A program made the translations under genes and the position numbers. This document shows, piece after piece, positions 1 through 64,000 of a stretch of 64,000 nt of DNA. The stretch spans positions 10,478,001 to 10,542,000 of the forward strand of contig CP075497.1 of assembly GCA_021613535.1 (NCBI GenBank). Direction: 5' to 3'. Position 1 is the stretch's first letter. Each line of letters starts with the position of its first letter. The DNA is from Adineta vaga. Lineage: Eukaryota; Animalia; Rotifera. Under the pieces are notes generated by a model, which had not been told where the DNA came from, made no database searches, and saw only the letters and a program-made list of their open reading frames with translations.

Positions 1-884
1 CATCAAATAATACCAATAATACAAATGACAGTAATTCATCCTCTTCTTACAATAGTTCTTCGTCTACAACAGTGCCTGTCATATCGATCATTCCACGAAA
101 TCAAACAAAAGATTCAATCAATTCGTCAGAATCAATAGCAACACCTGTTTTTACTTCAATTTCGTCGTCTGCACAATCAACAAAACCTCCCATTAAAACT
201 TATGAACAACGTGAACTTGAATACAGATTAGCTAGACTTAGGTAAATTCTTTCAGAAAAAGAAATATTAACTCTTGTTCTGATCATTATTATTTCTTTCA
301 GAATTATGGGCGAAGAAGAAAGTTCAGCAAAAGATGATGATGATGATATACCTACTGTTGAAGTAACGCCTTTGTCTACAGACGATAGTACTAAAACGGC
401 ATTGTCTTCAACGACAAGATCAACAAATAAAATGAATGGATTTTCACAACCACCTCTTCAATGTCATTCAACACCTGGTAGTTATGCTTCAGATTTATAT
501 ACACTCAATAATGTCCCATCAAATACAGGAACAATTCATTTTACACCAAATAATAATACTAATAATAATAGTACGGCAAATCTTGGAACAGGACCTTTTT
601 CTTCGCCTAACTTTCCTCAACATTATCGTAATACATTTACCGGTCCATACTCTCATTTACTACCGACTCCACCTGGAGTTCCACGTTATCCTATACCAGC
701 AACAACAACTACTACACTCTATATGACATCCACAGCACCATTTATCAGCGCACCATTATCATCTGTATCTTCGTCATATCATTATCCACCACAGCAGCAT
801 CCAAATTTGTCAACAAATAATTGGTATCATTATCAACATCCTCAAACACCGTACGGTACGCAACAATATGGACATCCGCAATAA
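1..884 (+). CDS. 3' part of a SUZ-domain RNA-binding protein (SZRD1/R3HDM-like); 5' end lies outside the window
   Basis: Splicing out intron 242..301 (GT..AG) gives KPPIKTYEQRELEYRLARLRIMG, the SUZ core motif. It is followed by a P/S/Q/Y-rich low-complexity tail ending at TAA 884. Confidence 0.7.
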
Positions 885-1084
885 ATTATTCACAGAAAGA
901 AATACATGATTGTTTCATTTTCTCTCTTATTTTTTAAAAAATTCATTCGTCGATCGATCGACATCAGATTTAAAAAAAAAGAAATCAACATTTTTTGTAC
1001 TGCATGTTAAACAGCTTCATAAATTTGAATCCAGCTGGAAGAATATAATTCGCTGACAAATAGTGAGAAACAATTTTAAAATAT

Positions 1085-2700
1085 TCCAAAAGACTTGTGT
1101 TAAGCAATGATACTGTCAAAAGCTGTGCATTTGACTGAACGTGTTCTCCTCTTAACAGTGTCTGTGATACTACTATATACTCTCAGATATCTTCCTATAC
1201 ACAAAAAAAAAACAATTCTTTTCTATCGTTTAACTGAGCTGATGTTTTATTTTTACCTTATATCTTTCTTAGACACTTCGACTTCTGATGATAGAATTAA
1301 CAATCAAAAATAAGCTTTTACTGATTCTTAAAGCCTTTTCTTGAAACTTACGAACTGGCTTCAGTTAACTCCGGAGACCGGAACCATCGTCTTGAGTTAG
1401 GACGAACAATTAGTAAATAAGGATTTAGTCTTTCCTGGCAACGAACACTACCGACAATAATTTCATCAGGTAAGAACAAACATGGTCGAAAGAGGTTTAA
1501 AGATCGTTTACTTGGTGCTTCATTGGAAACAATTATATATTGTATAAATTTTATCATGTTTATTTTGTTGCAAATAAATTTGAAAAAGTTTCGTTGTAAA
1601 ATTCAGCAAAAGAATACACAATGAAAGGTCTATCTTCTATAGAAAAAAATGAAATATATTTTGATATCATGGATAAGTTAGAAAGTGACAAATGAGAAAA
1701 AAGAAGGATTGATCTTGAGAACAAGGATATTTCCAAAACAAATTGAATAGAAAAATAGAACAAGTAACAAAGAGATCAACGTATCTAACTATACTTTGTT
1801 GATCTATTTTCATAGTGAATACGTGCTTTACTCGTCGTCTAATATCTATCGTCGATATTCATACAATCAAATTGTTCAGCGTTCAATATCGAGACTAATA
1901 TTTATTTCAAAATGTGATGAATTCCCATGCTTATTCTTACTAAATTACATTATATCAGAGGAAAATAATTTGGTTAGAATACATTTGTGAACAATTATTA
2001 TCAATATAATAAAACGAACACTTTTCAATTTTAATTCTATATCTATTAATTTAGACAAAGATTTATTATAAAAATATTTGTAAATTTATCATTTGAGTCT
2101 GCCACTAATAGTCTTAGGAAAGAATATAATATTTGATAAGAATTTTTTACTTTTGCCCGGACGCAAATAGCTAGGTTATGTATGCAATCTATGTACCCAA
2201 TGCATCGATCTATATGCACTACGAGGACAAACGATGCGTTATTTAAGTACAAGAAAATCGACAGAAAAGAGAAGAAGAAGAGAATTATTATTTACTCAAA
2301 GACGACGGTTGAAGGTAGCGATGGCTTCGTTGTTTTCATCTTGTATATTGACAGCAATACTTTTTATTCCTTTGCTTGACTATTTTTTTCTCATTTTTGT
2401 ACAGTAGAACTGAAAAATGAACTTTTAGCACGCCATTTTCTTCGTTCTATTATGTCTAGATAAGTGAAAGTAAGATGATTGTTTCTTTTCCTTTACATAA
2501 ACTTAATCGAATGGTATAATGAAGTTCATAGACTAAGTACCTATGTTCGAATCTACTTGACCGTCCACATACAGCTCCACTCCTCCTAATAAATAGAGGC
2601 AGTCGGCGTTCCCTATGATGTGGAAAATCGATTGTCCTCTCGCTATGCTGATAGATCTTCTCCTTGCGAGACATAGCTGATCTTTCGGAACGTAGAGTAC
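1085..2700 (-). pseudogene. Decayed intron-containing gene or mobile-element relic of unknown family
   Basis: Three GC-richer, coding-like minus-strand blocks: VLYVPKDQLCLARRRSISIARGQSIFHIIGNADCLYLLGGVELY (~2700-2560), VSNEAPSKRSLNLFRPCLFLPDEIIVG...ASS ending at a GTAAG donor (~1530-1350), and EDI*EYIVVSQTLLRGEHVQSNAQLLTVSLLN after an acceptor at 1195-1196, with an in-frame TGA at 1183-1185. Confidence 0.45.
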
Positions 2701-5117
2701 AAACAAATAGAATTAATTATCTTATTTTATTAAATGAATTTCATATAAATAAAATTGCATTTTTTGTTTCATTTTCATATTAACAAGTTATTAATGACCT
2801 TGAACATTACAAATTTTGTTATCTTATTATTCTTCCTTGTTAACAAACATATCAAATATTTCTTTACTTTTTTCTTTCGTTTGCTCGAATAAAAAAAAGA
2901 AATAAAACAAAAAAATCGTCTAACGTACCACACTACGTACTGACTTAGTTGTAAATAGACTGATAATGATAGTTTTTTGCTATAGAAATTTTCGCGCTTA
3001 AATGAATAGATAATCGGCTTATGAGTCGTAGATGAATACATACAGTCAAAACAATTCAAATCTGAATAGAATACTTTTTCCCTTGGCAATCAGTGGAAAC
3101 TTACGTAGCTATCTTTTTATTAAATTATTATATCATTTAACGTTTGGATTATTTATGGATACAAACACTTTTGAGTATAGTCTATATTGACCTTCGATTT
3201 CTAGTACAACAATAGATAATTGTCTGAGTTTACCTAAACTGTGTCGATTTAAGTGTCACACGGCAGTCTATTAAAAAATCGTAATAAAAATTGTTTTTTT
3301 ATTTATTTATTTAACGATCTCGTTGTACGAAAGTGTTATTTATATCGTTAATATTTCGATGGACTTTGCTCTTCTTTTTTAATACTGTGTTTATCATTCA
3401 GGTAAAGTCATCGTAGTCATTCGTTGGACTCATGATTCTATTCGCTTAGTATTGTGCTTACTAAGTATGTACTCACTACTCGATATTGTGTAAGTTTCAT
3501 ACTATTCATATTCATTAGTCTTTTCTTTCAATATGAATACATTCTGATATGTAATATAAATCTTTTTTGGGATAGATAAGTTTTATAAATCTTATTCATT
3601 AGATATTTGAAATAGCTGAAAATAGAACTGACAAGAAAACAAGCTTTTTATTATGTTAAATAAGACGAATACATTGACGTGTATGAGTATGTATATATGA
3701 AGTAATAATAAAAATAAATTGGAATTTTATAAGCACACCTGAATACTTGTTAGTTCGTTCGTGTCTAGCTACGTATATCATTAATGAGTCGTTTGATCGA
3801 CGCAGTTATCGACACGTTTTTCAATTCATTCGCTCATATATTATATATCATAATACATCTGTAATCGTCAAACTCAAATATGATCACTAAATCGTTTTCT
3901 TAAAATTGTACATTGATATATGATATTTATACGCAATAAGAATCAGCTAGAAACATCTAATAAAGAAAATAGTTTAGCGTCACTTTTATTCAGGAAGAGT
4001 GGAGAACTTCTAGAACATTCTGAGCAGAAGGTAGATAATACCAAGGATAACGATCGCACATCATTTCATTCAAAATGCTTATCAAATGATATTATTTTAA
4101 TATACATGACTGATCATTTAAAATATTTAATGTCATTCATTTATCAATTATCGACACGCACGTGTATCAAATGGACAGGTAAGTTATAAAATTGATGTGC
4201 ATTTTGAAAAATCAATCGTATTTTATTTCGATAGATTTTATTTTTGACAGAGGTTAGATAATATCTAAAAGAATGTCATCATCCTTTAAGATAGAATCGA
4301 ATATTTTATTATCGGCAGATAATATTTGCATATGACAATTAAAAAAAGAATATAGTTATCTCTTATAGCCTATAATATTTGACATACAACAATAGAAATG
4401 AGTGATAAGAAACCCAAAGATAAGTAGAACAAGAATAGAAATATAATAATTTCATCAGTAGATTTCTTTCCTATCAGTCGACAATAATCTCAAATTTGTT
4501 GGATGATGAAATCATATATGCGTTGATTTTTCTCGTTGTTTACCTTTTTAATATAATTGATGTATATCTTTAATTATATTTACATTTATCTGTATCAATT
4601 CGTTCGATTATTTAGATGATAGTGAATGAAGACAGATTTGAAGAAGAAGCTAGAATTCGAATCAATCCATCGATGTAATGTGAATATCAAAACAAAATTC
4701 TCTACTACTACAATTGTTGTAATTAATGGTTGGAGAAAAGAATCCACCAGTCAATAGAAAGGAATCGATGAGTCATATCGATTGCAGTTTTGTTGTTGTT
4801 CTTTCTTTCCTCAAGGTTTATTTCGTTGTATTAGACGAATATTCATTCTTTTTCTTCTTACTCTCAAATATCATTTGGACTGACTCATTCATCGAAAGGT
4901 CAAAACGTACATACTATACTAAAATCCTTTTCTGGTCGATAGGGGGTGTGAATATATAACTATAAACACACAGTTATCCTTCTTTTTTTCTTCTATTCTA
5001 ACTCTAAGAACGGCTATTCTTCTTGACAAATACATTTCTTCGTTATTTGATCTTTTAGATTTTAATATAGACAAATTTTCTTTTTTTATTTATTCAAATC
5101 AATTATCTACACTGCCA

Positions 5118-7116
5118 ATGTCTCTGAACACAAAAGCAACGAATGGGAATGATCATGTTGATACTCCATTTTTATCAAGTAATCATAAAGTAATACATTA
5201 TTTGCAACATTCAACACTTAATACAAATAATTCATTAAATAATCTTCATAAAACATCTTCACATACACAAGATTTATTCAATGCAAAAGAAACGTCTATA
5301 AATAACAACAATCATCATTACCATCATCATCATCATCAACAACAACAACAATCACAGTCACAATCTCGTATACGTTCTTCCTCAGACGATGGTTCTTCAT
5401 CATCTGTTATTGACTCATTATCAAGATCCGATTTTAGTCTTGGTTCTAGTCTATCTGATCCCGGTGGATATTGTAATATATTTAGTTCAAATACATCATC
5501 ATCTGGTATATGTAGCACATTTTCTGATGTTGGTCATGAAGAAGGAACATCAACATCATCGGAAGAACTTGATTTTAATCTTGGTTTTGATCAAATTAGT
5601 GATAATGATGATATGGAAATAGCTAATCTCAATGAAATTGATGATGATGACGATGATGATGATGAATATGAACAACATGACGGAGATAATCAACGAACCT
5701 CAATAAAGAATAATACCGAAAGTGGTGGTAAATAGAAAAGAAAATTTCTATATTTGATTCTGACTTTTTTTTGCTTCTACTAAGATACAGCTACATTACT
5801 TGATGCGAATGATTCAAATTTAGATGCACGTATAAGCGAATTGGAAGAATTTCTTCGAAAATCTTATAATTCAACACATATTGATGACTATGATTTTAAT
5901 AATGATGATACAATTACTGCAAATCATACCAAAAAACGATCACGTGCATCCTTTCTTCATGATTCAACATATACATTATGTTCACAAGATCGTTTTTCTG
6001 CCTATACAGAAGATGATGATCACGAGCAGGAACAGAGCACTGCTGGCAATTGTGTTCGTTCAAATTCCTTAGGAATTGTTCCACAAAACAGAAAAGTAGC
6101 TTTGCTGGATAAAGCACCGAAAAAAGTTGTTCGTTTTGCCGATATGTTGGTATGTTTTTGTGTATTTAACGATTAGATAAACGTAGTGTTCATTGCACAT
6201 AAGAATAGAAAAAAAAGTTCATTCAAAGGTCAGATAAACGAATTAGAAAAGAACGTAAATATTTTCACGTTGAGTTCTATTATTTATCGGTAAGAAATAT
6301 TCTTTCCAGAGTAAATAAATGAGTGAGATAAATATCAGTTTTATTTACTTTCTTCAGTAATTTCAATGATATTTGTATAAAGAAGTAGTCATTTAAATCT
6401 TTGATAATTGTGAAGGATATTTCTCTCGTTATATTTTAAAGTCATCATAAACATTTCCTTGGTCAATCTCATTACTCATTTTTATTCTGTTTTTTCAGGG
6501 ACTTGATCTTGAATCTATTCGTTATATGACTCCACCTGATCAATCCACAAATTCACTCATACAAGAGTGTATTCGTATTAAACTTGAACAATTACGATTA
6601 GCCAAAAATCGATCAAATCTATCTACTTCATCATCAACATCATCATGTCCATTCGATCTTTCGAATATTAGTAAACGATCATCTTCATCATCGACTCTAA
6701 CAACTCCGATGAAATCAACATATCAATATTATCTTATTTCAAAACATTTCACATCTCCAACGAATATTATTCCATTGATATATCAACAACACATTATGCT
6801 CGAATGTTTATATACAAAAGATTCGATCGCATATGGAACTGTTCGTGTTCATAACTGTGCATATGATAAACGTATATTTGCTCGTATAACTGAAAATGAT
6901 TGGAAATCGTTTCAAGATATACAAGCATGGCATTCAATGAATTATTCAAATGATAATACAGATACATTTACATTTGAAATACGTCTAGGCAAATATTCTG
7001 ACCCACATCAAGCACCGAAAGAAATTTATTTCGCTGTTTGTTTACAAGCTATGAATCAAGAATTTTGGGATAATAATCAAGGATGGAATTATATCTTAGA
7101 AGTATTTGAAAGGTAA
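5118..7116 (+). CDS. PPP1R3: Protein phosphatase 1 glycogen-targeting regulatory subunit (PPP1R3 family, CBM21 domain)
   Basis: Exons 5118-5727, 5785-6149, 6499-7116. PP1-docking RVxF motif KKVVRFADMLGLDL; CBM21 motifs GTVRVHNCAYDKRIFAR, DTFTF and EFWDNNQGWNY. Confidence 0.9.
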
Positions 7117-7209
7117 AATAAACAGAAATCTAAAGCATTTTTTTATTTTTAATCCTCAGTCAAGACGTGATAATCGACTTCTTTTTTTTTATAAATTTCA
7201 TTGAAAAGT

Positions 7210-7530
7210 TAAACTATAGAATGATCTATTTATGGGTAATAAACGAGAAATTTTACGATAATAAATCTATTTATTGATGAAATTGACAGACTGTTATATA
7301 GAAGAATATCCATATGTAGTTTCTATTGAAATCCTTCTGTAATGATAATCAAACTATCAAAGATGTTATATATTCCATCTGTAGATTGTCCTCGTCTTAG
7401 TACAGTAAATATTTTTTTCGAATAGTTGATTGATTTCATCTGGACATGTGGTAGTTTTCATGTCAAACATTTCATCCGACTTATTCTTCAGTGATGTAGT
7501 TCACACTTCATCTAGGTCAAATTCTTTGAT
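7210..7530 (-). pseudogene. Possible decayed gene fragment
   Basis: Minus-strand reading IKEFDLDEV*TTSLKNKSDEMFDMKTTTCPDEINQLFEK/IFTVLRRGQSTDGIYNIFDSLIIITEGFQ*KLHMDIL; stops at 7501-7503 and 7323-7325 and a frameshift in the T7 run at 7412-7418. Confidence 0.3.
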
Positions 7531-10500
7531 CTTATCAATGTTTTTTCTTCTTTATATCCAGCTGAGTTTCTATTTTTAATAGTTCATATCGTAATAATCT
7601 ACCTATTTCGTCATTCATGGATCTTTTGACGAGATTAAATTAAAGTTTCGAGGGCATTTCAAAGATATTTGAGTAGCTTTCTATTGAATCAAAATTTAGA
7701 ATTATTAAATCGATGAAGAGATACAATCATTTTGGGCATCTAAAGGTTGATTGAAAAATTGTATTTATGAGAAAAAAAGATTGAGTTAGATGATTGTTAG
7801 ACGGTTTGATCGATGTCAATTAAGGTTGAAATATATAAAATTATTATAAATATCTCAAGAGATAAACGTTATTATTACAATCTCTTGAGAATCTATCTTT
7901 AGATGAATGAAATGTTGTTCTACAATGTTCTTTTTTTCCTGTTTTTATGGCAAAATAAAGTACTCTAAGTAAATCAAAGATGATGTAAAATTGTCACGTC
8001 TCATAAATCAAATAGTAATATGTTTTTTTTTCTCCTTTTCCAATTTTCTTATTATTTATATTGCCAAGAATGTACTTAGATGTTTTTAAATGAAACGAAA
8101 CATTTGTCAGTTAGTTCCCTGATGAATTCAAAATTCCTATAGAATTATCGGAGAAAATTACCAAAAGATTTTTCTTGTTTTCATGTGCTTGAACGATAGA
8201 ATACAATCAGTTTTATTTATTCAATCAATTTCAAGATATATATGAGAATCTATGTGCTTTTCCTGATGACGTATTGTAGAAAATAATAAGATAAATCTGA
8301 CAAGTAAACAATCAATCAAGATTTTTAAGAGGAAAAGAAAAAAATAAACGAAATAATAAATTTGATTGTTTTCTTTTTATGTTCTAGGCGATGAAAAAAA
8401 AAGAAGTTCAATTGCGAAGAGAAAAAAAACCAATGAACATAAATGCTCAAAATTGACATACACGTCTAACGTGCATCTGTCATTCTTATCTATTTTTCTG
8501 TCTCTTTCGCTTTTTTTTACATGGTGATAAATATATTTCTTCTTTCACTATTTTTTTCTCTTGTACATTAATTTTCGTTTTTCTTTTTCTGTCATTTGAA
8601 CATACGACTCGTTTTTTCTTTCTTATTATTATTGTCTTCGATTTTCTTTCTCTATTTGATTATTTACTTGTGTATGTGAGCCGATAAGTGAGATTGATTA
8701 TTAAAGAAAAGAAAAACAACAACAACAATTGCCACTACACATATCTATATTGTCTTGTTTTTTCTATCTTCTTTGATGTACCCGCTAATAGAAGAATTAA
8801 GAATTAAGCGTATATTACAATCTTCTAAAGTATGTATCTGATTCTTTTCTTCGATAACCATACTTTTATCAAAACTTTTCTCATACATCTGCTTGTACAC
8901 ATACATGGAGTTTTCTTGCTTGATCAAATCATATTTATATGGGATGTACGTTTTCTTTTTGTTGGCGCATTTCCGTCTATTTGATCCTGTGATATTAATG
9001 GGGATGATGAATGATTTTTTGTTGGTTGATTTACATAAACTGTCGAGTTTTGCACATTATTGATGGAGTAGATATGAAATAAATGAAAGAATAATGACAT
9101 GAAGAAAAGAAATTCCTTATGATCATATGTTCTTCTATCATTGAATGATATCAATTCACGCTGATGTTGTCTTAGCATAGATAGTAGATACTCTTGTTTA
9201 GACTTGTCTGAACCTTTTCGATATAAACAATTGTATCTGAACGATAAAGTTGAAGTAATGTTTATTGTCAATCATGGTAAGTTGATTAATTCTATTGTTG
9301 ATAAGACAATGATAATTGAGGTACATAAAGTACCATCAATATAAACTGAAAGATTATTCAATTCAATGTGTTGATGGAAACATGATACACGATGATGATA
9401 GATAAGTTAGAAAGATATGAGATCAGAATAAGAAATATTTCCTTGATTTAGATCTACCAATTGATTTTTATATATAGATCTATTTTTTTCGTCCATCAAG
9501 AATGTGTTTGTCTATTTGTTTAAAGAAACATTTTCATATATGAAGAAAAAAAAAAGAATTTCTGGTTAGTAATTCTTCTATCAACAAACAATCATTTTCG
9601 ATTTTGAGTACTTCATATATTTTTTTTATAAATTCGATTAAATACTCGAACATTCTTCAACAAAATAAGTTCGATTTCGACAGCTTTAGGCTATCGGAAT
9701 GTTCTAAACATATCCGTACATATTGACAAGAATAAACTAAACCAACCTCCAATCGATCGTCTATAAAATGCCGAGAACAATATCTTATTTACTCGTATAT
9801 AAACACAAATAGAACTTCTATCATCTCTATTTCTCGCTTTCTTTTTCTCTCTTTTCCTCTCGTGCGTTTCTTCTTGCTTGAATTTTCTCTCCATCCGTTA
9901 TTTTTATCTACATCTAGCAAGAACAGATATTCATTTCGGTTGTTGGGAAGTAATAAAGAAGAAGAGAAGAGAAGAGTTTACAGGCATCTTCTTAATGATA
10001 CCGATGAACCCGTTGTATTTCCTGTTGGTAGAAGAGAGTAATATATACAAAATTTTACTAAAATCACCTACTTAGTTAGTTAGTTAGTTAGAATCGTAGA
10101 TAATCCGATTATTTATTCGAAACAATATCGAATATTTTCACTTCGAAATACAAATTTGTAAAACTAGTATTAATAGAATGACATGGTTAAGAAACTGAAT
10201 ACGTTACATAAAAAATAATTATTGTTTTTCATTTGTCTTAGATGACATATATATCTATCTATAACAAGACACAGATACTTAAACGGAAGTTAATAGCTAG
10301 AGAAGAACATGGATTTCCTTTATTTGCATTATATTGATACTTGATAGTAGACTAACAAACATAGGATTACTGTCAATTAGAGTGACGAATTTTGACTAAT
10401 AATCATAATCGAAATGTAGATAGTTCAAATGATATACTTTGTGCACAATTCTCATCATGATCGATAATGATAGTCTTATTAGCAGCTGCATTTTATCGCA

Positions 10501-11241
10501 TAAAGTAATCTGATAGAGTAAAATTGCGCTATGAGTCGATATATTTCTCTCTTCATTCTTTTTCTCTTCAATCAACAACGTTTCCTGCCTTGACAAACAC
10601 ACGTTCGTATCGACTTTGAAGATAAATCGCGTGAGAATACTTTTTTTTAATTGTCATGTATGAAATAGTTACAGCTTAGTCGTTGTAAGAAGATTATATG
10701 TGTCATCTCTAGTCAATATCTAAAACAAACGAACTAATGATAGTGACTATCAGAAAAAGAAAAAAATTATTTATTTCTTCTGTTTCACTGGTTTTTATGA
10801 ATATGATAAATACAAAAGAAGAAGAAAAAACACATACAGAGAGAAGAGAGTATAAAAATAATCAGTAAAATAGACCTCGATCATCCAATATAAATCGTCA
10901 CTTGTTTTTGTTACACATACCCATGATTTCAATATGCAAAAATATACGAATCCTTTCGGCATCAATCTCACCAGCGATATTTTGTAATGATTGGCGCACG
11001 TATGACCTTGTTGACAATTGACATTCTTTTTCAGAATTTTCTTCCTTGAGAAATCATCGAGAGAAAAGTAAATGAAAGATCGTGTATATTTATTTACTAT
11101 TAATTGTTGATAAGAAAAACACTAACACACACACGAATATTAAATCTTTTCATGTTCTTTAGTCTTCTTTTTTAAGTGGCAAACGCAAAAAAACAAAGAG
11201 ATAGAAGATTTGTCTGATTGCAAAGTACTTCTTTAACGATC

Positions 11242-12438
11242 ATGAATGTATCGACGACATCGTCGACATCTTCAATATCTGAACAACGTCTTGTCGAATT
11301 TAAACGTATTGTCGAAGGATATTTATTATCAATCGTATGCATATGTGGCTTATTAGGTAATGCCTTAACTTGTGTGATATTATCCAGTCGTGTTATGCGT
11401 ACATCAACAACAAATATCTATATATTTGCATTGTCATGCGCTTCATCATGTGTTTTAATTGGATTTTTGCTAACGCACGGTATTCGTTCAACATTTCATG
11501 CTGAAATATTCTATCAACTTATCTTTACACGAGTTTTTCCTATACATTTAACATGTTTATTAATTCAAATCTATTTAACAGCAACTGTAGCTGTTGATCG
11601 TTTTATTCTCATTTGTTTGCCATTTCGTGGACAAAAATGGCGTAGTCCACGGCACGCTATTTTTGTTGTTCTTTGTGTCACTATATTCTGTATTATATAT
11701 TGCATACCATTTTGGTTTGAATTTACTTTAATGAAGAAAAATAATACAAAAACCATTGTTCTGTCCAAAATCGGTTTACATCCAGTGTTTCGATTGATAA
11801 TGCGTAAATATCTTTATTTTGTTTTTGTTTTTCTTATTCCATTATCAACCATTATTATATGTAAAACAATGATTATTAAAAAATTATATACTGTACGTCA
11901 ACGTAAACGACTATTAGGAACACTATCAAAACAAAATCGTTCATCGAATGCTATTAATTTCTTATTATTATCAATTGTTTTTGTTTTTCTTTTAACGCAA
12001 TTACCCTGCTTTGTTTTTAATGTTCTTTATTCATGGATGGGCGCAACTTTAATGGCTAATTTACGTGCAAGACAATATCTTGCTATCAATAATCTTTTAT
12101 TAGTTATTAATGCATCATCAACATTCATACTTTATGCATTTTTTGATCGAAAATTTCGACAAGTTGGTCAACATTTCTTATTTTGTCATCCATTACCAGC
12201 TAGTTTCGATGGGCAAGGTGGTGCAACACGTATATTAACATCGAATCGAAATCCAAGTTTTTTCTTTTCCAATAGCAAATCATCACGTTCATCAATACAT
12301 TTATTAAAGAATCATCGTTATTCATCAACTGTAAATAATAATCTCCAAGATTTAACTAAAAATCAATTATTTGAAGGTAAATTATTAACTGCCAAAAGTG
12401 TTCCACTTCTTGAAACAGATGAACAACTATCAACATAG
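11242..12438 (+). CDS. Class A GPCR, FMRFamide/neuropeptide receptor-like, intronless
   Basis: Seven hydrophobic segments; GLLGN in TM1, AVDRF (DRY equivalent), IPFWFE, TQLP in TM6, INASSTFILY...KFR in TM7/helix 8. First ATG is at 11242. Confidence 0.85.
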   Translation: MNVSTTSSTSSISEQRLVEFKRIVEGYLLSIVCICGLLGNALTCVILSSRVMRTSTTNIYIFALSCASSCVLIGFLLTHGIRSTFHAEIFYQLIFTRVFPIHLTCLLIQIYLTATVAVDRFILICLPFRGQKWRSPRHAIFVVLCVTIFCIIYCIPFWFEFTLMKKNNTKTIVLSKIGLHPVFRLIMRKYLYFVFVFLIPLSTIIICKTMIIKKLYTVRQRKRLLGTLSKQNRSSNAINFLLLSIVFVFLLTQLPCFVFNVLYSWMGATLMANLRARQYLAINNLLLVINASSTFILYAFFDRKFRQVGQHFLFCHPLPASFDGQGGATRILTSNRNPSFFFSNSKSSRSSIHLLKNHRYSSTVNNNLQDLTKNQLFEGKLLTAKSVPLLETDEQLST

Positions 12439-14175
12439 AACTAAAACTTCTAGTTAGACTTTTTTTTTTCTTCTTCTTCTTTATGTCCAGATTATCGATT
12501 GTTTTTAGTTATAAACATAATTGAAACCTCACTGTCAATTTACACATATACATTTATCAAAGAAAAGAAAAAAAACGACATATCTAGAAATGTCTTGTGA
12601 TTATAAAATGATAAATGGATACTTTATTTAATCGATTCCATGTCAAGATGACAATTATCTAGAAATATATATCATTTTCTCTTAGAAGAAAACATTCATT
12701 CATAGTCGATAGAATAAGAAACATAGTTTACTTAATCTTACTTTTAATTTCAACTATTCTAGCCACATGTCAGTCATAACATTTCTAATTATAACGGAAA
12801 TTTATGTCGTAGATTCTTGACATGGTCTTATTAACCTATATCTGGACATATTTCGAGGGTTAATTATACTTGAACTACATCAAACTTGAGTAAGAAGAAT
12901 CCAGAAAGACCCGGAGAATATCATAATAGTCTTTTCTCTCTCTGTACTTTTAATTAAAAATCGATTGTTTAGTTAAAAGAATAACTATTCATCATCGACG
13001 AAGATAAAAGCGAGCTAAGAAAAGGCTTTGATCGAAGTTGTTTGTCAATAAAAGATATAAAAGGTACTGTCAATCTATTTGAATAATAAATTCATTCAAC
13101 AGATGGTTTGCAATAGTTATAAATAAATCTAATATGATTCTTTTCTTTCATATCGTTTCAAGAGATAATTGCTCTACATGCAACTATATTTATTACTTTC
13201 TTACTCTATAATTAATCAAACTTCCGACACTATAATAAATTCTATCAACGATTTTGAAAACTTTTGTTTTTTAGTCATATAATCTACCGTTGACAATGTA
13301 TATGAAATATTTTTACTTGATGAAGAATGATCTATCGAAAAAAATGTACTTGAAATGATCAACAGATTTGTTATACTAAGCAAGATAACTGATATGATTG
13401 TTCTATTTTCTAAAGATCACATTTCAGAAACGATTAAAAGATGCCTTCGTGCATATTTACTCTCTCTCTAATCTATAATTAAATTTGCATACATCAGTAT
13501 TTAATGAATTGGAAAATTATGTTTTCCTTTTTTCTTCAATAAAACAAAAAGTAGATCACTAAAGATCAAACATTTAACAATTAATTACAATTTGTTTTCG
13601 ATTCATTAACTAAAAAACTACTTGTGCGATTCTTGTCTATTTCCTCGACGGCTTCATTAACTTTCTGAACATGATATTTAAATAAAAATCGTACTTACGC
13701 CTACACTCATTAATCGTAATTTCCAATACTGACAGTTTAAGAAGGAACTAACTGAAATTATCATAATGATTTCTAGGAAAAGATTCATTGTTATATTCTC
13801 AGATAATTATTTTCAAAATAACTAACATGTTTTGTATGTAAAATAATCTTATCTAATGACTATGTCTTTCGTGAGAGATTAGAAGAATTCGTGTGGATTA
13901 CAATCGTCCCCTCTAGCATTCTATGAGATGAAATATATTAAGCTAAAAGAGAGTTTTTCTTTCTTTTTCACAGAATGGAAAAAGATGTTTTCGTTATCTT
14001 TAACCTTCAAGCTTAATTATCGATAATGCTGTTATTTTTGTCTGCTAGGAAAATGTTGATATCAAGACTAAGAAGAAAAATATCGAATTGAATAGACACT
14101 GCACAAAATCCGAATGTTTATTTAATGAATAAGACGATGAACAACATGTAAATATAATACAAAAAACAAAACAAT

Positions 14176-15231
14176 TTAGATTTTCTTAGCAACTTTCTTC
14201 TTCTTTTTTGATGTTTCTTCTTCGACTACTTCTTCATCGTCACTTGAGACATCTCCAATATCGATACCTAGAAAAAATGCTCCTGTGGCACCTTTTTCCT
14301 TTTTTGTTTTCTTATTTATCAATTCGCCATCTTCGAGGACATCATCTGAATGACGTCGTTTTTTTGGTATTGTTCCTTCCGTTTCGTCATCGTCTCGGGT
14401 ACTAACAGCTGTTGATGATTTTTTCTTCTTTTTCAATTTCTCAGCTTGAATTAATTCCGTAGCGATTTGAACAGCTTCATCCATATCGTCAGCAATCTGT
14501 TTCTTTTGTTCATCATAAGCTGTATCGGAGAATTTATGTGGAGGTGGAACGTTACGATAATCTTTTTCTTCATTCGATGACGAAGATGGTTTATTCTTTT
14601 GATCAGTTGCAGATTGTTCTAATTGCTTTTGCATCCATTCCTAAATTAAAGAAGATTCTTGTCAAATTTATTAGAAGTCAAGTAGAATTCTTCGGTTTAA
14701 CGTGGGAAAGAACAAATCGACCTTATCAAGAAGAAAAATAGAACATAATCATATTTTATTATGGAAGTACTGATAAATCACGTATATTGCATTACTGTCA
14801 TAACAATAGTCAATGGAGAAAAGATAAGATTAAGAGAGAATTGACATACTTGCAGTTTTTTTTCATTATTAACATCGCGCATTCGGCGACCATTTAAATC
14901 GCGACAAGCTTCTTTATTTTTTGAGATTAAAATTTGTTTACCAAATGAACGTAATAAAGATCCAAAACCACCCTTTAAAAAAAAACGAAATAAACATCGA
15001 ACAATTAATCAAATATAAAAAACTAACCTTTCCACCAAGTACTTTTGGCCAAATTTTATAAGTTTCATCATCTATCAATTCATAATCACTTGATAAATCA
15101 ATTTTCTTTCCATTTTGTTCAATAATATAAGAATGTTCACCTAATAAATCATTTAATTCTTCGACAAATTCATTCAAAGAATTGAATGAAGATACATGAA
15201 TGTTTTCTTGATGTCCAATTTGAATATACAT
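14176..15231 (-). CDS. SDE2: SDE2 homolog (ubiquitin-like N-terminus, GG|K cleavage site, SDE2 domain), short form
   Basis: Three exons spliced give ...[53 protein letters not shown], the SDE2 signature, followed by a Lys/acidic tail. Confidence 0.9.
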
Positions 15232-15363
15232 CTAGAATAATACATAGAAAAATAACATCATAATAACGACAAGAGAAACATTTCATATTATCATCTGACA
15301 AACAAAAACAAAACGTTCGACTAGAATTAACAAAAGTTTTCAAAGAAAAATACTGAAAAATAT

Positions 15364-18300
15364 TTATAGATAGAACAAATTTTTGTGACGATCACATTTA
15401 GGTGAAGCACCAAGAGTTTCACCGACTAAAGATGAAAGACGTTGAGCAAACTAAAACAGAAAAATATTGATAAATTTTGATCGAGAAAGAATCACTTACT
15501 CGACAGATTGATGGCACAAAAAAGTGATTACGTTGTGGAATATGTACGGTTAAATAAAGTATTAATCGTTGAATTTTTTGTGCTGATAAATCGGTATTAT
15601 CGAAAAGAACAAGGAATTGACGAGCTTGTAATGTTGAAGAACGATCACGATGAGATGATAAATAAAAACAATAACTTGGTCTGAAAAATATAAATATATT
15701 TGACATCGAATGTGAATGAAGATAACTTACGAATCTTTTGCAATTAGACAACCAACATTAGGAACTTTTTTTGGCTAAAAAAAGATGAAAAAATGAGCAA
15801 ATATTCGATAAATAAACGGACTCTCCTATCTTTCTAAGTGTCTCATCGAATAACATACCTGAACATAATTATAGAAATCGTAGATCATTTGTTTCATATA
15901 TGTAAAGATAATCAATCGTGGTTTATAATCACCCATGATATTTTCATCAGTAATCATATTAATAATTGATAGAATTTCATTCTCTTTGATAAGATTCAAA
16001 GCATCAAATGCTGAATAAACATTTCGTCCGATAATAATTGTTGTTGGATAAGTTTTATTTTCCTAGAAGAACATCACAATGCCTTATTAGAAGATAGAAG
16101 ATTTTAAAAAGAAAGAACCTTTCAACATACTTCATAATAAGCATCGATAGCTAATTGAACAAAAAGTCCAATATCATTTCGAAGATCATTTTCATTATTA
16201 TATGATTTTGCATGACTGAAATATTCTGTCATATTATAATTAATTGAACCAACAATCGATAGAACATAATCAAGATGTTCCGGTGATGTATAATTCACAT
16301 TCAATGATGTCCAAGTAGCAATACCTATGACCATAACATTTGGCTATTAAAAAAGATTTCGATAATCAAAATTGAGAATTCATCAAATAAAATCTTACGA
16401 TAGTCATATTTACAGCTCGAATTTGTCCACCAAGTTTAAAATTAATATCTCGAGCAATGTTTAATGCTACACCTGGAAGAATATCATCATCAGCTATTGT
16501 GCTTCTGAGAACAATCTGAGATAGATATGTATGAATAAATGATGAAATCAAAAATAAATATCTCACTTCACTTGCAGTTGGAATTTCGATACAACAAATA
16601 CGTTTTATCATATTATAACGATCGATTCGACGTGATTTAACAATTACTGATACTAGTTGTATCTAAATAAACATGAGATTTCTATGATTCAGATGGACAT
16701 ATTATAGAATTTACTTGTTCATTGAGATTATAACGAAGAGTATTGGCATATGTATCAGTTTCGTCATCATCCATCTGTACATGAATTGGCTCATTGACAA
16801 GCATACCATGTTGTTGTCCTACTTGTCGAAGCATATTTACATAGATCGATGCTCGATCTTCGTCAACTTTCGGATAGACTAATAGCCAACAATTCAGTTC
16901 AACCTATAGGTCAAAAGAGTAATACATATGAATAATCAATAGCGAAAATTTCTAAGTAGAAAAAAGAACTGTTTTTCATACCGGATTAACAAAATGGCCA
17001 TAGGAAAATTCATGATCATGTATATCTCTTCCTTCATGTTCGTCATCAGATGAATCTTTATTGAGAAATTTCTAAATGACAAAAGGCAATTATTTATCGA
17101 TCATACTTTCAATTCGCTTCCACTTACTCGAGATGAATCATCAATTGATGAATGATTTGAAAGTATATTTGAAACTACATTCATGCCCCATAGAGCAAGA
17201 TATTTCACTGTTGCAGCATTTCGTCGAATCATATCGTCGAAAAACGAGATTTCAGCTTGACGTCCAGCCGAATCCAATGGAATAAAACTATTCGTCTTTC
17301 GTGCCTATATAAAACAAATATACATATTTGATATCCAAACCGATTCGTTTCTTACTCGAGCATCTCGATGTGCTCGATCGGATAGACCAGTTAAATAGCA
17401 TAATTCCGGTACTAGATAATTTGCTTCTGTATTAACCTAAACTACTAATAAATTCAAATCGAACAAAAATATTTTTATTTTCTTACGTTTTCACCAGGTC
17501 GTCGAGGACAATAAACTATCAATGGTTGATCAGGATCTTTGATTGTTATATCAAATTTATTTCTAGAGAGAAAAAAAGAAACGAATTATAATCATAACAA
17601 AATGTAATCAGTTTACAAATAATAATCGATTAATGTTTGTGAATTATCATTGAATGTAAATGTTGCAGGTGTTAAATTAAAATCGATATTATCAATTCGT
17701 TGTGTTCGATTATCATATCTTGTTAGTACAAGTTTATTGATTAATTCTTTTCGAATCAATTCTTGATAGTCTCCACCTGATGTTGACATATAAAATCGTT
17801 CTCTAAATTCAAAATCTTTTCCATTTGAAATTCTTCATCGATCATGAAATGTTTCTTACAATTCTTCGTAACAAGTACTGGTTGGTTTTTGAAGAAAATC
17901 AATTGTTAATAATAATCCATCTTCATGACGTTCAATATTTACAATTTTACCATTCCAATAGCGAATTCTAATGAAATAAAAATAAGGATGAATTACGTGA
18001 GAAAATAAAATATTTACTTTGAACGATAACCATTTCGATTTGTTGAATTTATAATCGATTCTCGACCATGATCAATCGCTCTAGAACAAAATCTTGTTTT
18101 TGTTTTACTATTTCAATAACAATCAACTTACAATCGAAATAAGATATTAATTAAATCGATTGAGATTTGTTCAATATTAATCGTATCAATAAATCGAATA
18201 CGTACTTCATTCGGAGTATCCGATGCTGTATTATTAAACACGAAAAACTATTTTTTCAGACAAAAACAATGATCGTTTTTCTTTATCGTTTTCTGAAAAT

Positions 18301-18815
18301 CAATTTACTTCTTTTGATAATTGATGTGGAACATAAAGAAATTCACCATCGTATAATTTATATAAACCACCGACATATTTTGATAAATGATTGATCATTG
18401 TAAAACGTGTAGTTCGACTTGAAATGTTTGGTTGAAAATCAATAACATATTTATACCAAGGTGTAACTGTACAATTGATTAATAGTTGATTTTCTGAACT
18501 AAGATGAAATTATTATTTTTTGTCTTACTAATTCATTGTTTCAATGAAATAACTCAAACTCACAGATCTCGATGAGAATTGAATGATGATGATTGTCTAA
18601 AGAGAAAAGAAAATAAACGTGATGAATTGCAAAAATAAATAAGTCTCAACGAACTTGATTTGACGTAAGATTTGTGCTGCACGTCCGCTAGCTACATTTA
18701 AATTATCGTTTGCATTCACCGAAGGTGATGGTGGCGGACATGGATTGGAATTTTGAAACATATCTCTAGCAGGATTTCCACGTCCATAAGTTCCTGAGCT
18801 TTGAAATTGATTCAT
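15364..18815 (-). CDS. piwi: Divergent PIWI-clade Argonaute (N, L1, PAZ, L2, MID, PIWI), 19 exons, predicted slicer-dead
   Basis: Manual splicing gives a continuous frame. N domain WYKYVIDFQP..LYDGEFLYVP; PAZ VLTRYDNRTQRIDNIDFNLTP..IKDPDQPLI..LVPELCYLTGL; MID RYNMIKRICCIEIPTASE..INFKLGG; PIWI VMVIGIAT..IIIGRNV..IQRLILYL..VPSICRFAQRLSSLVG; C-terminus LFYL*, typical of the PIWI clade. Confidence 0.9.
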
Positions 18816-18953
18816 TATTATTGATAAATAAAACTAAATAATGTAATGAACTTACATTACAAATACAAAACATTTTGGGAGAAATTTCACTGAACCAATC
18901 AATGAAAAGAACGATCTTAGTGACATCTAAAATGAAATTCATATCGAAGGAAT

Positions 18954-18966
18954 GTTGCTAAGTAAC
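18954..18966 (+). promoter_or_regulatory. RFX X-box in the shared PIWI/IQUB promoter
   Basis: GTTGCTAAGTAAC, an imperfect palindrome matching the X-box consensus, about 60 bp upstream of the ATG of the motile-cilium gene IQUB. A CCAAT lies at ~18896. Confidence 0.6.
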
Positions 18967-19025
18967 AGAACTTCAAAATGGTTGATTAGATATTTATACA
19001 TTTTGATTATTTTCATCGTTGAGAG

Positions 19026-21763
19026 ATGGCTGACGAACATGATGTTCCATTTCCACCACTTCCATCAATGGTTATCGATAAAGATGAAGATCGTATTCAT
19101 GATGGAAAAGATTCAAAACAAGAATATGAAACTAAATTAGCAACTGTAAAAATGTTATTAAAATCGATTGATCAAACAGTCACAGTCGCTTTTCCATTAC
19201 ATGCACCAGTTAATGAATTGATAACACATTTTGCTAAAGAACTACGTATGTCACCAAATGTTTTACAAATCATTTTCAAAGGTTCGTTTGATTATTTTAT
19301 TGAAATTTTGTATTCGAAACGATCTTTATTTGTTTAGAAAAAGTTTTGGAAAATCAATTAACTCTTTCACAAATTGATGTCGAACCAAATACCACCGTTA
19401 GCATGGGTTTGTTTTGTTATATCATCTGATAAAATAAGATTCTAAAATTTTATTTTAGAATTACATTCAAAAGATCCAGCAAATTATCCATTACGACCTT
19501 ATAGACCACGTCAAGATATATCAATGCCTGATGTTATCACTGTTCGAATCGATGAAGGTTAAAAATCATTTCTATCCATTATTAAACTTCATATCTCGTT
19601 TTCTTCTTCTTTTCCCATTAGACGCAGATATAAGTCGTGATATTGTTGTTGAAATTGAGCGTAATAATATTCGTAAACCATATTTGGGTGGTACACGCCA
19701 TCGAATGACTGGTAAAGAGTATCATCATGCTAGTGCTCAAACAATTCCACCACAAAGACCAGATAAAGGTTTACAACGTAATTGTCGAGATACTCAAACA
19801 ATTGAATCTCGACATCGAGTTATACAAACAACTAATGAACAATCAACACAAATGAGTAAACCAGGATATTATGTATCAAATGAAGATGATCGTTTAATAA
19901 CACCACAACCATATCAAACAGCTGCGGAAAAATTCGAAATTCTCACAAAAAAAGTAAAGTTAAAAAACGATTCGAGATAAAAACAAAAAACACAGAGGAG
20001 ATTTTCTTCTAGGCGATTATTATACAAAAATATTTTCGTCGTTGGTTAGCTAAACGTGATGTGAATACGTTGAGAGACGCATTTCAAAAACGAGTTCAAT
20101 ATGAATTAGAACAAAAACAGAAGCAAGCGGAAGAACGACAAAAACGATATCAATATGATCTTGAACGACGTTTACATCCACGAACAAAAGATGATTTTGA
20201 TGTTCTCTATGCTGCACTTGAAAGTAAACGATTGATTTAAAAGGAATGTTTCATTTCATTCTTCTTCTTTTAGAATGGCGTGAAGAAGAAATTGCAAAAA
20301 TCAATGCAACAAAACAAGGAGCTGGTAAGGAAAAATTTTGAAGAAATAGAATGAATGATTTGATATTTCTCTTTGAAATAGCTCGAAAAGCAGCATTGGC
20401 GTTATTAGTTGATGAAGAAACAGAATTATTAGCAACGATTGATCGATATAAAACTGAAGCGCATAAATACAATAAAGAAGCGAATATTCAACGATTTCTT
20501 GAACGTGTTGCTCAACCAAAAAAATGGAAATATAAAGATGGAACCACAACAGAATTAGAGTAAATCATCTAAGCATCTAACTATTTCATAGAATTAGTTT
20601 ATTCTTTTGAATTTTAGTACACCTTATTCCATTCGTGCACGTGAATTAATGCAAATTTATAATACAATTACTATGAAATTTTTAACACTTGACGAACGAT
20701 TAGATATTTTATTAACATTGAAACATACTGTGAAAGTAGGAAGAAAAAAAACGTTTTTCTCTTTTTTGTTGAGAAATACAAAATGAATTTCTTTGTTAGG
20801 AACATGATAGTCGTCTTACGCAAGAAATAATTCAATTAATTGATCGTGAAGCTGATCTACTCATGCGTGGAACAAAAGAAGAAAATTTAGCTGGTCTTCG
20901 TGAACGTATTTCCACCTTATTTCTTCAATATATCAAAACACCAACATTCAATCCAGGTGTTATTCGACATCTCAAAGTAAAAATAAACATTACATATTCA
21001 TTTCGTTCATAATCTATTCAAAGGTTCCACAAGATCCAGTTACAGCTGCACAATATAAAACACTTTATTGTCGTAGTTGTCAAAAGTATTATCCATCAAC
21101 AGAATTTTCTGTTAGTAGTACCAATGCTAAGATTGGTAAATGTCGACAGTGTCTTCGATTAGAAAATATTGCAAACAAACGAGCTGATCATACGAAATTT
21201 AAGTATGACATACTCAATTATTCTTTTAGAAATGTATTCCATGAGAAATCTTATTTAGATATTTACTTAAAAAGATTGAAAAAGATGAATGTGGTTATAA
21301 TGATGGAGCTCATTGTATATTCTTATTAACGATCAATGATATTGAATATATGTTTAAAAATATTTGGGATAGTCATTCAATTTTAAGTGAAGAATCGGAT
21401 ATTTATAATTTAACATTCATTCGATGGAATCGTCATGAAGAATTTACACCTTGGAATTGTATACTATTAACATTCGAAGAAGCCAATGCTCATTTAAAAC
21501 TTGATGATGTTGAAACGGTATGTTCATATTCAATTTTTACTAAAACAAAATATATATATATTCCTTTTCTATAGAGTTACAGTGAACCATTTTGTAAAAA
21601 AATTCGTTATAAACAGGCGATATCACGTAATCATTTTACAAAACTTGGTGAACATATTCAAAATCAACAACAAACGAATGGATCTAAAGATATGACCATT
21701 ACAGCAGTTAAAGTTGGACGACAACGTGGAACACCAACAGCAATGGCCAATGCATCAGCATAG
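19026..21763 (+). CDS. IQUB: IQ motif and ubiquitin-like domain-containing protein (ciliary radial spoke)
   Basis: Multi-exon gene. UBL-like N-terminus, [20 protein letters not shown] motif [68 protein letters not shown]. Confidence 0.92.
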
Positions 21764-21917
21764 ACTAATAACTAGACAAGATCTTCTCCTTCTTCTTCTT
21801 CGTTTTGCTTGAAATTTATTCCAAAATAATTCATCTTGTCTTTTTATTTTATTTTTTACACACACATTAAAACAAAGATCAATCATATTTGTTTGTTTTT
21901 CCGATGTAGAAATCAGA

Positions 21918-23678
21918 ATGGATGAACAAGAATTGAAAACAAAAAAGATACAATTATTTGATGAGCTTTGTAAGAGTCAAAAAACTGTAAGATACATTTT
22001 TTTCTAACTTTGATTTCTAATCAATAATTCTAGTTCTCTATAGGCTAATTTTCCAATAACAGATCCTTCACTTTTCGATACAACTGACATACTTCCTGAT
22101 AGTTTCGATGAATTCTATACTGTATGTCCTATTCTTATTGATGTTTATGGTTTTATTTTGTGTTCTATCGTAGGATTTTGCAAATATGTTTAAAACGAGT
22201 TTAACTGTTCTACAACCATTTGAAGATCGTTTGAAAGAATGTGAATCAATTGTTAGTGAATACACGAATCTATTTTTTCGACAAGGAAATGATTCATTTA
22301 TTCCAATGAAACCAGTTACTCAATCATTTGATCTCTCATTTGAAGGTTTAAAGACGAAAAATTTGCAATCTTTTTCTTTCGATTGAATTTAATTTCTTGT
22401 AGAATTGGATAATATCGATCCAGCGAGTGAATTAGGTCTGGTACTTAAACGACGAAGACAAATTCTTTCAAGTTTTTCAGCACGTGATAATGATCATGAT
22501 CGTGAAACAGTGGAAAATATTCAGTATAAATCATTTCGAATCGATTGTTATAATAGTCGGGTGCTCACAATCGTGATTGATGTGATTGAAATTTTGAATA
22601 AAGTAACACAAGCACAAAAATTTAAGGTGATTCAAAACATTGATTTATTCTTAATGTATACCGATGGATTGATTTAGGAAAATTTTCTCTTCTGTTGGAA
22701 TCGAATAGTTCGAAGTGAAACGAATCAACATATACTTATTGATACATTCTGGTGGGTTTATTTAAAATATTTTGTAGTAAGATGGATCAGTTTGGAGAAT
22801 GATGAACACAAATGAACTTTCCCTCGTTTTAGAAAACATCGAATATTGATGAAGAATGTGAAAGATATTTTACACGTATTGCTAAAAATTATGTTGAATT
22901 ACTTCTCTCGGTTGATTCATGGTTTCGTGATAAATTTTTTAATGTTCGTTTCTTTCAAATTTGATTATTTTTGTCAATATAATTTATCTTCATTATTCAA
23001 GATTTATGGCTCATATATGGCTCAAGCAGTTTATCAAATGTATTTCGATGCTTGTCCTGATTCACGCATGAATTTTACTGATGATTTCAAAGAGTTTATT
23101 GCTAGTACAGTTTCCGAATGGGTTTCAGGTAAGATTTCATTTTGTTGAACTACTGAAGATGAAACCATTTGACTTGGCAGGATGTCAAACTACTCCAGAG
23201 ACTTATAAACGATGGAAAATACATGCAGATGCAACAATGTTAACAACTGATAATATGGCAAGACAAAATTCCTCACCAGCTGATAGTTCGTAATTCGTTT
23301 TGAGTTAGGAACGGAATGATCAATAAATTATTCTTTTTCAATTCAGTTTTCAAAAAAATTCGTCGTCTGGAAGAAGATTTGGACGCTTTGGGTGGAAATG
23401 ATGGAGGAGAAACATCTCGATCTGCAATTTCACGAACACCAAAAAGAGTAGGAAAAAATAATTCGTTTTTTTTCTTTTCTTTTATGAATTTGTTTTTATT
23501 ATAGAATGTTTCCATCGATTTTAGTAATCGATTTGAACTTGAGAATGAATTAGTTGATCTGAGTAATCAAAGTACATTGGTAGCTTGGTTCTTTCAACAA
23601 TGCGATATTCAACCAAATACTCCACGTTTACGGAATATCGAACGAACAAATATCAAAGGATGGCCAGCAGAACATTGA
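21918..23678 (+). CDS. FAM227: FAM227-family protein (FWWh domain)
   Basis: Multi-exon gene containing ILIDTFWWVYLKYF, IFTRIAKNYVEL and YMAQAVYQMYFDACPDSRMNFTDDFKEFIASTVSEWVSG, which match the FWWh domain. Confidence 0.8.
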
Positions 23679-23861
23679 TTTAACTTCTTTTCATAATAAA
23701 TCTCAATGATGAAATTCCGTTCATTGACGTACATGGAAAATAAGTATTCGAGATGTAAATGAATGGCGATGCCTTGTAGATACTGTTTCTAATTTATTAG
23801 ATTAGCAGTTCACTTTCCTGCTGAAAGACTTCAACCGTATCGAATGAGATTTATTTTTAAC

Positions 23862-24627
23862 GACTTATATTTAATTGAGCGATAAAAATATTGGAATGAG
23901 CAATAAAAATAGTTGAAATGAGCAATAATCAAATTTAGCAATAAATATATTGAATGAGCAATATATATAATGAATGAGGGATAATTAGATGAAATGAGCA
24001 ATAATTAATTTAAATAAAATAATGTGTGTATAAAAAGGGCAATAATAATCCGTTCATTTAATACAAATGGCTCAATCGAAACGTGTAGCAGACTATATGT
24101 TTGATTCTGAAAATGACACGGAAATGCAACCTTCAAGTAATAATGAGGATGAGGGTGTAGTGTGGGTGTGAGGGCGAGGGTGGGTCTGAATATAACAAAG
24201 ACACCCACATCCACAACTTGCACCTGTCCATCATTCATGAAAAACTATGTTTGCAAGCACACCATTGGTATGTCCATTAGATTAAAATATTGCAAACCTC
24301 CAGCTGAGGCAAAAAATGTAGAAATTGGTACAAAAAGAAAAAGAGGAAGACCATCGAAAGCAAAAAAGCTTTATTGATTCAATGATTAGTTATATATATT
24401 CCATTTTTCTTTTTTTTCTTGCCAATTGTAAAGAAAAATAATTTAGTTTTTTTCTTTTTTGTTGCTCAAGTATGAAATTAATATTGTTACGTAGTAAACT
24501 ATTTATTGTTCATTTAATATTATAAAATTGCTCAGATAATGTTTTCTTATTGCTCGAAAGTTACTGCTAAATCATGTTTTAATTATTGCTCATTCCAATA
24601 TTTTTATTGCTCAAATAAATACAAGCC
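23862..24627 (+). mobile_element. Non-autonomous Mutator-like (MULE) DNA transposon, internal deletion derivative
   Basis: About 45-bp imperfect TIRs (GACTTATATTTAATTGAGCGATAAAAATATTGGAATGAGCAATAA versus the reverse complement of the right end). Perfect 9-bp TSD ATTTTTAAC at 23853-23861 and 24628-24636. Internal SWIM finger CTCPSFMKNYVCKH plus AT-hook KRKRGRP; subterminal TGAGCAATA repeats. Confidence 0.9.
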
Positions 24628-24903
24628 ATTTTTAACCATAATCTAGTATCTGTTACAGATCTTTCTCATCAGCCTGAATTAGTCTATGTAGAGAAGTTGA
24701 TGAACCGTTTTAAGAAAATCTGATGAAAAATTTTGCCAAAGGAAGATAATTTTTATTTCTTCACTAAATGAACTCAAATAAAATTATATGAAATTTTTGA
24801 CTTCCTTCATAATTAATATAACAACTTTATCTTTTCATTATCTCAAAATAACTCAGTTCCTATTAGTTGCATATATCTCTTTGAGTCTACAAAAAACTAT
24901 ATC

Positions 24904-25929
24904 ATGTCGAATTCAACAGAACTTTTATTTTATCAATCTCTAAGTCGTTATGTAGTGATTTATGCTGGATTGTTTATATTAATAACTGGTGTTGTCGGTG
25001 GTGGTCTAAATATTCTTGTTTTTACAACATTAAAAACATTTCGACATACTCCATGTGTTTTTTATTTAACAACGACATCAATTGTTAATGTTGCTCAATT
25101 ATTAATTTCACTGTTAATTCGTATACTTGCATTAGGTTTTTCTATTGATCTAACACAAGTATCATGGTTTTGTAAACTTCGATCATTTTTCGTCCAATCT
25201 TCGGCATTGGTTTCCTTGGCTTGTATGACATTAGCAACAGCTGATCAATTCGTATCTATGACTCATCGACGATTAAGTAGTTTGCAATTAGCTTATCGAC
25301 ATGTTTTGATTAGTTGTATATTGATTTTGATTCATGGAATTACTGTTCTAATTTATTTTGATTCACCATCTAGCATATGCGGGATCAATAATGCAGGTTT
25401 TGCGAAATATTTTTCTTATTTCTATTTCCCTGTAATACTGGGATTTTTACCAATTGGTATGATGATAATATTTTCGCTGCTCGCATTTTTTAAAACTCGC
25501 TCTGCTGCTAGTCGAAATGTACACATCGAACATTTAGGACGTAATCGGCAATTAACAGCAATGGTATTAGTTCAAGTAGTATTTATTGTCATATTTACTG
25601 TACCATATCTGATCAGTAATATTTATGTATCAGCAGCAGCAACAGTATCGACAGATCCAGTATTTTTAGTACGTAATAATTTCCTTCAATTAATGACCAT
25701 TCTTCTTTATTATGAAAGTTATTCAGTAAGTCAATTCGTAACAAAAAAAACGTGAAAATTAATGTCTTGATGTTTGTTTTAGACTCCTTGCTACGTTTTT
25801 TGTTGTGTTTCAAAACGATTTCGTAAACAAGTTGTTCATGTCTTGATCGAAGTACATCTCAAACGATTTCAACAAGCGGCAAATAATTTCAATAATAATC
25901 AAGTTGCACCAGAAATAGAAATCAGTTGA
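24904..25929 (+). CDS. Class A (rhodopsin-like) orphan GPCR of a lineage-expanded family
   Basis: Seven TM segments; GVVGGGLN, FCKLR, ATADQF (DRY variant), RQLTAMVLVQ. One intron (~25727-25781), then TPCYVFCCVSKRFRKQ...NNQVAPEIEIS*. Confidence 0.85.
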
Positions 25930-26182
25930 ATAAATATCAACGATTTATTCGTTTATTTCAAACTATAGTCTCTAAAATATACAAAGATTATCGGAGTCAA
26001 AAAACTCGAATCTTGTATAAGTCTTTTAAAAGATTTTGACGATCAAGTTTTTGTACTGCAGAAGTTCTCTGTTCATGAAAATAAAGATTTGTTTCTGAAA
26101 ATGATGTTTGGTTAGGTAAAAGTTGATCATTTACGATATAGAATATAGAGAAGTGATGACATATTTTTCATTAAAAGAAAAG

Positions 26183-26523
26183 TGTTGCTCTGGCAGATCA
26201 GTGTTGCCACCAATCCGCACGATTTCGTCATCGCAACGTGTATTTTATCCGTAAGAATATTTACCTCTTGGTAAGTTGTAATAAGCAACTTGTGTAGATG
26301 AAGTGTAAAGGGAGACGTTTTTCTTGTCCCTATATCTATTGTTTTGAAAGAAGCAAAGGAAAAGTGCAAAGTGTAGAGACAGCGTAGATGTCGTGTTCCA
26401 CACGTCGTGAAGATAAATTGCTTATTACAACTTACCAAGAGGTAAATATTCATAAAGAAAAAATATATGTTGCGATGACGAAATCGTGCGGATTGGTGGC
26501 AACACTAATCTGCCAGAGCAACA
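26183..26523. mobile_element. MITE-like fold-back element with ~105-bp inverted repeats
   Basis: TGTTGCTCTGGCAGATCAGTGTTGCCACCAATCCGCACGATTTCGTCATCGCAAC...TTACCTCTTGGTAAGTTGTAATAAGCAA at ~26183-26290 is mirrored at ~26417-26523. A degenerate extension of ~30 bp continues on each side. No convincing ORF; no TSD established. Confidence 0.75.
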
Positions 26524-28617
26524 GTTTTATCTAAAATAAAATTGACATCTATAGCTGATTGATGTAGATAGTATCGATTTCATTACTATATTATAATTAT
26601 AATATTTGTTAGAAGTTTAAACACTATATAACTTCATGAAACATGCCTGTACGAAGTTTCGTGATTAAGGTCATAGATATAAGATGTCGCTTGAACGATC
26701 AATGTTTATCTTCTTTCGAATATTGATTCACACAGTTGACTTAAACAGATGTACTTTCAATGAACTCAAAATGGTATAGGGAAAAGTCACTCAATATTCA
26801 GATAGAATTTCATTTCAATATCTTATAAAAATCATCGATCATTCTTCAATATATTTCAGTCGAGGGTGAGAGTATAGACGTTGGTTGCGAGACTCTACAC
26901 GGGAAGTCAGTAACTTGAATATATTTTCTGAAGAAATTGATCAAATATTCAATGAATAATAAATATTTTTCGATATATGCAAAAAAAAAAGACATGAAAT
27001 GTTTATTCAAAAGTAAAGATGCATAGCTTGTTGTGATCGTCTGAAATTCCACGTGATAGGTTTCGTTATAATTAAAAAAACGAAGAACTCGATAAAAGTA
27101 AATTTTCTGTTTGTCATATAATCTGTTTTCAAAATCCCTCTATTTAAGATTTCATTTATTTCAAAATAGAAAACTAACTTTGAATTAAATTGTAAAATAT
27201 TTCTTTTTATCGAACAGTTTTGGTTAATTCATTGAAAACAGAGAACATTCTTTATTATATTTTCATACTATAATAGGAGAAATAAAATATAATAATTTTT
27301 TGTTTTCTAAATCATTTTTGTATTTATTTTTTTAAAGTTAACAAATTCATTTAATTAATTTCATAATTATGATCGAAGGTGAATAAGTATTGACTTTCTA
27401 AGGACGGATACAATCATACTGACATTTAAATTGAAGTTTTTGATTATTGTTCATTTATTCGATAAATATAAACGTATATATTATTGTGAACAGTATTTTT
27501 TACAATTTTGATCTTTCAAATAACAATATCATTCATAAATTCAGTCAATATCTCTTCCGAAATCAGAAGCAAGCAAAACAACTCTTGTTTGAAATCAAAA
27601 GTTGGAAAAATCTTCTCAACTCAAATCTATAGATAGTACTAGATGAAATTAGATTTATTATCATAATTGTTTGTCCACATTTGAATAAGGTTAGTTCATT
27701 GAAAGACAGAAAGAATAAACTTAAAGTCAAAACTATTTTCTGCAGAAATTGATTATATTTATAATAATTATATCATAAAGAATCTGGAGACAAGACTTCG
27801 TGATATATATTCTCTGTTTAAATATAAAATCTCTCCGCGAAAGAAATTCTTTTAGTTGATAAAAAGATTAATAGGCAGAATTTTTCTTACTAAAATATGC
27901 TCAAGTGTTTTTATTTGTTGTTCACTTCTCTGTTCTTTGATTCAATAGAAGACAGACTATCTTCTAGAGATTAAAATATATCTGAATTTTTTTCACGATT
28001 TTCGTTGCATGAAAATCTTCGAACTACTCGAGATTCAACATTACAGTTCGATTATATATATACAATTATGCACTTTTGTTCAGTTTATGACTATTGTATA
28101 AAAATATATTTAGTTTGGTTGTGCTTCATTTTACTCATTATTCTTTTTTGGAATAAATATGTGTATATGCAAAATATTGTTTAATACATCTAACTTCATC
28201 CGATAGCGATAGTACTATGCTGACGCTTAGCTATACTGGTTTTAAACATAAATATAGTTGCATCATTTAGGAATGTGAGATTAATCTTTTTTCATGTATT
28301 TCTATACGTCAGCAATATCTTGACGCTCTAAAGATGAAACTATAGCAATGTAAATTTTGATTATTTTGTTCATTAAGTGAGATGGTATTCAACGCCATCT
28401 ACTATAACTGATAAAATCTCATTTTTCCTAAACTAGTTCCGTTAAAATGATTGTGAATTGATGAAAATGTTACAATTTTAATATTTCATATCGGTAATCT
28501 ACACAGAGGTCATCGACAATTTTCTATTCGTTAATTTCTAAATGCAAAGTGTCAATGAATAAATCAATCAATATTCAGTTGTCACGTTATTCTATAATTT
28601 TAATTGTTTTGTGGATC

Positions 28618-29465
28618 ATGGCATCAAACTCGTATGTAATTAAATCTTTCTTTTCTTTCATCAATCTATCGACTCTTCTCTTCCGGAAGATCTACTTGCC
28701 TTCGTCCACTTGATCGCAATGAAACTGCTTGTCTTCAAAAAGGCTATAAACCTATTCGTCTTGTCTACACTGAACAACCATTAACTGCTCGTATACTTAT
28801 TGATGGTTCAAAGGTATACCATAGAAATGTTTCGTATTCAACAAATCTTTGGCATTTCTTTTCTTAGACATTACCAATCGATGATTTAATTCGTGAATTT
28901 TTCTCTTTACATCGAATGCTTTTATCTAAAACGAATCTTGATGATGTTGATATCTGTCTTATTCCACATTGTGATATACGTGAAATAACTTTAAATCAAT
29001 TAACAAAATTAAATGGTCATCAAGAACCAGTCTTACTTTTAACTGCACGTTCCAATAGTGAATATTTACTTGTTCGTGATTTAGAAGAATTAACATTTCG
29101 TCAACAAACTGGTTTAAATGTTGATATATCTGTTTTAAATAATATCAAACAAGATAATGAACGTTTACGTGAAGAAAATCATCTCCAACAAGAACGTATT
29201 GATAAATTAGAAAAGCAACTAACTGATTTCATAGCTATGCGCGATGAAATGAAACAATTGTGTAAAGAATATAAGAAAGATCTTAAAAGAACTCAAGATA
29301 AAACTGAGGATTTTTATAAAAAATTTGATCGTCTAGATCAAAAACTTAGTAAACAGTTATTTAATGAACAAAATGTTCAGATGTTGACAAGATTAAAAAG
29401 TGAATAAAAAAAAAGAACATTGAATTTTTTTCTGTTTTCATTTTTTAGATAAGCTTATTCATTGA
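28618..29465 (+). CDS. Uncharacterised protein with a small globular N-terminal region and a C-terminal coiled coil
   Basis: Phase-compatible exons MASNS|STCLRPLDRNETACLQKGYKPIRLVYTEQPLTARILIDGSK|TLPIDDLIREFF... then heptad-rich LNNIKQDNERLREENHLQQERIDKLEKQL. Ends at 29407 if unspliced or 29465 through a last intron. Confidence 0.65.
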
Positions 29466-30462
29466 TAAAACATATCTCTATGCGTAATGGTAATTAATGT
29501 GAACATCCACAGAACTTTACAGCCTACATTTTGATCTGATTACATACCATCGTATAGGTCATTATATATACACATGAATATTCAAGTGAATAATTGTTCT
29601 AGTCAATCACCGTCACTATGTCATTTAATTAAACCATAAGAGATCGTTGTTTTTTCGTCTAAATTTAGATTTGTTTGATGTCTATTTCAAGTATTCATTA
29701 GAGATTTGAATTTTTCTATTTTTGAAAAGGAAAAAAAACCCCAATTTGAATATGTCCATAGAAAAGACGGTGATAATCGATTTTTTCTTCTTTTTTGAAC
29801 TTTGATTTAAAGAAAGCTTTGGTGTTGGTTGATGTTCGTAGATAATAATTCGAATATATTTTGGTATTCTCATTATTCTATGCAATATGCTTTTATTAAT
29901 AAGTACAATTTTCTATCATCTCGATATGCTTATAGAAAGCTCTTGTCATTTAATTCATCATAATCAACCATTTTTGATCTCATATGTCACAGTTGATGAA
30001 GTAAATATATGAATAAAACGAATTCATTGGATTTCGGATGATTTAAAAAAAATTTCTTAAATCAATTGATCAATTAATTTGTCATAGAAAATTTAAGAAT
30101 TCAATTGTATTTTTGGTTTATATATGTAGAAAAAGGATGCCGATGTATCTTTACTGAAATTACGTAGGAATAAATAGAATATATTCGAAATTCAGTTTAT
30201 CTTTTCATTATTCTACTGTCACTAGCAGAACTCGAACAGAAAGAGAGAATCTGACATGCACTCGCTCTTCTTTTTCTTCATACATAGAGCTTCTATCAAA
30301 AAAAGGGTTGTCTACAGCAGAAATGGAATTAATTTATATAAATCTTCTTCTTAACATACAGTGAGCTGCTAATATTTTAAGACGAGGCATACGAGGAAAA
30401 AAAGACGCACTATACATATATACTCTTAAGTTTTTCTAGAGAAGAAGTTAGTTTTGTACAAA

Positions 30463-31630
30463 ATGTCATCTTCTAATACGAGTATGAGTGAAGCAATCAA
30501 TGCGATCAGAAATAGTGTATCTATGTTTAACCAAATATGGTTTTTCTGTCTGTATATATTTGGTGTGATAGGTCACACATTGAGTATTCTTATTTTTCTA
30601 CGTCGTTCATTCCGTGCAAGTCCGTGTACACGTTACTTTTTGGCAACAACTATATCGGGCTGTACTGTCGTTCATTTAACAATTCCATTACGATTGCTTC
30701 AAACTGTCTTCAATATTGATGTATTCATATATTCACTCGCAGGATGCAAAATTCTATCGTATCTTTTGAATTGTTTCAGGTAACATATCTTTTGAGACAC
30801 AACAAATTAACTTATGACTACAATATTTTATTCATTTAGAATATTACCACCATGGTTTATTGCTCTAGCTTCTATTGATCGGTAAGTATCAATTAGAATG
30901 ATCTTTACGACATATTCTTTATATGTTGTACTGTCTACTTTTCAAATATGTTTTGAAAATATTTTCGTTTTTTTATAGATTCTTCTGTAGTTCAACATCT
31001 GCTACTCTTCGTGGATAGAGTAGTATTCGTATTGCTTCTCGTGTCATACCACTGGTAATTCTATTCATTGGTCTTATTTATATTCATATGCCATTTAATT
31101 ATACAATTTCTGTATCACCACGATCATGTATTATTTCCACGAGTTCTTATCAAGCTTTTTATTCTATGTGGAATTTAGTTTTTTTTGCTTGGATTCCAAG
31201 TCTTTGCATGTTTACTTTTGGTTTACTCACAATTCAACATATTCGTCAAGGGAGAGAGAGAGTCGCACCTCTAACTATTCAACATCATACTCAAAGAAAT
31301 CATAAGAAAGTCGATCGACAATTAATTCAAATGTTAATAGTGCAATGTTTAGTATTTTCTTCAATATCAACTGTGAATTCAATTTTTCAACTTTATGTAT
31401 CCATATCAAATAGTAGTGTGATGAAAAATGATTTCGAAAAAGTTCGAGATACTTCTGTGTTAAGTGCTTTGAACGCAACAACTACTTTTGCTCCATGTAT
31501 GAGTTTCTATTTATTTGCATTATCAAGTCAAATGTTTCGTTCTGAGCTGATGATTTTATTTCGTCGACGTCAAGTTACACAAGGATTAAGTCATACTATG
31601 GCAACTTTTAGACATATGGCCGCTAAGTGA
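30463..31630 (+). pseudogene. Class A orphan GPCR (paralog of 24904-25929) with a single premature stop
   Basis: Exons 30463-30779, 30840-30881, 30979-31630 splice in frame as ...ALASIDRFFCSSTSATLRG*SSIRIASR; TAG at 31016-31018; the rest of the 7TM frame is intact. Confidence 0.8.
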
Positions 31631-31734
31631 CATGTTATTCGGGATTAATATTGATTTTTTGTTGTAAGAGTTTTTTTGTAAAAGAAAACTTTAATCCTTG
31701 AGAGTGTGGGTACATATATAAGATTTTAGAATTA

Positions 31735-33180
31735 CCCTCACCCAGCTTCATCCGCACTCTCTTCTGCAATATTATTAAAATCAATTTCTGGTAGTAATTG
31801 TTAACTTAAGTCAAATATTTTGTCATCGTTTAAATTCAGATATGAATTATTATGTGTACGATGCAAATGCTTCTTGTTTATTATTCATCTCTTCATCATT
31901 GATTGTGATTGATATAAGTTCAAATTGATCATGTTCTCTTAAGACTTTTTTTCCATCGTTGAACATTGTTTTTCGTAATAATACAGATTATTAATAGTTG
32001 TTGAATAATTATTTATACTATGAAAATATTGAATTTGAATTGAGAGAAAATAAAAGAAGTTTATATTCTATATTTGTCTATATGCACTCGTATAAAACAC
32101 ATCAATAGTCTAATAAAAATTAGATTCCATTAGATACAATAAATAAGTTTGCAATTAAAACTTTTTATTTGATTGTAGAGTAGAATTACTTGAATATTTA
32201 ATAATTAGACTTCTATACATTGATTGAAATTTGGTCGGATGATAATATTGAGAATGAGAATATACAGAAACAGTAAACACTGGTAATGGCATATCCGGAT
32301 CTACCACGATTGTCGTTAAACGACAGAACAAAAATGTAAGCAAATGACCAACTGTTATGTAATAAAAACCTTCATATTGAATCAAAAAAAGAAGACATAT
32401 TATGTTCTCTAAAACAATGAAAATGTAGACGATAAAATAATTTAAAAAGTAATACATACGTGTTCCGTGATTATACAAACAACTTGTAAGTAAGTTTTTC
32501 TCACTGGCATATCATTCATCATGCAATAAAGAACAATCGTAATAATTATAGGTATGCTAATAACTATTACTAAATGTACTTTTTCATGCATTGTTTAGTA
32601 AGTAATCAATTGAATGTGATGAACTTTCGGAGAAATTGTTTTTATTTTCCCTCTTATTGAATTTGTATTAGATTCAACAAGAGTAGTCACACAATGACAA
32701 CACAGTCGTCTATAAGTATTGTTTCCTGTCTTTGTTGTCTGTTGCCTGAGATTCACCTTTAGGTCAAATTCATTACTTGATTTTAATGTAGATGAATCGA
32801 TCATGTGCTTATTTCTGTTTTGAAATTTCAACTTATTTTATAGTGTATTCTCTTTCAACTCACCCACACTCAATAGACTGCGTAGTAGACGTAACAAACA
32901 AGTGTGAGATCGTAAATAGTTGAATCTTATAATTCTGATTTTGGTAAAGTCTGAAGAAGTTCAACAGTTCGAGTATTTTAGATGGTGGAATCCTTACCGT
33001 TATATTCTATAATCCCACTGCCATACATCTCGTCGCAAATGTTTCCCAGATAAACAAATTAAAGAAAATCATGTTGAACTGAACTACCGAATTTTTTAAT
33101 CAGATTTCAGGTGTTCATAAATCTAAATTAACAGGATACGGATGACGAACATGTTATCTCAACTTTGTAACGAAATGATC
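31735..33180 (-). pseudogene. Heavily decayed multi-exon gene relic, product unknown
   Basis: Coding-like minus-strand pieces: HVRHPYPVNLDL*TPEI*LKN, NTRTVELLQTLPKSEL*DSTIYDL, RLTTIVVDPDMPLPVFTVS, REHDQFELISITINDEEMNNKQEAFASYT**FISEFKR*QN, QLLPEIDFNNIAEESADEAG*. Confidence 0.4.
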
Positions 33181-35336
33181 AGATTCATTAAGTTAAGTGT
33201 CACGAAAACAACTGCACATGATTTATATATGTATACATTCATTTCCCTTTCTAAACTTTTACATGTCAATAGACGACAATTTAGTCGAGATTATGTTTAA
33301 TCATCTTTTGACCTTGATTGAAGAGAAATTAACAAGAGGCTAGACATTCCATGGTGAATTTGGTTAGTTTTTGACAGACTTAAATTTTGCTAGTGAAAAA
33401 AGTACAATCTACGATCATTCATTGACGTTATAAGAACAATGTTGATGAGAGCCTTTTCTTTGAATGATTCAATTGGTCATCAATATTAAAAATATTTAAT
33501 GCAACAAGAATGAGATATGTTACATCATTGAGTGATTTTATATTTCATTCTGAAATGCTACATACAAGTTACACATGTGAAAAGAACAAGGTTTCTTTTT
33601 CTTCAATGATGAAACATCGTTTTGACATAATCCAAACTGTTGAATAATACAATTAATTATTTGAAGTGTTTTCATTCATGTCTACTCTTTGTAACAGTTG
33701 AATATGATGAATTTTAATCACATCAGACCATTTCAAAATCATCCAACTTCTATGCAATGAGCTGCCACACATCTGTGAAATTCACAAAAATTGTGTCATG
33801 ATATGCTGTTAGGTGTTGACTTAACTATAAAAAAAATGACAAGGACAATGCGAATAAAGAATCAGTAAGAATGAACATTAATGTCAAGTAAATTTTTAGT
33901 ATGAAGATGAAAAGCACTAGTTTTATTGATTATATGATGAGTTTTTTTTTCAAGCAAATCTCTATGTATATGTTTTGTCAAGTGTAAGGAAAAAAACTGA
34001 TTTTTTCAATCTATAGAAGAGTAACGAACGGGAAAGAAAAGAAATCAGTATAAAATAAAAGAAAATATTTGTCAAGTAAATAAAAGAATAAAAAAAATTG
34101 AAGAAAATTCATTTTTATAATCTCGATCTCTTGTATTACTTGTCATTATTTAACAATAATGACCTTGTCGGTTTTTTCAAGTATATAGTAGTTGAATACT
34201 ATCAACCGCAAGTCATATGTATGTAACATAATTTAAAAGAACTGAATGTGTCTTATATACTTTATCGTTATTGTCGACATTTTAATCCATAAATGATATA
34301 ACTATTCAGCTTGTCCGTCTGTTGACCGATAGTGACAGTCGACACTTTGCATGTCTCTGTCTAGCTTTTGCTATCGTCATCACCGTCTTTTTATCGTTCA
34401 ATGGATCAGACTACTATAAAGAGGAAGAGAAAGAAAAAAATCTAGTTCCTCTCTTCCTTCTTTCTTTCTCTGTCTTCTCTCTCTCTCTTTGCTAGAAGCA
34501 GGTATAGTAGGTAAGAATAGGCATCACTGAATATACAATAACACAAAAAAAGACTGTTTGAGCGTTGTCGTCTCTCTCATTCTTTGTGGCAGTTGAAGCC
34601 ACGCGAGCTCTCTCTCTCTCTCCCCCTGCTCTCTGTACTTCTTCTCTTTTCTTCTATTGAATTTCTTGTGTAAAAGGATCCAGTAATAATGGTTTCACGT
34701 CTGTTCTTTGATGCACACAACTCACATACGTACACATATGTATGCATACGTGGAGCACAGACCTATTAACTAGACGTGTAAGTACGCAATACTACTACTA
34801 TCGTTACGAACAATCTATAATTATAAATCGTACAAGACTTGTATGTTCGATGCACCTGCATATTGTACACAAACATATGTACGAATAGATTTGGATAAAG
34901 GTACATATAAAACAATATTTGATTGCTTCTCGTTGAGTGATTCATGTTCATCAGACGACAGTAGTATTCAACACTTTACCATTTCAATTCTTATTGTCAA
35001 ATCACTTGTCTTTACTGTTGAAAAAAAAGGTAAGTTATAGGTGATCCTTTTTCAATATATCACTATGTATTGTTGAAAGAAAGTATACATTAGTATATTG
35101 AACTTCTTTCTCTTCTTCTTCTTTACTATTTAAATCTACCCTTCACCCCAATAGTAAATTATGCCGATTCAATGTTAACAAGAGAAAGAATCGACCAAAT
35201 ACATATTACATCAACTAGAGCACACGTACAATAGTAATAGATGTTATTCTTAGAAAAAGAATGGTCATAATTAGCTTCGAGCTCGATGACAAGTTTCATG
35301 TAATGAACAACGTCTTATTCTTTTTTTTCTTCTAGA

Positions 35337-36461
35337 ATGCACCCTCCTTCTTCCGCACGTGATCGTTCATTTTATGCCAAGTTTTACAGTCGTCATCCAT
35401 CCGAAATTGAAATCATTGATAAAATACAATCATCACCCTCATCCTCTGTTCTACGAACATTATCACAAAGTCCAACAACAATAATACCAATATTGTCAGA
35501 TGTGACATCAACTCACACGTCAGGCTTTTTCTCGTCTTCTGATTGTTCATCATCGGAATCAACGAGTTCATATACTAAACGTCGACGTACAACAGCACCG
35601 ATTATACAAGAACGTTTAAATACTTATGAATCAGCTTGTACTCGTCCTAGTTTACCTTTACCATCATTACTTTCATCTAAACAAAAAATTCAATCAATTT
35701 CTACACTATCATCCTCATCTCTAGTCAATCCAATGATTTCACAACAAATATCAATAAGACAAACAAAAAATTCATCGAATTCAATCGATAATGATACATC
35801 AAAATCAATTCGAATTATACAAGATAATTCATCTTCATCATTATCACCAACAAATTCAATCATAAATGAGAAGACAATTTCTTTAGATTCATCTAAACGA
35901 TATCTGTCAAAATCAACAAGTCATCTTTGTGAACAATCATTAAATAATATGAAAGATGATCCTGTGTCTTCTTCTTCATCATCAAAAAATATTCTCGATA
36001 TTATACAAGAAGAATTGGTAAGTAAACAAGTTTTATTTATCGAAAAAGATCATCAGATTTCATTTATTCTTTAGACAGAAATTCGTCGTGCTGATCATGA
36101 TTTGAAAAACATGTTTCTTTCGATATATGGGAAAATTCAAAATATTCAACAAATAAAATCAAATACAACTTATCAACCAAAAGGTCAACGATATCATTAT
36201 CTTCGTTCTGAACGACCTTCACGTTTAATCGCACATTGTTGTTATTCAAGTAATAGCGATATTCGTCGATCAAGTTGTACTCATCATAATCGAAAATATG
36301 CACTTCATTCCGCTGTTGTATTACGAAATCGTATGAATAATTTACGTGTCACATCAACAGCGGATAATGATAGTTATGTAGATACAGATTCCTTGTCTTC
36401 CTCATCAGATAGTGGAACATGTAATTCATCCGTCGATAATGAACCTTGTGGTGATGCATGA
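35337..36461 (+). CDS. Ser-rich disordered protein with a short LURAP1/FAM89/FAM167-like helical motif
   Basis: Intron ~36018-36074 joins ILDIIQEEL|TEIRRADHDLKNMFLSIYGKIQNIQQIK, which resembles the FAM89/LURAP/FAM167 leucine-repeat core. A probable 5' UTR exon ends at a GTAAGT donor at ~35030. Confidence 0.6.
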
Positions 36462-36551
36462 GAGAAGTTCTTTATTGTTCTTTGTTTTTTTTTTATAAAT
36501 TAAAAAATTCAGAGTAAATTAGTATATATATATATATAAATATATCAATCA

Positions 36552-36998
36552 TTAATTTGTTGATGTTTTTTCAAATGTCATACGAATATGAATATCACCA
36601 CGACTACCAAAACCGAGAAAACCTGGTAGTTTAATCCAATCATCAACATGTCCTTTTTTAATAACATTGTCAAGACTAACTTTCGCTGAACCGATTAAAT
36701 CAGGTTTTTTTCCTTCATCTTCATCATATACATTTATATGAACATATTCATTACTTGGCCATGTATTACTAAATCGAAATATAAAATTTGAATAAAGAAA
36801 AAAGAGAACAAATTTCATTACTTACAACTCAAATGTTTCATTCCATATGGGTCGTTCAACATCTTTTAATGCAGTAGTTTTATGTTTGTTTTTTTCATCA
36901 ATATAAACTTCAACATATGGATCGTTGAAGTCTGTTTTATCTTTATCTGCAAGTTTTGCTGCTTCAACTATAGTTACACGAAGATGTCCTTGAGCCAT
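36552..36998 (-). CDS. Small single C2-domain Ca2+/phospholipid-binding protein
   Basis: Two exons (intron 36769-36825): LRVTIVEAAKLADKD..DPYVEV..PIWNETFEF..VYDEDEGKKPDLIGSAKVSL..GDIHIRMTF; acidic Ca2+ ligands retained. TATA-like element at ~37050-37060. Confidence 0.88.
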
Positions 36999-37172
36999 AG
37001 AAATTTTGCACCCGTTTTTTGTTTCGTTGAAAGAGTACAAAAAAGTGGTTTACAAGTATAATTCGCGTCTTATTTATATAGAAAGGATAGAGGATAGTCA
37101 CGTGTAACGTTTATTTCGTCGTAAAAGAATCAAAGACAAAAATAGATTTTTGAGATTCTTATTTAATCTTTG

Positions 37173-38204
37173 TCATTGGTTTGACGATTTCCAATGAGTG
37201 AGTAATGGACGTTGAATTCCAAACTGTGATACGGACAGACGACGATCTTCTGTTAATATATTATCTATAAGCATGTTTGTTATCTCTTGTTTTTTATCTT
37301 CATATTCCATTCTTTCTTTTAAACTTCGTTGACATTGCTTTTGATCAGCCTATTGATAAATAACATAGAAATATGAATAATAGGACAGTCTATTAATTTA
37401 TTACCAATGCTCGATTGAATGCTTTGATATCATTGTTTAACTGACATCGTCGCGTCATTTGTATGACTTCAAGAGTTTTCACACGATTTACGATCGCCAG
37501 CTGATTGTAATCATATGCTTCGTCAGCCATGTGTTGTTCTTCGACTTCGAGACATTTTTGACGACACTAAACAAAAGATATACCCTGTAGTATTTTTACA
37601 TTTTTCTTGTTATATACTACCTGTTCAGTGATCCATCGATTCATTTGATCCTTTTGTTTTCTTTCTCGATCTTGTTTATTTCGATCTTCACCTTCAAAAT
37701 ATAAACAATTACCACTGATCGAATTGTCTTCAATATTTAACATTGTTGTGTCAGTTAAATCATATTCTCGAGCGTATTTTGTTTGTTGATATTTCTTACG
37801 GAAGTTATCTATATCTTGTGCTAGACGACGACGATCATATTCTTGTCGATTTCGAAGTAGTTCAACAATAGCATTATGCTTTTTGTAATCACAAGCTCAA
37901 ACATATAGAAAATATAGATACAAATACATAATGCGTATTTATATACCATATGCTTGAGATAATTTTTCTTCGTTATTATCGAATCGATTTTTATCATTAA
38001 TCTGTTGTACAAGTGTCACTTGATCAGTCTACTATATAAGAATGATAATAGGAAGATAAATGATTGTCATACAGATGAGAGTTTTGATTTGACATTTTTC
38101 AATTGTTCTTCTCTATGCTTTTCTATATATCGCCAACGTTCAATTACACCATGTTCTTTAATATCCGATTCAGTTAACAGATGTAAATCATTACTTGTAG
38201 TCAT
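37173..38204 (-). CDS. RIBC: Divergent, C-terminally short RIB43A-domain protein (RIBC1/RIBC2-like microtubule inner protein); not in the ORF track
   Basis: Five exons splice in frame: MTTSNDLHLLTESDIKEHGVIERWRYIEKHREEQLKNVK..|TDQVTLVQQINDK..|..RRLAQDIDNFRKKYQQTKYAREYDLTD..YFEGEDRNKQDRERKQKDQMNRWITEQ|..FNRAL|..DNILTEDRRLSVSQFGIQRPLLTHWKSSNQ*. These correspond to the RIB43A motifs REFDL, FxGED and PHRVxxDRWKG. Confidence 0.82.
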
Positions 38205-38246
38205 CAATGTAAACGGAGGGAAATCTAATTAGATTGAATCATCATT

Positions 38247-39679
38247 ATGCTTTGGTTAGAAAGTTTACCCGATGATTGGTGGATAACATATCAATCGAAG
38301 ATATCATTTTCATCTGAATGTATTCAAGAACTGAATATTGAACTATTATTTATTGTTCGAAATCTTATTATTGAAACACGAACCTATGCACGTGCTTGTC
38401 TTCGTACTTGCCTTCGTACTAATGATTTTCAGAATGTACTTGAAAATCGAAATATTTGTCAATCATTTCAAAATCTTTCGAATACTTTTCCAACAGAGGA
38501 AAATAATATCATTTCTATATCATCATTAATCGAACCTATTGAACAATTATCAAGAAAAATGAATAGACTCGAACTTACAATTCATTGGCTAGCAATCGAT
38601 GGAGAACAACCGATAACTTCCGAGAATCCTTTACCAAATTTTTCTGAAGATCATCCAATTGAAAGAAATCAACTGGAACCGATTAGAGATAGAAAAATGT
38701 TACCAACTGAACTTATCAATCAATCTCCTTCTATACAAAGACTTTTTCAATTAGCTAATTCAACTCAAATAAAGTAATATTTTGCTCAGAGATTCTAACT
38801 TTGATTTTTTGTCAATCTAAATTTTCTAGCCGACATCAACTACAAGAACATATTCATCCACTAACTAAAAACAATTTAACCGTCAAACCGATCCATCCTG
38901 TGAATATTCCTATTCGTCGTTCAACTATTCATAATCATATACCAAAAGTGCCTTCATTTCAAGGATCACTCGCACATGAATTAAGTTTAGAACAACAATT
39001 CTATTTTAAAACATTAACGGAATCATGTTTCAATGACATTGATGGACAACAATCAAATGCATTTCATTGTCTTTCAACAGATGCTGCTCTACAACCTCTT
39101 TTACCACGTTTACTTCTCTTTATTACAAAAGGTATCGAAACAAATATTCATCAACATGATTTAAATTTTCTTCATCAATTTCTAAACATATTAACAAAAC
39201 TAATAAGTAATTCATTTCTTTCATTTGATAAATATCTTCATACAATTCTTCCATCATTATTAACTTGTCTTATTTGTATCTTTGATATACCAAAACTTGA
39301 TAATACATTTCCAATCAATGATTCCGATAACTATTCAATCATATGGCGTATTCGAGAACAAGCCAGTGATTTGATTTATCATGTTGCACATAAATATTCG
39401 ATGATTTCTCATCTTACTGATCGAATCATTTCGATAGTTAAATCCACATTAATAGATCATAATGAAAAACTGACATTTTCAATTGTGTATGCATGTATAC
39501 GAACATTGTTATTTATCGATATACAACACTATCATTCATTTGCTCTCAATATTTTACAAACTAATCAAAAACAAAATATATTTGAATCAGATTTCGATCT
39601 TGATCATACAGAACAACAAACATTATTCAAACAGAAAATCAATGAATTATTTCCCATTGATAACTTTGTTACTTATTGA
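38247..39679 (+). CDS. TAF6: Divergent TAF6/TAF6L-like TFIID/SAGA subunit (histone fold plus HEAT region)
   Basis: N-terminal histone-fold-like helices; HWLAIDGEQP..ENP; HELSLEQQFYFK; LSTDAALQPLLPRL; YLHTILPSLLTCLI; WRIREQAS. One intron at ~38774-38829. Confidence 0.82.
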
Positions 39680-39993
39680 TTGCACTTTATTTATGCATTG
39701 TAGGATATAAATAGTTTCTGATTACAAATAAACGAAAGGACAAGAAATATACCTTTTTTTTCTCAGTACTTAAGTCTTCATTAGACCGGAAGAAACGTAA
39801 AAGCAGGTGGAGTAGGTTTTGCATTTCTTTTCGTTTATATACTTCGAAAAAATCTACCATAATACCAATCGTGGGATTATTTAGATTGGTTTTAAGCTCT
39901 CACCCCCGTTATTCTTAATCGTATATATATATATAAGACATTGAACCGATATAGATATTTAAAAAAAAGATTATGATTAAAAAAATCTGAATT

Positions 39994-40242
39994 ATGAATG
40001 CTTCGATTGAGAAATATATTTCACAGATTGCAAATATCAATGCATCTTTCCAAACAATCAAACAACATTTGATTGATGTTAATTATGGTTTGGTTCGATT
40101 AGAAATGGATAATCTGGTAATTCTAATCAATAAATTAAATGAAGCAATAACATATTTGGAAAATATTGGTCGTCAACCTGAAGAACATGTAAATATCAAT
40201 ACAGCAAGGAACTATTTTGATAATATTCTTGTAATATTATAA
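39994..40242 (+). CDS. Small 82-aa helical orphan protein
   Basis: ATG-initiated ORF with amphipathic helical composition; TATA-like run at ~39922-39936 and AATAAA at ~40284. Confidence 0.45.
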   Translation: MNASIEKYISQIANINASFQTIKQHLIDVNYGLVRLEMDNLVILINKLNEAITYLENIGRQPEEHVNINTARNYFDNILVIL

Positions 40243-40388
40243 AGAAAAAGACATTTTGTATATGTATAAAAATCTCTTCAGATAATAAACTCAAATCTAA
40301 TTGTGATTCAATTGATGATAATATTTATTTACTCTCTCTCTCTCTTCTTAGAATACTTGAAACAAAAAATACAAAGATATCGAACGTT

Positions 40389-41036
40389 CTAGTAGGACAT
40401 TTGATGTCCAAGAACAAATCCAAGTAGTGCAAGAAAAAGAATAATAAATGCTGCAAAGAATAAATTAGGACCATGATGAAAATGTTGATGATATGTAAGT
40501 ATGGATTGACGTTGTGAACCAATTGCATTCAAATAAGATGGATTATCAGGTGAAATTGTTACAAAAACAACTCGATCTTGTTTCACTGTATCATTTTTTA
40601 AATTATCCGTTGAAATCATTCCAATTAGAATATTCTTTGTCGAATGTGCTGGTGGATGAAACCATTGAAGAAGAACGACCATGATTAAAATCATTGCAAT
40701 TGATAAAACAAGAATATTTACAAATCGAGCGACAAGTTGATATTCTTTCTTTGCCAAACCAGCATATTCAAAATAAACTTGACCAACAATAAGAATAACA
40801 AACATAAATAATGAAATAATCAAACAAAGAATAACACCTGTTGGTATTAATTTAAAAAGACATGAAAATGCTCGATCAGAATGTAATAATGAATGACATT
40901 CATATGTATTTCCATAACGAATACACCAAGCAGAAAGTGATCCACCAACAATAATTAGAACAAGTGAAACTGCCACAAGACTAGCTAAACCTATGAGATG
41001 ATAATGTGTTAAACAATCTCGTGGACGTAAACTCAT
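40389..41036 (-). CDS. Four-TM claudin/PMP22-like membrane protein, intronless
   Basis: Four hydrophobic helices; W-C and further cysteines in the first extracellular loop; HHGPNLFFAAF before TM4. Confidence 0.7.
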   Translation of the reverse strand: MSLRPRDCLTHYHLIGLASLVAVSLVLIIVGGSLSAWCIRYGNTYECHSLLHSDRAFSCLFKLIPTGVILCLIISLFMFVILIVGQVYFEYAGLAKKEYQLVARFVNILVLSIAMILIMVVLLQWFHPPAHSTKNILIGMISTDNLKNDTVKQDRVVFVTISPDNPSYLNAIGSQRQSILTYHQHFHHGPNLFFAAFIILFLALLGFVLGHQMSY

Positions 41037-41402
41037 TTTGAATGTCTATCTGAATTGATTAATCCTCGTTTTTTTATGTGAATACTTATCAATTATGAAA
41101 GATAATAAAATACAACGTGATAGAATGTTAAACAAAACATTCTCTTTCGTAACGCACATTTAATAATCATGTAGGAGTGAAAATAAGTTTATTTATATTA
41201 TTTTTTTTCAACATATGGCATGTCAATGATTGGCATCTTTACAAATGTATACATGATAAATCATTTGACTTGTCGGTAAGAAACTATTTATTAAAAAAAA
41301 GAAAAAGATAAACTTGCTCGTGTTTACTATATGCAAAAGATCAAGTAAAAATAATTTCTCGTATATTTGAATTCTTTCTAATGGATATGTCTTTGTTTTG
41401 AT

Positions 41403-41854
41403 TTAAAGATGATTTTCATTTTGTTCATTATGAATATTTGTTATCATTGTTGACAAGAGTATGGACTGTAAGAAGGATACATGATCTTGTTGTTGTTGTT
41501 GATTGTGAATTTCATTCATATCATCTTTATTTACATCATGATCATTTCTTAGAACTCTGCAATAAGAAAGGATGACATTGTATTGGAATATTTTCATTTT
41601 TTAAAGAAAATGAAGATACATACTTGCCGAGTAGTGATCGAGGATCATATTCTCGATATGATTGTTGGGAATTTTTTGATAAAGAATTCGTTAGATTACT
41701 ATTGGTTAATGTTGAATCATTTGGAATAGTTGCAGTTAAAAAATTTGGATTATTAAATGCAGGTTGCATGGCTGGAAAATGTTGTTGCCATAGTTGATAA
41801 TCATAACCTGATGGATGAGTAATAATCACTGGTTGAGATGATAATGCCTGTTGC

Positions 41855-41885
<31 letters not shown>

Positions 41886-43563
41886 GAGTATGACTAGCCC
41901 GTTTTTGCTTAGCATTTAATAAATTTGATCTAAGAGAGAAGAAAGAATTTGTTTGAAAAAGATATGATCAAATAAATGATGTTAAATGTACTTGATTTGA
42001 ACCATGGATTCGTTATTTTCAATTTGTTGTTGAATACGTGCAAACTCGTTCGATGCGGTTGATGATGGTACATGAACAGGAATTGGTGGTCCAAATAGGA
42101 ATTGACCAGTCGATGAACTAATTGGTGGAGTAGTTGAAGCTGGTTGATTATTCACTAGTCGAGAAACAAATTCTAAATAAAATGTAATTTATATTAAGAC
42201 ATGTTTTTAATTTAACAAACTTTTCTCTGACATACCAAGCATTGGATCTTGAGCAAAGAAAAAAGTAGCATAGGGATCATTTGATACTGTATTTTGAGCA
42301 CTATTACCATTTGATGTTTCATGTGAATTACGAAGTGATATACCGGAAGCAAAACCTGTAGTTGTACGAGGAACAGCACCATATGGATAACTATTAAAAT
42401 GACCTAGTGATATAATTAAATTTATTAATAGCATTTTCCTTCGAATTTCTTCTTTCATTTTGAGATTTACCTCGTAAACCTCCTCTTGAACCTCGCAATG
42501 CTGTTTGTCTTGACATTGGACGTCGTTGCGAATTAGTATTCCCACTAAAAGCTGCCGTATAATCATTTCTAGCAGCTGCAGCTAATGATGATGCATGTGC
42601 AAGTCTTTGACGAGCCGCTTCTTGTCTTCTATGTTCTTCTTCAATAAATGCTCGATGTTCTAGATCATAGAGAGATGGTTCTTCTTCTTCATCTTCGTCT
42701 TCATCAGAATCTTCCTTTGAAAGAAAAAGAAATGATTGTTTCTATCGAAGAACACTTTATCAAATTACTTCTTCACGTTCACCACGTCGTGATTGAGTTA
42801 CAGCTGATGAATTTGTTATATCTTCATCACCACCACCACTACCACCACCGTCATGCACTGTCGCAATATGATCAGCAAGAAGAACAAAACGTGGTCGATT
42901 TCCATGTGATGGAGATGTTACACAAATTGGACACATCTAAGATGAAAATGATCATAAAAATATCGATAATCAATGGTATTTATGAAAAAAGAAATGAAAT
43001 TTGTAGTGTTTCTTTATCTCATCTTCTTCTTTTCGACAAACTTAACTTTAACATCTCTACTAATTATCACTCTAGTCATATTCCAAAGAAAATAAAGGTC
43101 TTACATACAACAACTTGACTATTCTTGCTTTGTGCTGATGTTGATGAATGTTTTTCAATACAATGTGCCAGCAATGTTCGAGGAATAAAACCGGATATAC
43201 AACAATGTGGACATGTCAATGACACTGCCGATCGACGTGCAACTGGTTCACCAGCATAGAATAATTCTATAGTTAAAAATTGTTTTAATTCGAATACATA
43301 AATGATAATCATAACTAACCAGCAGCTGACTCAGTTAATATACATTGCATTGGATGATTATTTTTATGTTTTTGACTTTCAGCTTCTACATCATAACATG
43401 CACCACAAAGATCATAATTATCACATAGTAAACATTTATAGCGACGACCGGAAAAATTCGTTTTCATACAAGAATCACAGGAAACTCCTAATGAAAGAAA
43501 AATAAGAATAAAATCAGAACTACTAGTAGTTTCATTATATTTCATACCATTATGTGAGCTCAT
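41403..43563 (-). CDS. KCMF1: E3 ubiquitin ligase KCMF1 (ZZ finger plus C2H2/Di19-type fingers)
   Basis: MSSHNGVSCDSCMKTNFSGRRYKCLLCDNYDLCGACY..HPMQCILT|ELFYAGE..LTCPHC..HCIEKH, a further CPICV..H finger, and the C-terminal FLQSILLSTM motif. Confidence 0.9.
41845..41886. repeat. (TTG)n trinucleotide tract encoding poly-Q in KCMF1
   Basis: Run of TGT/TGC units on the plus strand (CAA/CAG on the minus strand). Confidence 0.8.
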
Positions 43564-43751
43564 TCTTTCCTATTTTCAAATAATCTAGAAATACATTGAA
43601 GATAAATATTATGAAATAAAAAGAAAACGAAACAGACAACAACGATAGATATTTATTGCGAAAAAAAATAGAATGATAGGTGACGTTGAATGGACTAGAT
43701 TGATTTTTTTCAGCAAACGAAAATGAAAACCGATAAAATGAATACACTGTT

Positions 43752-46235
43752 TTAAATATGTTCATAATTATTGTCATTCTTACGATTTGTTGTTGTATCT
43801 GAATCATCAGCTAGAAAGGATTCGAGATCATCATTATTATTTGTAGAAGTCGATTCGATAGGAGTAATAGTTGTTTTCGTAGATGAAGATTTCTTTTTCT
43901 TCTTTATTTTCGTATTATCAGTTGTTAAACTAGTTTCTTCCTGGAAAAGAAAAGAGAAATTGTCATTTTCTGTAGTGTAAGTTTTGATGAATCGAACTTT
44001 TTTCGATTTCGTTGTTGTTGTTTTCTTCTTCTTGGGTTTTGTGGAAAGTGTATCACTGTGAACACTTTGAGAATCTATGAAACACACTAAGCATATAGAT
44101 AGAAAATTTAATTGATTAAATAGTACCTGGTGTTTGCGTGTCAATCATAGATTGTTTTACTTTGGATGAAGACAATCGATCAAGAAAATCTAAATCATCC
44201 GATGATATTTGATGATAGACAGGTGGTGGCGGAGGTGGGAGAGGAGGTGATGGATCAGATATCTAGAACGTATAAGAATTATTGAATGATGAAAATCAAA
44301 TCATCTATGGTATTTACAGGTTCAATCGTAGGTGATACTGCTTCATAGTCAGTTGGCTCGTTTATCCTATGATAGTACACATAGTTTTTATTGTTACTTT
44401 ATGACAAGAGAATAGCTTACATAATGGGTTGTTGATTTTGTTCGTCGTCAGAGTCTAACTGTTCGCAGAAGCCTTTTACCATTGGATTGACAGATAGTTC
44501 ATTTTCACTAAAAGTAAGTAAAACATGTTTTCAAAGATAAAATAATTAAAAGTCGATTTACTCGTCAGTTGTTGATAATTTTGTTGTAGCTGATCGGCTG
44601 AATGGGTCAATAGATAAATGTTGTTGAGGAGATACATTGTCATCAACAAGAAATGTTTCGTAATCATTATCATCAGGTACGAAATCATCAACAGTTGATG
44701 CTACTAATGGATTAGATAGATGTGGTTCTGGATAATCATCTGTTGTTGGATACTTTTCAACAATATTGTTAATTGGTTCATTAGGAATAGGTGATTTTGG
44801 AACAACTAAAATATTGACTTGAAGATTCTTTTTATTTAAACGTTTTATTTACCTTGTTGAACAATGGGTTGAACGGCAACAACAGGTGGTTTTTGTTTAG
44901 TTGTTAGTGTTGGTTTAATAGTAGCTGAGGGAGTTTCCGTTGTTTTTTTAATTACTTGAACGATTGTATTCAATGGTTTCGATGTTATTTGTTGTTGTTG
45001 TAATTGTTCAGCTAATGCTGCTGCTTGCACAGCTTCATCATGAAGACGTTTCGCTTCTTCTAATGGTTTAGCTTTGGCGACAACATCTCCGGCAAGTGCT
45101 TCTTGTTTTGTTCGACGTTTATTAGCAAGTGTTTCAATAAACATATCATAGTTATTTTCAGAAGTACGAGAAAATGTATCGATTTCTTCGAGGGATGCAT
45201 CCATATCACGTGCATTGATCTGTAATTGTTGAAGCAAACATTCACGTTGTAATTGTAAAAATGGAATATTCAAAAATTGATAAATATATTGAAGACCAAA
45301 GCCATTTCTCATCGAGCTTTCACAATAACGTATAACAGAACCCATTGTACCTCTTCAAAAGTACATAAAAATCAATAATTTCGTATGAAAAATAAAAATG
45401 AATGATAATTTTACCTATCAAGATGTTCAATAAAACTCAAACATTTATCAGTCGGAACTTTCCGATGATGGCACATATCCATTTGGTTTCCAATAATTAA
45501 AATCGGAATATGAGCTGGAATTTTAACAATTTCTCTTTCAATATAATCCCATGTCCAAGGTTTTGTTATGTCATAAATCATGAGAACTCCTGCTGAACTC
45601 TTATAGACGTCAAGAAATTCAGCATCGAGTGATACTTCTCCAACAGCAGCATCAATTGAATTTGATAATTTAAGTGAAGGATTGATTGGACGTCGTTTTT
45701 TTCTTGATTTATCGACAACATCCCAAACTTCAACTTTAATTATTGCATCTCCACATACTCGCGATGACCAATTAATTGTTGCTACACGAATTTCATCCGA
45801 TGGAATGTAATCTTCAATAAATGGACAACCTTGTAAACGTGACCATAAAACTGATTTGCCTGTATTACATTCACCACGTATGACTAGTTTCACTAATAGG
45901 AGAAAGAAAGAAAAATATGTTTGATATTCCGATGAAAAACATGTCCTTGAATAGAATCATCTCATACTGTTATATTGTACACCACGAGCATATTTCTTCT
46001 GTAATCCTTGACTGAGTGGTTTGAAATTATCGGTCGATTTCGATGGAGATATCGTTGAATGAGATCCATTGGAATTTGTAGATGGATGATTGATATGATT
46101 AGAATTTTCTGATGCAGGTTGATTTGTATCGTTAGTGGCTGATGTTGTTGTTGTTGTTGCTGATGCAGTTGTTCCCATAGTTGATGAAGAATCGTTTGTT
46201 GTAATCAAACGTTTCAATGCTTGAACAAATGACAT
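43752..46235 (-). CDS. RABL6: Rab-like protein 6 (RBEL1/PARF)
   Basis: [75 protein letters not shown]; Lys-rich tail ending DLESFL..YEHI. Confidence 0.92.
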
Positions 46236-46594
46236 CTAAGAAAAGAAATAAAGGTTGAAGATGAAATTTCAATTGTAAGAAGAAAAAAAGATACAGAAGT
46301 TTATTTTTGATGTTTTTCTTTTCTCATCTGGTGAAAAGAAGAGAAGCAAAGCAAAGAGGTGATGTGATGTGTGATGATCATGATCAACGATGACAATGAA
46401 TCATAGAACATGAAATAGAAACCAAATAACAATGAAGCAAATAGATGGAGATAGTTGTCAAGACATACAAAACAAAAAGTTAGAATAAGTTTTTTCTTTC
46501 TTTAAACGTTTATTTTAAAAATCTGTACGAAAAAATATTACATGAAATGTTTTTATTCTATTAGGAAAACAGAACAAAATAAAGACGATTTTTT

Positions 46595-47371
46595 TTATAA
46601 ATATTGTCTTCGATGTACATTGTAAGGTGATCGAAAATGATACGGAGATGCATGAGGTGCATGATGTCGTCGTATATGATGATAGTGAGGTTTTCGATAT
46701 ACGACATATGATGATGGCTGTGATCGAACAAATGAAAATGAAAGTGGATCTGGTCCTAAAACTCGTTGAACACCATCTGAGAGTTTATATAAAATTTGTT
46801 GACCATATGTTGCCGGCTCAATTATAGATCCCATCATTGGTACAGGAGTCATTCGTCGTTGTTGTTGCTGATGTAATTCATACGTTCTTAATTGTGACCA
46901 AAAACCAGCATTAGGTAAAGCTATTTGTCGTTTTTCTTTTACTAATGCATATGCAGTTTGTAATGGTAAGTGATGATGTTTGATTAAATAAGCTAAAATA
47001 AATGTAATTGAACGTGAACGACCATGATGACAATAGAGAAGTGTTCGTCGATTTAATGCTGTATTTGCAGCAATACGATCAGCAACAACATCAAAATATT
47101 GATTTGCAGGAAAGGAAGGTATATCCAAAACTGGATATTTTAATGATTCAATTCCACTTTGAGGTGGAAAAACTATATGTGGTAATTCGTCTGCAACATT
47201 AATGACACAACCAATTCCATTCGAAAATATCATAGGAAATTGTCGAGCTGTATCTTCCGCAGTAACAAAGACATATGGAGTTATTTGAGAAAGATTATAA
47301 TCAACCATGACTGGTGCCATATTTATATTCGATGCATTTGATATAACTGAATAGCTACGATCCAGCGCCAT
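46595..47371 (-). CDS. Atypical dual-specificity phosphatase (DUSP14/18/21-like), intronless
   Basis: LSQITPYVF, general-acid loop VLDIP, catalytic CX5R motif YCHHGRSRS, AYLI, PNAGFWSQL; His/Arg/Tyr-rich tail. Confidence 0.88.
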   Translation of the reverse strand: MALDRSYSVISNASNINMAPVMVDYNLSQITPYVFVTAEDTARQFPMIFSNGIGCVINVADELPHIVFPPQSGIESLKYPVLDIPSFPANQYFDVVADRIAANTALNRRTLLYCHHGRSRSITFILAYLIKHHHLPLQTAYALVKEKRQIALPNAGFWSQLRTYELHQQQQRRMTPVPMMGSIIEPATYGQQILYKLSDGVQRVLGPDPLSFSFVRSQPSSYVVYRKPHYHHIRRHHAPHASPYHFRSPYNVHRRQYL

Positions 47372-47889
47372 ACGAAAACACGTAAATACAAAAACGTAAG
47401 TGATAAATGTAGTAAATGTATATTAAAAAGTGAGAACAATTTTGATGATAATATTTGCCTGATTTCTTTCGATTTGTGAAGGACGTGTAGGAAGAAGGAA
47501 GAGTAATTTTACAGGTGAGTGGTATTTGCCTTTCAGTTTGTTTCTTTACAGTTTCTCATAATTATTTTTATTCTTGCTTATTTTCATTATTTGTGATATC
47601 TTATCAGTTGAGTGTATGTACATCTGCCTCCTATTCACCCAATCACATCACGTATTCCGTCCTAATGATCAATTATATATATAACTATTTATGCTACGTA
47701 ACTATTTCAAATATGTGTTTTTGAAACTATCTTTCACCTAACCAATAAATAAAACTTATCTTGTTTATTTATCTTCATATCTGTCAACGAACATAGATTA
47801 TCAGTTATATATATATATTGATGATTTATTTTCAACTAGTTGCTTATTTTTCGTTTGATTATTTTACAAAAAAAAAGCACATCATTCAT

Positions 47890-48255
47890 TCACGTGAAAG
47901 TTGATTGACATAGGAACGAATTAGTTCCTTCACTTTTTCGACCATGATAATAAACATTTGATGAATCTTTTGCATAACCATTACCTAATGTCGTAAATGT
48001 TGATGTCATTAATCCTGGCATTTTCTCACCTTGATAATAAACATGAAATGCATCTTTTGCATATCCATCTTTAAGAATTTCAAATGAATGAGAATGTGCT
48101 CCATCAATGATACGACCAGAATAATACACTCGAAAAGGATCACGAGCATAATCAAAACCAAGATCTTCGAATGCCATTGCAATCATGGAATCAATTCGTT
48201 CACCTCGATAACTAACATGAATTCCATCACTAGCATAGTTTGAATTAAATGACAT
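47890..48255 (-). CDS. DKNYY-family repeat protein (bacterial type), intronless
   Basis: Repeats of ~37 aa: YASDGIHVSYRG, FEDLGFDYARDPFRVYYSG, FEILKDGYAKDAFHVYYQG, FTTLGNGYAKDSSNVYYHG. Confidence 0.8.
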   Translation of the reverse strand: MSFNSNYASDGIHVSYRGERIDSMIAMAFEDLGFDYARDPFRVYYSGRIIDGAHSHSFEILKDGYAKDAFHVYYQGEKMPGLMTSTFTTLGNGYAKDSSNVYYHGRKSEGTNSFLCQSTFT

Positions 48256-49157
48256 GATGTCTTTTTCGTCTTATGTTGAGAATGATCGTATGCGACTACA
48301 AAAGAATTTTTCTTTCTATTTTCAATTGAATTCCTAGTCAATCAAAATTGTTTGTATTAGCCGAACGAAAGAACGAGAAAAACCCTTTTTCGTACAATGT
48401 CACATGAAAGCGGAACGAATTGATTTTGAGTAAATCGATAATAGTTAACAACGAAATTTGAAAACAAAAACAACAAACGTAAAGATATACGGTTCTCTTC
48501 AGGTAAAACATGATTTCATTGGAAAAATATTTTAATGAAAGTCTTGTCCAATAGTAAAGAAAGATATTTCAAACTAATTTCTTTTTATTTATTTATTTAC
48601 ATAATTTATCTGTCTTTTTTTTTCTTTATATTTGTCCAAAATAGAGACGAAATGTAAATGTTTTCAAACGCACCAGAGAGAAACAACAAAAAACAAACGG
48701 TAACGACATAAAAATAGGCTGTAATAATATTGATAAAAATTTTTTTTTCTTCTCTCATTTTTAAAATATTTGCGACCTGTACTTCTTTTTTGTCTTACTG
48801 TCGAACAATAAAACAGAAAAAAAAACAATAATATGAATAAAATAATAATAATAATAATAATCAGGATAATAAAACAAACAAACAAAAGAAAAGTTCTCTT
48901 TTTTAAATAATAATATCAATAAGAAGAATACATTTACACATACATACAAATAAATAATACAGAAGTCGTGTCGTGTGGTGTTTTGGTTTGGTTTTTTCAT
49001 TCAAAATCGATCGATCATCTTCAGTATGTCTGTACAATCACAACCAATGGGGGAAAATGAATACTGGCTAAAACTATCTGGATAATTTGTGAGGGGCGGA
49101 ATGATCATAAGACCGGATCTTCTCTAATTATAATTACTTGAAATATAAACATCTTGA

Positions 49158-51144
49158 CTAGTTATCTTGTTGTTTTTCTTGATCTTGTTGTGATTGAATG
49201 GATTTTTTTGCTGGAGTATGTAAAGTTTTCCATTCATCCCATTCATTATGATAAATAACATCAATCGTTATTGAATTTGGTACAGTTACTTCAGCAGTTG
49301 TTGTTTCACCATTGAGATTATAATTATTATATTCATCATATAAACGATAATAATAATCAGTTGCTAATTGTGTAATTAATGTTAATGTTAAATTACGTTC
49401 ATGTGCCATTAAACAAACAGTACTACGTTCAATAATTAAACGTAATTGTAATAAATAACGATATTTAGCTGAATCATCATTGGAGAAATGTGATGAAAGA
49501 AAAGCTAATAGTTTGTATTCTTGTTCATTTATATCAGCATAATCAATAAAAAATCTTGAACACATTAGTTTTTCCAATTGCCATGAGGCAATGCCATTAT
49601 CATACGGACGATAACCACGTGTTAATAGAAGACAATATTTCAATAATCCTCCACCACAAATACGTTCCGGTGATGTTGTTGCAATTAATCGACGATTTAA
49701 ATGTGTTAAAGCACTTTCAAAACTTCCATAAACACATTCAACGGATATTGATGGTAGACGTTGAATTGATGAATAACGATTATTTTTCGATGAACGATAA
49801 TCTAAATAAATAAAAATAGAAACATCAATAATTTATTTCAAATACATCTTATTCATCTTCAGATTTATTCCTCCCATGGGTTTCTATCATAGTTATAGAT
49901 ACATTTGTGTTTTGTTAATCTGCAGTCCCATACTGATTAGCCTTCTTCTATCCACCCACTCACTTTTTTTTAGCACGCACGCGATCAGAATATAAAAGAA
50001 CAAACAAGTCTCTCGTCTTCACTTTGATTGATAAATAAAACACACACATACACATACTCAGCTAACGGGCAAAAAAGAATCACATCAGTAAACTACAGCT
50101 GTCGTTCGTTGTGTTTTTTTTCCCTCCCTCTCTCTCTCTCTTATCACACCAGCTGATACTTACCATAGTGTTGTTTCGAATGATGATATTGATTGTAATG
50201 TGATTGTTTTTTATTCGGTGTTTGTTGATATTTTGATATTTGTTCATAATGATCAAGTAAAGGGTCGAGAGAAATTTGAAATGAATCAACACTAAATTGA
50301 AATTGTCTTTTCATTCGATCGACAAATTTCAATTCAATATTTTGTCCATTGACATTACATAAAGACATTAATGCCCATGAATCATTGTTTGATGGATTAC
50401 TAACACGTACAACTTTTTCAACATATGCTGCTTGAATAATAATTGGAGAAAATGATAATTGAGTAGATGAATTAGTTGAAGATATGTGTCGAGCTAAACA
50501 TTCACAGACAGTTGTCTTGATTTGAGTCCATGTTGATTCAGTCGATAAATCACAACAAAATATAAAATCAATATCAGAATAGGAAAAAGATTTATCATTT
50601 GTTAAAACATATGATGCGGCACCTAAAGTAAAAGTTCAATCGTTTAATCTTGAAAATATGTGAATGTTATGTTTGTCTTACCTCCATTGAGACGCACATC
50701 TTTAATATTGATATGATTTAAATGAAATGCTCGTCGTAATTCAATTAAAAAATCTTTGGAAACAATATTTAATGTTGGAAAATTCCCTTGTCCATGAATT
50801 TCAATCGATTGCTCAAGTAATGAACATAATTTATTTACATGGCGATTTTGTAATGTTGAATAACATGAACGTTTATTAGTGTTGGTTGATCCATTCGTTG
50901 ATTTATTATTTGAATTATTGGAATCAGATATTGAAAGAAATTTTGAGTCGTTTTTATTTCGTTTTTCTAAATATTGTTGTTCTTGTTGTTGTAGTTGTTG
51001 GGATTCACTATGAACCGATAGTGTTTCATCACAGTTAACCAATGATGCATAACTAGATGCAGCTGAAAGTGATGATAATGGTGTTTGATCGAGTGAAGAT
51101 GGGAGTGAAGAAGTCATTGAATAAGAATCATCAGTAGAACTCAT
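49158..51144 (-). CDS. TENT5: Terminal nucleotidyltransferase 5 (FAM46), non-canonical poly(A) polymerase
   Basis: Three coding exons: IHGQGNFPTL, DVRLNG|GAASYVL..YSDIDFIF, WALMSLCN..NIELKFVDRMKRQFQFSVDSFQI, ECLYGSFESALTHL..ICGGGLLKYC, MCSRFFIDY, TVCLMAHER. Confidence 0.93.
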
Positions 51145-54100
51145 TCGTTGTATCTGAAAAAGAAATGAAGAAAGACTAACTGCTTATTGATCTGAAATAA
51201 TAGAGTAATAGAATGAACATTGCCAAATGAAAGAACGGTGCTCAGAACAACCACGGGTAATAATCGAACGTAGGCGAATGAAAGGGAATGATAGAGAAGA
51301 AAATAGAAAAAGAACTAGCTCGATTAATCTCGTTCTCTTACAGTTTTTTCTTTCTTTCTTTCTTTCTTATTTTCTGTTGGTTTTTTTTTATGTATGTGTT
51401 TCTGTTTTTTTCTATATGGTACGGCAATGCGCCCACGTTCGCTGTCATTATCTTTCTGCAATAATGTCGTTAATAACGGAACGTGAAGAGAAGAACGAGA
51501 AGGGAAAAGGTCATCAATAAAAAATAGCGTTTTTACTAGTATTCTATCTATTCTTCGCTTTCTATAGCGCATTTCAATAAGAAACCCGAAGAACAAGTTG
51601 CCGCCATTGTCGTCATCACTGTCGAAACAACACAATTGTCATTCTATATTCACACAAAAAGATTTTTCTTCCTATATGCGTAGGTTGACACAAAAACGCG
51701 CTTACGCATACAACAGCGCTCATATATACAGAAAGATTTCCGTCGAACATTCTTTCGGTTGAACGCTAAAAGAAAAAAATAAAGCATAGAGGCGCAACGT
51801 TCGAATTAGGCAATATTCATTGAAGCAAACGAAGAATGTGTAGGTGGAGAAAATTGACAACGACATTATTGAAACAAAATGAGAAAATAATAATAATACT
51901 CTTCATCTTCTGCGTAGAAAAAGAGACGGATAACAAGGATGCGTTGGTGTTTTTGACAAAATTAACTCAAGCCATCTTAGCTGACAATATAGTTAATTGA
52001 AATTTTCTCCTCCCTCCTCCTCCTACAATTCTAAATGTACGTGTTCAGATGGTGTTGACAATCAACAAGAAATTTTTTCTTTCTTGTTGGTTGTGTAAAG
52101 ATTAACAATTAGAACACTAAGAAAAAAAGAAAGAAAAGAAAATAGACGATAAAAAAAGGAGAAGAGAAAAAGACGAAGAAGAAAAGAGTATTCTAGAAAG
52201 ATAAATTGATGTATGTTCATGTTGAAATGTATCGAGAAAATGAGAATAAGTATTACTTGATCGATTTGTGAACATCTATGACGCAATTCATCTACAAGGA
52301 CCATAACGAGCAATCAAATATTCCACATTGACGATGTCCGAAGAAAGAACTTAGCTTTAACGAAAGTATATATCTTAATAATCAAGATTGTTACCAAGGA
52401 CATTGTCATTTCGGATGAAGAATTGTTCAAGGAAACTCACACATAAAGATAGAGTTAAACGGGGAAAAAAACTATTGTTTCTTTTGTTTGTAGAAAAATG
52501 GGATTTTGTTTCTTATTATAATCAATATAGTTTAGAAAAGGTTATCGAATTCGATAATTCCAAGAAAATCCATTCTGACTATTCTCTTTATAATTTTTTC
52601 CTGCATAGTTAATACAAAGATCAGATTTCTCTCTCTCACTCGCTCTCTTTTATCAATATTATAACGGTAGAATTGTCTTTTTGACAGGCTTAGTAATTTT
52701 TTTTGTCTTATGATTGAGTTAAAAAGTGGTCGAATCTATTTTTATTTCTAATATTGACAAAGGACATCACTATGGTTTATTAGTCTTATCTTTATTGGGA
52801 TTTTTATCGCAAATGTGTGCGCACATAGAATAACCTAAATGACAAAAACTAAACGAATTTCTACTTCAATAAAATTTTTGTTTCCTTATAAACTAATAAA
52901 AACACATACCGATACTTGAATACTTTCTAATGATTAAAATTGCAAGTAATAAAAGAAAGTAAAGCAACAGGACTTTGAGTATACGAATGGTAAAAGCGAT
53001 CGAAATCTATTGTGTTCTTGGAAGTCACTTCTCTTTATATATATAAGGTCGGTGGGAACGAAAAACGAAGGAAAGAGAGCGAGAAAAAAATAAATGAATG
53101 GCACTTTTTCGAACTAAAAGAACAGACGAAACGATGCGAAGAGGAATAGTATTATTCTCGATGTTTTTTTTTATCGATTTGATAGAAGAATTAAAATGAT
53201 TATTTGTTTGAAATTTGATAAGAGCTATCAAAGATATTTTCATTGCAAAGTTAAAATCATTTCTTATACAAACTTATTGACTTTAAGGCTTCTCATATAA
53301 GAGAAAAGAAAACAAAGAAATCTTTTTAATAGACAAAGATATCTTTATTTGATATTTCTAATATTTAAGAAGACTAACAAAACTCGCTTACGATTACTTG
53401 AATATCATCATGGACACTTCTTTGAAGAATAAAAAAAAAAGAATATGTTATGACCTTGCTCTATCGAAAGAAACAAATGTACATAACAAAGCCAAGCTGT
53501 AAAAAGCAACAAAACAAGCCAAAAAAGTCAATCTCCCATCTGTTCGTGTTCGCATAAATATAACAACACGCCAATAACGATTATCATTGAAAATGGTGGG
53601 CTAAATCTTTCTCATCCTTCTGTCTCTGTCTCTACTCAATACTTTTATTGTCTCTCTATATATATATATCACATATGATCGATACGTTTTCTACCGGAAA
53701 CAATGAAGCGACACGTACTTGAAAAGTTGTAGAGCATGTCAAGAAAAAGGAAACAGAAAGATGAATAAAAAGAAAAGGGAAAAGACTAAATAATGAACAG
53801 CATTCTAATTGAGAATCATAATAGAAATACTAGTGCATTACAAAAAAAAGAAAGAAAGAAGAAAAAGACAAGGCGGTTTTTTCATTAATATATTCATGTA
53901 TAAAATTATGACGACATGCCTGCTGACAATTTATTCTGTTATTATTATTCTCGAGATGCATTTAGTACGAGTGACGACTCTTCAAGGTGACTTGTTTTTC
54001 GGAACGACATCCGTATAGAATTGATGATAATAATTAATAGAATAAGTCAGGAAGAAGGACAACATAACATTCTACAATCAGCTAGTTAAAAAAAAGCGAA

Positions 54101-55967
54101 TGAGAGAGAGAGAAAAAAAAAGAATCGAATATTCTATAGGGAATAGATAAATAGTTTCTTTCTAATACTTATTTACTTATCAACGCTATATTTATATATC
54201 AGGTTATCATTTTGTTCTATATATACACTAAAATATGGGACATGTTTTCTTATCTAACAGATTTTTTTGATTACACAAAATAGTCAAACATAGAAATGCA
54301 ACTATGAACTTTCTTTTTCCCATCATACATAATCATATCAGAAAAGACATATGATTTGAAAATCTATCGTTAAGTCAATTAATTATTGGAAAGAGAAAAA
54401 AGTATACAAATATTTAACTTTTATTCAGATATTTGTCAGCACGTTGTCATTTATTAGATCGTGTTTTCTTATATATTAATCTTAACAAGGACTTGAAAGA
54501 ACGACCTTATAATCATCAGGTCAGAAAAACAAACTAGACGTTTTCTTAAGTTTGAAGAAACAAAATCTATTATAAGATCCATACAACAATATGAAAATTC
54601 TTTCTTTTTTTCGCGGAAAAAACTAAAAAAGAACCCGCAGTTGAGTAAAATATCAATTATCCTCGCCAAAAGAAACACTTAGACATTCATATCAATTGAA
54701 ATAACACTTGAATATATTTTTATTGGCATGAATAATAAAACATCGATAAGTGTTTATATAAAAAATGCAACTATTATACATAGTTTAATAAATCAATTCG
54801 TTACACACTTCTGATATTATCCACATAATCTTTTCTCGAATGATCTATACATATATTATCAATGAATAAGTCAGTTCTCTAAACATATTTAAACATTCAT
54901 CGGAGGAGAATTGTTAGAAATTACTTTTTTCTTTAATGAACCATCTGTCATAGAATGAAAGTTATTTGAAATATTTATCTTCAATGATGAAAATGCAAAT
55001 ATTAATATGATATTTATTAAAATAAACGCGAATAATGATGTCAGATGAAGAATGTTCGTGGGAACAAAATTTATTAAATATTTATCGAGTTTTCCTTCTT
55101 AGTAAATAGAAATATGAAACAATACGTCATTCTATTATTTTATAAATAAGGTGGAATAACGTCATTCGTACATTTGAGCTTGTTTATATCGAATTTAACT
55201 AGAAAATCATATAAGAAGAATGATATTTGAGATGATATAAAACTAATTTCACATACTTTTCTTTTTCTATTGTATCTAGAACGAAAACAAAGAAATAAAA
55301 GAATGACGCTCTTCTCTAGTTATATTTGTATAAGCGAAATTTCGGATATATAAATGATGTTCTGATCAGATAAGATAGAAAATTATAAAACGCAATTTTC
55401 TTCGACGAGATATTGTTGTTTGAAAAAGTACTTATTCATTCATGAAAATCATTTGTGAAATATTCGTAAGTAGTAACAATACATTTAGTCTATCTGTGTA
55501 TAATAATCATTTTATCACAAATTAATTTCTATTCGTGATATTATTTGAAACAACCTTCAGCAATTTTTAATTATATGATTTCCTTTTCTCAAAGGCACAC
55601 TTTACTTCAAATCAAATATAAAAATTATATTTACGAATCATTAGTGAAAGTAAAGTGTTTCTTATGAATAAAACTCAAATTACAAATGGTTTTCTGTGTT
55701 TAATATAATCAGACAAGAAGAGAATTGAGAAATAAATGAATATTTTCTTCTTGTCTATTAAATTAACTCATTCTTCATAATAATAAATTGACAGTTTGAT
55801 TTCATTTGAATGGATATTGCTTCGTTTCGAACTTATGTCAATTGTTTAATTGAAAGAATACAAACGAAACATAGAAAATTACCACCATAAAAACAGTTAA
55901 AATTCATCATCACATTTGTTATAAATAGGTACAAAAAGATTCGGGATATTGTGAACATAGTGATTTA

Positions 55968-57690
55968 TCAAGACGTATTCATTGGTGTTGTTGTTGTATT
56001 GTTTGTCTGCTGCTGCTGTTGTTGTTGTTGTTGTTTGTTTTTCTCGTTATTAACGAGAACTTGTTGAACATGTTTGGGCAGACCAGGATTTAGAGTTAAC
56101 ATATATGGCAACACTGTTTTCGGTATATCATGCAGATCGACCATAATTTTAAGAAAAAGTGTATCTTCTCGAACGTATGGATTATCATCTTGTTGAATCA
56201 TTGGTAAAGGAAAAAATTTTGGTATTCCACTAGCAATATTTGCATCTGTAGTTGGACGTTGAAATGAATTTGATTTTGTATCCGGACGAAATGAATCGAT
56301 TATATGTCGATTATTACCTGATTGATCAAACAAACAGAATGTTACTTTATATGAAAATGGCCAAGGTAATAATGCATCAAAATCTCCCTTCATTAAAAGA
56401 AAAAATAAGGACATATGAGTTCTCCGGGCGTTTCCATCACCGTGTAAATATAAACGAGCACGCATTTTATAACCGTATGGTGAAGAGTAAAATATTGAAG
56501 AGTAGATACTTGGTTGTCTTTCAGATTGTGCATCAGCCATTCTCTCCGTGACACGATCTACTCGCCATGTCAACGATCCATCGGTAGATACATGTTGATT
56601 TTCTTCAAGACTTTGTTTCAAGTCTTCAACTTCTTTTTGAACAGTATGTTGTTTCAATTGAAAAGTAGCCATAGTAGTATTTCTTTCGACACAGACTGTT
56701 TGAAAATGATCTACTTCTTGATTCGCAACTTGATAAAGTTCATTGAATCTTATATAATCATGGCTTAATTTAACTGTTTGGTCGTTCAAAGTTTGTACTT
56801 TATCAGCTAATATAGATAACTTCTCAGAAGTTTGATCTTCGAGTTCATTCTGGACAGTTTTTCTTTCCATATCTTGATCTTGAGGTGGCGATTCGGGAGT
56901 ATTATATTTGCCAATTAATATCAATGCTGTTGCTTCTTGATGTTTTTCGGTCAGTAAATGTGCAGCAAAGTCTTCTCGTCGAATCTTTAATGACGAAGTA
57001 AAAATAAGAAAAACTTGTAGAAATATTTAACTCATTTACCATCTCTTCAGTACAATACGGAGCTAATGAACACTTTTGAAAAAGACTTGGACATGAACTT
57101 TCAATATGAATTTTCAATGCTTGAGTAGAAGAAAATAATTCTTTACAACTCTCACAAATGAAATGAGTATGCATTGTATCTAAATGTTCCTAGAGAGTAC
57201 TCGATTATAATATATTTCTGAAAATAAGACAAAATTATTCTTTTACGCACTTGATACGCATTCAACATTCCCTGCCAAGAACAACTTGGTTGATCATCTT
57301 TATGGATACATGTAATTGGCAATACGTCAAGCTCTTTCTTGAATGCTCGATCAACCATTGTCTTTAGAATACAAAAGATTATTATAAGACATTATTATTA
57401 AAAAAACGAATGATGCTTACTTGACTTCGATCCAATTCATAGTCGCAATCTTCTCCGGGACAACTGATCTTACCGGTGGGTGCTTGTCCCATACGTGACT
57501 CAAAGCAACCTCGGCAACCTCGGTGACCACATTCGGTTAATTGAATAGGTTCTTTGATAATCCATGAACAGAAAATACATTTCCATTTATCTTGTGCTTT
57601 GTCCATACCATTTACTTGGTATCCACAATGTAGAAATTCAGATGAAGACTTTGTTTGTGCATCTTCTTTTAAATCTTTATTAGTAGCCAT
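55968..57690 (-). CDS. TRAF: TNF receptor-associated factor (RING, zinc fingers, coiled coil, MATH), TRAF2/3-like
   Basis: RING CIFC..CGHRGCRGC..CP; TRAF zinc fingers; MATH domain DGSLTWRV..FYSSPYGYKMRARLYLHGDG..HMSLFF..WPFSYKVTF..SFQRP..ASGIPKF. Four exons. Confidence 0.93.
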
Positions 57691-58207
57691 TGATAAAAGC
57701 GAAGAGTATTCGATTGAGATATTCTAAAAGTATGAAATATGTAATAGGAAATTACGTAAGAGGAATTATTCATTTCATATCAGTAAATGCAATGAAAAAT
57801 ATGATTCAGACATCGAAAGAAAAAAAAGGGAATAATCAAAAATTTTCATCAAACGAATCGATGATTTTATTGATTAAATTTCTCTATAGACAATGATGAA
57901 ATTCCGGTAAGATAGTTTTCAACAGAAAAATGAAATTTGAAAAATTGTTAGAGTTATCATATTCATCACATAATAAGTCGGAAGTACATTTTACAACTAA
58001 ATATAAGTTTAATAATAATTAGAACAGAAAGTGTTCGAGATTATAAAAAGGTATTTTCACGTTCACGACACAATATTATACTTTGCTTAAAAGAATTTTA
58101 TCTTACTAAATATCAAAAAAAATCCTTTTAATAAAGTGCAGAGGTTATATCACGGATGGCAATATAGTTTAGAACCGAAATGAAGTAAAAAATCGCAGTT
58201 CGCAGTC

Positions 58208-58238
58208 GGAAATTTCCAACCAATATGATAATGAGTCA
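58208..58238. promoter_or_regulatory. Putative NF-kB, CCAAT and AP-1 sites upstream of TRAF
   Basis: Palindromic GGAAATTTCC at 58208-58217, CCAAT at 58220-58224 and TGAGTCA at 58232-58238, about 520 bp upstream of the TRAF ATG. Confidence 0.45.
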
Positions 58239-59734
58239 CATCATTGAAAGTTAAGCGCAAGAAGAGAAAAGCGGCACCTACAACGTGATTTTTCTGGATG
58301 TCACCTACTGTTTAGCCAAAATTCATTTTTCAAACTTGCATATTTATAAATAAATTATGATCGGAATTTCATACAGTATAAAAGTTTCACCTTAGAAGCT
58401 GTAGATACACGGATAAAAGATGACATCAGGTAAATTTATTCTGTCTAACGCCCACCGAAATTATAACTTTGTGAAAAATTTTGATTTTTTTTTATACTGT
58501 CATTCTCACTCATTTGATAAGCGGTTATTCATACCGTCTGCTTCAGATTCAAGCGTATACTGCCTTTGATTGGATATCGAATTCATCAATCAGAATAAAA
58601 ATCTTCATTTTTTTGTTACAGCTTTTTCTGACAGTACAATCTTTCATGTACTTCCAATCTTATTTCTTATATATACAATACTTTTCTCAAGAACTTAGTT
58701 AAGATTTGATATCTTCACAAGTACTATTGAATTAAAATGAAGTGTATTGTATCTTGTCTTCATCGTCTGTTTACTTGTCCATCAGCAAACTATATAAGAC
58801 TAACTGTCACCTATATTTACATTTAAGAGTAAGTATAGTTGGGTAATTGATACAGTAAACATAACAAAACAGTAATAGTCTATTAAGAAAAATGCAGATT
58901 TAGTATAGCCAAAATAAACACGTAAATTCAAGTATAATATCAGAATAACAAAGACTTGATTAGCTATTATTGATAACAGAAAAGATCTGTTTGTTAATAT
59001 TTTTGTTTATATTTAGTAATCAAATAAACAGACAGTATATTTAAATCTTTCTATAAATAGAAAATTATCAGAGGAAAGAACTTTGAAGTATATTAATTAC
59101 AAAGAGAACAAAACGAAGAGTACATATTATTAAACTATACTTCAAATGATTTCTCTCATCTGATATATTATTACAAACAATTGAATAGATGTGAAGAGTT
59201 CTTGGTTGCATCATTTGAAAAATACTTTCTCATCGGATTCGTTTATCTCAAATTTCAACCATGTATAAATAGATGTAAATTATCTTCATAAGTTGTTGAT
59301 CAATATGTAATCGAATACTTTAGAAAAACAAAGATGTTTTCTTCTCATTATTTCACTTATTATATTGTGTCGATTTTTTTATTATAAAAGACATGCTAAT
59401 TAATTTGTGGAGAGTCGAGAAAATCTAGTTTTGTATTTATCAATAGAATTGCATATCTGCGAACAATACAAAAAAACTCGATTTCATCAATTAATCTTTC
59501 ATCATGATCTATTGTTGTTATTTATCGATTTGAACGAATAGAAAACGGAAGACATATTGATAGATATACTTAAAGTAATCTTATACAAATATTATCATCA
59601 TCCATACATTAATTATTAAATGTCATAGAAGAAGAAGAAGAAGAAGCATGAGAAATCATTTCTTCTTTTATTTCAATTCAATACTGATTAATGTATTAAA
59701 TATCACATGAAAAATTCACGAATTTTCTATTCGT

Positions 59735-60738
59735 TTACATAGCTTTTTCACGAATAATACTTTGACGAACGTCAAAACTATGAACATCAGTATGTAATGT
59801 AACAATTTCATTGTTCGACGATTTTCGAACCTTCAAGAATCCGTATTCATCAATACCAATGATTGTTACTTTTTCTTGCCATTTATCCACAAAGACATCT
59901 TTGTTTCTATTGATAATAGAAAATGATATAAATATACTAAAATAGAATGCTATTAATGATAAAATCTTACTGATGCATCCAATGGGACTCATAAAATTGA
60001 TAGAAATTATTTATCGCAGTAGTCGCTTGGGTTTTATTTGTTTGAGATAATTGCGATACCCATTGCTGAAGATAACCAACTGTTCGACCAATGAATTCTT
60101 CAACTGTAAAATGAGTTAAATTCAATCTTGGTTTTTGTTGATCAATTGCATTATTAATACAAATAGTTGGTTCAGTATTGGAAATATTCAAACCAATACC
60201 TAAAGAAAAGAATGTTGTTTGCTTTTCCTTCGGAAAAAAATATGTTTGTCATATTTACCAAGATTAATAGATGCATAATTACCACAAATTGATGATGTTG
60301 CTAAAATACCACCTAATTTAGTAAAATTATCGCCTATATATATATCATTTGGCCATTTTATTTGAATATTCAATGCCTATGAAAAGGAAAACAATGAAAC
60401 TTGTCAACTATTTTTCTAGGTAGTTCAATAAAACTTTATGACTTTCATACTTTATATTCAGATGTTCTTTCAACGGCTTGTAAAACAGCAACACTTGCTA
60501 GAAGTTGTAATAAAGATAAGCGTTGTCCTAATAGACTTTGTAAATGAACATCAAAACAAATCGTAAACAAAGCGCAACCCAAAGGTGATGTCCATTGATT
60601 TTTTCCACGTCCTACAAATAATCAATGAAAACATGAACACTATCATTCTTCTATTGATGTTTGTATTTCTTTGCACTACCTTGTCCTTCAGATTGTTCTT
60701 GTGCAATAATAACAATTCCATTCGATGGAAGATTGCAA
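59735..60738 (-). CDS. HLCS: Biotin--protein ligase / holocarboxylase synthetase catalytic domain; 5' end uncertain
   Basis: Spliced exons give GIVIIAQEQSEGQ|GRGKNQWTSPLGCALFT..|IKWPNDIY..KLGGIL..|GIGLNISN..|..GIDEYGFLKV..SFD, all BPL signatures. Confidence 0.88.
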
Positions 60739-61146
60739 CTAAATACAACATAATTGTATGCATCATGTCTATCTTCTCCAATCAAAAGAATAACACACAA
60801 TATCAGAGTGCGCAAAAGGTTATTTTGGTTAGTATATATTTTTGTTGTTTTTTTTCCGAACAAGATACTTTGTAATGATAAAAAGGAGTAAAAGAAAAAA
60901 GAACGAAATAAAACAACATTGAAAATAAAATGCGGATAGAGAAGATGAAGATGTAAGGAATATACAGGTAAACTCACTGTTCTACGTCTTACTGTTGAAT
61001 ATTCATCTACTAATGTTCGAAAAAAGAGAAAAAACCGAAAGAAAGAAGAAAACGTGCACACACGATATAGAAAGCTACAAACTACGCTCGATGACAAAAG
61101 AGATGAACATTGTTTTGTATTGAACATTATTTTGCTTCGAATTTTT

Positions 61147-62978
61147 TCATGCAGTGACAGCTGGTGATGGTAAGAGTGATGCTTGTTTTGCAGATATTGG
61201 TGCTTGGATATTCCAAAAACGTTCGGCATCTTCGATGGATCGATTTTTTGTTTCAGGCATTTTAAACCAAAGAAAGATAACATTGGCAAGAACAAGAACA
61301 AGAAATATTAAAAAGACATATCCACCAAGAATTGAATTGAGTGCAGGAAAGAATAATGAGAGAAGAATATTTCCCAAATAATTAGAAACTAATCCTAGTG
61401 ATTGAACACTATCTCGTGCTTCTGGTCGGCAAACTTCGCTACCGAATAAGAATGGAATTGGACCAAGACCAACAGCAAAACATACGATAAATATTAATAT
61501 AAATATAACTGAAATAAGACCTAATGTTGTACTATTTCGACTTTCATTAAGTTGAACAAGTACTGTAAGAACACCAAATACTGCAACCATAGCAGCCATT
61601 GGATAGATAACTAATGCGCGACGACCAAGTTTTTCAATTAATACTACAGAAATAATTGTCGCAAGTACATTGATGGCACCTGTACCAATATTAGCATAAG
61701 GAATCAAATGATGCGGAATACCAGCTTTTTCAAACATTTTTGATGAATAGAAAAATACAGCATTGACACCAGATAATGCTTGTGATAATTGAAGAATGAC
61801 AGTTACTAACATTGGCCAACGATATTGAGGTGATGCAATTACCTATCCAAAGTAAAAAAAAACATATATATATATATATATACGTTGAGAAATTGACAAG
61901 TCTATGTCAAGAAGAAAACAATAATTACTTGAGGAATTGATAATGATTCTGTTCTACTTCCACTTGTTTGTCTTGTTTGTTGATGAATAAGTTCAACATC
62001 GGCATGTACATCATCTGTACCACGAAGTTTTTTCAAATCAGCAACAGCTTGTTCTTCATCGTTATATTTAGCAATCATTTGTGTTGGTGAGTTTGGTATG
62101 AGAAATAGAAGAAATAATCCTGCCAATGGTAAAAGAAAAACAATAGCAAGACCCCAACCCCAGCCAGTACATGTTCCAGCAATGAATGGTAAACCAACAA
62201 CTTGTGCAACAAGAATACCAATAGTTAAAGCAAGTTGAAAAGCAGCACCAGCTGCACCACGAACACGTTGTGAAGAGATTTCACCAATGAATGGTGGTAC
62301 AATAACACATGCCATACCACCTACCGATAGAGAACTAATTGGTTTCTTTATGAAAGAGGAAAAAATAGTATCATTTACCTTGATAACCAAGTAGGAGTCT
62401 GCTAAAAAAGAATAGCCATGGTCTGCTCAAATAAGCAGATAATAAAACACAAAGTGACGAGGCAAAGCAAAATACATAATTAGCAAAGACTGTACGTTTG
62501 CGATCGAAATATGTTGCCCAAAGAGGTCCCGTAACTGCTCCAATAAATGCACCAATAAGAAATATTGTTTGTGGTATACCTTTGATTAATTCAGGAACAA
62601 ATTCGAATTTTTCTTTAGATGAAGTTGATACGGGCGGTTTTTCTCAAATTCATTTCCGGCTTCATCTCTACGAATTTCATTATTTTCAGCATCGTATCTT
62701 TGCGCTACATTCTGGTTATCTATTACGAATGGAGCGGCTGTTGCAATATCAGCATCGGATCGAGATGCTGCTGTGGCACTACAGATATTTCCAGTTCTCA
62801 GAAATGGTTCTGTGAACGAGTTATACATATTTGGAGCTCCTAACCCCCAGCCAAATACGAAAGCAGTTGTTATGGTAAGAACAACAACTGAGATAAGTAA
62901 CCAGGATGTACATCCACGCTGAGTAGAATTCGTGGTTCCATCACCTGGTTGTAGGCGATGAGTTACTTCCGAAGACAT
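61147..62978 (-). CDS. SLC2A: SLC2A/GLUT-family MFS sugar transporter with an apparent 1-nt frameshift
   Basis: FVFGW, GEISSQRVRG, FQLALTIGILVAQ, QLSQALSGVNAVFFYS, EKLGRR, GLGPIP, MPETKNRS. The frame breaks at the T5 run 62638-62642. Confidence 0.88.
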
Positions 62979-64000
62979 TGTGTATGTTCTGATAATTTAA
63001 ATGATCAAACTAGAAAGGAAAAAAAAGCAAAATGATTTGTGCAAGAATAAACAAGAGAATACAAATAGAACTTTTAAAGGTTTCCTTCATTTCTTCCACT
63101 CAAGACACAAATTATCAAACAATTTCTTTTCTTTTTTTACAGAACAACTCGGTGAAAAAAAAACTCCATGAATAATATTTTAATGCAAGTAAAAGTCTAC
63201 TACATATGCTGGTAGCAGATGCAACTTTTTCTATCGACCTATGGCACAATTACTAGACTAGGAAGAATGAAAAGAAAATCGTTCTCAATTCAGCCAAATA
63301 CGTTTTCTCGTACTCGTTCTTTTCTCATTGTGACCTTGCATGTTGTGCCTGTCGCAAAACTTATTGTCTATGATCGTAGAATATACATTTCACATTACTC
63401 TTATTCTTTCTTTTTACAAACGATATATTTCGATCATATCTATACTAATCCACAAAACGTTTTTTTTTTGTCTTTATTCTTTTAAGTAACCAATGCAGAG
63501 TGAAGACGGCAAAAAAACTATACATATATACGCATAAGATCGAAGAAGATATAAATCTCTGGTTGTTCGAGTAAATAAGGCCAAAAAAATGGCTTATCTA
63601 CTACGATTACTCAATGTATATAGAGATAGATAGATAGATATATTAATAGAAGTTAACAAAAGTTTCTTGCGGTCTTTGTCCTTCTCATTTTTTTCTTTGC
63701 ATATGGATGATGTACCAGAGAGCGAACGAGAGAAAAAGCCGCATATATAAATATATATATATATGTACGTGTGTGCGTGCATATACGCTTTAGAGGACAA
63801 CAACTATGATTGTACACTAAAATTTCCTGTTACATCACTGCTTTATTCTCGTCCTTTTATTCCTCTCTTCGTTCTTCCTCTTTTTTTACGCGATCGCCTT
63901 TGTAGGCCAAAGCAAGCAGAGACTTTTGCGAAGCAGAGCCAAAAAAAGAACGAGAGAAGAAATAGAAAAGAAGCACAGACATTGAATTGCGCAAGCGAAG

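Follow-up and report, generated by a model that had tools for sequence, protein, structure and literature searches.

A 64,000-nucleotide stretch of Adineta vaga DNA (the window) carries a transcribed and spliced gene of apparent PIWI-clade affiliation, which is probably best understood as a maintained non-slicing bdelloid PIWI paralog that would still hold a guide and act as an RNA-guided binding platform. Its product departs from the catalytic tetrad of slicing enzymes, and two acidic residues stand in the pocket predicted to receive the 5' end of the guide. The coding sequence is under purifying selection and shares these residue states with orthologs in two further species.

Gene structure and expression

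The gene lies on the minus strand, opening with an ATG at 18815-18813 and closing with a TAA at 15366-15364, and its coding sequence has no internal stop. An in-frame stop is found upstream of the ATG. All 18 introns are GT-AG and measure 49-84 nt. Automatic models selected for fewest introns or longest coding length were discarded, as they read through in-frame introns. The features of the gene are the following.

15364-18815, minus strand: PIWI-clade gene, whole coding span; 19 exons, 803 aa, CDS of 2412 nt
18655-18815, minus strand: exon 1; start codon and N-terminal tail, with GRG at 18777-18785 and GRA at 18678-18686
18564-18596, minus strand: exon 2; 33 nt, from the model and contig record offsets
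18309-18498, minus strand: exon 3; N domain (Pfam Piwi_N, E 1.2e-4), transcript-supported
18132-18247, minus strand: exon 4; model and transcripts
18018-18080, minus strand: exon 5; model and transcripts
17860-17967, minus strand: exon 6; model and transcripts
17617-17802, minus strand: exon 7; PAZ (Pfam PAZ, E 6.9e-9), transcript-supported
17487-17562, minus strand: exon 8; PAZ continued, model and transcripts
17356-17436, minus strand: exon 9; end of PAZ and L2, model and transcripts
17128-17304, minus strand: exon 10; L2 linker, model and transcripts
16982-17071, minus strand: exon 11; acidic low-complexity linker, the least conserved of all parts
16715-16903, minus strand: exon 12; MID, transcript-supported
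16567-16662, minus strand: exon 13; predicted MID 5'-phosphate pocket with Y506, K510 and E522
16399-16515, minus strand: exon 14; KLGG segment with D545 and K549
16131-16343, minus strand: exon 15; RNase H core with A570 and D614
15859-16062, minus strand: exon 16; N646 at the second catalytic Asp, GRNV replacing YRDG
15731-15774, minus strand: exon 17; model and transcripts
15500-15680, minus strand: exon 18; C-terminal half of PIWI (Pfam Piwi, E 3.7e-5), transcript-supported
15364-15450, minus strand: exon 19; Q778 at the catalytic His, LFYL at 15367-15378, then the stop

Spliced transcript contigs from four runs in four studies reproduce the 19-exon model, and a single contig of 2470 nt spans the whole CDS, the transcript contig limits lying at 15333 (3' end) and 18851 (5' end). 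Fifteen listed joints coincide exactly with predicted intron ends (CT..AC on the plus strand), while the three unlisted ones, including those of the 33-nt exon 2, follow from the offsets in the record of the 2470-nt contig. Transcription, splicing and conservation in two further species show that the gene is real and no chance ORF. The original prediction, made from the sequence alone, had proposed this intact 19-exon GT-AG structure and called for RNA to confirm it, which the contigs of the four studies do. The four codons on which it relied (Ala, Asn, Gln and Glu) are all in frame and as it read them, and the N-PAZ-MID-PIWI coverage and LFYL terminus that it described are seen in the exon-level matches and in the translation.

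Domains and clade

Pfam and PDB searches were run exon by exon, joined models being used only in local computations. The domain order N-PAZ-MID-PIWI is recovered, with Pfam matches to Piwi_N in exon 3, PAZ in exon 7 and Piwi in exons 14 and 18, and the PDB matches of successive exons line up in this order on Siwi and EfPiwi. The Piwi assignment of exon 14 stands beside another count in which exons 14-16 are without a relevant Pfam or PDB match. For exon 7, the best 17 PDB matches are all PIWI-clade PAZ domains (top E 3.6e-9), and the similarity of the PAZ to that of Hiwi amounts to 39 bits, while exon 18 matches Siwi, Drosophila Piwi and EfPiwi only. Indeed, in exon-level PDB searches, all Argonaute matches of the PAZ, MID and C-terminal exons belong to the PIWI clade and none to the AGO clade, whereas the AGO-type paralogs L002 and L004 have hAgo2 as first match. 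Judged from these matches, the protein appears to lie nearer the PIWI than the AGO clade. Exons 15 and 16, searched singly against Pfam and PDB, gave no matches, the catalytic core being strongly diverged, and a PF02171 scan of the six-frame whole genome misses the gene, which is too diverged.

At the other extremities, the protein ends in LFYL, as do the own-genome paralogs L025 and L012, a terminus that would be placed to coordinate the metal of the 5'-phosphate; the last 88 aa of the ortholog align through the final residue of Drosophila Piwi. The N-terminal tail holds a GRG (residues 11-13) and a GRA (residues 44-46), both kept in the ortholog L037, and Arg-Gly and Arg-Ala motifs of this kind are candidate sDMA sites for Tudor partners. 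A classical basic nuclear localisation signal is not evident by eye in this tail, unlike in Drosophila Piwi.

Catalytic tetrad

Instead of the DEDH or DEDD of slicer-competent proteins, the tetrad reads A570/D614/N646/Q778. Ala570 (GCT, 16317-16319) occupies the position of the first catalytic Asp, Asp614 (16185-16187) that of the glutamate finger, which the original prediction had left unplaced, Asn646 (AAT, 16021-16023) that of the second catalytic Asp and Gln778 (CAA, 15442-15444) that of the catalytic His. A570 stands opposite the Asp of GLDSYH in L025, and D614 falls on the glutamate finger in an ungapped alignment with L025 and hAgo2 (E637, 32 residues before D669) and again in hhalign (E 6e-5). 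Since single-exon searches of the divergent core found nothing, these two residues were placed by aligning paralogs and profiles, and hhalign gives a probability of just 65%. N646 is opposite the Asp of YRDG in paralog and profile alignments, and Q778 is opposite Siwi H874 and Drosophila Piwi K818 (numbering of PMC7015924). At sequence level, the glutamate finger, as an Asp, is the sole acidic tetrad position left. D618 and D652 lie near tetrad positions in the sequence, and positions 570, 646 and 778 have no acidic neighbours in any of the three species compared. Both metal-binding aspartates and the His thus appear to be lost, presumably together with slicing.

5'-end guide pocket

The pocket of Drosophila Piwi is made of Y551, K555, Q567 and K593, with Q589 and the C-terminal carboxylate as metal ligands (PMC7015924). 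This metal-ligand Gln corresponds to Siwi Q645 and is a Lys in AGOs (PMC7015924). In the rotifer protein the YKQK motif reads YKEK. Y506 (16615-16617) and K510 (16603-16605), both in exon 13, and K549 (16435-16437, exon 14) are retained, the translation bearing out the kept Tyr, Lys and final Lys of the original prediction, and Glu522 (GAA, 16567-16569) substitutes the conserved Gln. A second change, which that prediction had missed, is found four positions ahead of the KLGG Lys, where Asp545 (16447-16449) stands at the position of the PIWI metal-ligand Gln. The own-genome PIWI paralogs L025 and L012 have Gln at both positions in contrast to E522 and D545, and the AGO paralogs have Lys at the metal-ligand position. 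From these alignments, E522 and D545 appear as a derived and conserved variant of the pocket.

Orthologs, paralogs and selection

One ortholog, L037, recovered from metagenome contigs, is full length (803 aa, 19 exons) with the same synteny and 72.5% identity, two of its weakly conserved exons having been set by hand on the basis of conserved exon lengths and better splice sites. The second, L036, is partial; its homolog of exon 11 contains an in-frame TAG unless a downstream acceptor is used. Wherever covered, the A/D/N/Q tetrad and E522/D545 are identical in both orthologs.

Over the whole gene, dN/dS is 0.18 against L037; against L036 it is 0.17 (bootstrap 95% interval 0.11-0.24), and none of 500 bootstraps reached 1. 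Against L037, the lowest values are those of MID (0.096), the C-terminal PIWI (0.10) and PAZ (0.15), and the linkers are relaxed (0.31-0.41). Two species with a dS of about 0.95 between them both keep the 803-aa ORF open, along with exon structure and synteny. Furthermore, transcript SNPs of the window species comprise 7 synonymous changes and 4 non-synonymous changes in 3 codons (P = 0.003), and internal variants of species B are mostly synonymous. The original prediction had spoken of a maintained non-catalytic PIWI and had set dN/dS and expression among its tests; with ratios far from 1 against two orthologs, an expressed and spliced gene and residue states shared with these orthologs, that description holds.

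Searches with exons 15 and 18 detected no second copy in the own genome, and neither a close paralog nor an ohnolog. The nearest own-genome relatives by tblastn are the canonical PIWI genes L025 (C2:13.04 Mb) and L012 (C6:7.33 Mb), with about 31% identity over the MID-KLGG region. In both of them, as in this gene, an intron follows the PSQ/ASE codon, and the KLGG surroundings and the terminal LFYL are likewise shared. L025 carries all four DEDH residues, in the contexts GLDSYH, AQELMDG, YRDGVSDGQ and QYAH, and in the portions of L012 examined YAH is the only tetrad context. Used as query in a representative search, which may leave out own-genome records, exon 15 brought up only two short ORFs from metagenomes and the unrelated low-complexity P0002; a full-length annotated relative was not among them. 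L035, whose match covers just 27 aa and which is apparently chimeric, was set aside as a relative.

Discussion

In the reading that we consider probable, the N-PAZ-MID-PIWI body has been retained and slicing lost. The protein would still load a small RNA and, once guide-bound, would recruit effectors to its target without cutting, as Drosophila Piwi does; recognition of the 5' end would stay metal-mediated, but altered by E522 and D545. We infer that guide loading is retained because constraint is strongest in PAZ, in Y506/K510/K549 of MID and in the C-terminal end, which is exactly of PIWI type. The loss of the tetrad together with the constraint on PAZ and MID corresponds to what is expected of a non-slicing PIWI, namely a non-canonical tetrad with the guide-binding modules kept. 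Proteins of the Drosophila Piwi type are in addition nuclear and silence co-transcriptionally, and PIWI-clade Argonautes bind piRNAs of 24-32 nt whose 3' end is 2'-O-methylated.

Drosophila Piwi (PDB 6KR6) is itself a non-slicer with a DVDK tetrad (PMC7015924). The two proteins are alike in their PIWI-clade N-PAZ-MID-PIWI architecture, non-canonical tetrad, proposed function as RNA-guided binding platform, and metal-dependent layout of the 5' pocket with a C-terminal Leu carboxylate. On the other hand, Drosophila Piwi keeps its catalytic D614 and D685 and loses only Glu and His, whereas in the rotifer protein the two Asp and the His are gone; in the pocket, Q567 and Q589 of Drosophila Piwi correspond to the rotifer E522 and D545. 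Slicing by Drosophila Piwi can be revived by restoring four residues (PMC7015924). Nematode WAGOs are also comparable, as lineage-specific expanded Argonautes of an RdRP-rich animal in which slicing was lost and YKQK altered; they have an HKQK pocket, are mostly non-slicing and bind 5'-triphosphate RdRP products (PMC12908457). However, they are outside the PIWI clade, and their pocket change is from Y to H rather than from Q to E plus Q to D. Within bdelloids, the gene is part of the known enlarged Ago/Piwi set, with a mean of 21.5 copies and the BDAGO I/II clades (Nowell et al. 2021, PMC7943196). That study counted by Pfam PAZ plus PIWI, and catalytic residues are not discussed in it, the word "catalytic" having no occurrence (PMC7943196); our literature search found no description of a slicer-dead PIWI-clade bdelloid paralog. 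The suggestion of the original prediction that the gene might represent an undescribed small-RNA branch nonetheless exceeds the evidence, because a non-slicing PIWI is already known in Drosophila Piwi with its DVDK tetrad (PMC7015924). We regard the gene as a variant of something already known, not as a new kind of system.

The altered pocket could also mean that no small RNA is loaded, E522 and D545 occupying the 5'-phosphate pocket or repelling its ligand, so that the protein would be a platform for partners (e.g. Tudor via the N-terminal RG motifs) or a competitor of active PIWIs. Indeed, YKQK is near-invariant and its disruption abolishes loading, hAgo2 Y529 with a negative charge is impaired in small-RNA association (review PMC12908457), and the two added negative charges could fully block 5'-phosphate binding; the conserved GRG and GRA motifs and the strongly diverged catalytic core are compatible with this as well. 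Yet a protein that grips neither end of an RNA would hardly be expected to show a dN/dS of 0.096 in MID and 0.15 in PAZ. Y506, K510 and K549 are retained, as is the precise length of the C-terminus, and PIWI pockets already hold a metal ion (PMC7015924), for which an Asp in the ligand position would be a good binder. All this makes a guide-free protein rather unlikely. The same two residues, derived and conserved in two other species, may instead compose with the C-terminal carboxylate a carboxylate-rich, metal-mediated pocket fitted to non-monophosphate 5' ends, for instance those of di- or triphosphorylated RdRP products. The HKQK of nematode WAGOs is hypothesised to fit 5'-triphosphate 22G RNAs (PMC12908457), and RdRPs are largely expanded in bdelloids, with about 39 copies (PMC7943196). 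This is an argument by analogy, however: the WAGO change sits at another residue and its interpretation is itself only a hypothesis, and Asp545 may just preserve ordinary metal-dependent binding of a 5'-monophosphate. We consider such a specialisation improbable; if true, it would give the nematode WAGO branch an equivalent within the PIWI clade, with a small-RNA class new to rotifers.

Divergence of the catalytic core could otherwise reflect a decaying or neutrally drifting duplicate, that is, an open pseudogene with eroding catalytic residues. The very high divergence from paralogs, the absence of an ohnolog, the relaxed linkers (0.31-0.41) and the TAG of the L036 contig under one splice reading go in this direction, but the ORF is intact in two species with conserved exon structure and synteny, expression is seen in four studies, polymorphism is mostly synonymous and no bootstrap out of 500 reaches 1. 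The identity of the residues in the orthologs and the dN/dS of 0.18 therefore exclude decay, whose probability we regard as close to nil. The protein might also still be a nuclease, with other residues by the RNase H site, such as the acidic D614 and the close-by D618 and D652, replacing the lost Asp/Asp/His. Against this, changing the first Asp alone to Ala is the usual way to make a slicer-dead mutant (10.1101/2023.07.04.547679), and Siwi H874K alone nearly abolishes slicing (PMC7015924). With three of the four tetrad positions changed, and positions 570, 646 and 778 devoid of flanking acidic residues in three species, such compensation is very improbable.

To our knowledge, animal PIWI-clade proteins that lack both catalytic aspartates and the His and yet are under strong purifying selection are uncommon, and our literature search found no described case in which the YKQK motif and the PIWI metal-ligand Gln have also changed to acidic residues. 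Bdelloid rotifers serve as a model of how transposons are kept in check without sex. A link of piRNA/Piwi to the bdelloid 4mC/H3K9 silencing loop has been hypothesised and is as yet undefined (PMC8885841). As a maintained non-slicing PIWI, the gene would be a specific candidate, present in single copy, for an effector that only binds, amid the expanded Ago/Piwi and RdRP families of bdelloids, and may serve as a natural experiment on how far the YKQK pocket tolerates change.

Gene structure and transcripts

In its curated model, the PIWI gene on the minus strand (15364-18815) has a 2412-nt CDS of 19 exons encoding 803 aa, with an in-frame stop upstream of its ATG and 18 introns of 49-84 nt that are all GT-AG.

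18815, minus strand: ATG start codon
16516-16566, minus strand: intron 13 (51 nt), open in frame
15364-15366, minus strand: TAA stop codon

Automatic models that minimise introns or maximise coding length are wrong for this gene because several short introns stay open in frame. Intron 13 defeats length-maximising models: to a plain ORF finder, it and the exons on either side (13 and 14) form a single ORF of 81 aa (16366-16611, minus strand).

Among 17 public sequencing runs listed, 12 contained part of the stretch, and four from four studies were aligned to 15100-19100; their type label, "RNA?", is a guess, and contig depth cannot rank expression. Contigs in all four runs skip precisely the modelled introns. 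The 15 listed splice joints are all CT..AC on the plus strand, and a single 2470-nt contig spans 15333-18842, its internal offsets explaining the unlisted joints, including those of the 33-nt exon 2. As own-genome searches found exons 15 and 18 in one copy each, the intron-less contigs derive from mRNA and not from a processed copy. The original prediction of 19 GT-AG exons without a stop, for which RNA confirmation had been proposed, thus agrees with the curated model and with spliced contigs from four studies, and its four codons lie in frame, giving A570, N646, Q778 and E522 as claimed. The transcript differs from the window at 11 positions, seven synonymous and four non-synonymous in three codons (M19I, P582S and, through two changes, L663S), a synonymous excess beyond chance (P = 0.003).

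A divergent member of the PIWI clade

Database searches, run exon by exon, returned Pfam matches for Piwi_N on exon 3 (E 1.2e-4), PAZ on exon 7 (6.9e-9) and Piwi on exon 18 (3.7e-5), with a weak Piwi match on exon 14 and none, in these single-exon searches, on the catalytic-core exons 15 and 16. Against the PDB, the top 17 matches of the PAZ exon are all PIWI-clade PAZ domains (Hiwi best, 3.6e-9), the MID exon retrieves PIWI-clade chains only (EfPiwi best, 4e-4), and exon 18 matches only Siwi, Drosophila Piwi, EfPiwi and relatives. Two canonical PIWI genes, L025 (contig C2) and L012 (C6), are the nearest paralogs by tblastn; both end in LFYL*, and L025 shares the position of an intron, at the codon after PSQ. 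For paralogs of AGO type, L002 and L004 among them, the first match is instead hAgo2. A six-frame PF02171 scan of the 100.8-Mb, six-contig genome gave 68 exon-level matches in about 25 loci and missed the window gene itself, which is therefore far diverged. No second copy (ohnolog) of this gene was found in the six-contig assembly. Other Argonaute loci are paired across contigs (e.g., C1:14820596 with C4:8486320, and C2:6670296 with C5:11434757), and pairs lying in tandem or close together, with canonical GxDxxH and YRDG motifs, occur at C6:6889721-6894547 (L001/L003), C3:9059574-9064087 (L004/L007) and C5:15497370-15552984.

The catalytic tetrad

MVIGLDSYH of L025 aligns with MVIGIATWT of the window gene, which places A570 at the first catalytic Asp. 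From the VGS segment to GRN, the window gene aligns gap-free with L025 and hAgo2, in which E637 lies 32 residues ahead of D669, so that D614 corresponds to the glutamate finger and N646 to the second Asp. The same pairing was obtained with hhalign from a three-species alignment of exons 15 and 16 against nine own-genome paralog ORFs (E 6e-5, probability 65%), and the first two tetrad positions are 76 residues apart, as against 76-94 in the paralogs (76-80 in seven of nine). The fused exon 18+19 of the ortholog (88 aa) aligns with Siwi and, to the last residue, with Drosophila Piwi, bringing the Gln equivalent to Q778 onto Siwi H874 and Piwi K818 (numbering from PMC7015924). Together, these alignments assign A/D/N/Q in place of the DEDH slicer tetrad. 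Slicing has in all probability been lost, since a first-Asp D-to-A change is the standard slicer-dead mutation (10.1101/2023.07.04.547679) and H874K alone nearly abolishes slicing by Siwi (PMC7015924); residual slicing would be very unlikely.

The 5' pocket

In Drosophila Piwi, Y551, K555, Q567 and K593 bind the 5' phosphate, and Q589, a PIWI-specific position occupied by Lys in AGOs, coordinates a metal ion together with the C-terminal carboxylate (PMC7015924). The window protein has Y506, K510, E522 and K549; D545 takes the place of Q589, and the spacing equals that of Drosophila Piwi within one residue. The altered pocket had been recognised correctly at E522, but the Asp at the metal-ligand Gln had been overlooked. 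Gln occupies both positions in two own-genome PIWI paralogs, and the second is Lys in AGO paralogs, so on this comparison E522 and D545 are both derived. D545 would, chemically, suit the metal-dependent way in which PIWIs recognise the 5' end; E522 is harder to interpret, one option being that it may join the metal site.

Orthologs and selection

Orthologs were compared in three Adineta-like species. A representative search with exon 15 returned two short metagenome ORFs, a metagenome scan with the exon-16 alignment found L036 (1429 bp, exons 10-17), and P0004, whose contigs reach 16.4 kb, came from a word search with exon 18. Metagenome contigs L037-L041 and L034 represent one species, species B (99.3-100% mutual identity, GC 36%), and retain the downstream SDE2-like gene and GPCR neighbours; the SDE2-like gene and one GPCR neighbour keep the same order on ortholog contigs.

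11218-12438, plus strand: rhodopsin-type GPCR
14176-15231, minus strand: small gene directly downstream of the PIWI gene
24904-25755, plus strand: second GPCR
L037:10425-11424: SDE2-family Pfam match, counterpart of the small downstream gene

Modelled with a custom spliced aligner and hand correction, the L037 ortholog is an intact gene of 19 exons and 803 aa, with all introns GT-AG. Introns have turned over: L037 has an extra 52-nt intron (L037:7007-7058) inside the window's exon 1 and lacks the window's intron 18, exons 18 and 19 being fused (L037:10018-10285). Over 794 aligned codons, amino acid identity is 72.5%, dN 0.168, dS 0.945 and dN/dS 0.18; most variants among species-B contigs are synonymous, and none is a coding indel. 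L036 gave 0.17 over 287 codons (84% identity; bootstrap 95% interval 0.11-0.24; none of 500 replicates at 1). Both values, from a comparison proposed with the original prediction, lie far from 1.

dN/dS by part of the protein, L037 against the window gene
N-terminal tail: 0.41
N/L1: 0.19
PAZ: 0.15
L2: 0.31
MID: 0.096
PIWI core: 0.18
C-terminal PIWI: 0.10

L037 retains GRG, GRA, Y506, K510, E522, D545, K549, A570, D614, N646, Q778 and LFYL, and L036 all seven listed residues within its coverage (Y506 to N646). In L036, use of the upstream acceptor leaves an in-frame TAG (L036:137-139) in the exon 11 homolog (acidic linker), and use of the AG at 138-139 would give a 16-codon exon in open frame; the TAG could come from a misassembly or mark a disabled allele, or an alternative acceptor may be in use. 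Its final 50 bases (L036:1379-1429) are G+C-rich, unlike the preceding A+T-rich rotifer sequence, and may be a chimeric contig end. Similarity of metagenome scaffold L035 (L035:1-440) to the PIWI gene is confined to 27 aa from the end of exon 15, and the scaffold is probably an assembly chimera, as its upstream part resembles a bacterial signal peptide ORF.

Discussion

A decaying duplicate is excluded by the intact ORF, dN/dS of 0.18 and spliced transcripts. The maintained, non-catalytic PIWI originally proposed is upheld by expression, by dN/dS of 0.18 and 0.17 and by the A/D/N/Q residues kept in orthologs. Because the strongest constraint falls on the parts holding both guide ends, we favour, with some reserve, an effector of the type of Drosophila Piwi, loaded with a guide and acting by binding only, in which PAZ, MID and C-terminal PIWI would hold the guide RNA at both ends and the loaded protein would bind rather than slice. 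Drosophila Piwi is a non-slicing PIWI of the same kind with a DVDK tetrad (PMC7015924), its pocket having Q567/Q589 as against E522/D545 here.

Other readings turn on E522, which alters a YKQK motif described as nearly invariant (PMC12908457). This Glu might block RNA binding and leave a guide-free scaffold, which seems unlikely beside the constraint on the guide-holding parts. Still less probable is a shift in the preferred guide 5' chemistry: the only well-known natural YKQK variant, HKQK of nematode WAGOs, differs from YKEK of the window protein, and its tie to 5'-triphosphate guides is hypothetical (PMC12908457).

Expansions of bdelloid Ago/Piwi and RdRP are already known (PMC7943196; PMC8885841), and the papers searched contain no account of a bdelloid PIWI-clade paralog that is slicer-dead, or of its pocket. 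The kind of protein represented by a guide-loaded, binding-only effector is not new, since Drosophila Piwi (DVDK) establishes it.
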